Assembly (NCBI GenBank): GCA_945787525.1 | Contig: CALZJC010000018.1 | Coordinates: 1 to 44,635, forward strand | From: Thermoanaerobaculia bacterium | GTDB lineage: Bacteria > Acidobacteriota > Thermoanaerobaculia > Multivoradales > JAHEKO01 | Reading direction: 5' to 3' | DNA length: 44,635 nucleotides | In this document: in pieces, positions 1-44,635 of the stretch | Layout: each line of letters opens with the position of its first letter | Numbering within the stretch: the stretch's first letter is position 1 | Notes under the pieces: model-generated | Databases searched by the model: none | What the model saw: only the letters and a program-made list of their open reading frames with translations | Told to the model about the DNA's origin: nothing | Made by a program: the position numbers and the translations under genes

Positions 1-533
1 CCGTCGGCCACCATCGCCGTGGCGCCGGTAGCGTTCTCCTCGGCCGGCTGGAAGAGGAACTTGACCGTGCCCGGCAGCTCCTCGCGCACCGCCACGAGTG
101 CCTCCGCTACGCCGATCCCCACCGCCATGTGCACGTCGTGGCCGCAGATGTGCCGCACCCCGGGCGTCAGCGAAGCGATCTCCGGGATCGGATCGGGCAT
201 CATGCCCAGTGTGGCGTCCATGTCGGCCCGGAAGCCCACCACGCCCCCGGGCTGGCCGCCGCGCAGCACGGCCACGATGCCGTGTCCACCGACCCCGGTG
301 GTCACCTCGAGCCCCAGCGCCTCGAGTCGCTCGGCCAACACCTTCGCCGTACGCTCCTCCTGACCCGAGATCTCGGGATGGCGATGGAAGTCGCGGCGCA
401 GCTCGATCAGATCGTCGCGCAGCGCCTCGAGCCGGGCGGCAAGCCTGTCCACCGGAGGTGCGGAGACGGCGGGCAGCGCCACGACCGTGAGCAGTGGCAG
501 AAGCAGCGAAGCGGTGCGGCAGAGTGTCGGCAA
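1..533 (-). CDS. M20D family amidohydrolase, 3'-truncated by the window edge
   Basis: Manual minus-strand translation (absent from the ORF track because there is no stop in the window): LIELRRDFHRHPEISGQEERTA...GFRADMDA...HICGHDVH...FLFQPAEE, all M20D motifs. Probable TTG start at 533 with AGGGAGG upstream; hydrophobic N-terminus. Confidence 0.9.
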   Translation of the reverse strand, partial: MPTLCRTASLLLPLLTVVALPAVSAPPVDRLAARLEALRDDLIELRRDFHRHPEISGQEERTAKVLAERLEALGLEVTTGVGGHGIVAVLRGGQPGGVVGFRADMDATLGMMPDPIPEIASLTPGVRHICGHDVHMAVGIGVAEALVAVREELPGTVKFLFQPAEENATGATAMVAD

Positions 534-723
534 CGGGGCCTCCCTTGCGGTTCTGAGCAGACCTACGAGGAGGAGCGGCCGGGAGTTTCTGTAACGAGTT
601 GGAGCCAGGAGGGACAGAGCCCCGGGATTGTGAGGAGCCTGTGGAACAGTCGGCGCAGTACTACGTGTTGCACGAGAAACTGTGCTAATCTCGTTGCCGC
701 GCACACTGGAGATCTCGAGCGCA

Positions 724-957
724 ATGAAGACCAACGTGACCCTCAAGCTCGACGCCGACCTCCTGCGGGAGGCGAAAGTGCTCGCGGCGCGCAGAAACTC
801 CTCGGTGAGCCGCCTCCTGGCGGATCAACTGGAGAGGCTCGTGCGAAGCGAGAAGTCCTACGAGGCTGCGCAGAAGCAGGCCCTGGCCTGGCTGGCCAGT
901 GGATTCGACCTGGGCTGGACCCCGCCGAAGGATCGTGGCGAGCTCCATGAGCGCTAG
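724..957 (+). CDS. Ribbon-helix-helix (CopG-like) antitoxin
   Basis: MKTNVTLKLDADLLREAKVLAARRNSSVSRLL beta-helix-helix pattern; C-terminal RGELHER; overlaps the downstream PIN gene. Confidence 0.85.
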   Translation: MKTNVTLKLDADLLREAKVLAARRNSSVSRLLADQLERLVRSEKSYEAAQKQALAWLASGFDLGWTPPKDRGELHER

Positions 958-1369
958 CTACTTCGTCGACACCAACGTTCTGGTCTACGCCCACGATCGC
1001 GATTCGGGCCGCAAGCACCGCCAGGCCACGAAGCTTCTCGAGGAGCTGTGGCGGGACCGTTCGGGTGTGCTCAGCACCCAGGTATTGCAGGAGTTCTACG
1101 TCAACATCAGTCGCAGAGTCGAACGGCCTCTTTCCCGGACAAAGGCCAGCCGGCTGCTGAATGTCTATCTGTCATGGGCGGTAATCGTGAACGACGGAAC
1201 CTCCATCCTCGAAGCCCTCGATCTGGAGCGCCGCTACCGGCTCTCCTTCTGGGACGCCCTGATCGTTCAGGCGGCAAACCGCGCCGCAGCCAGCGCGCTC
1301 TACTCAGAGGACCTCAGCCACGGGCAGCTCTACGGCGCGGTGCCCGTGATCAACCCATTCCTCGACTGA
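947..1369 (+). CDS. PIN-domain (VapC-like) toxin
   Basis: FVDTNVLVYA, STQVLQEF, SFWDALIV and LYSED PIN motifs; ATG at 947 lies inside the antitoxin 3' end. Confidence 0.92.
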   Translation: MSASYFVDTNVLVYAHDRDSGRKHRQATKLLEELWRDRSGVLSTQVLQEFYVNISRRVERPLSRTKASRLLNVYLSWAVIVNDGTSILEALDLERRYRLSFWDALIVQAANRAAASALYSEDLSHGQLYGAVPVINPFLD

Positions 1370-1413
1370 GTTGCCCGGCAGGGCGGCCCCACGAGCGTTA
1401 TGCTGGACACCGC

Positions 1414-1503
1414 GGAGGGGTGGCTGAGTGGTCGAAAGCACCGGTCTTGAAAACCGGCGTCGGTTCACGCCGACCGTGGGTTCGAATCCCACCCCCTCCG
1501 CCA
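1414..1503 (+). tRNA. tRNA-Ser(TGA)
   Basis: GGAGGGG acceptor stem pairs with CCCCTCC, followed by G-CCA; D-arm GCTGAGTGGTCGAAAGC; anticodon stem CCGGT/ACCGG with loop CTTGAAA; long variable arm; GGTTCGAATCC T-loop. Confidence 0.97.
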
Positions 1504-1785
1504 GATAAGCTCCAGTTTCAAATGCACTTACAGCTTACCTGCGTCGTCGTTCAAGACTGTCCTTTCGGCACCACCCAGAGCTTCGTTGCACTGATCGAAG
1601 GACACCTACCTCCCGACGATGTGGCTGGGTAGCCTTCCCCCTTGACTGAGGCTCTGACGGCCGTGGCCGCCCCGAAGGACCGAGGACAGGGCTGAGCCCG
1701 GCGCGGAGCAGATCGGCCCCTTGAGCGGCGGCCAGCGGCCCTGAGACGGGGCTGAACTAAGTGCAGCTGGGTCTTGCGGGACCGC

Positions 1786-2442
1786 CTACTCGTCCGAGGT
1801 CACTTCGGCAAATACGCTCGCTGCCCACTCCCGGTCGATCTCCACCCAGCCGGTCTGGTCTTCCTCGCCCTGCGAAAGTGAATCGAGGAGTCTCTCGCCT
1901 GCCAACGACAGTGAAGCCCACGGCACACTGAGCCCTTGGCTCTCCTCGTTCACCAAGTGAGCGAACTGGACAGTCGTCTCCTCGTCGGATTCGTGGAGGC
2001 CGTCGTAGAGGAGTTCTCCTTCTTGGAAGGACGGCTCCTGGAGGCGGATCAAGAGCTTCGAGAGTTCGGTGACCCTATCGTCGAGTCCATCGTCGAAGAT
2101 CGAGATCTTCTCTATCAGCTCGTTGAAGCTCCGGACACGTCGCCTCATCAGGGAATCTGTGAAGACGCTCATCGGCCCGGACAGGAATGGGTCTTCGGGG
2201 ACGGGGTCGTCACCAGGCAGAAGCCAGATCATGAACTGCTGGTTCATGTCGTGGAAGAGCATCGGCCCGACCACTTCCGCCGTCTCGCCGCACTTCGAGC
2301 AGCAGAACGTCGTCAGTTCCCTGGAGAGGAGTTTCTCCTTGAGTTCAGGATCGAGTGAGACGTTCACGCTGTCGTAGTGCGTGAACGGCTGCTCGTGGCC
2401 GCAGCCGGGACAGGAGAGGTTGTCCTCAGAGAATCGGGTCAT
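1786..2442 (-). CDS. CpXC domain-containing protein
   Basis: CPGCG...SVNVSLDPELKEKLL...FCCSKCG...LFHD...ELIEKISIFDDGLDDR pattern typical of CpXC proteins. Confidence 0.8.
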   Translation of the reverse strand: MTRFSEDNLSCPGCGHEQPFTHYDSVNVSLDPELKEKLLSRELTTFCCSKCGETAEVVGPMLFHDMNQQFMIWLLPGDDPVPEDPFLSGPMSVFTDSLMRRRVRSFNELIEKISIFDDGLDDRVTELSKLLIRLQEPSFQEGELLYDGLHESDEETTVQFAHLVNEESQGLSVPWASLSLAGERLLDSLSQGEEDQTGWVEIDREWAASVFAEVTSDE

Positions 2443-2449
2443 GGCTCAG

Positions 2450-2788
2450 CTAGTCCTCGTGGAAGTTGGCGACCGCCTCGTTCTCGTCATCGAAGACCTC
2501 AGGGAACTCCACCTGTGCAACCGCTAAGATCTCCTTCAGCTCGCTGGGGAGGTGGACCACGCTGAGCGTCGCTCCGCGCTGGACGAGACCGCCATAGCAG
2601 GCGACCAACTCCCCGAGGAACAGGCTGTCCGAGGAAGTCACTCCCTGAAGATCCAGCAGGATCTTCTTGTCGCCCGAGTCGATCAATGTCGAGAACAGCT
2701 CGCGGAGCGCACCGGAGTTCGAGTCACCGACTCTGCCCCGAACATCGACAACTGTGACGCCTTGCCGTTTTCGTCTCGTTACCTTCAT
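2450..2788 (-). CDS. STAS-domain anti-sigma factor antagonist
   Basis: VTVVDVRGRV...ILLDLQGVTSSDS...EVFDDENEAVANF; 112 aa. Confidence 0.85.
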   Translation of the reverse strand: MKVTRRKRQGVTVVDVRGRVGDSNSGALRELFSTLIDSGDKKILLDLQGVTSSDSLFLGELVACYGGLVQRGATLSVVHLPSELKEILAVAQVEFPEVFDDENEAVANFHED

Positions 2789-2826
2789 CTCTCGGGCTGG
2801 CCTTCGGTCGGCTCTAGTATGAACCC

Positions 2827-3672
2827 ATGAGACTCGCCTGGGCGACAGATCTGCATCTCGATTCCGTCGAGCGATCCGACGTTGATCGGTTTTGCAGCGA
2901 TGTACTGGCGTCTGATGTGGCCGGACTGCTCCTTGGAGGCGACATCTCTCAGGCGCGGGACCTGGTCCACTGGCTGGAGTTCTTGGATTCTCAGCTTGAG
3001 CTTCCGATCTACTTCGTTCTCGGGAACCACGACTACTACGGCAGCGACATCTCGGCCGTCCGGTGTCGGGTGGCTGGTCTAGCGTCGCCGACGCTCCTTT
3101 GGCTCCCTTCGACTGGCTGCCTCACGCTGACCGAGAACGTCGTCCTGGTCGGGCACGGAGGGTGGGGAGACTGCCGCATCGGCGATACCGACAACTTCGA
3201 GATCTTGACCGACTACCTTGCGATCAGAGATCTCAGCGAGACGGTTGAGCGCCAGGATCTGCTCACCGGTTTCTCGGTCAGGGCTCCGCTCCGGCAGAGG
3301 TTGGCGTCACTCGGGGATGATGCTGCGGGTACGTTGCGGCCCCATCTGCTCGAAGCGGCTCAACCCGGCAAGACCGTGTTGGTCCTGACGCATGTGCCCC
3401 CTTATCGAGAGTCCTGCTGGCACCGGGGAAGGATTTCGGATGAGACTTGGCTTCCTGGCTTCACTTGCAGGGCTGTAGGTGATCTCCTGACGGAGGTGGC
3501 CGCCGAGATCCCGGAGTCGAAGTTCACGGTGCTCTGCGGCCACTCGCACGGGACCGGCTACGTGCGGATGCAGGACAACCTGGAGGTCTACACGGCGGAG
3601 GCAGAGTACGGGCGCGTCTTCTTCCGGATCGTGGAGTTGATTGGTCGAGAGGTGGCCCTCAGAGCCCCGTGA
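2827..3672 (+). CDS. Calcineurin-like metallophosphoesterase
   Basis: DLH, GGDI, GNHD, THVPP and GHSH motifs. Confidence 0.9.
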   Translation: MRLAWATDLHLDSVERSDVDRFCSDVLASDVAGLLLGGDISQARDLVHWLEFLDSQLELPIYFVLGNHDYYGSDISAVRCRVAGLASPTLLWLPSTGCLTLTENVVLVGHGGWGDCRIGDTDNFEILTDYLAIRDLSETVERQDLLTGFSVRAPLRQRLASLGDDAAGTLRPHLLEAAQPGKTVLVLTHVPPYRESCWHRGRISDETWLPGFTCRAVGDLLTEVAAEIPESKFTVLCGHSHGTGYVRMQDNLEVYTAEAEYGRVFFRIVELIGREVALRAP

Positions 3673-3711
3673 CAAGCGCCGGATCGAGGTTGTCTGTCAC
3701 CCGGTCAGCTC

Positions 3712-4677
3712 CTAATCAAGGCCGTCGCCGCTCAGAAAATACAGGCTCCCGGACTTCCGGAGTTCTCCATCAGTGCAAGCTCGCTCGAAGGCCGCCAGTA
3801 CATCATCTTCTGATTCAAACCCGTACTCGGACAGCCGACCCCGGACAAACTGTGTCAGAAAGCCGGGATCTATCCCATCGATCTCGCCGTTGTCTCCGAA
3901 ATCGAAGTCGACCCGGCTCTGAGGACCTTCGACGAGGCAGCCGTACCCATGCTTCATGTATCGCCTCCCGTCCGGGAGCCAACCCGACTGCGGAGAGCAC
4001 GAAAACAGGGCCGCCCACTCGATGTTGCTTGTGGGGCGGAGAACGCCAGCGACTTCGAGAAGCCGGACAGCTTCAGCTACCGCCCGTCGATAGTCTGCGA
4101 TCAACCGTTGAAATCCAGCGTCCATCTCTAGTGGTCCGACGCCGCCGGATCGAGATTGCCTGTCACCAGTCGGTTTGTGGAGAGCTTCTAGAGCTTCCTC
4201 GCGGCTGTCGTAGAACCTCATCAAGGGGCCGACAGAATGGGGGAGTACAGAAAGCGGAGGTAGCTTCAGGACCCCGACAATCGCTGCTTCTCGGTGCCTA
4301 GCCTCGACGACTGCCTGCGCCGGATCACCCAACGCTTCTGAGTCGAAGTGAGTCTCTTGACTGAGGTCTAGGACGATGAGAGGAGCCTCATCGTTCGAGA
4401 CAGGAGGCGGAGGTGGAGGTAGCCTCAGGACCCCGACAATCGCTGCTTCGCGGTGCCTAGCCTCGACGACAGCCTGCGCCAGGTCGCCCAACGCTGCTAA
4501 GTCGAAGTGAGTCGCTTGACGGAGGTCTACGACGATGCGACGAGCCCCATCGTTCAAGACCCCCGTCACGGAGTCCTCAATGGAGGCGGGCGACTGGTGG
4601 GAGAGATCCCCACTGACGTTAATGACCACCACGTCATCGAGGTGCTCGATTCGGATTGTTGCTGTCTGTCGGCTCAT
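3712..4677 (-). CDS. STAS-like protein with internal duplication, fused to a DUF6896-like C-terminal domain
   Basis: N-terminus has VVVINVSGDL...IVVDL...FYDSREEAL (STAS-like); C-terminus has KHGYGC...VDFDFGDNGEIDG (recalled as DUF6896). Start chosen at ATG 4677. Confidence 0.6.
   Translation of the reverse strand: MSRQTATIRIEHLDDVVVINVSGDLSHQSPASIEDSVTGVLNDGARRIVVDLRQATHFDLAALGDLAQAVVEARHREAAIVGVLRLPPPPPPVSNDEAPLIVLDLSQETHFDSEALGDPAQAVVEARHREAAIVGVLKLPPLSVLPHSVGPLMRFYDSREEALEALHKPTGDRQSRSGGVGPLEMDAGFQRLIADYRRAVAEAVRLLEVAGVLRPTSNIEWAALFSCSPQSGWLPDGRRYMKHGYGCLVEGPQSRVDFDFGDNGEIDGIDPGFLTQFVRGRLSEYGFESEDDVLAAFERACTDGELRKSGSLYFLSGDGLD
4256..4560. repeat. Intragenic direct repeat, ~146 bp x2, period 159 bp
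   Basis: 4256-4401 aligns with 4415-4560 (e.g. CAGGACCCCGACAATCGCTGCTTC occurs in both); the protein repeats AQAVVEARHREAAIVGVL. Confidence 0.95.
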
Positions 4678-4876
4678 CGGAGCCTGAGACGAGTGTAACG
4701 CCCCGCGTTCCCGAGTGACCACAAGGGCATGGACCCCGATCTCTACCGGCCCCGCTTCCTCCTCGCCGCCCTGCGGAAGATCCACGCCCCGCCCGCCACC
4801 GAGAGGCGGCTGCTGGCCGCGTTCAGGAGGCGGTGACGGAATGCAATGCGGTGACAGGGTGACGGAATGACGGAAT

Positions 4877-5057
4877 GCGGTGACAGGCTACTCATTGAGG
4901 CCGAGGTTTGCGGCCCGTGGTATCAAACTGGGGAGCACGTCAGCGCACCGCGCTGCGTCACGCGGCACCCCTGGAATGACGACTCGGCAAAGCGAGCCAT
5001 CGTTTGGATGGACGGAAACGGACGTCGGCTCTTGGGTAATGAGTAGCCTGTCACCGC
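4877..5057. mobile_element. 181-bp non-autonomous element with 20-bp TIRs (copy 1), Y1/RAYT transposase-derived
   Basis: GCGGTGACAGGCTACTCATT (4877-4896) and its exact reverse complement (5038-5057). The minus-strand interior reads MARFA(R)VVIPGVP//VTQRG from ATG at 5000. Confidence 0.85.
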
Positions 5058-5394
5058 TGTCCCGCCCAGCGTTTCGTCTTGCCGCCGGTCTGCCGTAGCG
5101 CGCCGACCCCGGCGACCGGCGCAATTGGCGGCGGCAGAGCCAGCGCCGCACTGGCTCGACTCCGCGCCGGCGACGCAGGCGGAGACGTGTGCGCACTGGG
5201 GTAGCCCGCCGCAGGGGTCTCAGATGGAGCCAGAGCGGGTGGTGGCGGGATGGCTTCCCGGATGGGCTAGAATTCGGGCCAGTTAGCGCAAAAAGGAGGT
5301 CATCGTGCGGGGCAGAGGGGCCGGTCCGCTTGTTCTTGGTTTCGTTCTCGCCGGACACGTTGCTACGCAGAGGTCGGTAGACGGCGGTTAGTCG

Positions 5395-6351
5395 ATGGCT
5401 CCCTCGCGTCTCCTCGTCTCGGTACTCCTGCTGGGTGGGCTGCTCTTGCCGCAGGAAGCGGAGCTCGACGGCTTCAGATTACTGGTTGAAGCGGCGCGGC
5501 TGCTGGGCGACGCAGGCCTCGGCGGGCCGATCTGGCTCGACCCCGAGGGCAACCCGTTGCCGTTCGTCACCGACGCGGAAGTGGTCGACTTCCTGGCCAC
5601 CGCACGGGTGATCGACAGGCGGGAAATCGGGCACGGGATCACCAACCCCGAGCAGCTGCTCTTGGAGCGCGACGGCACTCGCGCCCATGCGGTCTTCCAC
5701 GACGTCAACGTCCACAAGACGCGGCAGCAACTGGACGGCCAGCTGGTGATGTTCTTCCGTGACAGCTACACCAATAACGTGGCCGCCTATGAGCTGAGCC
5801 GGCTGCTGGGGATCACCAACGTGCCACCGGCAGTGGTCCGAAAGGTCGGCTCCAACAAAGGCTCGGTCCAGATGTGGCTCGAGCAAGCGATCGAGGAGGT
5901 CGAACGCCGCCAGCGAGGTATCAATCCGCCGGGGACCTGGCGTCTGGCGGGGGCGGACATGTGGGTCTTCGACAACCTGATCAACAACATCGATCGCACT
6001 CAGGAGAACTTCGTCTACGATTCGCAGTGGAACCTCTGGTACATCGACCACACCCGAGCCTTCGGCCGCGGGCGCCGGCTTCCCAGCCCTGAGCGTGTGA
6101 AGCGCTGCTCGCGCCGCCTCTGGCAGGCGTTACGAGAACTGGACGAAGCCGAGGTGCGGAGGGTGCTGCAGCCCTATCTGGGCACCTACGAGATCGCCGG
6201 CGTCCTGCATCGGCACCAGCGGCTGCTCACGCTGATCGAAGAGAGGATCGCCCAGCGGGGAGAGGAGCGGGTTCTGTTCAGCTATCGGGACCCCCGGCCG
6301 CCCGTAGTCGTGCAGACCGAGAACGTGGATATCCCGGCGCCGCCGCCTTAG
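5395..6351 (+). CDS. Exported atypical kinase-like protein (PI3/4K-, HipA- or Fam20-like motifs)
   Basis: Signal-peptide-like N-terminus; AAYELSRLLGITNVPP, GSVQMWLE, FDNLINNIDR, WYIDHTRAF. Confidence 0.65.
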   Translation: MAPSRLLVSVLLLGGLLLPQEAELDGFRLLVEAARLLGDAGLGGPIWLDPEGNPLPFVTDAEVVDFLATARVIDRREIGHGITNPEQLLLERDGTRAHAVFHDVNVHKTRQQLDGQLVMFFRDSYTNNVAAYELSRLLGITNVPPAVVRKVGSNKGSVQMWLEQAIEEVERRQRGINPPGTWRLAGADMWVFDNLINNIDRTQENFVYDSQWNLWYIDHTRAFGRGRRLPSPERVKRCSRRLWQALRELDEAEVRRVLQPYLGTYEIAGVLHRHQRLLTLIEERIAQRGEERVLFSYRDPRPPVVVQTENVDIPAPPP

Positions 6352-6463
6352 CTAAACCGGCTGCGGGTTCTACTCGCTGCCGTGCGCGAGCCGACCCCAA
6401 CGCCAGAATCCGACTGGCAGACACTGGCCGAGTTCAAGCGGCCGTGACCGAGGTTTGCGGAAT

Positions 6464-6645
6464 GCGGTGACAGGCTACTCATTGGGGCCGAGGTTTGCAG
6501 CCCGTGGTGTCAAACTGAGGAGCACGTCAGGGCACCGCGCTGCGTCACGCGGCACCCCTGGAACGACGAGTCGGGCAAAGCGAGTCGTCGTTTGGATGGA
6601 CGGAAACGGTCGTCGGCTCTTGGCTAATGAGTAGCCTGTCACCGC
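6464..6645. mobile_element. 182-bp TIR element (copy 2), same orientation as copy 1
   Basis: Identical 20-bp TIRs (6464-6483, 6626-6645); interior near-identical to copy 1. Confidence 0.85.
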
Positions 6646-7005
6646 TGTCAGCGCAGGTGAATCCTGCAAACCAGATGGTCGCGGGCTGGTCACACACAAG
6701 GGGCAATCGAGGCGGGAACACCCTGGCGGGGAGTTCACATCTTTGCCTGCCGAGGCGGTTGATCAGTGACAGCCATGACAGTCGAACAGGCTACTCGCCA
6801 GCTCGATGCATGGTGTTCCGAGAGCCAGGGAACCAGACCACTCGAGCTGGATCCCGGACTGAGGCTCACAACAGAACGGGGTTGGACCATGAGCCACGGG
6901 GCACCTGGCCACGGGAGGTCCGGGCTATCCGAGATCTCGACTGATATGGGCGACTTATCGGACTTGATACCTCACCTGGCTTGGCGAGCCGGGGCCGCCC
7001 GGGGC

Positions 7006-7329
7006 CTAGCGAATCCGTAAGTGGGCGTCGTTTGCGCCGCGGGGCACAGGAATGGCTTTAACGCGACGCCCGCTGCGGGTCCACCACGCTTTGACGATTC
7101 GGCCCCGGCCTCCGACCACCAGCCAGGCAAGGTGAACGTCATTGGCACCTGGCGGCGCTAGATTGGGACGGCCGATGTTCCTGCGATCTCGCGTGAACTG
7201 AAGGATCGCGCGCACGACAATCGGCTTCTTCGCCGGCTTCTTGGCAACCCTCTTCTGCGCGACCTTCTTCTTGGCGACCTTCTTCTTGGCGGTCTTCTTC
7301 TTGGTGGCTCGCTTCTTGGCTGCTGGCAT
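7006..7329 (-). CDS. Small basic protein: Lys/Ala-rich N-terminus plus a duplicated GANDxHL motif
   Basis: ATG at 7329 with GAAAGGGG RBS; MPAAKKRATKKKTAKKKVAKKKVAQKRVAKKPAKKP; PPGANDVHL and PRGANDAHL. Confidence 0.7.
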   Translation of the reverse strand: MPAAKKRATKKKTAKKKVAKKKVAQKRVAKKPAKKPIVVRAILQFTRDRRNIGRPNLAPPGANDVHLAWLVVGGRGRIVKAWWTRSGRRVKAIPVPRGANDAHLRIR

Positions 7330-7569
7330 TCGAGCACCCCTTTCGGTTTTGATCACGCAGTCGCTCTCTGCGTAGTGCGCAATCAAGTATGTACTCACCA
7401 CACTATAGAGCTTCGACATGCAGGACGCCATGCGCGGCTGGCCGGGCTGTAGGTGCATCTGGCCTCCTCGATGTCGAAGCCCACCTGACCGGCGAGGTCG
7501 ATCTGCGGTTCAAAGCGGACTTCTTCCCACTCAAGCGTTTCGCCGACGCCAGCGCGCAAGCGGGGCCGA

Positions 7570-7659
7570 CAAGGTCCCACCCCAACAAGGTCCCACCCTC
7601 AAGAAGGTTCCACCCGAGTACCCCCAAGAAGGTTCCAAGAAAGGTCCCACCCGAGTACC
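7570..7659. repeat. Irregular tandem array of AAGGTYCC-core fragments
   Basis: Cores at 7571, 7587, 7604, 7629 and 7641; longest unit CAAGAAGGTYCCACCCGAGTACC. Confidence 0.85.
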
Positions 7660-7698
7660 GGAGCAGTCGGCTCGGCGAGTCTGGAATGCGGTTGAAAT

Positions 7699-7859
7699 GC
7701 GGTGACGGGCTAGTCATTGGGGCCGAGGTTTGCGGTCCGCGGCATCAAACTGGAATGCGGTGACAGGCTACTCATTGGGGCCAAGGTTTGCAGCCCGCGG
7801 TGTCAAACTGGGGAGCACGTCAGGGCACCGCGCTGCGTCACGCGGTACCCCTGGAACGA
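7699..7859. mobile_element. Truncated tandem copies of the TIR element (copy 3)
   Basis: A degenerate left end (7699-7752) is followed 58 bp later by a perfect left end (7757-7776) and interior sequence to ~7859; no right TIR. Confidence 0.8.
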
Positions 7860-8007
7860 GGACCCCATGCGGCCATTTCAACCCTTCCTGCCTGACCCAG
7901 CCACCTAATCCATCCAGGCCGACCCAGACCCTTACCCGGCCAACTTAGGTCGTTTCAACTGGCGTCTTGCCCTGAAACGGCGGCAAGGCGGCGTGTTGAG
8001 GGGCCAG

Positions 8008-8211
8008 CTACCTACAGGGGCCGCGCGTGTCGCCATGCCGGAGATGGGCATCGGCTGCTGGCGCGGGCACCTCCAAGGTCTTCTTTCCCTTGTGACAGAG
8101 GACCACCTTCTCTTGCCCTCTGCCCGGCGTCGGGTGCACGGTGGCTACACATCCCAGCCCGGCGAGCGCCGCCAGGGTCACTAGCAGCGTGATCAGTTGT
8201 CGTGCTCTCAT
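8008..8211 (-). CDS. Small putative lipoprotein with CHKG...AHLxHGDxxGPC motif
   Basis: Lipobox-like LAGLGC; VVLCHKGKKTLEV...AHLRHGDTRGPC. Confidence 0.75.
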   Translation of the reverse strand: MRARQLITLLVTLAALAGLGCVATVHPTPGRGQEKVVLCHKGKKTLEVPAPAADAHLRHGDTRGPCR

Positions 8212-8920
8212 GCGCCTATCGTATGCCCTCCGCCCGGCCCCTACGCCTCCAAACCTGCTGCGCCCATGAGCTGGGCTTCCCGCCTGACCGCCGGTGGCGC
8301 CGGCTCTGTACCCAAAGACTCCGACCGCTTCATCTGGCCGGTTCGCGGCGGCCAGTGACCGGCTCGTTGTAACGCCCCGCCCCCGACGCTAATCGCGGGA
8401 GCCACGGACGGCCCTGCCTGCCTGACCTGCCCGCCAGGGTGGCGACGCTCCGGCAGCGTGAGGCGTAATCTGAAGGCTGCCTCGATAAAGGCACGGCCAG
8501 GCGAAAGCCTGACTCCGCAAAGCCTCGGGTCCGAGAACACTTCCAGATCGCCGGGCTGCCGAAAGGCTGGCACGAGAGGAGGCCAGCATGTCCGTGCAGC
8601 GTGTGGTTGTAAGTTCGGTGAGGTCGACGCCAACGTGACGACCTACGAGAGGGGGAGGTCCTGCTGCGACATCTCCCCGTGCTCTTGCGCCGCGGTCAAC
8701 GCGTCCAGCGGGTGGGGGACGTCGGACGGCAGCAACATCGTCGTCTTGTCTACGGACTGCTGAGGCCCCCCTCCCCCCAGGCCCCGCCGGGGACGCGAGC
8801 AGTCTGTCGGACGGCGTGGGATATCGGAGGTCAGCGACCGGACGGGGTCACGGCGGCGAGGGCCAGGCTCGCGGCTTCTGGTACCCCCACGGCGACCTCG
8901 AGGCTAGTACGATTCGGCCC

Positions 8921-9319
8921 ATGACCTATTTCACCGCCTTTGCCGCGACGCTCGTCTCCTTCCTCGCCATCGACCTGGTCTGGATCACGAAGGTGGTGCG
9001 ACCGCTCTACGAGAGGGAGGTGCCCGGGCTGCTGCGGGACACGCCACGTCTCGGGGGGGCGTTGCTCTTCTACGTCGCCTACGTGGCCGGAATCGTGCTC
9101 TTCGCCGTGCGGCCGGGCATGGCGCAGCAATCGGTCGGCACCACGCTGGCCTATGGGGCGGCTTTCGGGGCGCTGGCCTACGCGACCTTCACCGTCACCA
9201 ACTACGCGGTGCTGAACCAATGGACGCTGACGCTCGTGGTGACCGACATCGCCTGGGGAGCGGTGCTGACAGGGGTCGCCGGGGCCTGCGGCTTCTACGC
9301 GGCGCGGCTGATCGACTGA
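8921..9319 (+). CDS. DUF2177 family membrane protein
   Basis: IDLVW, FYVAY, FGALAYATFTVTNYAVLNQW, DIAWG; four hydrophobic segments. Confidence 0.85.
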   Translation: MTYFTAFAATLVSFLAIDLVWITKVVRPLYEREVPGLLRDTPRLGGALLFYVAYVAGIVLFAVRPGMAQQSVGTTLAYGAAFGALAYATFTVTNYAVLNQWTLTLVVTDIAWGAVLTGVAGACGFYAARLID

Positions 9320-9339
9320 GCCCCGGGTGGCGGCGCGAC

Positions 9340-9867
9340 ATGGATGTCGTCTCCGACTTCTTGAACTGGGCTTGGGAGCGTCACCACAACCCGCTGAGCT
9401 GGTATATCCGCCCGCTGTTCGTCTTGCCCTTTTGCTATTTCGCGTACAAGAAGAGCGTCTGGGGTGTCGTGCTGACGATCGTCGCGGTGCTCTCCAGCAT
9501 GTTCTGGTTCCCGGCGCCGACGAGTGCGGATTCGCGCGCGACAGAGTTCCTCGCCATGGAGCGCCGGTACGTGACCGGGGACTGGACGTTGGCCAAGAGT
9601 GCCATGACGGCGCTCGTGCCGATCTGGTTTTTCGTTCTGGCGTGGGCGTTCTGGCGGCGGTCCTGGCTGGCCGGCTTCCTCGTCATCAACGTGGGTGTGT
9701 TGCTGAAAGTCGTCTGGAGCTTCTACTTTGCCGGAGCCAGTGCTTGGAGCATCATCCCGGCCGTCGGCATCGGAGCCGTGGTGGTCAACGGACTGATGCT
9801 GTCTGTGTACTGGCGGATTCGCAGACGGGCTGGAACAACGAACGAGCACCTGGATGCGCTGCGCTGA
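9340..9867 (+). CDS. Membrane protein with W(E)RHHNPLSWYIR motif (DUF6653-like)
   Basis: AWERHHNPLSWYIRP and WFPAP motifs; several TM segments. Confidence 0.7.
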   Translation: MDVVSDFLNWAWERHHNPLSWYIRPLFVLPFCYFAYKKSVWGVVLTIVAVLSSMFWFPAPTSADSRATEFLAMERRYVTGDWTLAKSAMTALVPIWFFVLAWAFWRRSWLAGFLVINVGVLLKVVWSFYFAGASAWSIIPAVGIGAVVVNGLMLSVYWRIRRRAGTTNEHLDALR

Positions 9868-10139
9868 GATGTCCGTCGGAGGAGGTTCTCCGAACCGAGA
9901 TCGGAGACCCGGGTCACCAACACCAACTTACCCCAGAGCTTCAGGAACAGACCTGATCTGAAACGTCAGGACCAGTTCTCCCTCGAGCCGTCCAGGTCGA
10001 TGGGGTGGCGGGCTCCCACGCTAGGATGGGGCCAGTGGACCTCCACAGCAGGGCGCCGTTGCTTGCCGGGGACCCGGGCCCGGAACTTCGACGCCGGGTC
10101 GCAGTCCAAGTGGAGGTGGTCAACGATTGGAGGCCTGCC

Positions 10140-12566
10140 ATGAGTCGCTTTCTGAAGACCGCACTGGCTGCGACCGCAGTTTGCTTTCTGGTGGGGGCAG
10201 CGCAGCTCCGGGCGGAGCAGAAACTCGACCTTCCGGAGCTCGAGAAAACAGGAGTCGTCGTACCGTGGCAGGACTTCAAGCTCATTCTCGAGGAGATCCG
10301 TCGGCAGCCGGTCGTGCCGCCCGAGCCTCCGCCGGTGGATTTCGCTTTTTCGCAGTGCGAGGTCATCGCGGTCGCCGACCGGGACGAACAGCATCTCAAG
10401 CTCGGGCTCGGCTTCGAGGTGCAGATCCTCAACCCCGACAGGTGGGTGGAGGTGCCGATCCTGCCGGCCGGGGTGGCGATCTCCTCGGCGACGATGGACG
10501 GCGCTCCGGCCAGGCTCTACGACCGCAACGGCTCCTTGAATGTCGCGCTGAGAGGCGCCGGCCGACATCGTTTTGCGATCGAGATCGTCGCGCCCGTGCA
10601 GGACAGCCGGGGTCACCGCACGGCGCAGCTGCGTTTCCCGGCGGCGCCGTCCGCGACAGTCGATCTGAGCATTCCGCGCGGCAATCTGGAGGTTCAATTC
10701 ACCGGCGCAGTCCTCCAATCGGTGGCTGGCTCCGCCGAATCCACGCAGGTCCGAGCGGCGTTGCAGCAGACCAGGAATACGACCGTCACCTGGTTTCGCA
10801 GGGTCGAGGCCGACAAGAAGAGCTCCAAGGTTTTCGTCGAGCTGGCGACTCTGGTGACCATTGGCGAGGGAGCGCTGCGCGGCGCCTCCACAGCCTCCTT
10901 CGTGATCCACGGCCGAGGGGTGGACACTTTCCGCTTCGACCTTCCCAAGAGCATCACGGTTCTCGATGTCAACGCCCATGGTCTCTCCTCGTGGGAGGTC
11001 GGCACCCCGAACCCCGAGAGTGGGCGAGCCGAGCTGCTGGTGAATCTCAACTTCGAGGCTCAGGGGAACTACTCATTGCAGATGAGTTTCGAGCATCTGC
11101 TCGAAGGCACCTCTGCCGAGTTCGACCTTCCCGATCTCGGGGTGCTCGACGTGTTTCGCGAACGCGGCTTTATCGCCGTGGCAGCGGCCACCAACGTCGA
11201 GATCACCCCCCACGGAGAGATCGAGAACGCCGCGCCGGTAGACCCGGCCGAGCTCCCACAGGGCCTCGTCGCCGCTGCCGGCGACACGGTGTTGTATGCC
11301 TTCAAGTACCTCAAGCACCCGGTCGTCGTGCCGCTCACGGTGACCAGGCACGACGACGTGGCCGTCAAGCGCACCATTATCGAGCTGGCGAGCTTGCACA
11401 CCTTCATCAGCCCCGAGGGCAAACGGATCACCTCCGCTGTCTACCGGATGAAGAACAACCGAAAGCAGTACCTGGAGGTCGCTCTCCCCGACGACGCGGT
11501 GCTGTGGGGCGCCTACCGAGACAGGCTGCCGGTCAAGGCGGCACGCCGCGAAGAGGGCGAGATTCTGGTGCCGCTCAAGAAGACCGCGGTTAGCGCCTCG
11601 GGTGAGCTCGAGACCTTTTTTGTCCAGGTGGTCTACTTCGAGCCGGGGGCCGGTATCTCCACCCTGGGCAACCGCCGGCTGTTCGCGCCGCAACTCGACG
11701 TGGACACCTTGGAGGTCCGGTGGGAGGTCTTCATGCCACGCGACAAGCGGTACTTCTGGTTCTCCGGAAACCTGGAGTGGGAGCCGGGCGTCAACCGCAT
11801 CGCATACCTCGGGAGCGCCGCCTACAATCTCGACAATCGGCGGGACCTGAAGAAGCTGGCTCTCGTCGAGCGACACGGGCGGCGGGTCATCACCGATGGC
11901 GACAACGAGGTAGCCGTCGACGAAGTCCGGGTCTCGGCGACCGGCGAGGATCGTCGACTGTCGCAGGAGGAGATGGCGCGGATCGAGGTCGGCAAGATTA
12001 TGGCGCCGGACTCTCCCGACGAAGCCGAGGCACTGGAGGAGGGGCAGCTCGAGGACGACAAAGCGCGGCCGGCGCCGTCCGGTCGGCAGGCTGGGCAACT
12101 CGTCACCCAGGTTCCGGAGCGCTCAAACGTCGCCTTTGGCACCTATCAGGACGTCCGGGGAGTCGGCGGAAACGCCCGCGGTGTGCTTCCCGTGCGGTTC
12201 GATCTCCCCTCCGAGGGCCTGCGCCTGTCATTTGTCGGCCGGCTGATGACCTCCGAGGAGCGGCCTTTGATCGCGATGCGTTTTGTGCCCGCGGCCTGGC
12301 GCCTGCCGCGGCTCGGCCTCTTCGCGGTTGTGCTCCTGACCTTCATCTCGACGCTGTCAGCCGGCCTGATCGCCAGTCGCGGACTCACCGCGCTGTCGCG
12401 CGGCGCCCGGGCCGGGCTCATCGCAGCCGTCGCGGTCTTGCTCGTGACCCTCTACCTTGCAGGGGGGCATCGGATCGCCTTTGTCATGACGTGTGCAGTG
12501 GCCCTGGCTTGCTGCTATGCCATCTGGCGGCTGGCCGGCCGGCCAGACACCGTCGAGGGATTCTGA
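10140..12566 (+). CDS. Large exported protein with C-terminal TM helices, unknown function (paralog A)
   Basis: GGAGG RBS; signal peptide MSRFLKTALAATAVCFLVGAAQLRA; beta-rich body; ~3 C-terminal hydrophobic helices. Confidence 0.8.
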   Translation: MSRFLKTALAATAVCFLVGAAQLRAEQKLDLPELEKTGVVVPWQDFKLILEEIRRQPVVPPEPPPVDFAFSQCEVIAVADRDEQHLKLGLGFEVQILNPDRWVEVPILPAGVAISSATMDGAPARLYDRNGSLNVALRGAGRHRFAIEIVAPVQDSRGHRTAQLRFPAAPSATVDLSIPRGNLEVQFTGAVLQSVAGSAESTQVRAALQQTRNTTVTWFRRVEADKKSSKVFVELATLVTIGEGALRGASTASFVIHGRGVDTFRFDLPKSITVLDVNAHGLSSWEVGTPNPESGRAELLVNLNFEAQGNYSLQMSFEHLLEGTSAEFDLPDLGVLDVFRERGFIAVAAATNVEITPHGEIENAAPVDPAELPQGLVAAAGDTVLYAFKYLKHPVVVPLTVTRHDDVAVKRTIIELASLHTFISPEGKRITSAVYRMKNNRKQYLEVALPDDAVLWGAYRDRLPVKAARREEGEILVPLKKTAVSASGELETFFVQVVYFEPGAGISTLGNRRLFAPQLDVDTLEVRWEVFMPRDKRYFWFSGNLEWEPGVNRIAYLGSAAYNLDNRRDLKKLALVERHGRRVITDGDNEVAVDEVRVSATGEDRRLSQEEMARIEVGKIMAPDSPDEAEALEEGQLEDDKARPAPSGRQAGQLVTQVPERSNVAFGTYQDVRGVGGNARGVLPVRFDLPSEGLRLSFVGRLMTSEERPLIAMRFVPAAWRLPRLGLFAVVLLTFISTLSAGLIASRGLTALSRGARAGLIAAVAVLLVTLYLAGGHRIAFVMTCAVALACCYAIWRLAGRPDTVEGF

Positions 12567-12567
12567 G

Positions 12568-14706
12568 TTGAGTGTTCTCAGACCCGGCTTCGTCGGCGTT
12601 GCCCTGGTTCTGTGGGCCATCGCCGTTCCCGCTCAGCAGCCGCCGGAGCTGCCGGCGCTCAGCGGCACCGAGCTCACCCTCTCTTGGCAGGACTTCAGGA
12701 GTATCGTGGAGAGGACCTACGTCCCTCCAACCCCGCCGGTAGAGCCTCCCGAGGACGCCTTTCTGCGCGCCGCCGAATACACCGGCCGGCTCGACAGGGG
12801 CGTCTTGACACTCGACGCCACGCTGCAGGTGGAGGCGCTCAAAACGGGCTGGGTGAGGCTTCCCCTCTGGGCCGACGGCGCCGTGGTGAGCTTTGATGGC
12901 GACGGCGCGCTGCTCCATCGCAATGGCGGCAGTGTGGAGGCAGTGGCTCAGGGCCCGCGCACCTTTCGGATGCGAGCCCGGCTCGTCCTGCCGGCCACGG
13001 ACCACCCGGGAGAGAACAGGATCTCTCTGACACTGCCCGACGCGCCGCTCAACCTTCTCGACCTCGAGGCGGGTCCCGGGCTGCGCGATCTGGAGGTGGA
13101 GGCGGGTCTGGCTTATCGACGCCAGCCCGGCCGGGTATGGGTGGCTCTGGTCGGCGGCCGAGCCACCGTCCGCTATACCCTCCCGTTTGCCCGCACCGAG
13201 AGCGAGACGGGCGAAGAGCTGGAGCTCGAGCCCAGAGTGCTCGTCACGGCGTACCAGCTGCTGAGCCTGGGGGAGGGGGTGGTGCAAGGCACCCTGGTTC
13301 ACGACTATGAGGTGCAGGTGGCCAAGGTGGACCACTTCGACGTCACCCTGGAGGACGGCGTCGAGGTCTTCGACGCCTCGGCCCCGGGTCTCGAGAGCTG
13401 GAAGATCTTGCAGCGGGAGGGAGAGCGGGTCCTACGCATCAAGCTGGCCGCGCCGACCGAGGGAGCGGTGCGTGTGGTGGTCAGCTTCGAGGGCAGCTAC
13501 GACGCGGAGGCGGGAGTCGTCGAGGTACCGCGCTACCGTCCCGACGATGTCGAGCGGGAGTCGGGTTTCGTCGCCGTAGCCGCCGACGGCGCGGAGGTAG
13601 ACCTCGAGCTCGACGGCAATCTGCTACCCGCCGACGTCAGCGAGATCCCTCCCGATATCCGTGCCTGGGGCGGCAACCTCGTAACCGGATTCAAGTACTC
13701 CGGTGCCCCCGATCGCTCGCGCGTGAAAGTGACCGAGCACGAAGACGCGCCGGTGCTGATGGCTATCGTCGAACGCCTCAACGCCACTAGCGTGTTGCTC
13801 GCCAACGGCGTCGAGGCCAGCTGGATCGACCTCGTGGTGAAGAACAATCGCAAGCAGTTCCTCAAGCTTCGAGTGCCCGAGGGAGAAGTGGAGATCTGGT
13901 CTCTGCTGGTGGACGGACAGCCCACCCGACCGAAGCAAACGGGTAACGATGTCCTGGTTCCGCTGCCAACCACTGCCACCGAGGTCACCACGGGGATCTC
14001 GTTGGTGCTGCTCCGCCGGGGCCGGAGAATCGGCAGTCTTTCGGGCGTGGCCCCCTATCTGCCGAGCTTCGACATCCCCGTTTCCGAGGCGCTCTGGTCT
14101 CTCTACCTGCCGCCGGACAAGCTCTACTCGGTCTCCGACGAGGCCTTTTCCGTTGTCGCGAATACAGCCGCTGTGCGGCGAGGGCGCCCTGTTGGCGGCC
14201 GGTTGGCGCCCAGGGGGCCTGTTTCCTACGAGACCGAGGGCGCCGTGTCCAAGGACACCTACGAGGCTCAGGACAAACAGGAGGCCAAGATCACTCAGCA
14301 GCTCAGGGCGCGTCCGGGCGCCTCCCGCAAGGGCGCCCTGCCAGTGCGCATCGCGCTGCCCGGCGGCATCTCTTCGATGGCGAAGGTCAGCGTCGCCCGG
14401 ATCCTGATGGTGGACGAGACCGAGACGGTACTCCGGATGAGGGCCTTTCCACGCTGGACCCGCTCTCTGACACGCTTCGTGCAGTTGATGTTGATTCTGG
14501 CAGCGGGGCTTCTCGTCGGCCTGCTGGCGGTCGGTCGCCTGCCGCGCCAAAAGCTGCCCGGGGTCGCCGCGTTGTTGGTCGCCGCGCTTGTTCCCTTCGG
14601 CGGTATTGGCGTGATCAGCGCTGTGATTCTCGCGGGCCTCGTGGCTGGGGCCGTCTTCCTCGCCTCATCGATCGCCCGCCGTCGCAGTCTGCAGGCCGGC
14701 GACTAG
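12568..14706 (+). CDS. Large exported protein with C-terminal TM helices, unknown function (paralog B)
   Basis: Probable TTG start 1 nt after the stop of paralog A, with GAGGGA upstream; signal peptide; motifs collinear with paralog A. Confidence 0.8.
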   Translation: MSVLRPGFVGVALVLWAIAVPAQQPPELPALSGTELTLSWQDFRSIVERTYVPPTPPVEPPEDAFLRAAEYTGRLDRGVLTLDATLQVEALKTGWVRLPLWADGAVVSFDGDGALLHRNGGSVEAVAQGPRTFRMRARLVLPATDHPGENRISLTLPDAPLNLLDLEAGPGLRDLEVEAGLAYRRQPGRVWVALVGGRATVRYTLPFARTESETGEELELEPRVLVTAYQLLSLGEGVVQGTLVHDYEVQVAKVDHFDVTLEDGVEVFDASAPGLESWKILQREGERVLRIKLAAPTEGAVRVVVSFEGSYDAEAGVVEVPRYRPDDVERESGFVAVAADGAEVDLELDGNLLPADVSEIPPDIRAWGGNLVTGFKYSGAPDRSRVKVTEHEDAPVLMAIVERLNATSVLLANGVEASWIDLVVKNNRKQFLKLRVPEGEVEIWSLLVDGQPTRPKQTGNDVLVPLPTTATEVTTGISLVLLRRGRRIGSLSGVAPYLPSFDIPVSEALWSLYLPPDKLYSVSDEAFSVVANTAAVRRGRPVGGRLAPRGPVSYETEGAVSKDTYEAQDKQEAKITQQLRARPGASRKGALPVRIALPGGISSMAKVSVARILMVDETETVLRMRAFPRWTRSLTRFVQLMLILAAGLLVGLLAVGRLPRQKLPGVAALLVAALVPFGGIGVISAVILAGLVAGAVFLASSIARRRSLQAGD

Positions 14707-14752
14707 GGCTGTCGGGTACGGCTTTCCGAAGGATCGATCGAGAGGAGCTCGA

Positions 14753-15298
14753 ATGGCGTCACCCTTACCGATACGGCAGGACCCAGCGAGCCGCGCCGTG
14801 GCCGTGGCGTTCGGTCTCGTTGTCGTACTCGGTACCATGTTCGTTCCGCGGCAGAGTGCCGCGATGCAGACCGAGACGGTCGAGGAGACCCTCACGACCA
14901 TGCGAGCGAAAGGCACCTTCGAGGTCAAGCTCAGTCCGCTGGAGACCTACAGCCAGGCCCCGGACGCGAAGATCGGCCGCCTGTCGATCGACAAGACGTT
15001 TGCGGGCGACCTCGCCGGCACCAGCCAAGGCGAGATGCTCTCCGGCGGCTCGCCGGCCGAAGGCTCGGCCGGTTACGTCGCAATCGAGAGGGTGACCGGC
15101 GCCCTTCGAGGCCGGAGCGGCAGTTTCCTGCTGCAACACTCCGGCACGATGACGCCGACGTCGCAGAAGTCGACGATCACCGTCGTCCCCGGCTCGGGCA
15201 CCGATGCTCTCGAGGGCATCGCAGGCACCATGTCGATCGAGATCGAGGACGGCAAACACCTCTATGACTTCGAGTACACACTTCCGAGCAGCCCATGA
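14753..15298 (+). CDS. DUF3224 domain protein
   Basis: AKGTFEVK, IDKTFAGDLAGTSQGEML, GSAGYVAIERVTG, GSFLLQHSG. Start uncertain. Confidence 0.88.
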   Translation: MASPLPIRQDPASRAVAVAFGLVVVLGTMFVPRQSAAMQTETVEETLTTMRAKGTFEVKLSPLETYSQAPDAKIGRLSIDKTFAGDLAGTSQGEMLSGGSPAEGSAGYVAIERVTGALRGRSGSFLLQHSGTMTPTSQKSTITVVPGSGTDALEGIAGTMSIEIEDGKHLYDFEYTLPSSP

Positions 15299-15558
15299 CA
15301 GGACTGGAACTAGAGCGAGTTCGACTGGTACCTCAGGTTGAGCCAGCCTGAATCTACTCGACGATGCCGGTGTAGGACTGCCCGGAGCAGAGCGCGGTCC
15401 TGGCCTTCATGCGTGTGTCCCCTTTCTCTCCCCTATCAGGTAACGCGACAAGCTCGGCCGCTGAAGCTCAGGCGCTCGTAGCAAGCCAACAGGGACTCGA
15501 TTCGGGTTTCGGCCTGCCTGGCAGGGGAAGCGCGTCGGGCTCCGGTAGCATGGTCGAC

Positions 15559-16482
15559 ATGTCAACTTCCCCTAAAGTCGTGAGAGTCGCTGCCGTGCAG
15601 CACTCCTCGGTCTTCTTGAGTCGCGGGGCCTCGGTCGAGAAGGCGCGCAAGCTCATTGCGGAGGCTGGAGCGAACGGCGCCAAGCTCGTGGTGTTGCCCG
15701 AGGTCTTCATTCCTGGCTATCCGGACTGGGTCTGGGTCGTTCCCAACAGCAAGGGAGCAGTCCTGAACCCGCTCTACCTCGAGCTGTTGACCAACGCGGT
15801 CACGATTCCGGATGAGAGCACCGAGCAACTCTGCGAAGCGGCGCGAGCCGCGGGCGTCCACGTCGCGATAGGGATCAACGAGCGAAACCAGGACAGCTCA
15901 GGTTCGAGTCTGTTCAGCACACTTCTGCTGATCTCCGATGAGGGAAAGATCCTCGGTGCACATCGCAAGTTGATGCCAACCGGTGGCGAGCGAACCGTCT
16001 GGGGCCAGGGAGACGGCAGCACCCTGGCCACATTCGCCACTGGATTCGGCAGGGTCGGCGGCCTGATCTGCTGGGAGAACTACATGCCACTGGCGCGGCA
16101 AGCGATGTATCAGCTGGGCACGCAGATTCTCGTGGCGCCCACCTGGGACTCGAGTGAGCCGTGGATTCTCGCGATGCGCCACATCGCGAGAGAGGGCGGC
16201 ACGTTCGTGATCAACTGCTGCCAGGCTCTACGAATGGACGAAGTCCCGGACCGGTATGAGTTCAAGACGCTCTACCCCGAGGGACGGGAGTGGATCAACA
16301 AGGGCAACAGCTGCATCGTGGACCCGTTGGGAAGGTTCCTCGCCGGGCCGCTCGAGGCGGCTCAGGAGATCCTCTACGCAGATCTCGATATGAGCCTGAT
16401 CCCGGCAGCCAAGCGACTGTTCGATGCGGCTGGTCATTACTCTCGTCCGGACGTCCTGCGCTTCGAGTTCGGTCGAACTTGA
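15559..16482 (+). CDS. Nitrilase (carbon-nitrogen hydrolase family)
   Basis: Glu-Lys-Cys triad in LPEVFIPGYP, HRKLMPT and ICWENYMPLAR; GHYSRPDV. Start at 15550 or 15559. Confidence 0.93.
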   Translation: MSTSPKVVRVAAVQHSSVFLSRGASVEKARKLIAEAGANGAKLVVLPEVFIPGYPDWVWVVPNSKGAVLNPLYLELLTNAVTIPDESTEQLCEAARAAGVHVAIGINERNQDSSGSSLFSTLLLISDEGKILGAHRKLMPTGGERTVWGQGDGSTLATFATGFGRVGGLICWENYMPLARQAMYQLGTQILVAPTWDSSEPWILAMRHIAREGGTFVINCCQALRMDEVPDRYEFKTLYPEGREWINKGNSCIVDPLGRFLAGPLEAAQEILYADLDMSLIPAAKRLFDAAGHYSRPDVLRFEFGRT

Positions 16483-16531
16483 CGGGGCCACGAGCCGCGA
16501 CACGGGCCGGCCCGCAGGCCGCAGGGCGACG

Positions 16532-16909
16532 TCATGAAGACGAGGCTGGAGGGTTCACGGCCGCGATCTTCGCGCCAAGCTGGTTCGCAAAGGCCGTCAT
16601 CTGGGGCCAGCTGCTGGACAGCTGAAACCCGGCGGAGAGGTTGCGGCCACGACGCTGGAAGTCGACCTTGAGAACGGGCCGACCGGCGGCCCACCTGCCG
16701 GAATGCCACTTGCCCAGGCGCACACCGGTCATCTCGCGCCAGGGGATCTCGAGCGGCGTCTTGGTGAGAGTCCTGAGGAAGAAGAGACCTCCCTCGTCGA
16801 GCCAGAGCTTGCCGTTGCCGCGGGCGAAGAAGCCGTCCTCGCGAAACCGCCTGAACCAGGCGCCGTCGATCTCGGTGCCGAAGTAGTTGCCTCTCTTGTG
16901 CCCCTCCAT
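16532..16909 (-). CDS. Hypothetical protein (possible PH-like fold)
   Basis: GGAGG RBS before the ATG; GNGKLWLDEGGLFF...LEIPW pattern. Confidence 0.65.
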   Translation of the reverse strand: MEGHKRGNYFGTEIDGAWFRRFREDGFFARGNGKLWLDEGGLFFLRTLTKTPLEIPWREMTGVRLGKWHSGRWAAGRPVLKVDFQRRGRNLSAGFQLSSSWPQMTAFANQLGAKIAAVNPPASSS

Positions 16910-17360
16910 GACGGCCTCCTGGCTCTCTACGCTCTTGCTGCTGGAGATATTCGGTCGGCTCTGCGTGGGCCCCTTGCCCTGCGTTTCACCTATCCCCTCG
17001 GGGAATCTATGCCGTCTTCAATGCCAGGGCGCCCCGCGGGCTGAGGAGGCTGGGTAAGGCATGCTGTGCCTCTCAACGCCTCGCTGAAGGAGACTATCGT
17101 GGACGCCGTGAGCGCTCCTCAATAGGAGGTCCCGGAAGCAGGGACGGCCAGGTTAGCTCATGGATGAGCACACCTGTTTCTCCGCCGCCTGCTATAGTCG
17201 GCGGGATCTGAACAGACGAAGAGGCCCGGCGACGCGGCGGAATAGCCGACATCGGGCGAGCCTGCCGCGACGCCTGGACCGGGCGTAACGGAGCGGCCGC
17301 TGATCGGCACACGGGGCGCGGAGACGAGGCCCGCGAGTCGTTTCCAGGGGGAGGTGCCAA

Positions 17361-18182
17361 ATGAACGGACCACGCAAAGCAACGGTCAATCTGGGTCTTG
17401 TCAGCTTGTTGGGGGTCCTCCTCAACTCGTGCCTGTTTCCCGAGCTCATCGACGTCTTCGTCTCTGAGGAAGGCGACGGTTTCCTCGTGAGCGTCTCCGT
17501 GGGCAGCGACATCTCGCTCTGCAGCAACGAGGGTGGGGGAGACTTCCTGTGTCTTTATGCCGGGGAAGCGGGGGCCTCCATCACCAGCGATGTGACCCTA
17601 ACCGGAGCCGATATCGCCTTTCTGTTGCTGCTCGACCCCATGATCGTTCAGCTACCCCTCGCGGCGACGAGCTTCGCCGGCACCTTTCTTCACAACGACA
17701 CCAGCATGAGCGGCAACCTGGCGATCACCTCGGGCCTCGCCGCTTTCGACGCCGACTTCGACACCACGGTCGTCGCCGAGCCGGGCACGCAATTCGTCAT
17801 TCTGGATCTGCCGGCCGGTGCACCCACGCAAGGTAGTTTCTCGTTCAACTTCAACTACACAATGCCCCCGGGCACGACCTCTCTCCAGATGAAGTCGATG
17901 TTCACCGGCAGGGTCGACGCCGCCGGCCAGACTTACTACCCGCCGCTGCTTCCATGTGAAACCAATTTCGCCAGCGTTCCGGCGCTCAATGTGCCGTTTC
18001 CGTCGGGCGGACAAGTGGTGGTACCCGCGGACATGGCGCAGGGCTGCACCAACGCGGTCTACAACTACGGCGCCGCGGCGCCGGTTCCTGCTGGCGATCG
18101 GTGGTCTCTGCTGGCTCTCGCGCTGCTGCTGGGAACCGCGGCGGCGGCCAGTCTGAGATGGCGCGCGCGACACAACGGGTAG
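17361..18182 (+). CDS. Exported protein with IPTL-CTERM-like C-terminal sorting signal
   Basis: GGAGG RBS; N-terminal hydrophobic stretch ending LNSC; C-terminus VPAGDRWSLLALALLLGTAAAASLRWRAR. Confidence 0.7.
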   Translation: MNGPRKATVNLGLVSLLGVLLNSCLFPELIDVFVSEEGDGFLVSVSVGSDISLCSNEGGGDFLCLYAGEAGASITSDVTLTGADIAFLLLLDPMIVQLPLAATSFAGTFLHNDTSMSGNLAITSGLAAFDADFDTTVVAEPGTQFVILDLPAGAPTQGSFSFNFNYTMPPGTTSLQMKSMFTGRVDAAGQTYYPPLLPCETNFASVPALNVPFPSGGQVVVPADMAQGCTNAVYNYGAAAPVPAGDRWSLLALALLLGTAAAASLRWRARHNG

Positions 18183-18318
18183 CTGCGTCTTCGTAATCCT
18201 CTGATCGAGGACGTACCTCTGGGTGGGCGCAAAAGGGCGTCGGGCGGGCGGCGGATGGCTGTCCCGAAACGCCCTGGTCGCTCGTCTCGCGCTGCCTGTG
18301 CCGCCTTATACTCCTACC

Positions 18319-20994
18319 ATGCGCATTCGGACGAAGCTCGCTACCGCCCTGATTCTCTCTGCTTTCCTCGCGTCTCTCGCTACGGCTGCCGAGCTCGCCG
18401 CGGGTAGCGCTGACACGGGGTATCTGGAGACGGTGCTGCCGAACGGCCTGCGGGTCGCTCTGGACGAGCGGCGCGAGGTGCCGATGGTCAGCGCCACGGC
18501 CATCGTCGGGGCGGGATCCGCCCTCGAGTCGGAGGATTTCTCCGGCGCCTCGCACCTGCTGGAGCACCTGCTCTTCAACGGCACGACGACGATGAGCCAG
18601 GAGGAGCTGTACGCGGCGGTGGATCGCATCGGCGGCTACAGCAACGCCCACACCGACGAGGACCACACCTACTACACGATGCTCGTGCCGGCGGCTCATG
18701 CGGCGAGCGGCCTGGAGATCCAGGCGGCGATGCTGTTCGATTCGACGATTCCCGAGGAGAAGTACGACAAGGAGCGCAAGATCGTGCTCGAGGAGATCGC
18801 CAAGGACCGCTCGCGGCCGGATCACGAGGTCGACCTGGCGATCCGCCAGCGGACCGCGCCGGAGACACCCTATGCCCGACCCGTCATCGGGACCTACGAG
18901 TCGCTGGCCGGGATCGCGCGGGACCGGGTGTGGGAGTACTACAAACGGCGCTATGTGCCCGAGAACATCCTCCTCTTCGTGGCCGGTGACTTCGCCGCCG
19001 GAGAGATGCTGAAGGTGGTCGAGCGGATCTACGATCCGCCCGCCGCCGGAGAGCCCCTGCCGCCGGTGCCCGACCCGTTTGCGGGTCCCGGACAGGGGAC
19101 TCTGACGCGGATCGGCCAGGAGACGCCCTCGGCGGTGGTCACCGTGACGCTTCCGGCCCCTGGCCCGTGTGAGGCCGGCGGTCCCGAGGTGGAGATCATC
19201 GCCGCGGTGCTCTCGAGCGAGGCGGGCCCCCTCCGGCGGGCGGTGCCCGGCGATGAGGCGAGTCGGATCTCCGCCACCCACGTGACGCGACCGGTTGGCA
19301 GCGCGCTGTCGATTCGCGCCGACCTGTTGACCGGCGTCGATCCCGGACCGGTGGCCGAGCGGCTCATCGGAGCCCTGGATGCCACCGGCCGCCGGGGTCT
19401 CGAACAGCCGGGGTTCGGTTCGGTCGAGCTGATGCGGGCCAGCGCCGCCGCGCGTTCGAGACAGCTGCTCATGGGCCAGCGGCTGCACTATCTGGGCATG
19501 ATGGTGGCGGACGCGCTGGGCGCCTGCGGGGGCTCGGTCGCGCCGCTCCTGCGACCCGAGGAACGGGTCGAGCAGACCCCCACGGGCGTGGCAGACACCG
19601 CGGCGGCTCTGTTGGGTGACCTGGCGCGACGGGCCCGAGTCGTGGTGATCGATCCCGGTGGCGGAGCAACGACCACCGGGCCGATACCGGAGCCGGCCAC
19701 GGTTGCGGCGGTCGAATCCCCTCCGTCCGCGGGCCCGACAGCCGCGGATCTCGACCGCACTCTCGACAACGGCATGAGAGTGCTGGTGTCCCAGGAGCCC
19801 GGCACCCAGGTGACCGGTTTCCACCTGCTGATCCGCGACCGGTCGGCGCGGGAGCCCGACGGGCAGGTTGGAATCGCCGATTTGCTGCACCGGCTGTTGC
19901 CCCGCGGCACCCGGCTCTCCGACCGCGGGCAGCTCGAGGCGCGGCTCGAAAGACTGGGTGCCGAGCTCAAGACCGCCGATGCCGACTTCATTCCCTATGA
20001 CGACTACTACACCGATCCCGGCCACTCTTTTGTCCGGCTCGAGGTCCAGGCGGACAACTGGCTGCCGGCGCTCGACCTGTTGGCCGAGCTGGTGAGGCTG
20101 CCGGCGCTCTCCAGGGCCGAGTTCGAGACCCTGCACTCGACTCGCCTGGCCCGCGCCGAAAAGGAGGCCTCGTCCCCGACCGAGGTCGGCCGGTCCGCCT
20201 ACCGGGCTGCGTTGCTCGGCGCCGAACATGCTCTGGCCAGGCCGGTCGTCGGCACGCCGGCGAGCCTGGGCAGCGTGACCCACGAGGCTCTGGTGGACTT
20301 CGCCGGCACCTATCTGGGACCCCGTGCCCTGATCCTGAGCGCCGTCGGGCCGCAGGAGGTCGAGGACGTCTTTGGCGCCGTCGCCGAGCGGTTCGCCTCG
20401 GCGGAGCCGGTTTCCGAGTGGTCGCCGGTGGCGCCCTGGCCGCTGACCGGAGAGGCGGGCCCGGTGGTCGAAGTGGCCCTGGGCGCCGACCAGGCGAAGA
20501 TCTATCTGGGGTTGATCGACGAGGTGGCGCCCGCCGATCGAGCCGCCCTGACGCTGCTCGCGGCCATCGCCTCGGATCGACTGGCCATGACCTTGAGGGA
20601 GGAGCAGGGCCTGGCCTATCGACTGGGCGCTTCGGTGACCTTCTCCGAGACGCCGGCGTTGGCCTGGCTCACCGTCGAGATGGGTACCCGGCCGGAGAAT
20701 CGCGACCAGGCCCTGGACGGGTTGCGCAGCCAGCTGGAGAGCCTGCGCACGAGCATGGTGGACGACGAGCAGATCGAGCGGATACGGGCGGTTCTCGCAA
20801 GCAGGGCGCTGATGCGGCGGATGACGGCGGTCAACCGGGCCCGCTACATCGGTTTGCGGGCCTTCAGCGGGGTTGCGGCGCGGGAGGACCTGGATGCCCT
20901 CGAAGCGCTCGACCGGGTGAGCCGCGATCAGCTCGAGCGTCTCGCCGGTGAATGGCTGGATCCGGCCCGTCACCGGGTGACCGTCGTGCACTGA
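18319..20994 (+). CDS. M16 (pitrilysin/insulinase) family zinc peptidase, exported
   Basis: Signal peptide; LPNGL, GASHLLEHLLFNGT (HxxEH) and ERKIVLEE; second M16 half without HxxEH; LREEQGLAY. Confidence 0.93.
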   Translation: MRIRTKLATALILSAFLASLATAAELAAGSADTGYLETVLPNGLRVALDERREVPMVSATAIVGAGSALESEDFSGASHLLEHLLFNGTTTMSQEELYAAVDRIGGYSNAHTDEDHTYYTMLVPAAHAASGLEIQAAMLFDSTIPEEKYDKERKIVLEEIAKDRSRPDHEVDLAIRQRTAPETPYARPVIGTYESLAGIARDRVWEYYKRRYVPENILLFVAGDFAAGEMLKVVERIYDPPAAGEPLPPVPDPFAGPGQGTLTRIGQETPSAVVTVTLPAPGPCEAGGPEVEIIAAVLSSEAGPLRRAVPGDEASRISATHVTRPVGSALSIRADLLTGVDPGPVAERLIGALDATGRRGLEQPGFGSVELMRASAAARSRQLLMGQRLHYLGMMVADALGACGGSVAPLLRPEERVEQTPTGVADTAAALLGDLARRARVVVIDPGGGATTTGPIPEPATVAAVESPPSAGPTAADLDRTLDNGMRVLVSQEPGTQVTGFHLLIRDRSAREPDGQVGIADLLHRLLPRGTRLSDRGQLEARLERLGAELKTADADFIPYDDYYTDPGHSFVRLEVQADNWLPALDLLAELVRLPALSRAEFETLHSTRLARAEKEASSPTEVGRSAYRAALLGAEHALARPVVGTPASLGSVTHEALVDFAGTYLGPRALILSAVGPQEVEDVFGAVAERFASAEPVSEWSPVAPWPLTGEAGPVVEVALGADQAKIYLGLIDEVAPADRAALTLLAAIASDRLAMTLREEQGLAYRLGASVTFSETPALAWLTVEMGTRPENRDQALDGLRSQLESLRTSMVDDEQIERIRAVLASRALMRRMTAVNRARYIGLRAFSGVAAREDLDALEALDRVSRDQLERLAGEWLDPARHRVTVVH

Positions 20995-21133
20995 GACCGG
21001 GGTGGTCAACCCGGACGAGTTTTGGGCGTAAGCTTATGCAGCCGCTCGAGATGAGCGTCGCACACGACCGCGGTGGTCCCGCTCCTGCGTGGGCTATCGG
21101 ATCTTCGTATCAGATCGACACAGGGAGCAAGCC

Positions 21134-23368
21134 ATGACCCAACAGCCGCCAAGATGCACCACATTGGCAGTCACTCTACTGCTGGCACTCGCCTCGATTG
21201 CGGGGCTGGCGGTGGCCCAGGACGCGGACGATGCCACCCTCGAAGTGACGGTGCGCGACCGCTGGGGCGCGGTGCCGGGGGCCACGGTCCAGGTAACCGA
21301 CCAGGAGCGTGAGTTCGGCCGGCGCCAGACCAGCGACGCCGCCGGATTGGCGACCTTCGCGGCGCTGGCCGCGGGCATCTATCGGGTCGAGGTGGCCCTC
21401 GACGGCTTCGTGCCGTACCTGGAGGAGGGCATCACCCTGGCCGCCGGGGGGCGGGCGACGGTGGAGGCGAGGCTCGCCCTCACCCAGTTCTCCTCATCGG
21501 TCACGGTCACCACCGCCAACCGGCGCGAGCAGCTGCTGCTCGACGTGGCCGAGCCCACGACGCTGATCGACGAGATGCAGATTCTCGACACCGGTGGCCT
21601 GTCGGCGAAGGACGTTCTGGCGGAGCAGGCCGGTTCCGGCATCGTGGTTCAGACCGGCGGCGGCCGGGGGCACGTGTCGATCAACGGGGTCGGCAACGAC
21701 GGCGTTCTGGTGCTGATCGACGGACGGCGTTATCTGGGCCGCGACGGCATCGGCAACTTCAACCTCGAGGATCTCGACCTGTCGGGGGCGGAACGTGTGG
21801 AGGTGGTCAAGGGCGCCGGATCGGCCCTCTACGGCACCGATGCCCTGGGGGGAGTCATCAACATCATCACCAAGAAAGCCGAGCAGGGCACCCGGAACAG
21901 GATCGAGGTGACGGCCGGCTCGCACAGCGACCTGCGGGTAGCGGACAGCTTCAGCAAGCGCACCGGCAAGTACGGGCTCGAGCTCATCGGCTCCTTCCGG
22001 ACCTTCGACGGCTTCGATCTCGACCCGGGTGATCCGCAGCTCCAGGGCGAGCCCAGCAGCGAGCGGCTCGATCTCCAGGTGAACGCGGACCGCCAGCTCT
22101 CCGACGGCATCACCGGCGGCCTGTTTGCCAACTACTCCCGCCGCGAGGTCAGGGACAACTTCTTCACCGGTGCCACGCAGCTCGGGCAGGAGGTCTTCGA
22201 CCAGCAGCTGGACCTGACGCGCTACACCCTGTCGCCCGAGTTCGACTTCGTGCTCTCGCCCAGCACCTCACTCAGCGTCACGCTGACGCAAGGCAAGTAT
22301 GACCGCGACGAGAACGACGTCTACGCCGACCGGGTGGAGGCGGTGCCGTCGTGGCAGGAGTGGAACACCGAGGGCAAGGCCACTGTGCGCCAGGGCTGGC
22401 GGGCGCTGGACCAGGACCAGCTGTTGCAGGTGGGTGTCGAGTTTCGCCGGCAGAAGATGGACCGTTCCGCCCTGCGCCGGCCGGGGACCGACTCGTCGGA
22501 GGTCGATCGCGACCTCAGCGTTGCCTGGTTCCAGCAGGAGCTCAACCTGGGCCCCAAACTGACTCTGGCCGGCGGTCTGCGGTACGACGACGACAGCGAG
22601 TACGGCAGCGAGACGAGCCCCAAGCTCAGCGCGGTCTTCGCCGGCAGTGAGAAGACCCGCCTGCGGGCCAGCTATGGCCACGGCTTTCGGGCGCCGCGGT
22701 TCGGCGAGCTGTTCATCGAGATTCCGTTCTTCTTTGTCGGCAACCCCGACCTGAACCCGGAGACCTCGGACACCCTGACCGCCGGATTCACCTACTTCGG
22801 CGACCGGGTCAAGGCCTCGGTCGATTACTTCGACACCGAGCTCGACAACGCCATCGCCTTCGACTTCGGCAATTTCATCCCGCCCTTCAGCTTCAGGAAC
22901 ATTCCGGGGATCTCGACGCGCCAGGGCTACAACCTCGAGCTGACCGTCGATCTGCCCGGAGGCTTCACCCCGTCTGTCGCGTATACCAAGCTCGACGCCG
23001 AAGACGCCGACGGCGAGAATCTCGGCGGCTTCGCCGAGGACACGGCGTTCTTCAAGCTGCTCTGGCAGGACCCCGGCCGCGGCCTGCGCGCCAACCTGCG
23101 GGCCGAGTACCGTGGCGAGACGAATCCCGGCAGCTTCGACGGCAGCTTTACACCGAGCTACACCCTGTGGAACCTGCAGGCCAGCAAGACCCTGCAGGCG
23201 GCCGGGCGCAAGTACCGCCTGTGGGCGCGAGTCGACAATCTCACTGACGAATCCGACATCTTCCGGCGCGACGCTGCCGGCATGCCGATTCCCGGAGAGC
23301 TTCAGGTCTGGGAGGACGGTCGCAACTACCACGTCGGAGTGGCGATCGATTTCGAGGGGCGGCAGTAA
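21134..23368 (+). CDS. TonB-dependent receptor with N-terminal carboxypeptidase-regulatory-like domain
   Basis: Signal peptide; plug motifs LVLIDG and ERVEVVKGAGSALYGTDALGGVINIIT; GFRAP, GNPDLNPE, VDNL. Confidence 0.93.
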   Translation: MTQQPPRCTTLAVTLLLALASIAGLAVAQDADDATLEVTVRDRWGAVPGATVQVTDQEREFGRRQTSDAAGLATFAALAAGIYRVEVALDGFVPYLEEGITLAAGGRATVEARLALTQFSSSVTVTTANRREQLLLDVAEPTTLIDEMQILDTGGLSAKDVLAEQAGSGIVVQTGGGRGHVSINGVGNDGVLVLIDGRRYLGRDGIGNFNLEDLDLSGAERVEVVKGAGSALYGTDALGGVINIITKKAEQGTRNRIEVTAGSHSDLRVADSFSKRTGKYGLELIGSFRTFDGFDLDPGDPQLQGEPSSERLDLQVNADRQLSDGITGGLFANYSRREVRDNFFTGATQLGQEVFDQQLDLTRYTLSPEFDFVLSPSTSLSVTLTQGKYDRDENDVYADRVEAVPSWQEWNTEGKATVRQGWRALDQDQLLQVGVEFRRQKMDRSALRRPGTDSSEVDRDLSVAWFQQELNLGPKLTLAGGLRYDDDSEYGSETSPKLSAVFAGSEKTRLRASYGHGFRAPRFGELFIEIPFFFVGNPDLNPETSDTLTAGFTYFGDRVKASVDYFDTELDNAIAFDFGNFIPPFSFRNIPGISTRQGYNLELTVDLPGGFTPSVAYTKLDAEDADGENLGGFAEDTAFFKLLWQDPGRGLRANLRAEYRGETNPGSFDGSFTPSYTLWNLQASKTLQAAGRKYRLWARVDNLTDESDIFRRDAAGMPIPGELQVWEDGRNYHVGVAIDFEGRQ

Positions 23369-23425
23369 GGGGTAGCGGACCTACCTGCAGCGCTGCTTGC
23401 GGCGCCAGGACGAGGAGACCAGCTG

Positions 23426-26400
23426 ATGCTCGAACGAAGCCTGGCGGCGATCTGCCTGTTGGCCTGCGCTGGTCCGGTCGCGGCCGGAGAGCGCATCCGG
23501 CACGAGATGACGGTCGACCTCGATCCGGTTTCGCATCGCCTCGAAGTGAGTGACCGGGTGACCTTGGGTGCGGTGCCGGAGGGCGGGGCGGTGGAGTTCC
23601 TCCTCAACTCCGCTCTCGAGATTCGCCTGAGCGAGCCCGCCGTCACCGAGGTGCCCTTGGGCGACGTCGAGGCGTTTTTCGGCATCAACACCAGCCCGGA
23701 GGAGTCGGACCGGGCGCCACTGACCCGCTATCGGGTGGAGTCGGTGCCGGAGGGAGGCGGTCTCACCCTGGTGTACGAGGGCGTCTTCGACTTCGGGCTC
23801 TCGGATCAGAAAGAGGAGTACACGCGCGGCTTTCGCTCCACCATCGGCATGCTCGGCGAAGAGGGCGTGTTCCTCGGCGGAAGCAGCTTCTGGTACCCGT
23901 ACTTCGACGATCGGCTGGTGGAGTTCCAGCTGAGTGTGGGTCTGCCCGCGGACTGGCACGTCATCAGCCAGGGCGACGGCACGTCGCGCGACGAGGGCGG
24001 CCGCGCCCAGTGGGACTCGCAGGGCCCCATGGACGAGATCTACCTGGTCGGCGGGCCGCTGGACGTCTATCGCGACGCGGCCGGTGCGGTCGAGGCGCTG
24101 GTCTACCTGCGCCAGCCGGACGCCTCGCTGGCCGGCAAGTACCTGGCCGCGACATCGCAGTACGTCGAGATGTACCGCAATCTCATCGGTCCCTACCCCT
24201 ACGGCAAGTTCGCCCTGGTCGAGAACTTCTGGGAGACCGGCTACGGCATGCCCTCGTTCACCCTGCTCGGCCCCACCGTCATCCGCTTCCCGTTCATCCT
24301 GCACTCCTCGTATCCGCACGAGATCCTGCACAACTGGTGGGGCAACTCGGTCTTCGTCGACTACGAGACCGGCAACTGGTGCGAGGGCTTGACCGCCTAC
24401 ATGGCCGACCACCTGATCAAGGAGCAGCGGGGCCAGGGAGAGGCCTACCGGCGGGACGCGCTGCAGAAGTACCGGGACTACGTCAAAGAGGGCAAGGACT
24501 TCCCGCTGAGCGAGTTTCGCTCGCGCCACAGCTCGGCCACCGAGGCGGTCGGTTACGGCAAGACGCTGATGGTCTTCCACATGCTGCGCCGGCAGGTCGG
24601 AGACGACGCCTTCCGCCGGGCGATGGCCCGTGTCTACCGGGGCTTTCGCGGCAAGAAGGCCTCGTTTGCGGACCTCCGGGAGGCCTTCGAATCGGAGACT
24701 GGCGAGGAGCTCGGGCGTTTCTTCGAGCAGTGGGTGATGCGACCGGGCGCCCCTGTGCTGGGCGTTGACGTCACCTCGGTGCGGGAGGGAGCGGGCGGCT
24801 ACACCGTGACCGGGTCCCTCAGCCAGTCCGGGGACGGGGAGCCGTTCGCCGTCAGCGTGCCGTTCGCTTTGCACACCGCCTCGGGCACTCTGGAGTCGGT
24901 CGTGCAGATCGCCGCTGGCCGCATCCCGTTCGAGATCCACAGCAGCGCCGAGCCGTTGGTCCTCGAGGTCGATCCCCAGTTCGACGTCTTCCGCCAGCTC
25001 GATCCGCGCGAGACCCCGCCGTCGATCGGTCGCATCTTCGGCGAGGCGGAGATCCTGGCGGTTCTGCCTGAGGCCGCCCCCGCCGCGGCGATCGAGCGTT
25101 ACCGGGAGCTGATGGAGGCTTGGCAGAGCGCGGCGCATTCGATCGAGGTGAGGCTCGACACCGAGGTGACCGAGCTGCCCGAGGATCGCTCGATATGGGT
25201 TCTGGGCGCGGCGAATCGCTTCGCCGCTCCGCTGTTCGCCGAGGATCCGCCGGCAGGGCTGACGGTAAGCCGGGAGGCGGTCGGCTTCGGCGACGAAAGC
25301 ACTCCGCTGGCCGGCCATTCGGTGGTCGTCATCCGCCGCCACCCGGACCATCTCGAGAAAGCGATCGGCTGGCTGGTCGTCGAGCCGGAGGCGGCCTTCC
25401 CCGGCATGGGGCGCAAGCTGCCCCACTATGGCAAGTACTCCTATCTGGCCTTCGAAGGTGACGAGCCGACCAACGTCATCAAGGGGCAGTGGCCGGCGTC
25501 GAGCTCGCCGCTGCGCGTCGATCTGCGCCCGGCCGACCGCCGAGCGGAGCCGCTGACCGCCTCTGCCCTCGACCAGCGGGCAGCTCTGGCGGAGCTGCCA
25601 CCGGTCTTCTCATCCCGGGCGCTGATGGAGCACGTCACGTTTCTGGCCTCGCCCGAGCTCGAAGGCCGCGGGGTCGGGGGCGACGGGCTGCAGAAGGCGG
25701 CCGAGTACGTCGCGCAGCGGTTCGCGGCCGCGGGACTCGTGCCGGGTGGCGGCGATGACGGCTGGTTTCAGGTCGTCGAGGTGCCCAGCGGTCCCGACGG
25801 AGAGCCGGCCGAGGTGGTCAACGTCGTCGGCTATCTACCGGGTGCCAACGCGGACTGGTCGGATCAATCGGTGATCGTCGGCGCGCACTACGATCACCTG
25901 GGCCGTGGGTGGCCCGATGTGCATCAGGGGGATGAAGGAAAGATCCACCCCGGAGCCGACGACAACGCCAGCGGCGTGGCCGTCCTCCTCGAGCTCGCCG
26001 CCAACCTGGCCTCGGGGGACCCGCCGGCGCGCAACCTGGTGTTCGTCGCCTTCGCCGCCGAGGAGGCGGGCCGGATCGGCTCGCGCCACTACGTCGACCA
26101 GGGCGCGCCGTTCCCGACCGCGGGCATCCGCGCCGTGGTCAACCTGGACACGGTGGGCCGACTGTTCGATCAGAAGGTGTCGATCCTCGGCACCGGAACG
26201 GCCACCGAGTGGCAGCACATCTTCCGCGGCTCGAGCTTCGTCACCGGTGTCGAGAGCCGCAATGTGCCCCAGTCCGCCGAGGCCTCGGACCAGATGAGCT
26301 TCATCGAGCAGGCAATCCCGGGAGTCCAGATCTTCACCCAGGCCCATCTCGACTACCATCGAGCCACCGACACGGCGGAGAAGATCGACCCGGCCGGCCT

Positions 26401-26599
26401 GGTCAAGGTGGCGACGCTGGTGAAGGAGGCCGTCGCCTACCTGGCCGAACGAGAGGAGCCGCTGACGGTGACCATCGAGGCCACGGCGCGGGACTTCTCC
26501 GAGGCGTTGAAGAGCCTCGCGGCCGGCGATACGGTCCAGACGACGGTGCTGCGAGAGGGTGAGCAGATCACCGTACCGGTGACGGTCGAGGCGCGATAG
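23426..26599 (+). CDS. Fused M1 aminopeptidase / M28 peptidase with a partial PDZ-like tail
   Basis: M1 HEILHNWW...EGL motif; M28 GAHYDHLG, GADDNASG, AAEE, NLD and DYH motifs; tail FSEALKSLAAGDTVQTTVLREG. Confidence 0.9.
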   Translation: MLERSLAAICLLACAGPVAAGERIRHEMTVDLDPVSHRLEVSDRVTLGAVPEGGAVEFLLNSALEIRLSEPAVTEVPLGDVEAFFGINTSPEESDRAPLTRYRVESVPEGGGLTLVYEGVFDFGLSDQKEEYTRGFRSTIGMLGEEGVFLGGSSFWYPYFDDRLVEFQLSVGLPADWHVISQGDGTSRDEGGRAQWDSQGPMDEIYLVGGPLDVYRDAAGAVEALVYLRQPDASLAGKYLAATSQYVEMYRNLIGPYPYGKFALVENFWETGYGMPSFTLLGPTVIRFPFILHSSYPHEILHNWWGNSVFVDYETGNWCEGLTAYMADHLIKEQRGQGEAYRRDALQKYRDYVKEGKDFPLSEFRSRHSSATEAVGYGKTLMVFHMLRRQVGDDAFRRAMARVYRGFRGKKASFADLREAFESETGEELGRFFEQWVMRPGAPVLGVDVTSVREGAGGYTVTGSLSQSGDGEPFAVSVPFALHTASGTLESVVQIAAGRIPFEIHSSAEPLVLEVDPQFDVFRQLDPRETPPSIGRIFGEAEILAVLPEAAPAAAIERYRELMEAWQSAAHSIEVRLDTEVTELPEDRSIWVLGAANRFAAPLFAEDPPAGLTVSREAVGFGDESTPLAGHSVVVIRRHPDHLEKAIGWLVVEPEAAFPGMGRKLPHYGKYSYLAFEGDEPTNVIKGQWPASSSPLRVDLRPADRRAEPLTASALDQRAALAELPPVFSSRALMEHVTFLASPELEGRGVGGDGLQKAAEYVAQRFAAAGLVPGGGDDGWFQVVEVPSGPDGEPAEVVNVVGYLPGANADWSDQSVIVGAHYDHLGRGWPDVHQGDEGKIHPGADDNASGVAVLLELAANLASGDPPARNLVFVAFAAEEAGRIGSRHYVDQGAPFPTAGIRAVVNLDTVGRLFDQKVSILGTGTATEWQHIFRGSSFVTGVESRNVPQSAEASDQMSFIEQAIPGVQIFTQAHLDYHRATDTAEKIDPAGLVKVATLVKEAVAYLAEREEPLTVTIEATARDFSEALKSLAAGDTVQTTVLREGEQITVPVTVEAR

Positions 26600-26623
26600 C
26601 TCGCGCAGCGCCGGGTCCTGCCC

Positions 26624-27301
26624 ATGCCGAGAGAGCATCGAATGGCCGCCGGCCGGTCGTCCGTATCGCTGGTCCTGGGCTTCACGGCGCTGGTGCTCGG
26701 TTCGGCCAGCGCTGGCGGCGACGAGCCGCAGACGGCCGCACCGCCGCCGTCATCGCTGGTGCGGGCCGCCGTCGGAATCGAGCACCGCGATGCGGGGCAT
26801 CTCCGGCCCCAGGAGCGGCGGCCGAATCCGCGGTTCACCGGCAACGGCGACGGTACGGTGACGGACAACCTGACGGGCCTGATCTGGCTGCAGGACGCGA
26901 GCTGCGCCACCCTGCCGCGAACGGATGACGCTGGCAGGGCGTTCGGGGCGATAGCGGTTTCGGCCGCCCTCGACCTGGCCGATCCCGAGTGCGGTCTCTC
27001 CGACGGTTCTCAGGCCGGGGATTGGCGCCTGCCGAGCCGCTTCGAGCTGGAGAGCCTGCTGGATCTGGAGTTCCACGACCCGGCGCTGTCGAATGCGGCG
27101 GGCACGGCGAAGTGGAGTGCCGGCGACCCGTTCTCCGGCGTCGAGTCGTCCTGCTACTGGTCGTCGGTTGCCCTGGCCAGCGACCCCACCTACGTCTGGT
27201 GCGTCGACCTCCTCGACGGCCTGGTCTTCTACGTCTACGAGGTCCACTACTACTACGTCTGGCCGGTTCGGGAAACGCGGGAAATGCAGGAAATGCAGTG
27301 A
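26624..27301 (+). CDS. DUF1566 (Lcl C-terminal-like) domain protein
   Basis: RFTGNGDGTVTDNLTGLIW, DWRLPSRFELESL, YWSS, YVWPVR. Confidence 0.9.
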   Translation: MPREHRMAAGRSSVSLVLGFTALVLGSASAGGDEPQTAAPPPSSLVRAAVGIEHRDAGHLRPQERRPNPRFTGNGDGTVTDNLTGLIWLQDASCATLPRTDDAGRAFGAIAVSAALDLADPECGLSDGSQAGDWRLPSRFELESLLDLEFHDPALSNAAGTAKWSAGDPFSGVESSCYWSSVALASDPTYVWCVDLLDGLVFYVYEVHYYYVWPVRETREMQEMQ

Positions 27302-27314
27302 CAGGCTACTCATT
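27271..27314. repeat. Solo end of the TIR element with GGAAATGCA stutters
   Basis: GCAGTGACAGGCTACTCATT (27295-27314, 19/20 match to the TIR) preceded by GGAAACGCG GGAAATGCA GGAAAT. Confidence 0.8.
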
Positions 27315-27449
27315 TCGCCAGCGTGGGGCTGCCGAAACCGTCATCGAGCGAGCGGCGCACTGGCCCGCGAGCCATCGCGGTGCGGCCCGTAGACGGGTCG
27401 GGCTTGCTATGGTTGGCGCCTCGAGCCAACTGATCTGGAGGGCCACACG

Positions 27450-28088
27450 ATGGCGAGCGACAAAGATCTGGCCGTTCTCGGGCGGGGAGTCGAGGAGTGG
27501 AACGCCTGGCGGAACCAGACCGCGGGATGCCCCTGCGACCTCATGGGGGCCGACCTCAGGGGGGCGGACCTCAGGGGGGCGAACCTCCGCCACGCGAAGC
27601 TCGGCGGAGCGGACCTCGGCAGGGCGGATCTCCGCGGGGCGCAACTCCAGCGGGCGGAGCTCGGCGGGGCACAGCTCGGCGGGGCGAACCTCAGCGGGGC
27701 GGATCTCGGCGACGTCGACCTCAGCGGGGCGGATCTCGGCGACGCGGACCTCGGCGAAGCGGATCTCAGCCGGGCCAACCTCGACGGGGCCAACCTCAGC
27801 GGGGCGAAACTCGCCGGGGCGGATCTGACCAAGGCCCGACACCTGACCAGGCAGCAGTTGGACACCGCGCTGCTGGACTCATCCGTGAGAGGCCTGTCGG
27901 AAGACCTGACGGATCGACGTTTCGGCAAGGAGCGCCGGGAGAAGAGTAGCGGCCTCCGGAACGCACCCCTCTTCAGGCTCTGGCTGAATCGCCGGAAGGG
28001 CAAGGCGCGGCGGAGGCGGGAAGACTCTTTGGGGCCGGCTGATCCCGGCACTCGGCAAGGGCTTCCTCGAGGTGAGCTGCCAGAGTAG
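27450..28088 (+). CDS. Pentapeptide repeat protein
   Basis: GVEEWNAWR followed by tandem A(D/N)LxG pentapeptides; C-terminal tail may be degenerate. Confidence 0.88.
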
Positions 28089-28195
28089 CGCGCCCCGCCT
28101 TTCGGGGTGTTGCGGTGACTCCCCAACCGGCGCGAGGCTTGGGCCGTGGCGAGGGTAGGGCCTCGTCTCGCTCGGCGGGCGAGAGGTGCAGGCGG

Positions 28196-28429
28196 ATGAA
28201 GATCAAGCTGAACTACACCGGCTACCTGAAGTTCGACGGTGCCGAGACCGGCGCCTATGTCGAGGTCGAAAAGGGCGCGACCCTCGGCGATCTGCTCGCC
28301 GGTTTCGACGTGGCTCGGGACCAGCAGCGCTTTCTCAGGCTGTTTGCCAACGAAGAGAAGGTCGATCCCTCGTATGTCCTGCGGGATGGAGACGAGTTGA
28401 CGGTGATCATGCAGATCGGCGGCGGTTAG
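28196..28429 (+). CDS. MoaD/ThiS family sulfur-carrier protein
   Basis: 77 aa; ATLGDLL, LRDGDEL and C-terminal GGG. Confidence 0.88.
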   Translation: MKIKLNYTGYLKFDGAETGAYVEVEKGATLGDLLAGFDVARDQQRFLRLFANEEKVDPSYVLRDGDELTVIMQIGGG

Positions 28430-28444
28430 CCGCGCGGAGGGAAC

Positions 28445-29290
28445 ATGAGATTTGTTGATTTCCTGATCCCGGAAACGCTGGATGAGGCCCGGGCGGCTCT
28501 CGAGGCACTCGGCGACCGGGGCTACGCCTTCGCCGGCGGCACGGCGTTCCAGTACGTTTCCGACCGGCCGGGGGCGACCGCGGTCGACATCACGCGCCTC
28601 GGCCTGCGGGGCATCGACCAGACCGACGGCGGCTTCCGCGTCGGCGCCACGACAACGCTTACCGACCTGGTTCGCTACCAAGCGGACGGCTGGGTCCTCG
28701 ACCGGGTGGCGACGCGCATCCCGACTCACCAGGTGAGAAACGTCTCGACGGTGGGCGGCAACATCTCGCGCCTGTTTCCGTGGTCGGATCTGCCCCTGGC
28801 GCTGCTGGTGCTGGAGGGCGGCGTGGTCATCAGCGACGGGGAGGAGCAGACCCACGCGGCGCTCGAGTTCTTCACCGCCCAGCCCCTCAACCGGTTCGGT
28901 CACGGCGACCTGGTGACCGCGGTGACCCTGCCGGCGGTCTCTCCGCCGCTGGGCTTCGGCTTCAAGAAGGAGAACATCACCAACGCGGCGTTCGCCCTGA
29001 TGACCGGGGCCGCCGCCATCACCCTCGACGGCGAGCGCTTGGCCAAAGTGAGGCTGGCCGCCAACGGCGCCCTGGCGGTGCCGCAGCGGCTCACGGCGGT
29101 GGAGGATGCCCTCGAAGGCCGGGCGGCCGACCCGTCGCTCTTCGCCGGCGCCGTCGAGGACGGCATCGGCGGCCTCGACTGGCGCGGCCGCGAGGGCATG
29201 TCCGACGAGTTCGCCCGGCACCTGGGCGGCGTGATCCTCTGTGACGTCCTGGAGCAGGCGCTCCAGGCGGCGAAGGGAGAGGCGGAATGA
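28445..29290 (+). CDS. Xanthine dehydrogenase family FAD-binding subunit
   Basis: PETLDEA, AGGT, VGATTTL, VRNVSTVGGNI. Confidence 0.9.
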   Translation: MRFVDFLIPETLDEARAALEALGDRGYAFAGGTAFQYVSDRPGATAVDITRLGLRGIDQTDGGFRVGATTTLTDLVRYQADGWVLDRVATRIPTHQVRNVSTVGGNISRLFPWSDLPLALLVLEGGVVISDGEEQTHAALEFFTAQPLNRFGHGDLVTAVTLPAVSPPLGFGFKKENITNAAFALMTGAAAITLDGERLAKVRLAANGALAVPQRLTAVEDALEGRAADPSLFAGAVEDGIGGLDWRGREGMSDEFARHLGGVILCDVLEQALQAAKGEAE

Positions 29291-29781
29291 GCGTCGAGAA
29301 GGCGATACGCATCCAGCTCAACGGCGAGAGCCGCGAGTTCAACGTCACCGCGGGCGAGTCGCTGCTCGCCCTGCTGCGGCGCTCGGGCCTGACCGGCACC
29401 AAGCGCGGCTGCGAGGACGGCGCCTGCGGCTCGTGCACGGTGATCATGGACGGCGCGGCGGTCAACGCCTGCATCACCTTCGCCTTCCAGGCCCACGAGC
29501 GCGAGGTCTGGACCATCGAGAGCATCGGCGAGTACGACGACCCCAGCCCGCTCCAGAAGGCGATGGTCGAGGAGGCCGGCGTCCAGTGCGGCTTCTGTAT
29601 CCCGGGCATCGTCATGTCGGTCAAGGCGCTGCTGGACGAGATCCCCAACCCGACCCACGAGCAGATCCTCGAGAACCTGGACGGCAACTACTGCCGCTGC
29701 ACCGGCTACGAGAAGATCGAGGACGCCCTGCACAGAACCATCGCCGAGACCTCGGGGGAGGAGCCGCAATGGACAAGGTGA
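29287..29781 (+). CDS. Xanthine dehydrogenase family [2Fe-2S] subunit
   Basis: GCEDGACGSCTV...NAC, QCGFCIPG, GNYCRCTGY. Confidence 0.95.
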   Translation: MSVEKAIRIQLNGESREFNVTAGESLLALLRRSGLTGTKRGCEDGACGSCTVIMDGAAVNACITFAFQAHEREVWTIESIGEYDDPSPLQKAMVEEAGVQCGFCIPGIVMSVKALLDEIPNPTHEQILENLDGNYCRCTGYEKIEDALHRTIAETSGEEPQWTR

Positions 29782-32132
29782 AGGAGTTCAAGGTGGTCAA
29801 CAAGTCGGTCGACAAGATCGACTCCATGCAGCTGGCCCTGGGCAAGCCGTCGTTCGTGGCCGATCTGGTGCCCGAGGACGCCCTGATCATCAAGATGCTC
29901 GGGAGTCCCCATTCCCACGCGCGCATCACGTCCATCGACACCAGCGCCGCCGAGGCGATGCCCGGCGTGCACTGCGTGCTGTGCCACGAGAACTCGCCGC
30001 GCCACCTGCACCTGACCGCCGGCCAGGGCTATCCGGAGCCCTCGCCGTACGACACGGCGGTGTTCGACTACAAGGTGCGCCACGTCGGCGACCGGGTCGC
30101 GGCGGTCGCCGCCGAGACCGCGGAGATCGCCGAGGCGGCGCTCGAGAAGATCGAGGTCGAGTACGAGGTGCTCGAGCCGGTGCTCTCCATCGAAGAGGCG
30201 CTGCGCGACGGCTCGCCGGTGATCCACGACGAGCCCGATGTCAGCCACCCGCTGCCGGTGCCGTTCCAGCCGGAGAAGAACATCGTCTCCGAGGTGGGCA
30301 TGAAGGAGGGCGACCTCGACCACGAGATGGAGACCGCCGACTACACCTTCGACCACTTCTACGAGACGCCGTACGCCCAGCACGTGCCCATCGAGACCCA
30401 CGTCTCGTTCGCCTACCTGGACGCCGCGGACCGGGTGGTGATCGTCACCTCGACCCAGGTGCCGTTTCACTGCCGGCGGATCGTCGCCCAGGCGCTGGGT
30501 ATGGACGTCAAGAAGTTCCGGGTGATCAAGCCGCGCATCGGCGGCGGCTTCGGCTCGAAGCAGGAGATGCTGCTCGAGGACGTCTGCGCCCTGATGGCGC
30601 TGCGCACCCGTCGATGCTGCTTCTGGCAGCTGACCCGCGAGGAGAACTTCCGCTACGGTCGCACTCGGCACCCGATCAACTTCCGGCTGCGCACGGCGAT
30701 GACCGCCGAGGGCGTGCTAACCGGGATCGGCATGGAGGCGGTCTGCAACACCGGCGCCTACGGCGGCCACGGTCTGCCGGTGGTGGGCTGCTGCGGCAGC
30801 AAGGTGCTGCCGCTGTATCGCTGGAAGCACATCGACTTCGACGCCAAGGTGGTCTACACCAACCTGCCGGTGGGTGGCGCCTATCGCGGCTTTGGTGCCA
30901 CCCAGGCCTACTTCGCCCTCGAGAGCCAGCTCGACGAGATGGGCCACGCCATCGGCATGGATCCGGTGGAGATGCGGCTCAAGAACCACATCCAGGAGGG
31001 CGAGGGCTCGCCGGTGTTCGCCGCCCTGGGCGAGGGCAAGGCCGGGGTCGAGATGACCATCGGCAGCTGTGGCCTCAGCGAGTGCATCAAGCTCGGCGCC
31101 GAGGAGATCGGCTGGGGCCGGCGCACCCTGCCCGAGGAGAAGACTGGCCGCTACCGCCGCGGCCTCGGCCTGGCCACCCTGATGCAGGGCTCGAGCATCC
31201 CCGAGATCGACATGGGTGCCGCCTCCATCAAGATGAACGAGGACGGATCGTTCAACCTGCTCTTCGGGGCCACCGATCTGGGGACGGGCGCCGACACGGT
31301 GCTGGCGCAGATCGCTGCGGAGGAGCTGGGCACCACCGTCGACATGATGCTGGTCTACGCCTGCGACACCGATCTCACCCCGTTCGACGTCGGCGCCTAC
31401 GCCTCGAGCACGACCTATCTGAGCGGCGAGGCGGTGCGCAAGGCGGCGGCCAAGGTCAAGGCGCAGATCCTCGGGGTTGCCGCCGAGATGATGAACAAGC
31501 CGATCGACGAGCTCACGGTCCGGGACGCCAACGTGGTGGCGGCGGACGGCAGCGAGGTCACCTTCTCGGCCGTCGCCGTCTACTCGCTCTACGAGCGCAA
31601 CCAGTTCCAGATCATGGACGTGGCGTCACACATCACCCACAAGTCGCCGCCGCCCTTCTCCGCCCACTACGTGGACGTGGTGGTGGACACCTTCACCGGC
31701 AAGGTGAAGGTGGAGAAGTACGTCGCCGCCATCGACTGCGGCACGGCGATCAACCCCAAGCTGGCCGAGGGCCAGACCGAAGGCGCGGTGATGAACGGCG
31801 TCAGCTATGCCATCTGCGAGGAGTACCTGTTCGACTCCAAGGGCCGCATGACCAACGCCAACATGCAGGATTACCACATCCACTCGCTCCGGGATAAGCC
31901 GAAGATCAAGACCATCCTGGTGCCGAGCTACGAGGACACCGGCCCGTTCGGGGCCAAGAGCGTCTCCGAGATCTCCATCAACGGCGCCGCGCCGGCCATC
32001 GGCAACGCCATCTTCAACGCCACCGGAGCGCGCCTGCGCCGGTTCCCGTTCACGCCGGAGCGGGTCTGGAGGGCGATCCGGGAGCAGTCGACCGTTCCCA
32101 GCCCGAGCCCGGAGGCTGTTCTGTCGATCTAA
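29769..32132 (+). CDS. Xanthine dehydrogenase family molybdopterin-binding subunit (XdhD-like)
   Basis: SPHSHARI, STQVP, IGGGFGSKQ, AYRGFG, ASSTT, GQTEG, GPFGAKSVSE. Substrate unknown. Confidence 0.93.
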   Translation: MDKVKEFKVVNKSVDKIDSMQLALGKPSFVADLVPEDALIIKMLGSPHSHARITSIDTSAAEAMPGVHCVLCHENSPRHLHLTAGQGYPEPSPYDTAVFDYKVRHVGDRVAAVAAETAEIAEAALEKIEVEYEVLEPVLSIEEALRDGSPVIHDEPDVSHPLPVPFQPEKNIVSEVGMKEGDLDHEMETADYTFDHFYETPYAQHVPIETHVSFAYLDAADRVVIVTSTQVPFHCRRIVAQALGMDVKKFRVIKPRIGGGFGSKQEMLLEDVCALMALRTRRCCFWQLTREENFRYGRTRHPINFRLRTAMTAEGVLTGIGMEAVCNTGAYGGHGLPVVGCCGSKVLPLYRWKHIDFDAKVVYTNLPVGGAYRGFGATQAYFALESQLDEMGHAIGMDPVEMRLKNHIQEGEGSPVFAALGEGKAGVEMTIGSCGLSECIKLGAEEIGWGRRTLPEEKTGRYRRGLGLATLMQGSSIPEIDMGAASIKMNEDGSFNLLFGATDLGTGADTVLAQIAAEELGTTVDMMLVYACDTDLTPFDVGAYASSTTYLSGEAVRKAAAKVKAQILGVAAEMMNKPIDELTVRDANVVAADGSEVTFSAVAVYSLYERNQFQIMDVASHITHKSPPPFSAHYVDVVVDTFTGKVKVEKYVAAIDCGTAINPKLAEGQTEGAVMNGVSYAICEEYLFDSKGRMTNANMQDYHIHSLRDKPKIKTILVPSYEDTGPFGAKSVSEISINGAAPAIGNAIFNATGARLRRFPFTPERVWRAIREQSTVPSPSPEAVLSI

Positions 32133-32249
32133 GGCGCATCCACAGATGCGGGCCACTGTTCAGAGGCCCTTGGCGGCCGCGGTTCTGCATCGACGACCGG
32201 CCGTTCCGGCGCTGCGGGTGGAGCTCAAGGAGAGGCCCGAGCAGCCGTC

Positions 32250-32642
32250 TCAGGCGATCGTTTCGACCCCCGGGTAGGCCCGCAGCGCCCGGTCCAGTGT
32301 CGCCAGGACCAGCCCATCCACCAGGGCGGTTGCGGCCAGGAATCGGTCCGCCGGGTCGCGGGAAGGGAAGTCGGCGAAGGTCTCGCTGGCGATGGCGATC
32401 GAATGGGTGAGCGGCGCCATGCGGGTGCCGGAGACCGCAAGCGCCTTCTCGACCCATGACAGCGGGTCGGGCTCGAGCTCCAGGCTACCCCGGCGTGCCA
32501 GCACCAACGTCTCCCAGACAGAGACCGGAGAGAGGTAGATGCCGGTGGGCGCTTCGCGCAGAGCCCTACGCAGCCGCTCGGAGAGCCGCTCGGGCTCGAG
32601 CAGGCTCCAGATCCAGACGTGCGTGTCCAGCAGCACCTTCAA
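32250..32642 (-). CDS. PIN-domain (VapC-like) toxin
   Basis: LLDTHVWIW, SPVSVWE, DPADRFLAATA, LATLD; TTG start overlaps the antitoxin stop. Confidence 0.9.
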   Translation of the reverse strand: MKVLLDTHVWIWSLLEPERLSERLRRALREAPTGIYLSPVSVWETLVLARRGSLELEPDPLSWVEKALAVSGTRMAPLTHSIAIASETFADFPSRDPADRFLAATALVDGLVLATLDRALRAYPGVETIA

Positions 32643-32878
32643 CGGCGTAGCGCCTCCCATTCGTCCTCGTCCGTCGCCGGCGCCACCAGATCACCGCGGA
32701 CCTTGGCTGTTCCGCGCATTGCTCCCAACCAGTCATCGTCGGGATCGGGCGCCAGCGGCGCGAGTTGGGCCACCGGCACCCCTCGCTTTGTGACCACGAT
32801 GGCCTCGCCCGTCGCGCGAACCTCTTCGAGGAGCCGCAGGCAGGTCTGCTTGAATTGGCCGGCCGGGATGGTCTTCAT
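32639..32878 (-). CDS. Phd/YefM family antitoxin
   Basis: MKTIPAGQFKQTCLRLLEEV...IVVTKRGVPVAQL. Confidence 0.92.
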   Translation of the reverse strand: MKTIPAGQFKQTCLRLLEEVRATGEAIVVTKRGVPVAQLAPLAPDPDDDWLGAMRGTAKVRGDLVAPATDEDEWEALRR

Positions 32879-32892
32879 GGGTGGAAAGATTA

Positions 32893-32913
32893 CCATGGAT
32901 ACAGTCCATGGAC
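32893..32913. promoter_or_regulatory. Putative TA autoregulatory operator (paired CCATGG palindromes)
   Basis: CCATGGA-TACAG-TCCATGG inverted repeat plus a perfect GTCCATGGAC palindrome, ~15 nt upstream of the antitoxin ATG. Confidence 0.55.
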
Positions 32914-32942
32914 AAGTTTGCCGCCGTCATAAAATCGGCAGT

Positions 32943-34283
32943 ATGGCGTCGAAGTCCCTGGGCCAGCTCTGGCACTCGGTCGCCGACCGGGGGCGCGAGA
33001 TCCTCGCCCGGCGGCGTGACGAACGGGAGGTGCGCTCGGTCGGCAACCTGTGCCGGGACCTCATGTCCGAGCGGGGCGAGGCTTCGGGGGTGGCGCTGGC
33101 GCGGGAGGTGGTCGAGCACTTCGCGGCCATGGACAAGGGGCAGAGGCTGGCCTTCTTCGAGTTCCTCCACGCCGAGTTTGCGCCCGACACCGAGGAGATC
33201 ACCCGCGCCGCCGGCGCCTATCTCGGCCGCCCTGACGCGGACACGCTGCGCGACCTCGGCCGCGCCGTCGAGCCGCCGCGGCAGGAGCTGATCCGGCGCG
33301 TCAACCTGGCGCCAAACGGCACCGCGGCGATCGTCGCCATGCGCGCCAGCCTGCTGCCCCTCCTGCGGCGCCATCCGAGGCTGGCGCAGGTCGATGCCGA
33401 TATCCGCCATGTGCTGCGCTCCTGGTTCAACCGCGGCTTTTTGGTGTTGCGGCGGATCGACTGGAACACGCCGGCGGCGCTGCTGGAGAAGCTGATCGAG
33501 CACGAGGCGGTGCACGAGATCAGCGGCTGGCCGGATATGCGGCGGCGGCTCGCCGAGGACCGCCGCTGCTTCGCTTTCTTCCACCCGGCGCTGCCCGACG
33601 AGCCGTTGATCTTTGTCGAGGTCGCCCTGCTCGACGGCCTGGCGGACTCGATCGAGTCCCTGCTGACGCTGGAGCAGGGACCGCGGGACGTCGGGCGGGC
33701 CAACACCGCCATCTTCTACTCGATCAACAACTGCCAGGATGGATTGCGGGGCATCTCGTTCGGCAGCTTCCTGATCAAGCAGGTGGTCTTCGACCTGGTG
33801 CACGAGCAGCCGCGGCTCAAGCATTTCGCGACCCTGTCGCCGATGCCGGGCCTGCGCGGCTGGCTCGAGCGAGTCGCGGCCGAGAACAGGGAGGGCCTGG
33901 AGCCGGAGGAGATGCGAGCGATCCGGGCGGTCGCCAAGCCCGGCTGGCACAAGAGACCGAAGGCGGCCGAGTCGCTCAGGGAGCCGCTGCTCCGCCTCGG
34001 GGCCCGCTATCTGTTGGAGGCGAAGGACGGGCGTGAGCCGTTCGACCGTGTGGCTCGCTTTCATCTCGGCAACGGGGCACGGGTCGAGCGGCTCAACTGG
34101 CTGGCCGATCCGTCGGAGCGGGGCCTCCGGCAGTCGGCGGGCATGATGGTGAACTACGCCTACCTACCCAACCAGATCGAGAAGAACCACGAGGCCTACG
34201 TCAAGCGCGACAAGGTAGCCGCGGCCGCCGCGGTGCGGGCGCTGGCGCGCCGGAAGCAGCGGCGGGCGCCGAAGGGCGACTGA
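32943..34283 (+). CDS. Malonyl-CoA decarboxylase
   Basis: SWFNRGFL, EAVHEI, FFHPALPDEPLIFVEVAL, FYSINNCQDGLRGISFG, TLSPMPG, VARFHLGNGA, MVNY. Confidence 0.95.
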   Translation: MASKSLGQLWHSVADRGREILARRRDEREVRSVGNLCRDLMSERGEASGVALAREVVEHFAAMDKGQRLAFFEFLHAEFAPDTEEITRAAGAYLGRPDADTLRDLGRAVEPPRQELIRRVNLAPNGTAAIVAMRASLLPLLRRHPRLAQVDADIRHVLRSWFNRGFLVLRRIDWNTPAALLEKLIEHEAVHEISGWPDMRRRLAEDRRCFAFFHPALPDEPLIFVEVALLDGLADSIESLLTLEQGPRDVGRANTAIFYSINNCQDGLRGISFGSFLIKQVVFDLVHEQPRLKHFATLSPMPGLRGWLERVAAENREGLEPEEMRAIRAVAKPGWHKRPKAAESLREPLLRLGARYLLEAKDGREPFDRVARFHLGNGARVERLNWLADPSERGLRQSAGMMVNYAYLPNQIEKNHEAYVKRDKVAAAAAVRALARRKQRRAPKGD

Positions 34284-34307
34284 CTCTGGGATACCCTCGG
34301 ATTGCCG

Positions 34308-35795
34308 ATGTCCGGACCCTCCTCGGGTTGGCGGTCGCTCGCCGTTATCCTCACCTGCCAGCTGTGCCTGGCGTGCCCAGCTGACGACCGGCGGGCCTTC
34401 TCGCCCCTGCCCTATCTGGCCGACCTCGCCCAACTCGAGTCGTTCACCGCCGGCACCTACGCCAACTTCGAGTGGGCGCTGAGCGAGGGCGGGCTGGATC
34501 CGGTGGCGGTGCACGGTGAGGCGCGCCGGGCGATCCTCGCGGCGACAAGGGATGAAGAGGCCGCCAGGGCCCTGCACGGGTTTGTCGACGCATTCGGGGA
34601 TGGACACTTCCTCCTGCGGCCCGAAGGAGTCGGCCAGGGAGGGCCCGACGGCGGCGGGCCGGCGGGACCCGGCCCCGAGACCCCGGCGGCCGAAGCCTGC
34701 TCCCGGCTCGGCTACGAAGAGCACGACCACTCCTTCCGGCTGGACTTCGGCGACGGCCTTCGACCCGTCACCCCGTCCGAGGACCCGGTCCCTGCCGGCT
34801 GGCTCGGGACCGGCGGTGCGAGGGTCGGTATCATCCGGATCGACGAGTTCGGCGCCAACCGGTTCGGCGAGTACTGCCCGCAGACCTGGGAGGCCTATAG
34901 GCGGCAGCTGGACGGGGCTTGTGACGACTGGCCGTGCGAGTACGGCTTCCGGCTCGCGATCGTCGACCGCCTGCTCGACGAGATCGCCGGCAGGATCACC
35001 GCCCTCGAGGAGCATGGGATCACTGCCCTGGTGGTCGACATCACCGGCAACGGTGGCGGCTCCGACTGGATCCACCCGACCGCCGGCATGCTCACCGAGA
35101 CGCCGCTGGCGGGCAACGGCCGCTCCGTGGTGCGTCATCCCCACTGGCGTGGGATCTTCGGCGAGATGGCCGCCGACGTCGATCGGGATCTGGCGCGCAA
35201 CGATCTCTCCCTCGAGCAGCGGCGTTTGCTCGAGGAGGTGCGAGCACGGCTCGAGGCAGGCATGGTCGAGGCTGCCGAGGCGTGCGATCTCTCGTCGGTG
35301 TGGGAGGAGGGGCCCGGCGAGCTGCCCTGCACCCTCCTGGTTCGGGACAAACTGTTCACGACGGGTCTGCTGGCCGCCCCACCGCCGATCGATACCGAGG
35401 GCCTGAGCGCGCGTTCGAGCCTCTACAAGGCGCTGGACTACGGTCAGCGAGCCATCGCCTGGCGCGGCCCTCTGGCGGTGCTGACGGATCATGACACCGC
35501 CTCCGCCTCGGAGTTGTTCGCCGCCCTGCTGCGCGACAACGACGCCGCGACGTTGATCGGCGAACGCACCCACGGCACCGGCTGTGGCTACAGCAACGGC
35601 GGCATCCAGACCGTGCTCGAGCATTCACGGCTCGAGGTCTGGCTGCCCGACTGCGTACGCCACCGGCGGGGCGGCGGAAGCGAGCGGGCCGGGATCACGG
35701 CGGACCTGCCGATTGAGTGGATACGCGGCCAGACCGCACGAGAGAAGGGCGCCCGCTTTCTGGCGCAGATCGAGCGCTGGGTCGGGGCGCTCTAG
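34308..35795 (+). CDS. S41 family peptidase, exported
   Basis: FGDGH, VDITGNGGG, TASASELFAA, IGERTHG. Confidence 0.85.
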   Translation: MSGPSSGWRSLAVILTCQLCLACPADDRRAFSPLPYLADLAQLESFTAGTYANFEWALSEGGLDPVAVHGEARRAILAATRDEEAARALHGFVDAFGDGHFLLRPEGVGQGGPDGGGPAGPGPETPAAEACSRLGYEEHDHSFRLDFGDGLRPVTPSEDPVPAGWLGTGGARVGIIRIDEFGANRFGEYCPQTWEAYRRQLDGACDDWPCEYGFRLAIVDRLLDEIAGRITALEEHGITALVVDITGNGGGSDWIHPTAGMLTETPLAGNGRSVVRHPHWRGIFGEMAADVDRDLARNDLSLEQRRLLEEVRARLEAGMVEAAEACDLSSVWEEGPGELPCTLLVRDKLFTTGLLAAPPPIDTEGLSARSSLYKALDYGQRAIAWRGPLAVLTDHDTASASELFAALLRDNDAATLIGERTHGTGCGYSNGGIQTVLEHSRLEVWLPDCVRHRRGGGSERAGITADLPIEWIRGQTAREKGARFLAQIERWVGAL

Positions 35796-35978
35796 CCCGC
35801 CCTTCTCACCGATCCTCTACTGCAATGCCGAATCTGCCCGCATCTGCCGCGTTCTGCTCGGTCGGCCATCCTCTCGGCGAACTTACGAGTAACGCCTGCG
35901 GTGACCTCGGTCGCAAGCCCTGCATCTGCAGACAGCGACGGAATCTCGCTAAGAGGCCGGTGAGAAAGGCGGGCTAGG

Positions 35979-37307
35979 ATGCGTATCGATCGCATCGATC
36001 TCTGGCATGTGGCGGTACCTCTGCCGGCGCCGTTTCATCCGGCCTGGATCCCGGGCTTCACCCAGTCGGACAACCGGTTCGATCTCATCCGGCTGACGAC
36101 GCGGTCGGGTCTCGAGGGCTGGTCGGCCGCGCCGCGCATGGGACGCGAACGAGCCGGGCTCGGGGCGCTGCTCGGCCCCTACTTCCTGGGCGAGCGGGCC
36201 GACGACATCGCCAACGTGCGCCAGCGGATTCGCGAGATGGGCTATCTCGGCTGGCGCTGCGGCTGGATCGAGGCCGCCTGCTGGGACCTGGTGGGCAAGG
36301 CCCGCGGCAAGCCGGTCTACGAGCTGCTGGGCGGCAGCGGCGGCCGGGTGGAGACCTACGCGTCGAGCGGCGAGGTCCGGTCGGGCGTCGGCCGGGCGGC
36401 GGAGATCGAGGCGCGTTTGGCGGAGGGTTTCAAGGCGGTCAAGCTGCGGGTCCACGATGACACCCTGGCCGAGGACTGCGCCCAGGTCCGAGAGGCTCGC
36501 GCCGCCGTGGGTGACGCGCCCGTCCTGGGGGTCGACGCCAATCAAGGCTGGCGCGTCGCCGCCATTGCGGATGCCCCTACCTGGGACTACGAGCGCGCGC
36601 TGGCCTTCTGCCGTGAGGCCGAAGAGCGGGGCTTCACCTGGGTGGAGGAGCCCCTGCCGATGGACGACTACGCCGGGCTGGCGAGGTTGCGGGCGGCCAC
36701 CCAAGTGGCCGTCGCGGGCGGCGAGCTCAACAGCCAAGGGCTACCGGAGTTCCGGACGATGCTGGAGCGAGGATGTCTCGACTGGTATCAACCCGATGCG
36801 GTTTTCGCCGGCGGTATCGCCGAGAGCTGGGCAATCGCCCGACATGTCGCCGCCGCCGGCGCGGTCTACTCTCCCCACACCTGGACCAACGGCATCGGCT
36901 TCGCCATCAACCTGCAGCTGTTCGCCGCCTCGCCGGGCCGCGGCACCTCACGGCTCGAGTACCCTTACGATCCGCCCGGTTGGGTGCCGGAGGGCCGCGA
37001 CGGCCTGCTCGTCGAGCCCTGGCTGCATCGCGACGGCGAGATCATCCTGCCGGAGCGCCCGGGGCTCGGCTTCGAGATCGACCGCCGGGCCCTGCGTCGG
37101 CAAGGCAAGCGGTTCTACACCGCCACCGGGCGGCGGGTGGCCGTCGGTGCCGTGCTGGACCGTGGGCTGTCGGAGGCCAGACGGTTGGGCCGGGTGCGCG
37201 GGCAGCGACTGGCCTCGCGGGACCGCTGGCTGGACGAGATTGGGGGCGATCCGGCCGTGGACCCTCTTCGTGCCCTCGGCCCTCCTTCGCCCCGGGAACC
37301 CACCTGA
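35979..37307 (+). CDS. Mandelate racemase / muconate lactonizing enzyme family protein
   Basis: ACWDLVGKARGKPVYELLGG, KAVKLR, VDANQG, WVEEP, GGE, QPD, PGLG. Confidence 0.92.
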   Translation: MRIDRIDLWHVAVPLPAPFHPAWIPGFTQSDNRFDLIRLTTRSGLEGWSAAPRMGRERAGLGALLGPYFLGERADDIANVRQRIREMGYLGWRCGWIEAACWDLVGKARGKPVYELLGGSGGRVETYASSGEVRSGVGRAAEIEARLAEGFKAVKLRVHDDTLAEDCAQVREARAAVGDAPVLGVDANQGWRVAAIADAPTWDYERALAFCREAEERGFTWVEEPLPMDDYAGLARLRAATQVAVAGGELNSQGLPEFRTMLERGCLDWYQPDAVFAGGIAESWAIARHVAAAGAVYSPHTWTNGIGFAINLQLFAASPGRGTSRLEYPYDPPGWVPEGRDGLLVEPWLHRDGEIILPERPGLGFEIDRRALRRQGKRFYTATGRRVAVGAVLDRGLSEARRLGRVRGQRLASRDRWLDEIGGDPAVDPLRALGPPSPREPT

Positions 37308-37338
37308 GGCGATCGGATCGGCCGCGGATCGCCGGATG

Positions 37339-37520
37339 CTAGTGTTGTGTCTCCGACTTGGCTTGCCGTATGGGCGAGCCATCGGCGTTGCTGGCAAGGC
37401 GCGCCGACGCAGGCATAGCCGAGCCTATGTCGAGGAAGCGCAACGTAGCCAGCGACGTACGTAGCCAGCGACGTCGAGGGTCGTCCAGACGGTAAGGCGA
37501 AGTTGGAGACACAACACTAG
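37339..37520. mobile_element. 182-bp palindromic MITE-like element with CTAG ends
   Basis: CTAGTGTTGTGTCTCCGACT vs AGTTGGAGACACAACACTAG (19/20 inverted match); imperfect complementarity extends ~55 bp inward; intergenic. Confidence 0.8.
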
Positions 37521-37551
37521 AGTCCAGAAAGCGTCGGAGGCGAGCGCAGCG

Positions 37552-38112
37552 ATGGGCGGCGAGAAGCTGTCAGACCAGGAGATCCTCGGGCTCGAGAGGC
37601 CCGAGAGCGGTCTCATGACCTACTACGTGATGCTGGCGTTCATCGCCGGGCCGTTCTTCTTCATTCCGCTGATCCCGCTCTACTTCCGCTATCACACGCT
37701 GCGCTACCGCTTCGACGAAGAGGGCATCTCGATGCGCTGGGGGGTTCTTTTCCGGCGCGAGATCCACCTGACCTACTCGCGTATCCAGGACATCCACCTG
37801 GTCTCCAACGCCGTCGAGCGCTGGCTGGGCCTGGCGCGGATCAAGATCCAGACCGCCAGCGGCAGCGCCAAGGCGGAGATGACCATCGAAGGCATCGGCG
37901 CGTATGCCCAGCTGCGCGACTTCCTCTACACCCGGATGCGGGGCGCGCGTGGTGAAGGTGGCGCCGCGGCGGTTCGGGAGGAGGCAGGAGCGACCGGCGA
38001 TGACACGGCGGCGGAACTGGCCGCGACCTTGCGCACGGTGGCCGAGGAGCTCAGAGGATTGCGCCGCGATCTGGCTGGACGACCGACCTCGCAGAAGGGG
38101 CCCGATGCTTGA
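37552..38112 (+). CDS. bPH_2 (bacterial PH) domain membrane protein
   Basis: TM segment, then RYRFDEEGISMRWGVLFRRE...YSRIQDI...ERWLGLARIKIQTASG. Confidence 0.88.
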   Translation: MGGEKLSDQEILGLERPESGLMTYYVMLAFIAGPFFFIPLIPLYFRYHTLRYRFDEEGISMRWGVLFRREIHLTYSRIQDIHLVSNAVERWLGLARIKIQTASGSAKAEMTIEGIGAYAQLRDFLYTRMRGARGEGGAAAVREEAGATGDDTAAELAATLRTVAEELRGLRRDLAGRPTSQKGPDA

Positions 38113-38866
38113 GCCGCTACAGGAGCGGATCCGCCGGCTGCTGAAGGTCCCACCCGAGCCGGATCCGCCGCTTGGCGAACCGTCCTCCGTACGGGTCTTT
38201 CGCGCCGCGCCGGGCTTTCTGCGCCACCGACTGCTGGGCTGGGGCTGGAAACAGTTGAGTGCCCTGATCGGCCTGATCATCGGCATCGAATTCGCCCAGT
38301 CCGGTAAGAGCTTCCTGGAAGACGGCCCCGGGATCCTGCGCTGGCTGCCGTGGAGCTGGATCGATCTGATCGAGTATCTGGCGATCGCCGCGTTCGTGGC
38401 CCAAGTCTTCTATTCGCTGGTGCTGGTGATGCTCGACTATCGCTACCGCTGGTACGTGATCACCGACCGCAGCCTGCGCATCCGCGAGGGTCTGTGGAAG
38501 GTCCAGGAGCGCACCATGACCTTCTCCAACGTGCAGAACGTCACCATCCAGCAGGGGCCGCTGCAGAGGCTGTTCGGGATCGCCGACCTGCGGGTGCAGA
38601 CGGCGGGCGGTGGCGGCAAGATGGGCGATGGCGACGAGCAGGGCTCGGCCGACCATCTGCACGTCGGCTACTTCCGCGGCGTCGGCAACGCCGCCGAGAT
38701 CCGCGACGTCGTGCTGGCCAGCCTGCGTCGGCTGCGCAGCTCCGGCCTGGGAGACCCCGAGGAGCCGGTCGCTCCGGAGCGCGCTGGCGGCCAGGCTGCG
38801 GCCGTTCAGCAGGCGGCCCGCGAGCTGCTGCGCGAAACGCGTTCTCTGGTCGCGGCGCTGCGCTAG
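38105..38866 (+). CDS. bPH_2 domain membrane protein
   Basis: WYVITDRSLRIREG...VQNVTIQQGPLQRLFGIADLRVQTAGG. Confidence 0.88.
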   Translation: MLEPLQERIRRLLKVPPEPDPPLGEPSSVRVFRAAPGFLRHRLLGWGWKQLSALIGLIIGIEFAQSGKSFLEDGPGILRWLPWSWIDLIEYLAIAAFVAQVFYSLVLVMLDYRYRWYVITDRSLRIREGLWKVQERTMTFSNVQNVTIQQGPLQRLFGIADLRVQTAGGGGKMGDGDEQGSADHLHVGYFRGVGNAAEIRDVVLASLRRLRSSGLGDPEEPVAPERAGGQAAAVQQAARELLRETRSLVAALR

Positions 38867-38930
38867 CGGTTGGCGGTCTCCAGTCGGCGTCGCGCCACTC
38901 TTTCGTGTAGCCTCGGATGCCGGTCCAGCC

Positions 38931-39740
38931 ATGTGTCTTCTCGTCGCTCTTCATCGGGTTCACCCGGACTCGCCGCTGGTGATGGCGGCGAACCGTGACG
39001 AGCTCCTGGCCCGCGGGGCAACGGCGATGACGGTGCTCGGCGACGGTCCGCCGAGGGTCCTGGGCGGTCGCGACCACGCCGCCGGCGGCACATGGCTGGC
39101 GGTCAACGAACGGTCGGTGGTCGGCGGTCTGACCAACCGGCCCTCCGGGCGGCGGGACCCGGCGCGGCGCTCGCGCGGCGAGTGGCCGCTGTTTCTCGCC
39201 GGGTTCGACACGGCGCGGGAGGCCGCCGACGCCTTCGTCTCCGCCTTCACGCCGGCGGACTTCAACCCGGGCTGGGTGCTGGTGGGAGACGGCCGCGAGC
39301 TGCTCTACATCGACATGACCGTACGGTCGGCCCGGCCGGTCGGGCTCGAGCCGGGGATCCACATCCTGGAGAACCGACCGCTCGACGGCCCCTCCTCCAA
39401 GGTCGATCTGGTGCGCCGGCAGCTGCGCGGCATCGAGTCGGTGCGCGGGTCGGCGCTGACCGATCGGCTGAGGTCGTTGCTGGCCAGCCATGCCGTGCCG
39501 GACGAGGCCGATCGGCGGCACGGGCCCGGCGGGTCGCCGCCGCGGCCCGCGGCGGCCAACGCCGCCTGTGTTCACCTGGGCGCCTACGGCACCCGTTCGT
39601 CGACCATTGTCCGGGTAGAGCCCGGCGTGCCGCCGCGGGTCTGGTCGTCTGACGGCCCACCCTGCACCGCGCCGTTGATCGAGGTCACGGAGCTGTGGGC
39701 GGCGCCGCCCGCAGTCGAGGAGGCCGGGGCCGGTGGCTGA
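38931..39740 (+). CDS. NRDE/TANGO2 family protein
   Basis: MC start; ANRDE, GGRD...GGTWL, SRG, YGTRSST. Confidence 0.93.
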   Translation: MCLLVALHRVHPDSPLVMAANRDELLARGATAMTVLGDGPPRVLGGRDHAAGGTWLAVNERSVVGGLTNRPSGRRDPARRSRGEWPLFLAGFDTAREAADAFVSAFTPADFNPGWVLVGDGRELLYIDMTVRSARPVGLEPGIHILENRPLDGPSSKVDLVRRQLRGIESVRGSALTDRLRSLLASHAVPDEADRRHGPGGSPPRPAAANAACVHLGAYGTRSSTIVRVEPGVPPRVWSSDGPPCTAPLIEVTELWAAPPAVEEAGAGG

Positions 39741-40332
39741 TCCGGGTCGGGTACTGGCCGGCAAGAACGTCCTGCTGGGCGTCACCGGCGGCATCGCTGC
39801 CTACAAGACGCCCGAGCTGGTGCGGCAGCTGGTCCAGCTGGGAGCCGACGTTCGAGTGGTGATGACCGTTGCGGCGCGCGAGTTCGTCGCCCCGCTGGCG
39901 CTGCAGGTGGTGTCCGGCCATCCGGTTCTCACCGATCTGTTCGACCGCAGCGCCGGGGCCGAGGTGAGGCACATCGCGCTGGCCCGCTCGGCGGACCTGG
40001 CGGTGTTGGCGCCGGCGACCGCCAACCTGCTGGGCAAGCTGGCGCACGGCATCGCCGACGATCCTGTCGGCACGGTGTTTCTCGCCGTGACGGCCCCGAC
40101 GCTCATCGCGCCGGCGATGAACGACGCCATGTGGGCACACCCGGCGGTGGCCGAGTCGGTGGGCAGGCTGGTTTCCTGGAACTACCGTCTGGTGGGCCCG
40201 GAAGAGGGTTTCCTGGCCGAGGGCTACGCTGGCGTCGGCCGTATGTCCGAGCCCGAGACGATCGTCGCAGCGCTCGTCGAGATGGCCGAGGGCCCGACCG
40301 ATGGTATCCGGCGGTCCGTGGCAGGCCGATGA
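39733..40332 (+). CDS. coaC: Phosphopantothenoylcysteine decarboxylase (stand-alone CoaC)
   Basis: GVTGGIAAYK, HIAL, APATAN, GIADD, PAMNDAMW. Confidence 0.88.
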   Translation: MADPGRVLAGKNVLLGVTGGIAAYKTPELVRQLVQLGADVRVVMTVAAREFVAPLALQVVSGHPVLTDLFDRSAGAEVRHIALARSADLAVLAPATANLLGKLAHGIADDPVGTVFLAVTAPTLIAPAMNDAMWAHPAVAESVGRLVSWNYRLVGPEEGFLAEGYAGVGRMSEPETIVAALVEMAEGPTDGIRRSVAGR

Positions 40333-40985
40333 GCCGCGGTGGGCCGCTGCGCGGCCGGCGAGTCCTCATCACCGCCGGACCGACACGCGAGCATCTCGAC
40401 CCGGTTCGTTTCCTCTCCAACCCCTCCTCGGGACGCATGGGCTATGCCCTCGCCGAGGAGGCGGCAGCGCGCGGCGCCCGGGTGATGCTGGTCTCGGGCC
40501 CGACGGCGTTGGAGGATCCGGCCGGCGTCGAGATCGAGCGGGTCACCAGCGCGGCGGAGATGCTGGCGGCGTGCCGGCGGCGTTTCACCGCCTGCGACGT
40601 GCTGGTGGCTGTCGCCGCGGTGGCCGATTTCCGTCCCGTGCGGCGGTACGGTGAGAAGCAACGGAAGGAGTCGATCGGGCTGACCCTCGAGCTCGAGCCC
40701 ACGACGGACATCGTCGCCACGCTGGCGGCGGAGAAGGGGGACCGCTTTGTCGTCGGGTTTGCTGCCGAGACCACCGATCTGCTCGATTCGGCGGCGGCCA
40801 AGATGGAGCGCAAGCGACTCGACCTGATCGTCGCCAACGATGTCAGCGACCCGGCAGTCGGGTTCGCTTCGGCGGACAACCGAGTGGTCATCCTGGGGCC
40901 CGACGGGTTCCGTGTCGAGCTGGGGCCGGCACCGAAGCGCTCGATCGCCGGCGGTATCTGGGACGCCATCGCCTCGCGGCTCTAG
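40329..40985 (+). CDS. coaB: Phosphopantothenate-cysteine ligase (stand-alone CoaB)
   Basis: ITAGPTREHLDPVRFLSNPSSGRMG, AAVADF, VGFAAET, IVAND; ATGA overlap with coaC. Confidence 0.92.
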   Translation: MSRGGPLRGRRVLITAGPTREHLDPVRFLSNPSSGRMGYALAEEAAARGARVMLVSGPTALEDPAGVEIERVTSAAEMLAACRRRFTACDVLVAVAAVADFRPVRRYGEKQRKESIGLTLELEPTTDIVATLAAEKGDRFVVGFAAETTDLLDSAAAKMERKRLDLIVANDVSDPAVGFASADNRVVILGPDGFRVELGPAPKRSIAGGIWDAIASRL

Positions 40986-41035
40986 CCTGCTGTGGACTGC
41001 CCCGAAGGGGCTATGCGGATAGAGTCCCGATCACC

Positions 41036-41680
41036 ATGCGAATGATCCGTGAGCTGGACGCCACCGAAGTGCGGGTGCTCGGGGCGCTGATGGAGAAAGA
41101 GCAGGCGACACCCGACTACTACCCGATGACGGTCAACTCGCTGATCGCCGCCTGCAACCAGAAGAGCAACCGCGAGCCGGTTAGCGAGCTGAGCGAGACC
41201 GAGGTAGTGGAGGCCCTCGAGCGGCTGCGCAAGGACGTGCTGGCCTGGCGCAGCGATGGCGCGCGTGTCGAGCGCTGGAGCCAGTCGATCAGCCGGCGGC
41301 TGGAGCTGGATGCGCCTTCGAAAGCGCTCCTCACCCTGCTCATGCTGCGCGGGCCGCAGACACCGGGTCAGCTGCGCAGCCGCAGCGGGCGTCTGCACGG
41401 CTTCTCCGAGCTGCGCGAGGTCGAGGACACGCTGCGCGACATGGCCTCGGGCGAGGCGCCACTGGCGGTCGAGCTCGAGCGCCGGCCGGGCACCAAAGAG
41501 AGCCGCTGGGCACATCGGCTCGGCGCCGAGCCGGCCCGAGACGTCACCTCCGTCGCCGCCATGACTCCGACCCCTCGACCGGCCCCGGGGCCCGGGTTGA
41601 GCGAGCGGCTGGAAGCGGTGGAGCGGCGGGTCGAAGAGCTGGCCCGCGAGCTGGCCCGTCTGCGCGAGGATCTGGGCTAG
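41036..41680 (+). CDS. YceH (DUF480) family protein
   Basis: EVRVLGALMEKEQATPDYYPMTVNSLIAACNQKSNREPV, LMLRGPQTPGQLR. Confidence 0.93.
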   Translation: MRMIRELDATEVRVLGALMEKEQATPDYYPMTVNSLIAACNQKSNREPVSELSETEVVEALERLRKDVLAWRSDGARVERWSQSISRRLELDAPSKALLTLLMLRGPQTPGQLRSRSGRLHGFSELREVEDTLRDMASGEAPLAVELERRPGTKESRWAHRLGAEPARDVTSVAAMTPTPRPAPGPGLSERLEAVERRVEELARELARLREDLG

Positions 41681-41742
41681 GCTGCCGGGATGCGTGTCTG
41701 TGCGGTTGATAAACAGGATCGAATTGGTCCAGAATCCGCGTC

Positions 41743-42555
41743 ATGTGTCGCGCTTGCGTCGCCGATGAATCCGCCGCGCTGGTCTGTGCCGAGCGTCTGC
41801 CGGACTACCTGCGGCGGCAGCATCTTTTTGGCGATCTGAGCGCCGAGCAGCTCGACCAGGTCGTCGGCCGGCTGCGCACGGTGCGCCTGGCGGACGGGCA
41901 ATGGCTCTACCGCCAGGGCGATCGCGCCGAACGGTTCTTTGTCGTTCGCGAAGGGCAGATCGCCCTCTTCCGTCAGTCGAGCGAAGGCCGCGAGAGCATC
42001 ATCACGATCGTTGGCACCGACGAGGTCTTTGGTGACGAGTTGATCTTCCTGCCCGAGGCGTTCCACGACCTCAACGCCAGGTCGGTAGGCGACTCGACCC
42101 TGCTGAGTCTCGACCGCACCGGCTTCCGGTCCTTCTTGAAGGGCACGGCGGCGCTAGGCTTCAGGCTGCTGGGCACCCTTCACCGGCGGCAGAAGATGCT
42201 GCTCGACCACATCGAGCGGCTGACGCTTCAGGACGCCACCCAGCGGCTGATGGCCTATCTGCTGGACCGGGTGGGCAAGGGGCAGGGGCCGCAGCGGCTC
42301 GAGCTGTCGCTGCCCAAGAGCACGCTTGCCGCCCACCTCTCGATCCAGCCGGAGACGCTGTCGCGCATCCTGGCGCGGCTCAAGGAGTGCGACTACCTGC
42401 GCGAGGAGGACGATGCGCTGATCGTCAACTCCGAGCAGTTGCGTTCCGGGCTGAGCTGCACCGTATGCCACCTCCGGTGGGGTTGCCCCGGGCCGGAGAA
42501 GCTCCTCAGCCCGCTGACCGAGCCGGCGGCGATTGAGCTCGCCTCGTCCCTGTAG
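41743..42555 (+). CDS. Crp/Fnr family transcriptional regulator
   Basis: cNMP-binding-like domain LYRQGD...FFVVREGQI...FGD; HTH KSTLAAHLSIQPETLSRIL. Confidence 0.9.
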   Translation: MCRACVADESAALVCAERLPDYLRRQHLFGDLSAEQLDQVVGRLRTVRLADGQWLYRQGDRAERFFVVREGQIALFRQSSEGRESIITIVGTDEVFGDELIFLPEAFHDLNARSVGDSTLLSLDRTGFRSFLKGTAALGFRLLGTLHRRQKMLLDHIERLTLQDATQRLMAYLLDRVGKGQGPQRLELSLPKSTLAAHLSIQPETLSRILARLKECDYLREEDDALIVNSEQLRSGLSCTVCHLRWGCPGPEKLLSPLTEPAAIELASSL

Positions 42556-42570
42556 CCTCGGGTCTGGGGC

Positions 42571-42714
42571 TCAGGCCGCCTTGGCGAGAAAGCGCCGGAG
42601 CTTCTCGAGCTTCTTGCGCCGCTTCTTCTTGCTCAAGACCGCCAGGAGCGGACAGCGCCGGCAGGCTTCAGCCTTGCGCTCGAACTTTCGGCAGCAGGAG
42701 GACTTGAGCTTCAT
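42571..42714 (-). CDS. 47-aa basic Cys-motif microprotein (CC-x9-CxxC)
   Basis: ATG overlaps the receptor stop (ATGA); MKLKSSCCRKFERKAEACRRCPLL... Confidence 0.7.
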   Translation of the reverse strand: MKLKSSCCRKFERKAEACRRCPLLAVLSKKKRRKKLEKLRRFLAKAA

Positions 42715-44635
42715 AGGCCGAAGTCGATGGTGAAGCCGAAGAGCGCCGCCCGCGGACGGCCCGGGCGCAAACCGGCGGGCCGCCGCGCCGCGACGTAGAC
42801 CTCGTCGGAGGCGTTGAGCACCTGTGCCCAGATCCGATGCCGATCCGACAGCTTGACCTCGGCCCGGACATCGACGAGGAAGCGCTTGTCGATCGACTCG
42901 GCGCGCGGGATCGGGCCGTTGCCGGCGTGGGTGCGCATGGTGTCGGCCCGGGAGGTGTCGAGGTGGACCGACCACCGGTCGCGCTCAACGCTGAGCCCGG
43001 CATAAAGCTGGTTTCGCGGCACGTACGGAAGCTCGTCGCCGCGCTCGACCCGTGGCGCCCAGTCGGCGAAGCTGGTCTCGAAGGACTTGCGGAACTCGGA
43101 TGCCGTGTAGGTGTAGCTCAGCCGCAAAGGCAGGCTGAGGCCCCGCGCCGCGCCGCGAGCGAGGTCGATCGACAGGCCGGCTTCCAGACCGGCCACCTGG
43201 ACCGCGCCGGCGTTGAACTGGTCGCCGGTTCCCTCGCCGCCGGTCGAAACGGAGTCGTTGCCGAGCAGGTTGTCGTAGTCGTTGAAGAAGCCGATGACCT
43301 CCGCCGCCGAACCGCCTGCCTGGTGGCGCCAGCCCAGTTCGTAGTTGAGACTTTCCTCGGCATTGACCTCCTCTTTGGAGCTCGGGCTGGGCGGTGAGAA
43401 GCCGCGGTGAACGCCGGCGATCAGAGTCGAGGCCGGTCCGAGACGGTAGCTGGCGCCGACGCCCGGGATCACCTCCGTCAGGTGGTTGCGGCGAATCTCC
43501 AGGTCGGCGCCGGTGCGGCTGGGATCGGAGCGCCCGAAATCCCGGCGGCTGAGATCGATCGACTCGACGCGAGCGCCCGGGGTGAAGGTCCAGCGCCCGG
43601 CCGTGAAGGTGTCCTGGACGAAGACGGCGAGAGCCTCGGCGGACGCAACGCGGTTGGCCTGGCTACCCGGCTCGCCACGGGAGGTGAGAGCTCGCCGCCC
43701 GTCGACCATCTGGAAGAGGTCCTCTTCCTGGAAGCGGTCCTCCTGATCCTCGTGATAGCGCACGCCGAGCTCGAACTGATGCGCCCTGGCCCCGTTCCCG
43801 AGCCTCCAGGCAGCGACGGCCTGGATACCCTGTGAGTCATAGTCGCGGCGGTTGTTTCTCACCGCGAGAGCTCCGGGGGCGCTGTCGGCCTCGCCGCGCA
43901 GGATGTCGAGCTGCCGGGAGTAGGCGGCAGGGTCGGCGAGCACGTTCGCGACGCCCATGCCGTCCACCTTCTCGAGCTTGAACCAGTTGCGAAAGAAGTC
44001 GTTGCGGTAGACCGTGGCAGTGATGTCGAATCCGTCCCGCGGCTCGATGAGATAGCGCAGCTGGATCTGCTCGTGGTCGGTCGAGATGTTGTCTCCGGCA
44101 GAGGATGAATAGCGCCGGTAGGGGGAGCGGTCGAAGTCTTCCTGGGTGAGGCCGAGATAGGTCTCGTCGCCGTCTTGCCGGGTCTTGCCGAGCTTGAGCT
44201 CGAGCGCCTGGTAGAGGTTCGCCTCGGGCCGGCTGTTGAAGCGCAGCTTGCCGAGATAGTCCGCGAGATCGAAGCCCGTGCCGCCGCCTCCGTCGAGTCG
44301 CTTGAAGCCGTCGGTCTCGAGCTGGTAGGTCTCGATCATCCAGCCGACGGTGTCGCTCGAGTCGCCCGCCCAGGCACGGCCCCGCAGGAGGCCTTCTTCG
44401 CCGGCCGCCAGGTTGATCTGTCCGCGCGCGGCTCCGGGGATCGACTTCGAGATGTAGTTGACCGCGCCACCGTTGGTGTAGGGACCCTGGCGGATCGCCC
44501 CCGAGCCCTTGCGCACCTCGAAGCCCTCCATACGGCCGGCGGTCGGCGAGTAGTAGGCCGACGGGGCGGAGTAGGGCGCCGGCGCGATCAGCACGCCGTC
44601 CTCGAGCAGGGTGATCTTCTGGCTGCGGTCGACCC
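42711..44635 (-). CDS. FecA-like TonB-dependent receptor, 5'-truncated by the window edge
   Basis: RSQKITLLEDGVLIAPAPYSAPSAYY...EVRKGSGAIRQGPYTNGGAVNYIS plug; HRGFSPP, NYELG, RPGRPR. Confidence 0.92.
   Translation of the reverse strand, partial: VDRSQKITLLEDGVLIAPAPYSAPSAYYSPTAGRMEGFEVRKGSGAIRQGPYTNGGAVNYISKSIPGAARGQINLAAGEEGLLRGRAWAGDSSDTVGWMIETYQLETDGFKRLDGGGGTGFDLADYLGKLRFNSRPEANLYQALELKLGKTRQDGDETYLGLTQEDFDRSPYRRYSSSAGDNISTDHEQIQLRYLIEPRDGFDITATVYRNDFFRNWFKLEKVDGMGVANVLADPAAYSRQLDILRGEADSAPGALAVRNNRRDYDSQGIQAVAAWRLGNGARAHQFELGVRYHEDQEDRFQEEDLFQMVDGRRALTSRGEPGSQANRVASAEALAVFVQDTFTAGRWTFTPGARVESIDLSRRDFGRSDPSRTGADLEIRRNHLTEVIPGVGASYRLGPASTLIAGVHRGFSPPSPSSKEEVNAEESLNYELGWRHQAGGSAAEVIGFFNDYDNLLGNDSVSTGGEGTGDQFNAGAVQVAGLEAGLSIDLARGAARGLSLPLRLSYTYTASEFRKSFETSFADWAPRVERGDELPYVPRNQLYAGLSVERDRWSVHLDTSRADTMRTHAGNGPIPRAESIDKRFLVDVRAEVKLSDRHRIWAQVLNASDEVYVAARRPAGLRPGRPRAALFGFTIDFGL

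Follow-up and report, generated by a model that had tools for sequence, protein, structure and literature searches.

Introduction

Elements in which a small HUH/Y1 transposase gene lies between terminal inverted repeats (TIRs) were described as TIRtrons, and their enzymes as TIRYTs, by Di Nocera et al. (2013). The accessible text of that study places a RAYT-like HUH/Y gene between TIRs with a GGGGWSAS-type motif, and reports TIRs dispersed also as singles, dimers, and groups (PMC3733652). Quentin et al. (2018) equated TIRYTs with subclass 2.1 of the TnpA-Y1 proteins (PMC6006769). In the portions of the literature available to us, this subclass, or RAYT group 1, is recognized by NHVH, WQ, and Y-x-x-x-NP motifs, a length of about 220 aa, and no GTAG-REP (PMC6006769, PMC5581495).

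For the E. coli REPtron enzyme, TnpA-REP, a 5'-phosphotyrosine link, a free 3'-OH, and strand joining in vitro are reported in the accessible text of Ton-Hoang et al. (2012, PMC3333891), who proposed nicking, extension, and attack on the 5'-phosphotyrosine as the route of BIME growth. Our literature search returned nothing on the cut site, strand, product, or activity of subclass 2.1/TIRYT enzymes, and the accessible text of Di Nocera et al. (2013) mentions no internally deleted copies, polar tip duplications, or biochemistry (PMC3733652). No description of the tip stutters reported below was found in the openly available texts. The element class is known, and the tip-stutter footprint is apparently unpublished.

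Here, we analyzed a stretch of 44,635 nucleotides (the window) from a contig of a Thermoanaerobaculia bacterium, the source genome, whose assembly comprises 550 contigs and is 89% complete.

Results and Discussion

Intact relatives of the element and its transposase

A preliminary description, made from the sequence alone, had linked a recurrent end motif in the window to an HUH transposase, and comparison with relatives bore this out. The motif is the TIR of an HUH/Y1 transposase element: in three relatives (G002, G023, and G064) it brackets an intact 220-aa Y1 gene in inverted orientation, as in TIRtrons. The TIR motif GGTGACAG corresponds to GGGGWSAS with one mismatch, and the exact form GGGGACAG occurs in 6% of 189 TIRs and also in distant relatives. 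A 17-nt core of the unit described below was present in 15 of 36 genomes of the same family and in none of 24 from other families. Named records with this core were mostly Acidobacteriota genomes from metagenomes, and a metagenome scan with a 25-nt pattern returned one locus.

The relatives' Y1 protein carries the NHVH, WQ, and Y-x-x-x-NP motifs, and residues H60, H62, Y119, N123, and P124 are invariant in 14 relatives. Near-full-length close homologues (E < 1e-79) were present in 13 of 44 family genomes, three of which had fed the profile. The best match of the protein model (pLDDT 86) was E. coli TnpA-REP (4ER8, E 8.8e-9), a fold shared with the REPtron enzyme. Based on its motifs, the protein would belong to subclass 2.1/group 1 (Quentin et al. 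2018; Bertels et al. 2017). That subclass is described, in the accessible text, as having a C-terminal helix-turn-helix domain; here the protein, searched as a whole, gave no Pfam HTH match, and the model has short helices at 156-205. The score against the NCBIfam RAYT model was 72 bits, below its cut-off of 80.

Membership in IS200/IS605 was considered and rejected, given Y-x-x-x-NP instead of Y-x-x-x-Q, a length of 220 aa, and TIRs instead of subterminal hairpins. The TIR profile contains no GT[AG]G foot of the REPtron kind, and Rfam had no match over the element. Single TIRs folded no better than shuffled sequences (z -1.7 to +1.3), leaving a strong per-TIR hairpin unsupported.

The window itself lacks the enzyme, and searches of the source genome with Pfam Y1_Tnp, the G002 protein, and a 14-sequence profile did not recover it in the 89% of the genome that is represented. 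The only match to the G002 protein was 11 aa inside copy 2 of the element described next.

An internally deleted TIRtron

What the window carries instead is an element of ~190 bp. Copy 1, whose whole extent is 4872-5061, has a TIR at each side; between them lie the start of the transposase gene (leader plus ~21 codons), an IS3 end, and ~19 bp from the gene's 3' end:

4872-4896, plus strand: intact TIR of the transposase-downstream type, copy 1
4897-4915, minus strand: putative remnant of the transposase gene, its final ~19 bp (5 of 7 relatives' gene ends share the motif and likewise lie 8 nt from the TIR; a short stretch and modest evidence)
4913-4942, minus strand: IS3-family right inverted repeat (30 bp), marking the internal deletion (100% over 28-29 nt to complete IS ends in G020)
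4943-5037, minus strand: HUH/Y1 transposase 5' leader and first ~21 codons, frameshifted, with the ATG at 5000 (73% over 101 columns to the intact G002 gene, E 3.7e-9)
5038-5061, minus strand: upstream TIR of copy 1, with TGTC as its outer tip

The window holds these further occurrences:

6459-6649, plus strand: copy 2, a miniature element with 94% identity to copy 1
7683-7751, plus strand: short tip piece (7683-7693) followed by a diverged 58-nt partial copy (7694-7751)
7752-7859, plus strand: copy 3, truncated and without the upstream TIR
27271-27316, plus strand: a solo TIR of the upstream type behind two tip pieces, the whole fused directly into an Lcl_C gene's end

Two copies are thus complete and one is truncated, and the three are alike over 103-106 of 112 nt (92-95%). 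Within the source genome the element was found on this contig only, and a 151-nt contig of the public run X4 matches the right end of copy 2 without differences. A sister of the IS, in G045, matches the NCBIfam IS3 transposase model (E 1.8e-65). The remnants between the TIRs (5' part, IS3 end, 3' part) show the element to be an internally deleted, or gutted, TIRtron whose multiplication followed the loss of the gene. G005 and G061 contain comparable deletion forms. In being 70-300 bp long, TIR-bounded, non-coding, and present in several copies, the element resembles MITEs as characterized in the accessible text of PMC3733652. It differs from them in that it is HUH- rather than DDE-derived, has captured an IS3 end, shows no visible target duplication, and has copies only within 3 kb.

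Fragments at the junctions

All fragments named in the preliminary description are in the assembly, each within 1 base of where it had been placed. Counting from the first G of GTGAC as 0, they read as follows:

4829-4871, plus strand: copy 1 stutter ladder, comprising TIR positions -3..+4 (host-like), -8..-2, -6..+6, -1..+4, and -8..-3 joined to +3..+4, from sequence reading and a tiling test
Copy 1 pieces: GGCGGTGAC at 4829, GGAATGC at 4838, AATGCGGTGACAG at 4845, GGTGAC at 4858, GGAATGAC at 4864, then the intact TIR at 4872-4896
Copy 2 piece: CCGAGGTTTGC at 6448, copied from inner position 6488
Copy 3 pieces: GGAATGCGGTT at 7683 and the 58-nt head-to-tail copy at 7694-7751
Solo-end pieces: GGAAACGCG at 27271 and GGAAATGCA at 27280, with the TIR from 27289

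In the tiling test, all 48 nt before copy 1 could be covered with pieces of the 25-nt TIR no shorter than 4 nt, whereas no tiling exceeded 22 nt at 200,000 positions drawn at random from the genome. Requiring 5 nt per piece reduced the observed value to 0, because the innermost piece is short. The ladder contains the junction from +4 to -8 three times, all identical, and would be consistent with a 13-nt unit that was later scrambled by two small duplications and one deletion.

Several of the original readings needed adjustment. The first piece of copy 1, GCGGTGAC, is present, but it is not purely end motif; judging by the homologous flanks described below, at least part of it is probably host sequence resembling the TIR core. 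TGTC does follow both right TIRs, yet it is no addition: on the minus strand it reads as TIR positions -7 to -4, a variant outer tip of the upstream TIR common to copies 1 and 2. The partial copy at copy 3 is indeed head-to-tail, but with 50 of 58 nt identical to copy 3 (86%) and 51 of 58 to copy 1, it is less alike than copies 1-3 are among themselves and is therefore no fresh duplicate. Treating the "left" junctions as one class mixed two ends, since copies 1-3 show the transposase-downstream TIR and the solo end shows the upstream type. The statement that the pieces are not target-site duplications stands; by eye, the two outer junctions of copy 1 share no word of 4 nt or more, and neither do those of copy 2.

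The pieces also differ in age. At the solo end, the outer piece has the consensus G at -1 where the inner piece and the TIR both have A, and the outermost piece at copy 3 retains the GG start that the adjoining 58-nt copy has lost. Some outer copies are thus older than inner ones, and because ladder pieces differ by substitutions, the ladders must have accumulated over time.

We also searched Logan contigs of five public runs (X1-X4 and X6). Among the matches listed, none crosses 4828-4871; low-depth contigs of run X1 are identical or nearly so to neighboring stretches. These contigs neither support nor refute the junction itself.

Tip copies across the TIR family

We collected 189 TIR instances and kept 183, six being dropped for short flanks or as near-duplicates. 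A stutter was scored where an exact copy of at least 8 nt covering -5..-2 lay within 60 nt outward. By this definition, outer-tip copies were found at 36 of 183 TIRs (~20%), spread over 12 of the 22 genomes or sources (genomes of relatives do not count as independent samples, though stutter pieces are locus-specific), and at 32 of 167 TIRs with the source genome removed. Background rates were much lower with swapped flanks (36/8798, 0.4%) and at random positions (37/1575, 2.3%). Inner tips gave 2/165 after removal of 18 rows in which the TIR was itself an outer ladder piece (12/183 before removal), and IS3 ends gave 0/11.

A position-blind scan of 100 nt around 159 innermost TIRs returned 61 abutting duplications. 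Of these, 26 start at -13..-4 and only 1 at 0..+49; another 19 start at +50..+99 and are, by inspection, mostly the partner TIR's tip seen from inside. Nearly all stutter copies are direct and lie on the outer side only. They occur at both transposase-upstream and transposase-downstream ends, and stutters in the same register are present at 4 of 13 further TIRtron loci whose TIRs differ in sequence.

Copies start between -12 and -5, with a mode at about -8, and end between -2 and +25. Conservation of the TIR begins at about -8, and several pieces include bases outside it. The clustering at the outer tip is what nicking there would predict. Breakpoints do not fall at fixed positions: starts cluster without sharing one base, and ends vary. 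A single fixed nick site was rejected: among 18 perfect duplications, -8 fits 10 and -9 fits 8, and -12 and -5 are also required. Microhomology in these 18 was 0, 1, and 2 nt in 7, 5, and 6 cases, never 3 nt or more; this is near the chance distribution (57, 27, and 11%), with the 2-nt class somewhat enriched. Unmatched gaps of 1-4 nt were present in 9 of 36 events.

The copied sequence is local. The adjacent TIR's own variable 5-mer appeared in 21 of 44 upstream pieces, against 2.1 expected from pooled alleles, where the 44 rows include chance matches and the 5-mer is present in 20 of 177 far flanks. In G023, 7 of 11 rows match exactly and cover six alleles, with six loci each copying a different local allele.

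The preliminary description had placed fragments at every left junction and read them as a footprint of how the element inserts. That generality was lost: 147 of the 183 tips are clean by the above criterion, an outcome that the description itself had named as refuting and that contradicts an obligatory footprint, and in G061 copies of one mini-element exist both with and without a stutter. The stutters are occasional, cumulative, two-ended, and local, and are no obligatory mark of insertion.

Flanks and genomic context

Two of the junctions abut related host sequence:

4729-4837, plus strand: copy 1 host flank, a short frame ending FRRR-stop, its last bases TIR-core-like (56/90 nt identical to the copy 2 flank)
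6343-6458, plus strand: copy 2 host flank up to 6448, then 11 nt (6448-6458) that duplicate an internal part of the element

The flank identity of 62% was never reached in about 200,000 random window pairs. Element-free homologues in G002 (C4:320408-320506) and in one contig of run X3 run past the same point; a flank profile search found only its three training sequences, making its scores circular. The homologous stretch is ~100 nt long with a short frame, and the element cuts both window copies at the same codon. Copies 1 and 2, 94% alike, thus sit at the same position of two flanks ending in a GTGAC-like word. That such similar elements occupy diverged flanks points either to more than one landing at a core-like site or to gene conversion at a later time.

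The solo ladder replaces the last codons of the Lcl_C gene (26624-27301). An 81%-identical homologue in G002 matches up to 27270 and then ends VRGGR-stop. The ladder starts exactly where this homology stops, which makes the tip a recombination breakpoint. Among 40 relatives, none showed a syntenic empty site for the island described below as a whole.

Other features surround the copies. A tRNA gene (1414-1500) is followed by a lower-GC island at about 1600-8600 (59-66% vs 69%) with unrelated genes and repeat remnants, and all three element copies lie in it. Within it, a STAS + DUF6896 frame contains a tandem duplication at 4256-4560 (period 159 bp, 90% alike). An Lcl_C-type gene is represented at 8330-8368 by its 3' end alone, and after it comes an 11-nt word that recurs at 4696. 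The stretch at 8481-8564 resembles a c-di-GMP-I-GGC riboswitch (46.6 bits, below the 59-bit gathering score), in a region conserved in several relatives.

Just before copy 3, at 7569-7680, lies a second ladder made of partial repeats of another motif, AAGGT[C/T]CCACCC. Motifs like it occur within 1.5 kb of longer (300-400 aa) Y1 genes at 4 of 18 loci, some with tandem duplications, and as an inverted pair at C184:3245-3293 of the source genome. The non-coding stretch at 7878-8106 has diverged copies in C242, C184, and C117 of the source genome and in G002:C20, and the last of these also has a second-motif ladder upstream. The second ladder is possibly the same process carried out by a second HUH family. 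Other TIR-dimer families of the GG[G/T]GACAG class, without an assembled transposase, are found in the source genome at C145:6000-6520, C12:2527-2605, C447:2848-2924, and C364:1-60. In G076, three related TIRtrons (L221, L224, and L227) have differing flanks, suggesting movement of whole units.

Proposed origin of the tip copies

The preliminary description offered HUH cleavage and ligation or template switching as the cause. Neither option serves alone as stated, because cleavage and ligation by themselves cannot add sequence; they are best merged, as a nick that primes synthesis. We infer a nick, a polymerase step, and a re-joining step, and consider it probable that the tandem tip copies were made in this way at ends already in place. 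The HUH/Y1 transposase would nick one strand about 8 nt outside the GTGAC core, within a window of about -11 to -6; a host polymerase would then lengthen the released 3' end by a short stretch copied from the element; and this extended end would be re-joined to the 5' end still held by the enzyme. The transposase would have been supplied in trans, or have acted while its gene was still present. With a nick near -8, the copies would be direct, lie outward, and follow the local template; their starts would cluster, their ends would vary, and microhomology would not be required, which is the pattern observed. In copy 1, repeated rounds and small slips (5- and 8-nt duplications and a 5-nt deletion) could have scrambled the ladder.

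Not everything fits. Three or more additional slips are required for the copy 1 ladder, no one re-entry base accounts for every copy, and no intact gene was found in the source genome. The 58-nt copy is too diverged to be a recent local copy; for a few pieces, this one among them, the joining of a new copy to an older one is the likelier source. Related enzymes need single-stranded DNA, and the weak folding of single TIRs counts against the proposed nick.

The same steps were proposed for amplification of the E. coli REPtron, which, in the accessible text, has GTAG-footed hairpins, is cut at many C|T sites on either side, and amplifies whole BIME units (PMC3333891). Here, in contrast, the pieces are smaller than a TIR, and their starts are confined to a narrow window to one side of a repeat that folds weakly.

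The strongest competing account assigns the transposase only the breaking of the tip, while host repair, by Ku/LigD end-joining or a slipping error-prone polymerase, writes the copies and seals the break. Ku is present in the source genome and in 4/4 relatives tested (5/5 in all), and together with the spread of starts over about 7 nt this makes host end-joining a possible joiner. The 1-4-nt gaps and the excess of 2-nt microhomology (6/18 vs 11%) are also in keeping with repair, as are the jumps of the copy 1 ladder to -6 and -1 and its deletion between two TG. Copies that are direct and confined to the outer side are, however, explained directly by a 3'-primed single-strand nick, and we regard repair as the sole writer of the copies as unlikely.

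Closest to the preliminary description is the view that stutters are made during insertion itself, when each incoming TIR-bounded piece joins at or into an existing TIR or TIR-like host site and leaves remnants of the old end. The 58-nt piece does look like an older copy cut by copy 3, copies 1 and 2 do share one position in 62%-alike flanks ending GTGAC-like, and the solo ladder does adjoin a truncated gene. Against this, the 147 clean tips indicate that insertion is possible without a stutter, and the copying of local alleles and of bases beyond the conserved TIR points to copying in place. We consider this view rather improbable.

Enzyme-independent replication slippage, at the purine-rich tip or on extruded hairpins of TIR pairs, could draw on A-runs at the tips and on the long stems that TIR pairs allow, and the small internal slips of copy 1 fit it. 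It is nevertheless very improbable as the general cause: direct repeats did not pre-exist, microhomology being limited to 0-2 nt, even duplications as long as 22-58 nt have their starts in the window used by the rest, and inner tips (2/165) and IS3 ends (0/11) are nearly or wholly free of copies. An assembly artefact, which would suit the 550-contig assembly and the absence of a public-run contig across 4828-4871 among those listed, is hardly credible because the pieces differ by substitutions and because 12 of the 22 independent genomes or sources show the pattern, with contigs of 0.9 and >1 Mb among them.

Implications for TIRYT enzymes

Under the favored sequence of nicking, extension, and re-joining, the stutters predict a nick at about -11 to -6 on the GTGACAGG strand, with synthesis running into the element. 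They also lend in vivo support to the nick-primed amplification model proposed for REP/BIME arrays. To the described TIRtrons, this window adds a non-autonomous derivative multiplied after gene loss and a hint of target choice.

According to the accessible text of PMC6006769, about 15% of the species sampled have subclass 2.1 Y1 enzymes. A broader reading, which we offer tentatively and hold to be doubtful as yet, is that TIRYTs, unlike ordinary transposases, are one-sided nick-and-rejoin editors that cut about 8 nt outside GTGAC, go on rewriting their own ends long after arrival, and join those ends to core-mimicking host sites. If this reading were true, it would explain the two near-identical mini-elements at the same codon of 62%-alike flanks and the solo end that replaces a gene's stop, and the stutters would map, across the genome, where a large HUH class cuts, with what polarity, and by what rule it chooses its targets.

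Follow-up and report, generated by a model that had tools for sequence, protein, structure and literature searches.

Short inverted-repeat elements built from the tips of a Y1 transposase gene and an IS3-family scar, probably copied after loss of the gene in a Thermoanaerobaculia bacterium

Short elements with perfect inverted ends and no gene between them lie on a contig of a Thermoanaerobaculia bacterium (44,635 nucleotides of CALZJC010000018.1, analysed whole and called the window here), raising the question of what they descend from and how units without a gene came to be multiplied. Their terminal 20-mer, GCGGTGACAGGCTACTCATT, was matched seven times in the window at up to three mismatches, against a mean of 0.00 in 100 shuffles: exactly at 4877(+), 5038(-), 6464(+), 6626(-) and 7757(+), with two mismatches at 7699(+) and with one at 27295(+). 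This confirms the two complete ~181-bp copies with perfect 20-bp terminal inverted repeats (TIRs), and the solo end at 27295, that an earlier sequence-only reading had reported. The window holds two complete 181/182-bp elements (c1, 4877-5057, and c2, 6464-6645; 93% identity), one truncated copy (c3, 95% identical to c2, right side missing), one 55-nt left fragment (c3a) and the solo end. What had been described as truncated copies at 7699-7859 is indeed truncated, and resolves into the fragment (7699-7753) plus copy 3 (7757-7862). All mini copies lie within 3 kb in one orientation, with 1.3-1.6 kb of unrelated DNA as spacers, and they diverge from one another by 5-8.5%. In the source assembly (G000; 4.43 Mb, 550 contigs, 89% complete), all seven 20-mers (7/7) fall inside the window, so that the further copies expected elsewhere in this genome were not found, whereas a parent and deleted derivatives were present in relatives.

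With an assembly so fragmented, and with contigs from public runs covering the region only piecewise, repeat-induced chimeric joins might be suspected. However, copies that differ to this extent are not collapsed or duplicated reads, contigs of run X1 agree letter for letter with parts of the region (e.g., 4432-4606 and 6927-7287), and a contig of run X4 (6532-6682) continues past the right end of copy 2 into flanking DNA with 0 differences, which makes an assembly artefact extremely improbable.

Table 1. Features of the repeat elements in the window
Feature	Position	Strand	Basis or remark
Stuttered partial left ends	4822..4876	+	GCGGTGAC / GGAATGC / AATGCGGTGACAGG / GTGAC / GGAATGAC / GGAAT; directly upstream of copy 1
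Copy 1 terminal inverted repeat, gene 3' side	4877..4896	+	exact 20-mer
Copy 1 probable last ~6 Y1 codons (RKPRPQ-stop)	4897..4914	-	in-register match to relatives
Copy 1 IS3-family right-end remnant (ends ...GCACGTCA)	4915..4942	+	28/28 nt identity to L011 IS
Copy 1 Y1 codons 1 to ~21	4943..5000	-	aligns with nt 59-122 of G081 unit; shared 5-bp and private 1-bp deletion
Copy 1 5' untranslated leader of Y1 gene	5001..5037	-	aligns with nt 21-58 of G081 unit
Copy 1 terminal inverted repeat, gene 5' side	5038..5057	-	exact 20-mer
Copy 2 terminal inverted repeat, gene 3' side	6464..6483	+	exact 20-mer
Copy 2 probable gene tail	6484..6501	-	copy alignment and in-register comparison
Copy 2 IS3-family end remnant	6502..6529	+	90% identity over 31 nt (6499-6529) to IS end
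Copy 2 Y1 codons 1 to ~21	6530..6588	-	shared 5-bp deletion; start codon mutated to ACG
Copy 2 5' leader	6589..6625	-	alignment to G081 unit
Copy 2 terminal inverted repeat, gene 5' side	6626..6645	-	exact 20-mer
Fragment c3a	7699..7753	+	repeat (2 mismatches), gene tail, inner 17 nt of IS remnant; 58-nt tandem unit with copy 3
Copy 3	7757..7862	+	repeat 7757-7776, tail 7777-7794, IS remnant 7795-7822, codons 7823-7862
Solo repeat, 1 mismatch	27295..27314	+	flanks GGAAAT...TCGC, usual for family; stuttered GGAAATGCAG before

The descent of these elements is clearest from an intact unit in a MAG of the same genus (G081:C4:643473-644223, 751 bp), where perfect inverted 20-mers surround a 221-aa ORF that starts MARFARVVVPGVPHHVTQRG and ends GRKPKRE; the sequence-only reading had proposed looking for a Y1 gene with just this start and these flanks. 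The encoded protein matched Pfam Y1_Tnp at 36.7 bits (cut-off 23), and its best NCBIfam match was REP_Tyr_transpos (NF047646; 72 bits, E 4.5e-20, below the curated equivalog cut-off of 80 bits). Its sole PDB match was E. coli TnpAREP (4ER8), with the HUH motif (HVH) and the Y---NP motif (YVLLNP) aligned. Over nt 1-122 of the unit, comprising the 5' repeat, the untranslated leader and the first ~21 codons, the minis showed 74%-77% DNA identity (E 5e-16 and 6e-12), and the N-terminal part of their interior can be assigned to the Y1 gene, as originally suggested. In a family-profile search the same piece scored 6.1 (i-E 37); the remnant would be invisible to a protein HMM alone, and it is the DNA match that carries the case. 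No Y1/HUH gene with an HUH motif and a catalytic Tyr was found in the window, which retains only the ~21 frameshifted codons and ~6 tail codons. Searches of the G000 assembly were likewise negative: PF01797 and P0001 each gave 0 matches, and a profile of 80 family proteins found nothing significant among 107,199 six-frame pieces, its best domain having an i-E of 7.

The other gene tip is harder to place. Read in register with the repeat, 12-13 of 19 nt of the tail match the relative G106 (12/19 for copy 1, null fraction 0.0014), and copy 1 matches G075 and G099 at 11/19 nt; the gene's stop codon (TGA, minus strand) lies inside the 3'-side repeat of copy 1, and in relatives too the stop falls within the repeat. 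When the 48-nt left interior was instead aligned locally and freely to gene 3' ends, the match was not significant (137, 119 and 350 of 500 shuffles scored at least as high as observed); most of that stretch is the IS end. The proposed C-terminal origin holds in register and not in free alignment, and with 16-18 nt to go on, the assignment of the gene tail has modest support.

The interior segment that had been passed over as a short gap before the tail corresponds to the final 28 nt of an insertion sequence of the IS3 family. In copy 1 it is identical to positions 1251-1278 of a 1278-bp IS in L011, which has 13-nt perfect inverted ends with TG...CA termini and encodes an HTH_Tnp_1 orfA and an rve/rve_3 orfB, as in the IS3 family. 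The scar's terminal ...GCACGTCA matches the end of this element, of which the window retains 28 nt of one end only; judged from the alignments, the scar is a previously unnoticed feature of the mini. An IS end inside the gene points to an insertion that struck the gene and to one deletion that then took most of both: the IS would have entered after codon ~21, and a single deletion would have left its last 28 nt together with the last ~6 gene codons downstream of the insertion point. A further deletion of 5 bp would have struck the PHH codons. Loss of the HH codons had been noted for all copies; it is common to c1, c2 and c3 and, measured against the intact gene of the relative, amounts to 5 bp whose loss shifts the frame; the short c3a ends before it. 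Individual copies carry further changes, with an extra 1-bp deletion in copy 1 and the loss of ATG in copy 2 (ACG ACT), while copy 3 ends before the start codon and has no right repeat.

Many independently truncated remnants occur in relatives, and it could be argued that three full-length genes at this locus decayed in place independently, with nothing copied after gene destruction. Copies c1, c2 and c3, however, share the IS end abutting codon ~21, the large deletion 28 nt inside the IS and the 5-bp deletion, and recurrence of all three idiosyncratic junctions is not credible; independent decay has hardly any probability left and is already close to refuted, its one rescue being gene conversion among three old loci. 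The shared junctions instead mean that a non-autonomous element was copied as a unit, as the sequence-only reading held, and since all copies carry the same chimera, copying would have followed the loss of the gene.

Perfect 20-bp terminal inverted repeats, small size and an IS3-family end in the interior might also suggest an ordinary MITE of a DDE transposon, moved via its terminal repeats by a DDE enzyme, for example the one encoded by the IS3-family element whose end it carries. Against this, the same repeats bound an intact Y1 gene in relatives, the single IS3 end is internal and unrelated in sequence to the 20-mers, and tblastn found no transposase of the L011-type IS in the G000 assembly. 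No target duplication was visible at c1 or c2 either, where the flanks (CGGAAT...TGTCCC and CGGAAT...TGTCAG, respectively) contain no direct repeat, and we consider this origin very unlikely.

Elements of the parent's kind are already published as TIRtrons, that is, RAYT-like Y1/HUH tyrosine-transposase genes (TIRYT) between two inverted repeats of ~20-26 nt (Di Nocera et al. 2013, PMC3733652), and they are probably subclass 2.1 of Quentin et al. 2018 (PMC6006769), which is the same as RAYT Group 1 of Bertels et al. 2017; the kind is hence better described than was first supposed. As in the TIRtrons of the 2013 account, inverted repeats, and not GTAG hairpins, enclose a Y1 gene (intact in the G081 unit) or what is left of one (in the minis); the repeat can extend over the gene's 3' end, repeat families are moderately abundant, with dimers and clusters, and Acidobacteria are named among the hosts (PMC3733652). 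The motif GGGGWSAS, present in the majority of described TIRtrons, is matched at 7/8 positions by GGTGACAG in the window and at 8/8 by GGGGACAG in G099 and distant gammaproteobacterial relatives. HTH or Bac_DnaA_C similarity, a trait of subclass 2.1, was not detected in the ~80-aa C-terminal extension of P0001 (no Pfam match at E<=10). Unlike a TIRtron, the window has no gene; what it holds is an emptied shell, marked by an IS3 scar and itself copied, a kind of deletion derivative not met in the passages on TIRtrons and TIRYTs drawn on here.

REPIN-RAYT systems (Nunvar 2010, PMC2817692; Bertels & Rainey 2011, PMC3116915) are, in those descriptions, similar in having two inverted repeats with a variable spacer that form a long hairpin, and a cognate Y1 gene with the same inverted repeats on either side, often right at the stop codon. 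Flanking repeats of RAYT systems are short palindromes headed by GT[AG]G, and here GTAG occurs inside the repeat. However, single repeats are at best weak palindromes (mean -2.3 kcal/mol over 66 contexts), with a weak and inconsistent hairpin whose GCGG/YCGC foot is possible in many relatives and absent from the G000 minis. In place of a single-copy, vertically inherited enzyme with a large repeat population, G000 has seven repeats and no enzyme gene, copy numbers of the 20-mer are low throughout (at most 37 per genome), and G093 carries two whole units. The spacer is, moreover, recognisably the enzyme's own gene, a step only hypothesised for REPIN origin by Bertels & Rainey (PMC3116915), as far as that account goes. 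The minis also show the traits of MITEs, with terminal inverted repeats and several small, non-coding copies. MITEs and PATEs are non-autonomous derivatives of insertion sequences, including those of IS200/IS605, and the minis resemble them in keeping the parent's ends around an internal deletion, but differ in the lack of a target duplication and in having a Y1 enzyme as parent, one whose ends are truly inverted. The element has a folding energy of -58.7 kcal/mol (z -6.4); Rfam gave no match at E<=1, a promoter/terminator scan gave nothing above shuffles, and PADLOC and Pfam searches of the neighbouring ORFs returned nothing bearing on it.

Across the family, the 20-mer recurs exactly in other genera and is present at up to two mismatches in 27 of 45 genomes, with inverted 20-mers on both sides of the gene at 6 of 13 homologue loci. 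G075, G099 and G100 contain derivatives with internal deletions; two of those in G075 (403/404 bp) share the same two deletions at 94.7% identity, and the two whole units in G093 are 98.8% identical. Doublets of 52-105 bp dominate in relatives, and short doublets of the same 20-mers were also seen in metagenome contigs. A comparison of G081 with G093 gives 68% identity for the enzyme and 82% for RpoB, with no sign of recent transfer. The full chimera was not found in 300 genomes of the order, and two mini-specific patterns had 0 matches each in JGI metagenome contigs.

We consider it rather probable that the 181-bp element is a dead, non-autonomous TIRtron shell, and that the chimera was copied after gene loss, most likely by a TIRYT acting in trans. 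Retaining both end repeats (in order repeat, tail, IS scar, 21 codons, leader, repeat), it would have entered intergenic regions nearby as a new copy at least twice, and a part of it would once have been duplicated in tandem. The most likely agent would be a cognate TIRYT that acted in trans on the repeat pair. The two repeats on one strand would form a 20-bp stem, a mechanism proposed for REPINs and RAYTs, and no target duplication would be left behind. Between c1 and c2, none of 40 repeat positions differ compared with 12 of 142 interior positions (P about 0.03), which points to constraint on the ends, as does the exact recurrence of the 20-mer in other genera. No TIRYT was seen in the assembly and the copies have diverged; the minis are probably relics of earlier activity. 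The outer flank GGAAA[A/T] is kept across 66 repeat contexts in relatives, and most family repeats have both this and an inner YCGC; the G000 minis have no YCGC, nor GGAAA on the right side, and may be poor substrates, which counts against this explanation.

What speaks against this explanation is that all copies sit inside 3 kb and none elsewhere in G000, and a less probable but serious alternative is that the chimera spread locally without a transposase, by slippage or template switching at the hairpin repeats, or by recombination or gene conversion of pre-existing doublets nearby. The common orientation, the stuttered partial left ends upstream of c1 and the solo repeat, and an assembly with no Y1 gene would all fit such a process, and c3a and c3 are a plain 58-nt tandem duplication with GG microhomology. 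The short doublets would make convertible sites plausible, and in G075 and G093, too, like elements occur in pairs, at distances of 1.2-3 kb. Nonetheless, recombination would have a homology arm of 20-26 nt to work with, which is very short, slippage fails to account for copies 1.3-1.6 kb apart in unrelated DNA, and protein recognition would fit the finding that the repeats are strictly conserved compared with the interior.

Direct traces of movement were sought as well. No empty site was found, as the neighbouring genes are not syntenic in G080 or G081; the only neighbour gene with homologues there, a 318-aa ORF between copies 1 and 2 (56%-57% aa identity), has in those genomes no shared neighbours and no 20-mers within 1.5 kb. 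No excision joint was found in contigs of public runs, which are not assignable to this organism; contigs that seemed to skip from 4896 to 5038 or 6626 were rejected as excisions, because they come from other short doublets, in which the same 20-mers enclose 28-38 different letters.

More tentatively, TIRYT enzymes could be true transposases that move anything between two inverted repeats, with TIRtrons spawning their own MITEs. If so, the minis would capture a MITE at its birth, its cargo being the two tips of the enzyme's gene plus an IS scar, and this would be the step that has been hypothesised for how REPINs arose. Host genes lying between two such elements might likewise be mobilised, as composite units. 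Candidate cargo of this kind is the 318-aa ORF in the window and, in G075, a ParS/RES toxin-antitoxin pair flanked by 403-bp derivatives and an Rce1-like gene flanked by 75-bp doublets.

In the accounts drawn on here, enzymes of the RAYT type are mostly presented as single-copy and unable to move their own gene, and it is a hypothesis there that their short repeat partners arose from the flanks of an ancestral element; for their TIR-flanked relatives, mobility is not demonstrated in the TIRtron literature as represented by Di Nocera 2013 (PMC3733652). The case presented here comprises three to four copies, all local, in one fragmented MAG with no enzyme seen in that genome. In it, a repeat-bounded unit lost its gene in a datable, idiosyncratic way, by an IS and a deletion, and yet multiplied, which would be natural evidence that the repeat pair, and not the content, defines the unit that is copied. 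The 181-bp mini and the G081 protein offer a ready substrate and a candidate enzyme.

The 20-mer GCGGTGACAGGCTACTCATT matches the window exactly at 4877(+), 5038(-), 6464(+), 6626(-) and 7757(+), and inexactly at 7699(+) (two mismatches) and 27295(+) (one mismatch), with no chance matches expected (100 shuffles), bearing out an initial sequence-only reading of two complete copies bounded by terminal inverted repeats (TIRs), truncated copies, and a solo end. The observation of repeated miniature elements (minis) is real, and all seven 20-mers of the G000 assembly, a fragmented MAG (4.43 Mb, 550 contigs, 69% G+C, 89% complete), fall inside this window. One strand of the mini forms a hairpin closed by a 20-bp stem (-58.7 kcal/mol, z -6.4). 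Complete copies c1 and c2 differ at none of 40 repeat positions and at 12 of 142 interior positions (P about 0.03). The spacer DNA separating copies is unrelated between intervals, and therefore segmental duplication was ruled out as their source. No target duplication was visible at c1 or c2, both being flanked as CGGAAT-element-TGTC.

Miniature elements of the window and internally deleted derivatives in relatives' genomes
Element	Location	State	Comparison
c1	window 4877-5057	complete	93% identical to c2
c2	window 6464-6645	complete	93% identical to c1
c3	window 7757-7862	right side cut off	95% identical to c2
c3a	window 7699-7753	left fragment	58-nt tandem unit together with c3
403/404 bp	G075	internally deleted, two copies	same two deletions; copies 94.7% identical to each other
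268 bp	G075	internally deleted	
504 bp	G099	internally deleted	
156 bp	G100	internally deleted	

The stretch at window 2000-8000 is probably an accessory region, with a G+C content of 0.60-0.66 (genome mean 0.689) and a gene order differing from that of same-genus genomes. Another repeat family lies at 8333-8583, with matches at 72%-89% identity to at least eight separate G081 loci. A 150-aa lysine-rich ORF at 7006-7458 (-), containing 15-bp tandem repeats at 7237-7311, weakly matched HC2 (histone H1-like; 27 bits, below cut-off); summed contig depth there in metagenome runs was very high (as much as 1829), a probable effect of low-complexity sequence common to many organisms.

Among 300 same-order genomes searched with c2, long matches were confined to the family. 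The same-genus genome G081 contains a 751-bp unit bounded by two perfect inverted copies of the 20-mer and encoding one intact ORF of 221 aa (MARFARVVVPGVPHHVTQRG...GRKPKRE), that is, the intact Y1 gene between the same inverted 20-mers anticipated as parent. Its protein passed the Pfam Y1_Tnp cut-off (36.7 bits; cut-off 23), while its top NCBIfam match, REP_Tyr_transpos, scored 72 bits and did not reach the cut-off of 80. The sole PDB match was E. coli TnpAREP (4ER8, E 3e-6), with which its HUH (HVHLI) and tyrosine (YVLLNP) motifs aligned. This enzyme family is large (E<=1e-10 in 7865 of 8000 scored candidates), and of 121 members examined, 68 carry PGxPHH[VI]xQRG close to the N-terminus, while GR[KR]P is present close to the C-terminus in 66.

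Bertels & Rainey 2011 (PMC3116915) and a later preprint of theirs propose that the flanking sequences of an IS200-like ancestor gave rise to REPINs, and that RAYTs do not mobilize themselves. Di Nocera et al. 2013 (PMC3733652) describe RAYT-like genes (TIRYTs) with terminal inverted repeats in place of GTAG hairpins, forming units named TIRtrons. In their account, the TIRs have GGGGWSAS as a common motif and fall into families of moderate abundance that occur as dimers and clusters, and one acidobacterial group is sharply defined. Most TIRYTs are assigned by Quentin et al. 2018 (PMC6006769) to subclass 2.1, equivalent to Bertels' Group 1, class 2 having the signature Y---NP. Similarly, the G081 unit is bounded by inverted repeats and its protein carries YVLLNP; GGTGACAG, contained in the window repeat, fits GGGGWSAS at seven of eight positions, and GGGGACAG of G099 and gammaproteobacterial relatives at all eight. 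We did not detect, in the G081 protein, the HTH-like C-terminal similarity that Quentin et al. report for subclass 2.1. The parent is thus of a known kind and should be named TIRtron/TIRYT. In the running text of the articles searched, to which figures and supplementary files may add, we came across no description of a gutted unit that has retained its gene tips and has itself been copied.

Read in gene orientation (window minus strand), c1 and c2 show 74%-77% identity (E 5e-16 and 6e-12) to the first 122 nt of the G081 unit, a stretch made up of the 5' repeat, a leader of 37 nt, and the first ~21 codons of the gene. A frame-shifting 5-bp deletion in the PHH codons is common to all three copies reaching the site (c1, c2, and c3); c1 has a further 1-bp deletion and c2 lacks the start codon. 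Searching all six-frame pieces of G000 with an 80-member profile, we could not detect the remnant at the protein level (6.1 bits) and found no gene of the enzyme family in this 89%-complete assembly; separate searches with PF01797 and with the G081 protein likewise gave no match. Homologues of the G081 protein occur in 38 of the 44 other family genomes, while G000 is without any PF01797 match; many of these take the form of numerous 300-400-aa open frames at 25%-33% identity.

At the other end, next to the left repeat, 16-18 nt spell RKPRPQ-stop, the TGA of which falls within the repeat, and intact relatives end in ...GRKPxxx-stop, with the stop within or beside the repeat. When the left interior was locally aligned to gene 3' ends without a fixed register, no significant match emerged. 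With the register set by the repeat, G106 agrees at 12-13 of 19 nt (null fraction 0.0004-0.0017), and G075 and G099 agree at 10-11 of 19 (0.007-0.02), so that three of eight comparators fell below 0.025; G081 itself carries additional bases at this point and for that reason does not match. Of the two gene tips proposed from sequence alone, the N-terminal one is upheld by DNA alignment, and the C-terminal one is likely but not proven.

The left interior of the minis otherwise does not align to the Y1 gene. Instead, 28-31 nt match many loci of the order at 87%-100% identity. In genome G101 this motif forms the right end of an IS3-family element that is complete at 1278 bp, with perfect 13-nt inverted ends (TGACGTGCTCCCC), an orfA (HTH_Tnp_1, E 1.6e-24), and an orfB (rve/rve_3, E 5.5e-29). 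Positions 4915-4942 of c1 reproduce the final 28 nt of this element exactly (28/28), the c2 and c3 scars being 90% identical over 31 nt, and the IS end (...GCACGTCA) directly adjoins codon ~21 of the Y1 gene. What had been taken for a short gap is actually this IS end, an important addition to the reading. No transposase of the scar-type element was found in the G000 assembly; a second trace is a solo end at C194:99-126 (26/28 nt), also without adjacent transposase. At L012 (G083:C74, 1361-1530), another end of the same element is separated by ~70 nt from a repeat doublet of 73 bp. Taken with the insertion into the Y1 gene, this hints that the element may favor repeat loci; Di Nocera 2013 (PMC3733652) mentions as background that REPs can be IS targets.

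In the simplest history, an IS3-family element would have inserted into the Y1 gene, and a single deletion, with one endpoint 28 nt within the IS and the other ~16-18 nt short of the 3' repeat, would have followed. The IS junction, large deletion, and 5-bp deletion are common to c1, c2, and c3, and c3a has the gene tail and inner part of the scar as in other copies. Judged from these common features, independent origin is not credible and was rejected, and the element was copied as a unit, as originally suggested. For the copying step, the favored inference is that a cognate TIRYT acted in trans on the repeat pair, without target duplication. Its chief competitor is transposase-independent local copying, whether through slippage, through template switching, or through conversion of doublets already in place; the c3a-c3 tandem unit and the stuttered left ends speak in its favor. 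Stuttered partial outer repeat ends, consisting of GGAAT/GGAAAT plus the first 3-14 nt of the repeat, lie directly upstream of c1 (4822-4876) and of the solo repeat (27275-27294), and a 13-nt interior fragment lies 5' of c2 (6448-6460). Current activity is argued against by the failure to find an enzyme gene in the 89%-complete assembly, by divergence of 5%-8.5% between copies, and by the confinement of all copies to 3 kb. Also on this side, no empty site could be compared in same-genus genomes G080 and G081 because neighboring genes are not syntenic, the metagenome contig collection yielded no further mini copies, and contigs of public runs showed no excision joint, only other short doublets with the same 20-mers.

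Across the family, the 20-mer (<=2 mismatches) occurs in 27 of 45 genomes, with up to 37 per genome, compared with one hit in total for the reversed pattern. Copies are often arranged as inverted doublets, and inverted pairs at the examined loci measure 52, 71-75, 80, 81, 105, 150, 156, 181/182, 403/404, 504, 751, 771, and 850 bp. Enzyme homologues occur in 38 of 45 genomes, a tally including unpublished G114, which underlies none of the specific claims. Among 13 homologue loci surveyed (L065-L077; 20-mer at <=5 mismatches), the gene was flanked on both sides in six, on one side in two, and on neither in five, all five being <=62% identical to the G081 protein. The G075 403/404-bp pair (L121, G075:C158, 1443-3313) brackets a ParS/MbcA-type antitoxin (Pfam E 9e-18) along with a RES-domain toxin (1e-29). 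A single Rce1-like gene lies between two 75-bp doublets at L038, and a single 318-aa ORF is likewise bracketed by c1 and c2. At G093:C1:1486718-1490468 (L097, L117), two complete repeat-gene-repeat units lie 3 kb from each other and share 98.8% identity; one is frameshifted, an extra 3'-end fragment lies beside them, and the pair is a recent duplication of the full unit. The conserved repeat unit extends beyond 20 nt (GGAAA[A/T]-GCGGTGACAGG[C/A]TACTCATT-[T/C]CGC; 66 distinct repeat contexts), and single units fold weakly (mean -2.3 kcal/mol); in the G000 minis the inner YCGC is missing from both ends, and the outer GGAAA from the right end. RpoB is 95% identical between G000 and G081. For G081 versus G093, identity is 68% in the enzyme and 82% in RpoB, and this one sequence comparison gives no sign of recent transfer.

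Overall, with the parent found and the junctions common, the sequence-only reading was right in substance. The minis offer a natural test case for repeat-defined mobilization by RAYT-like enzymes.
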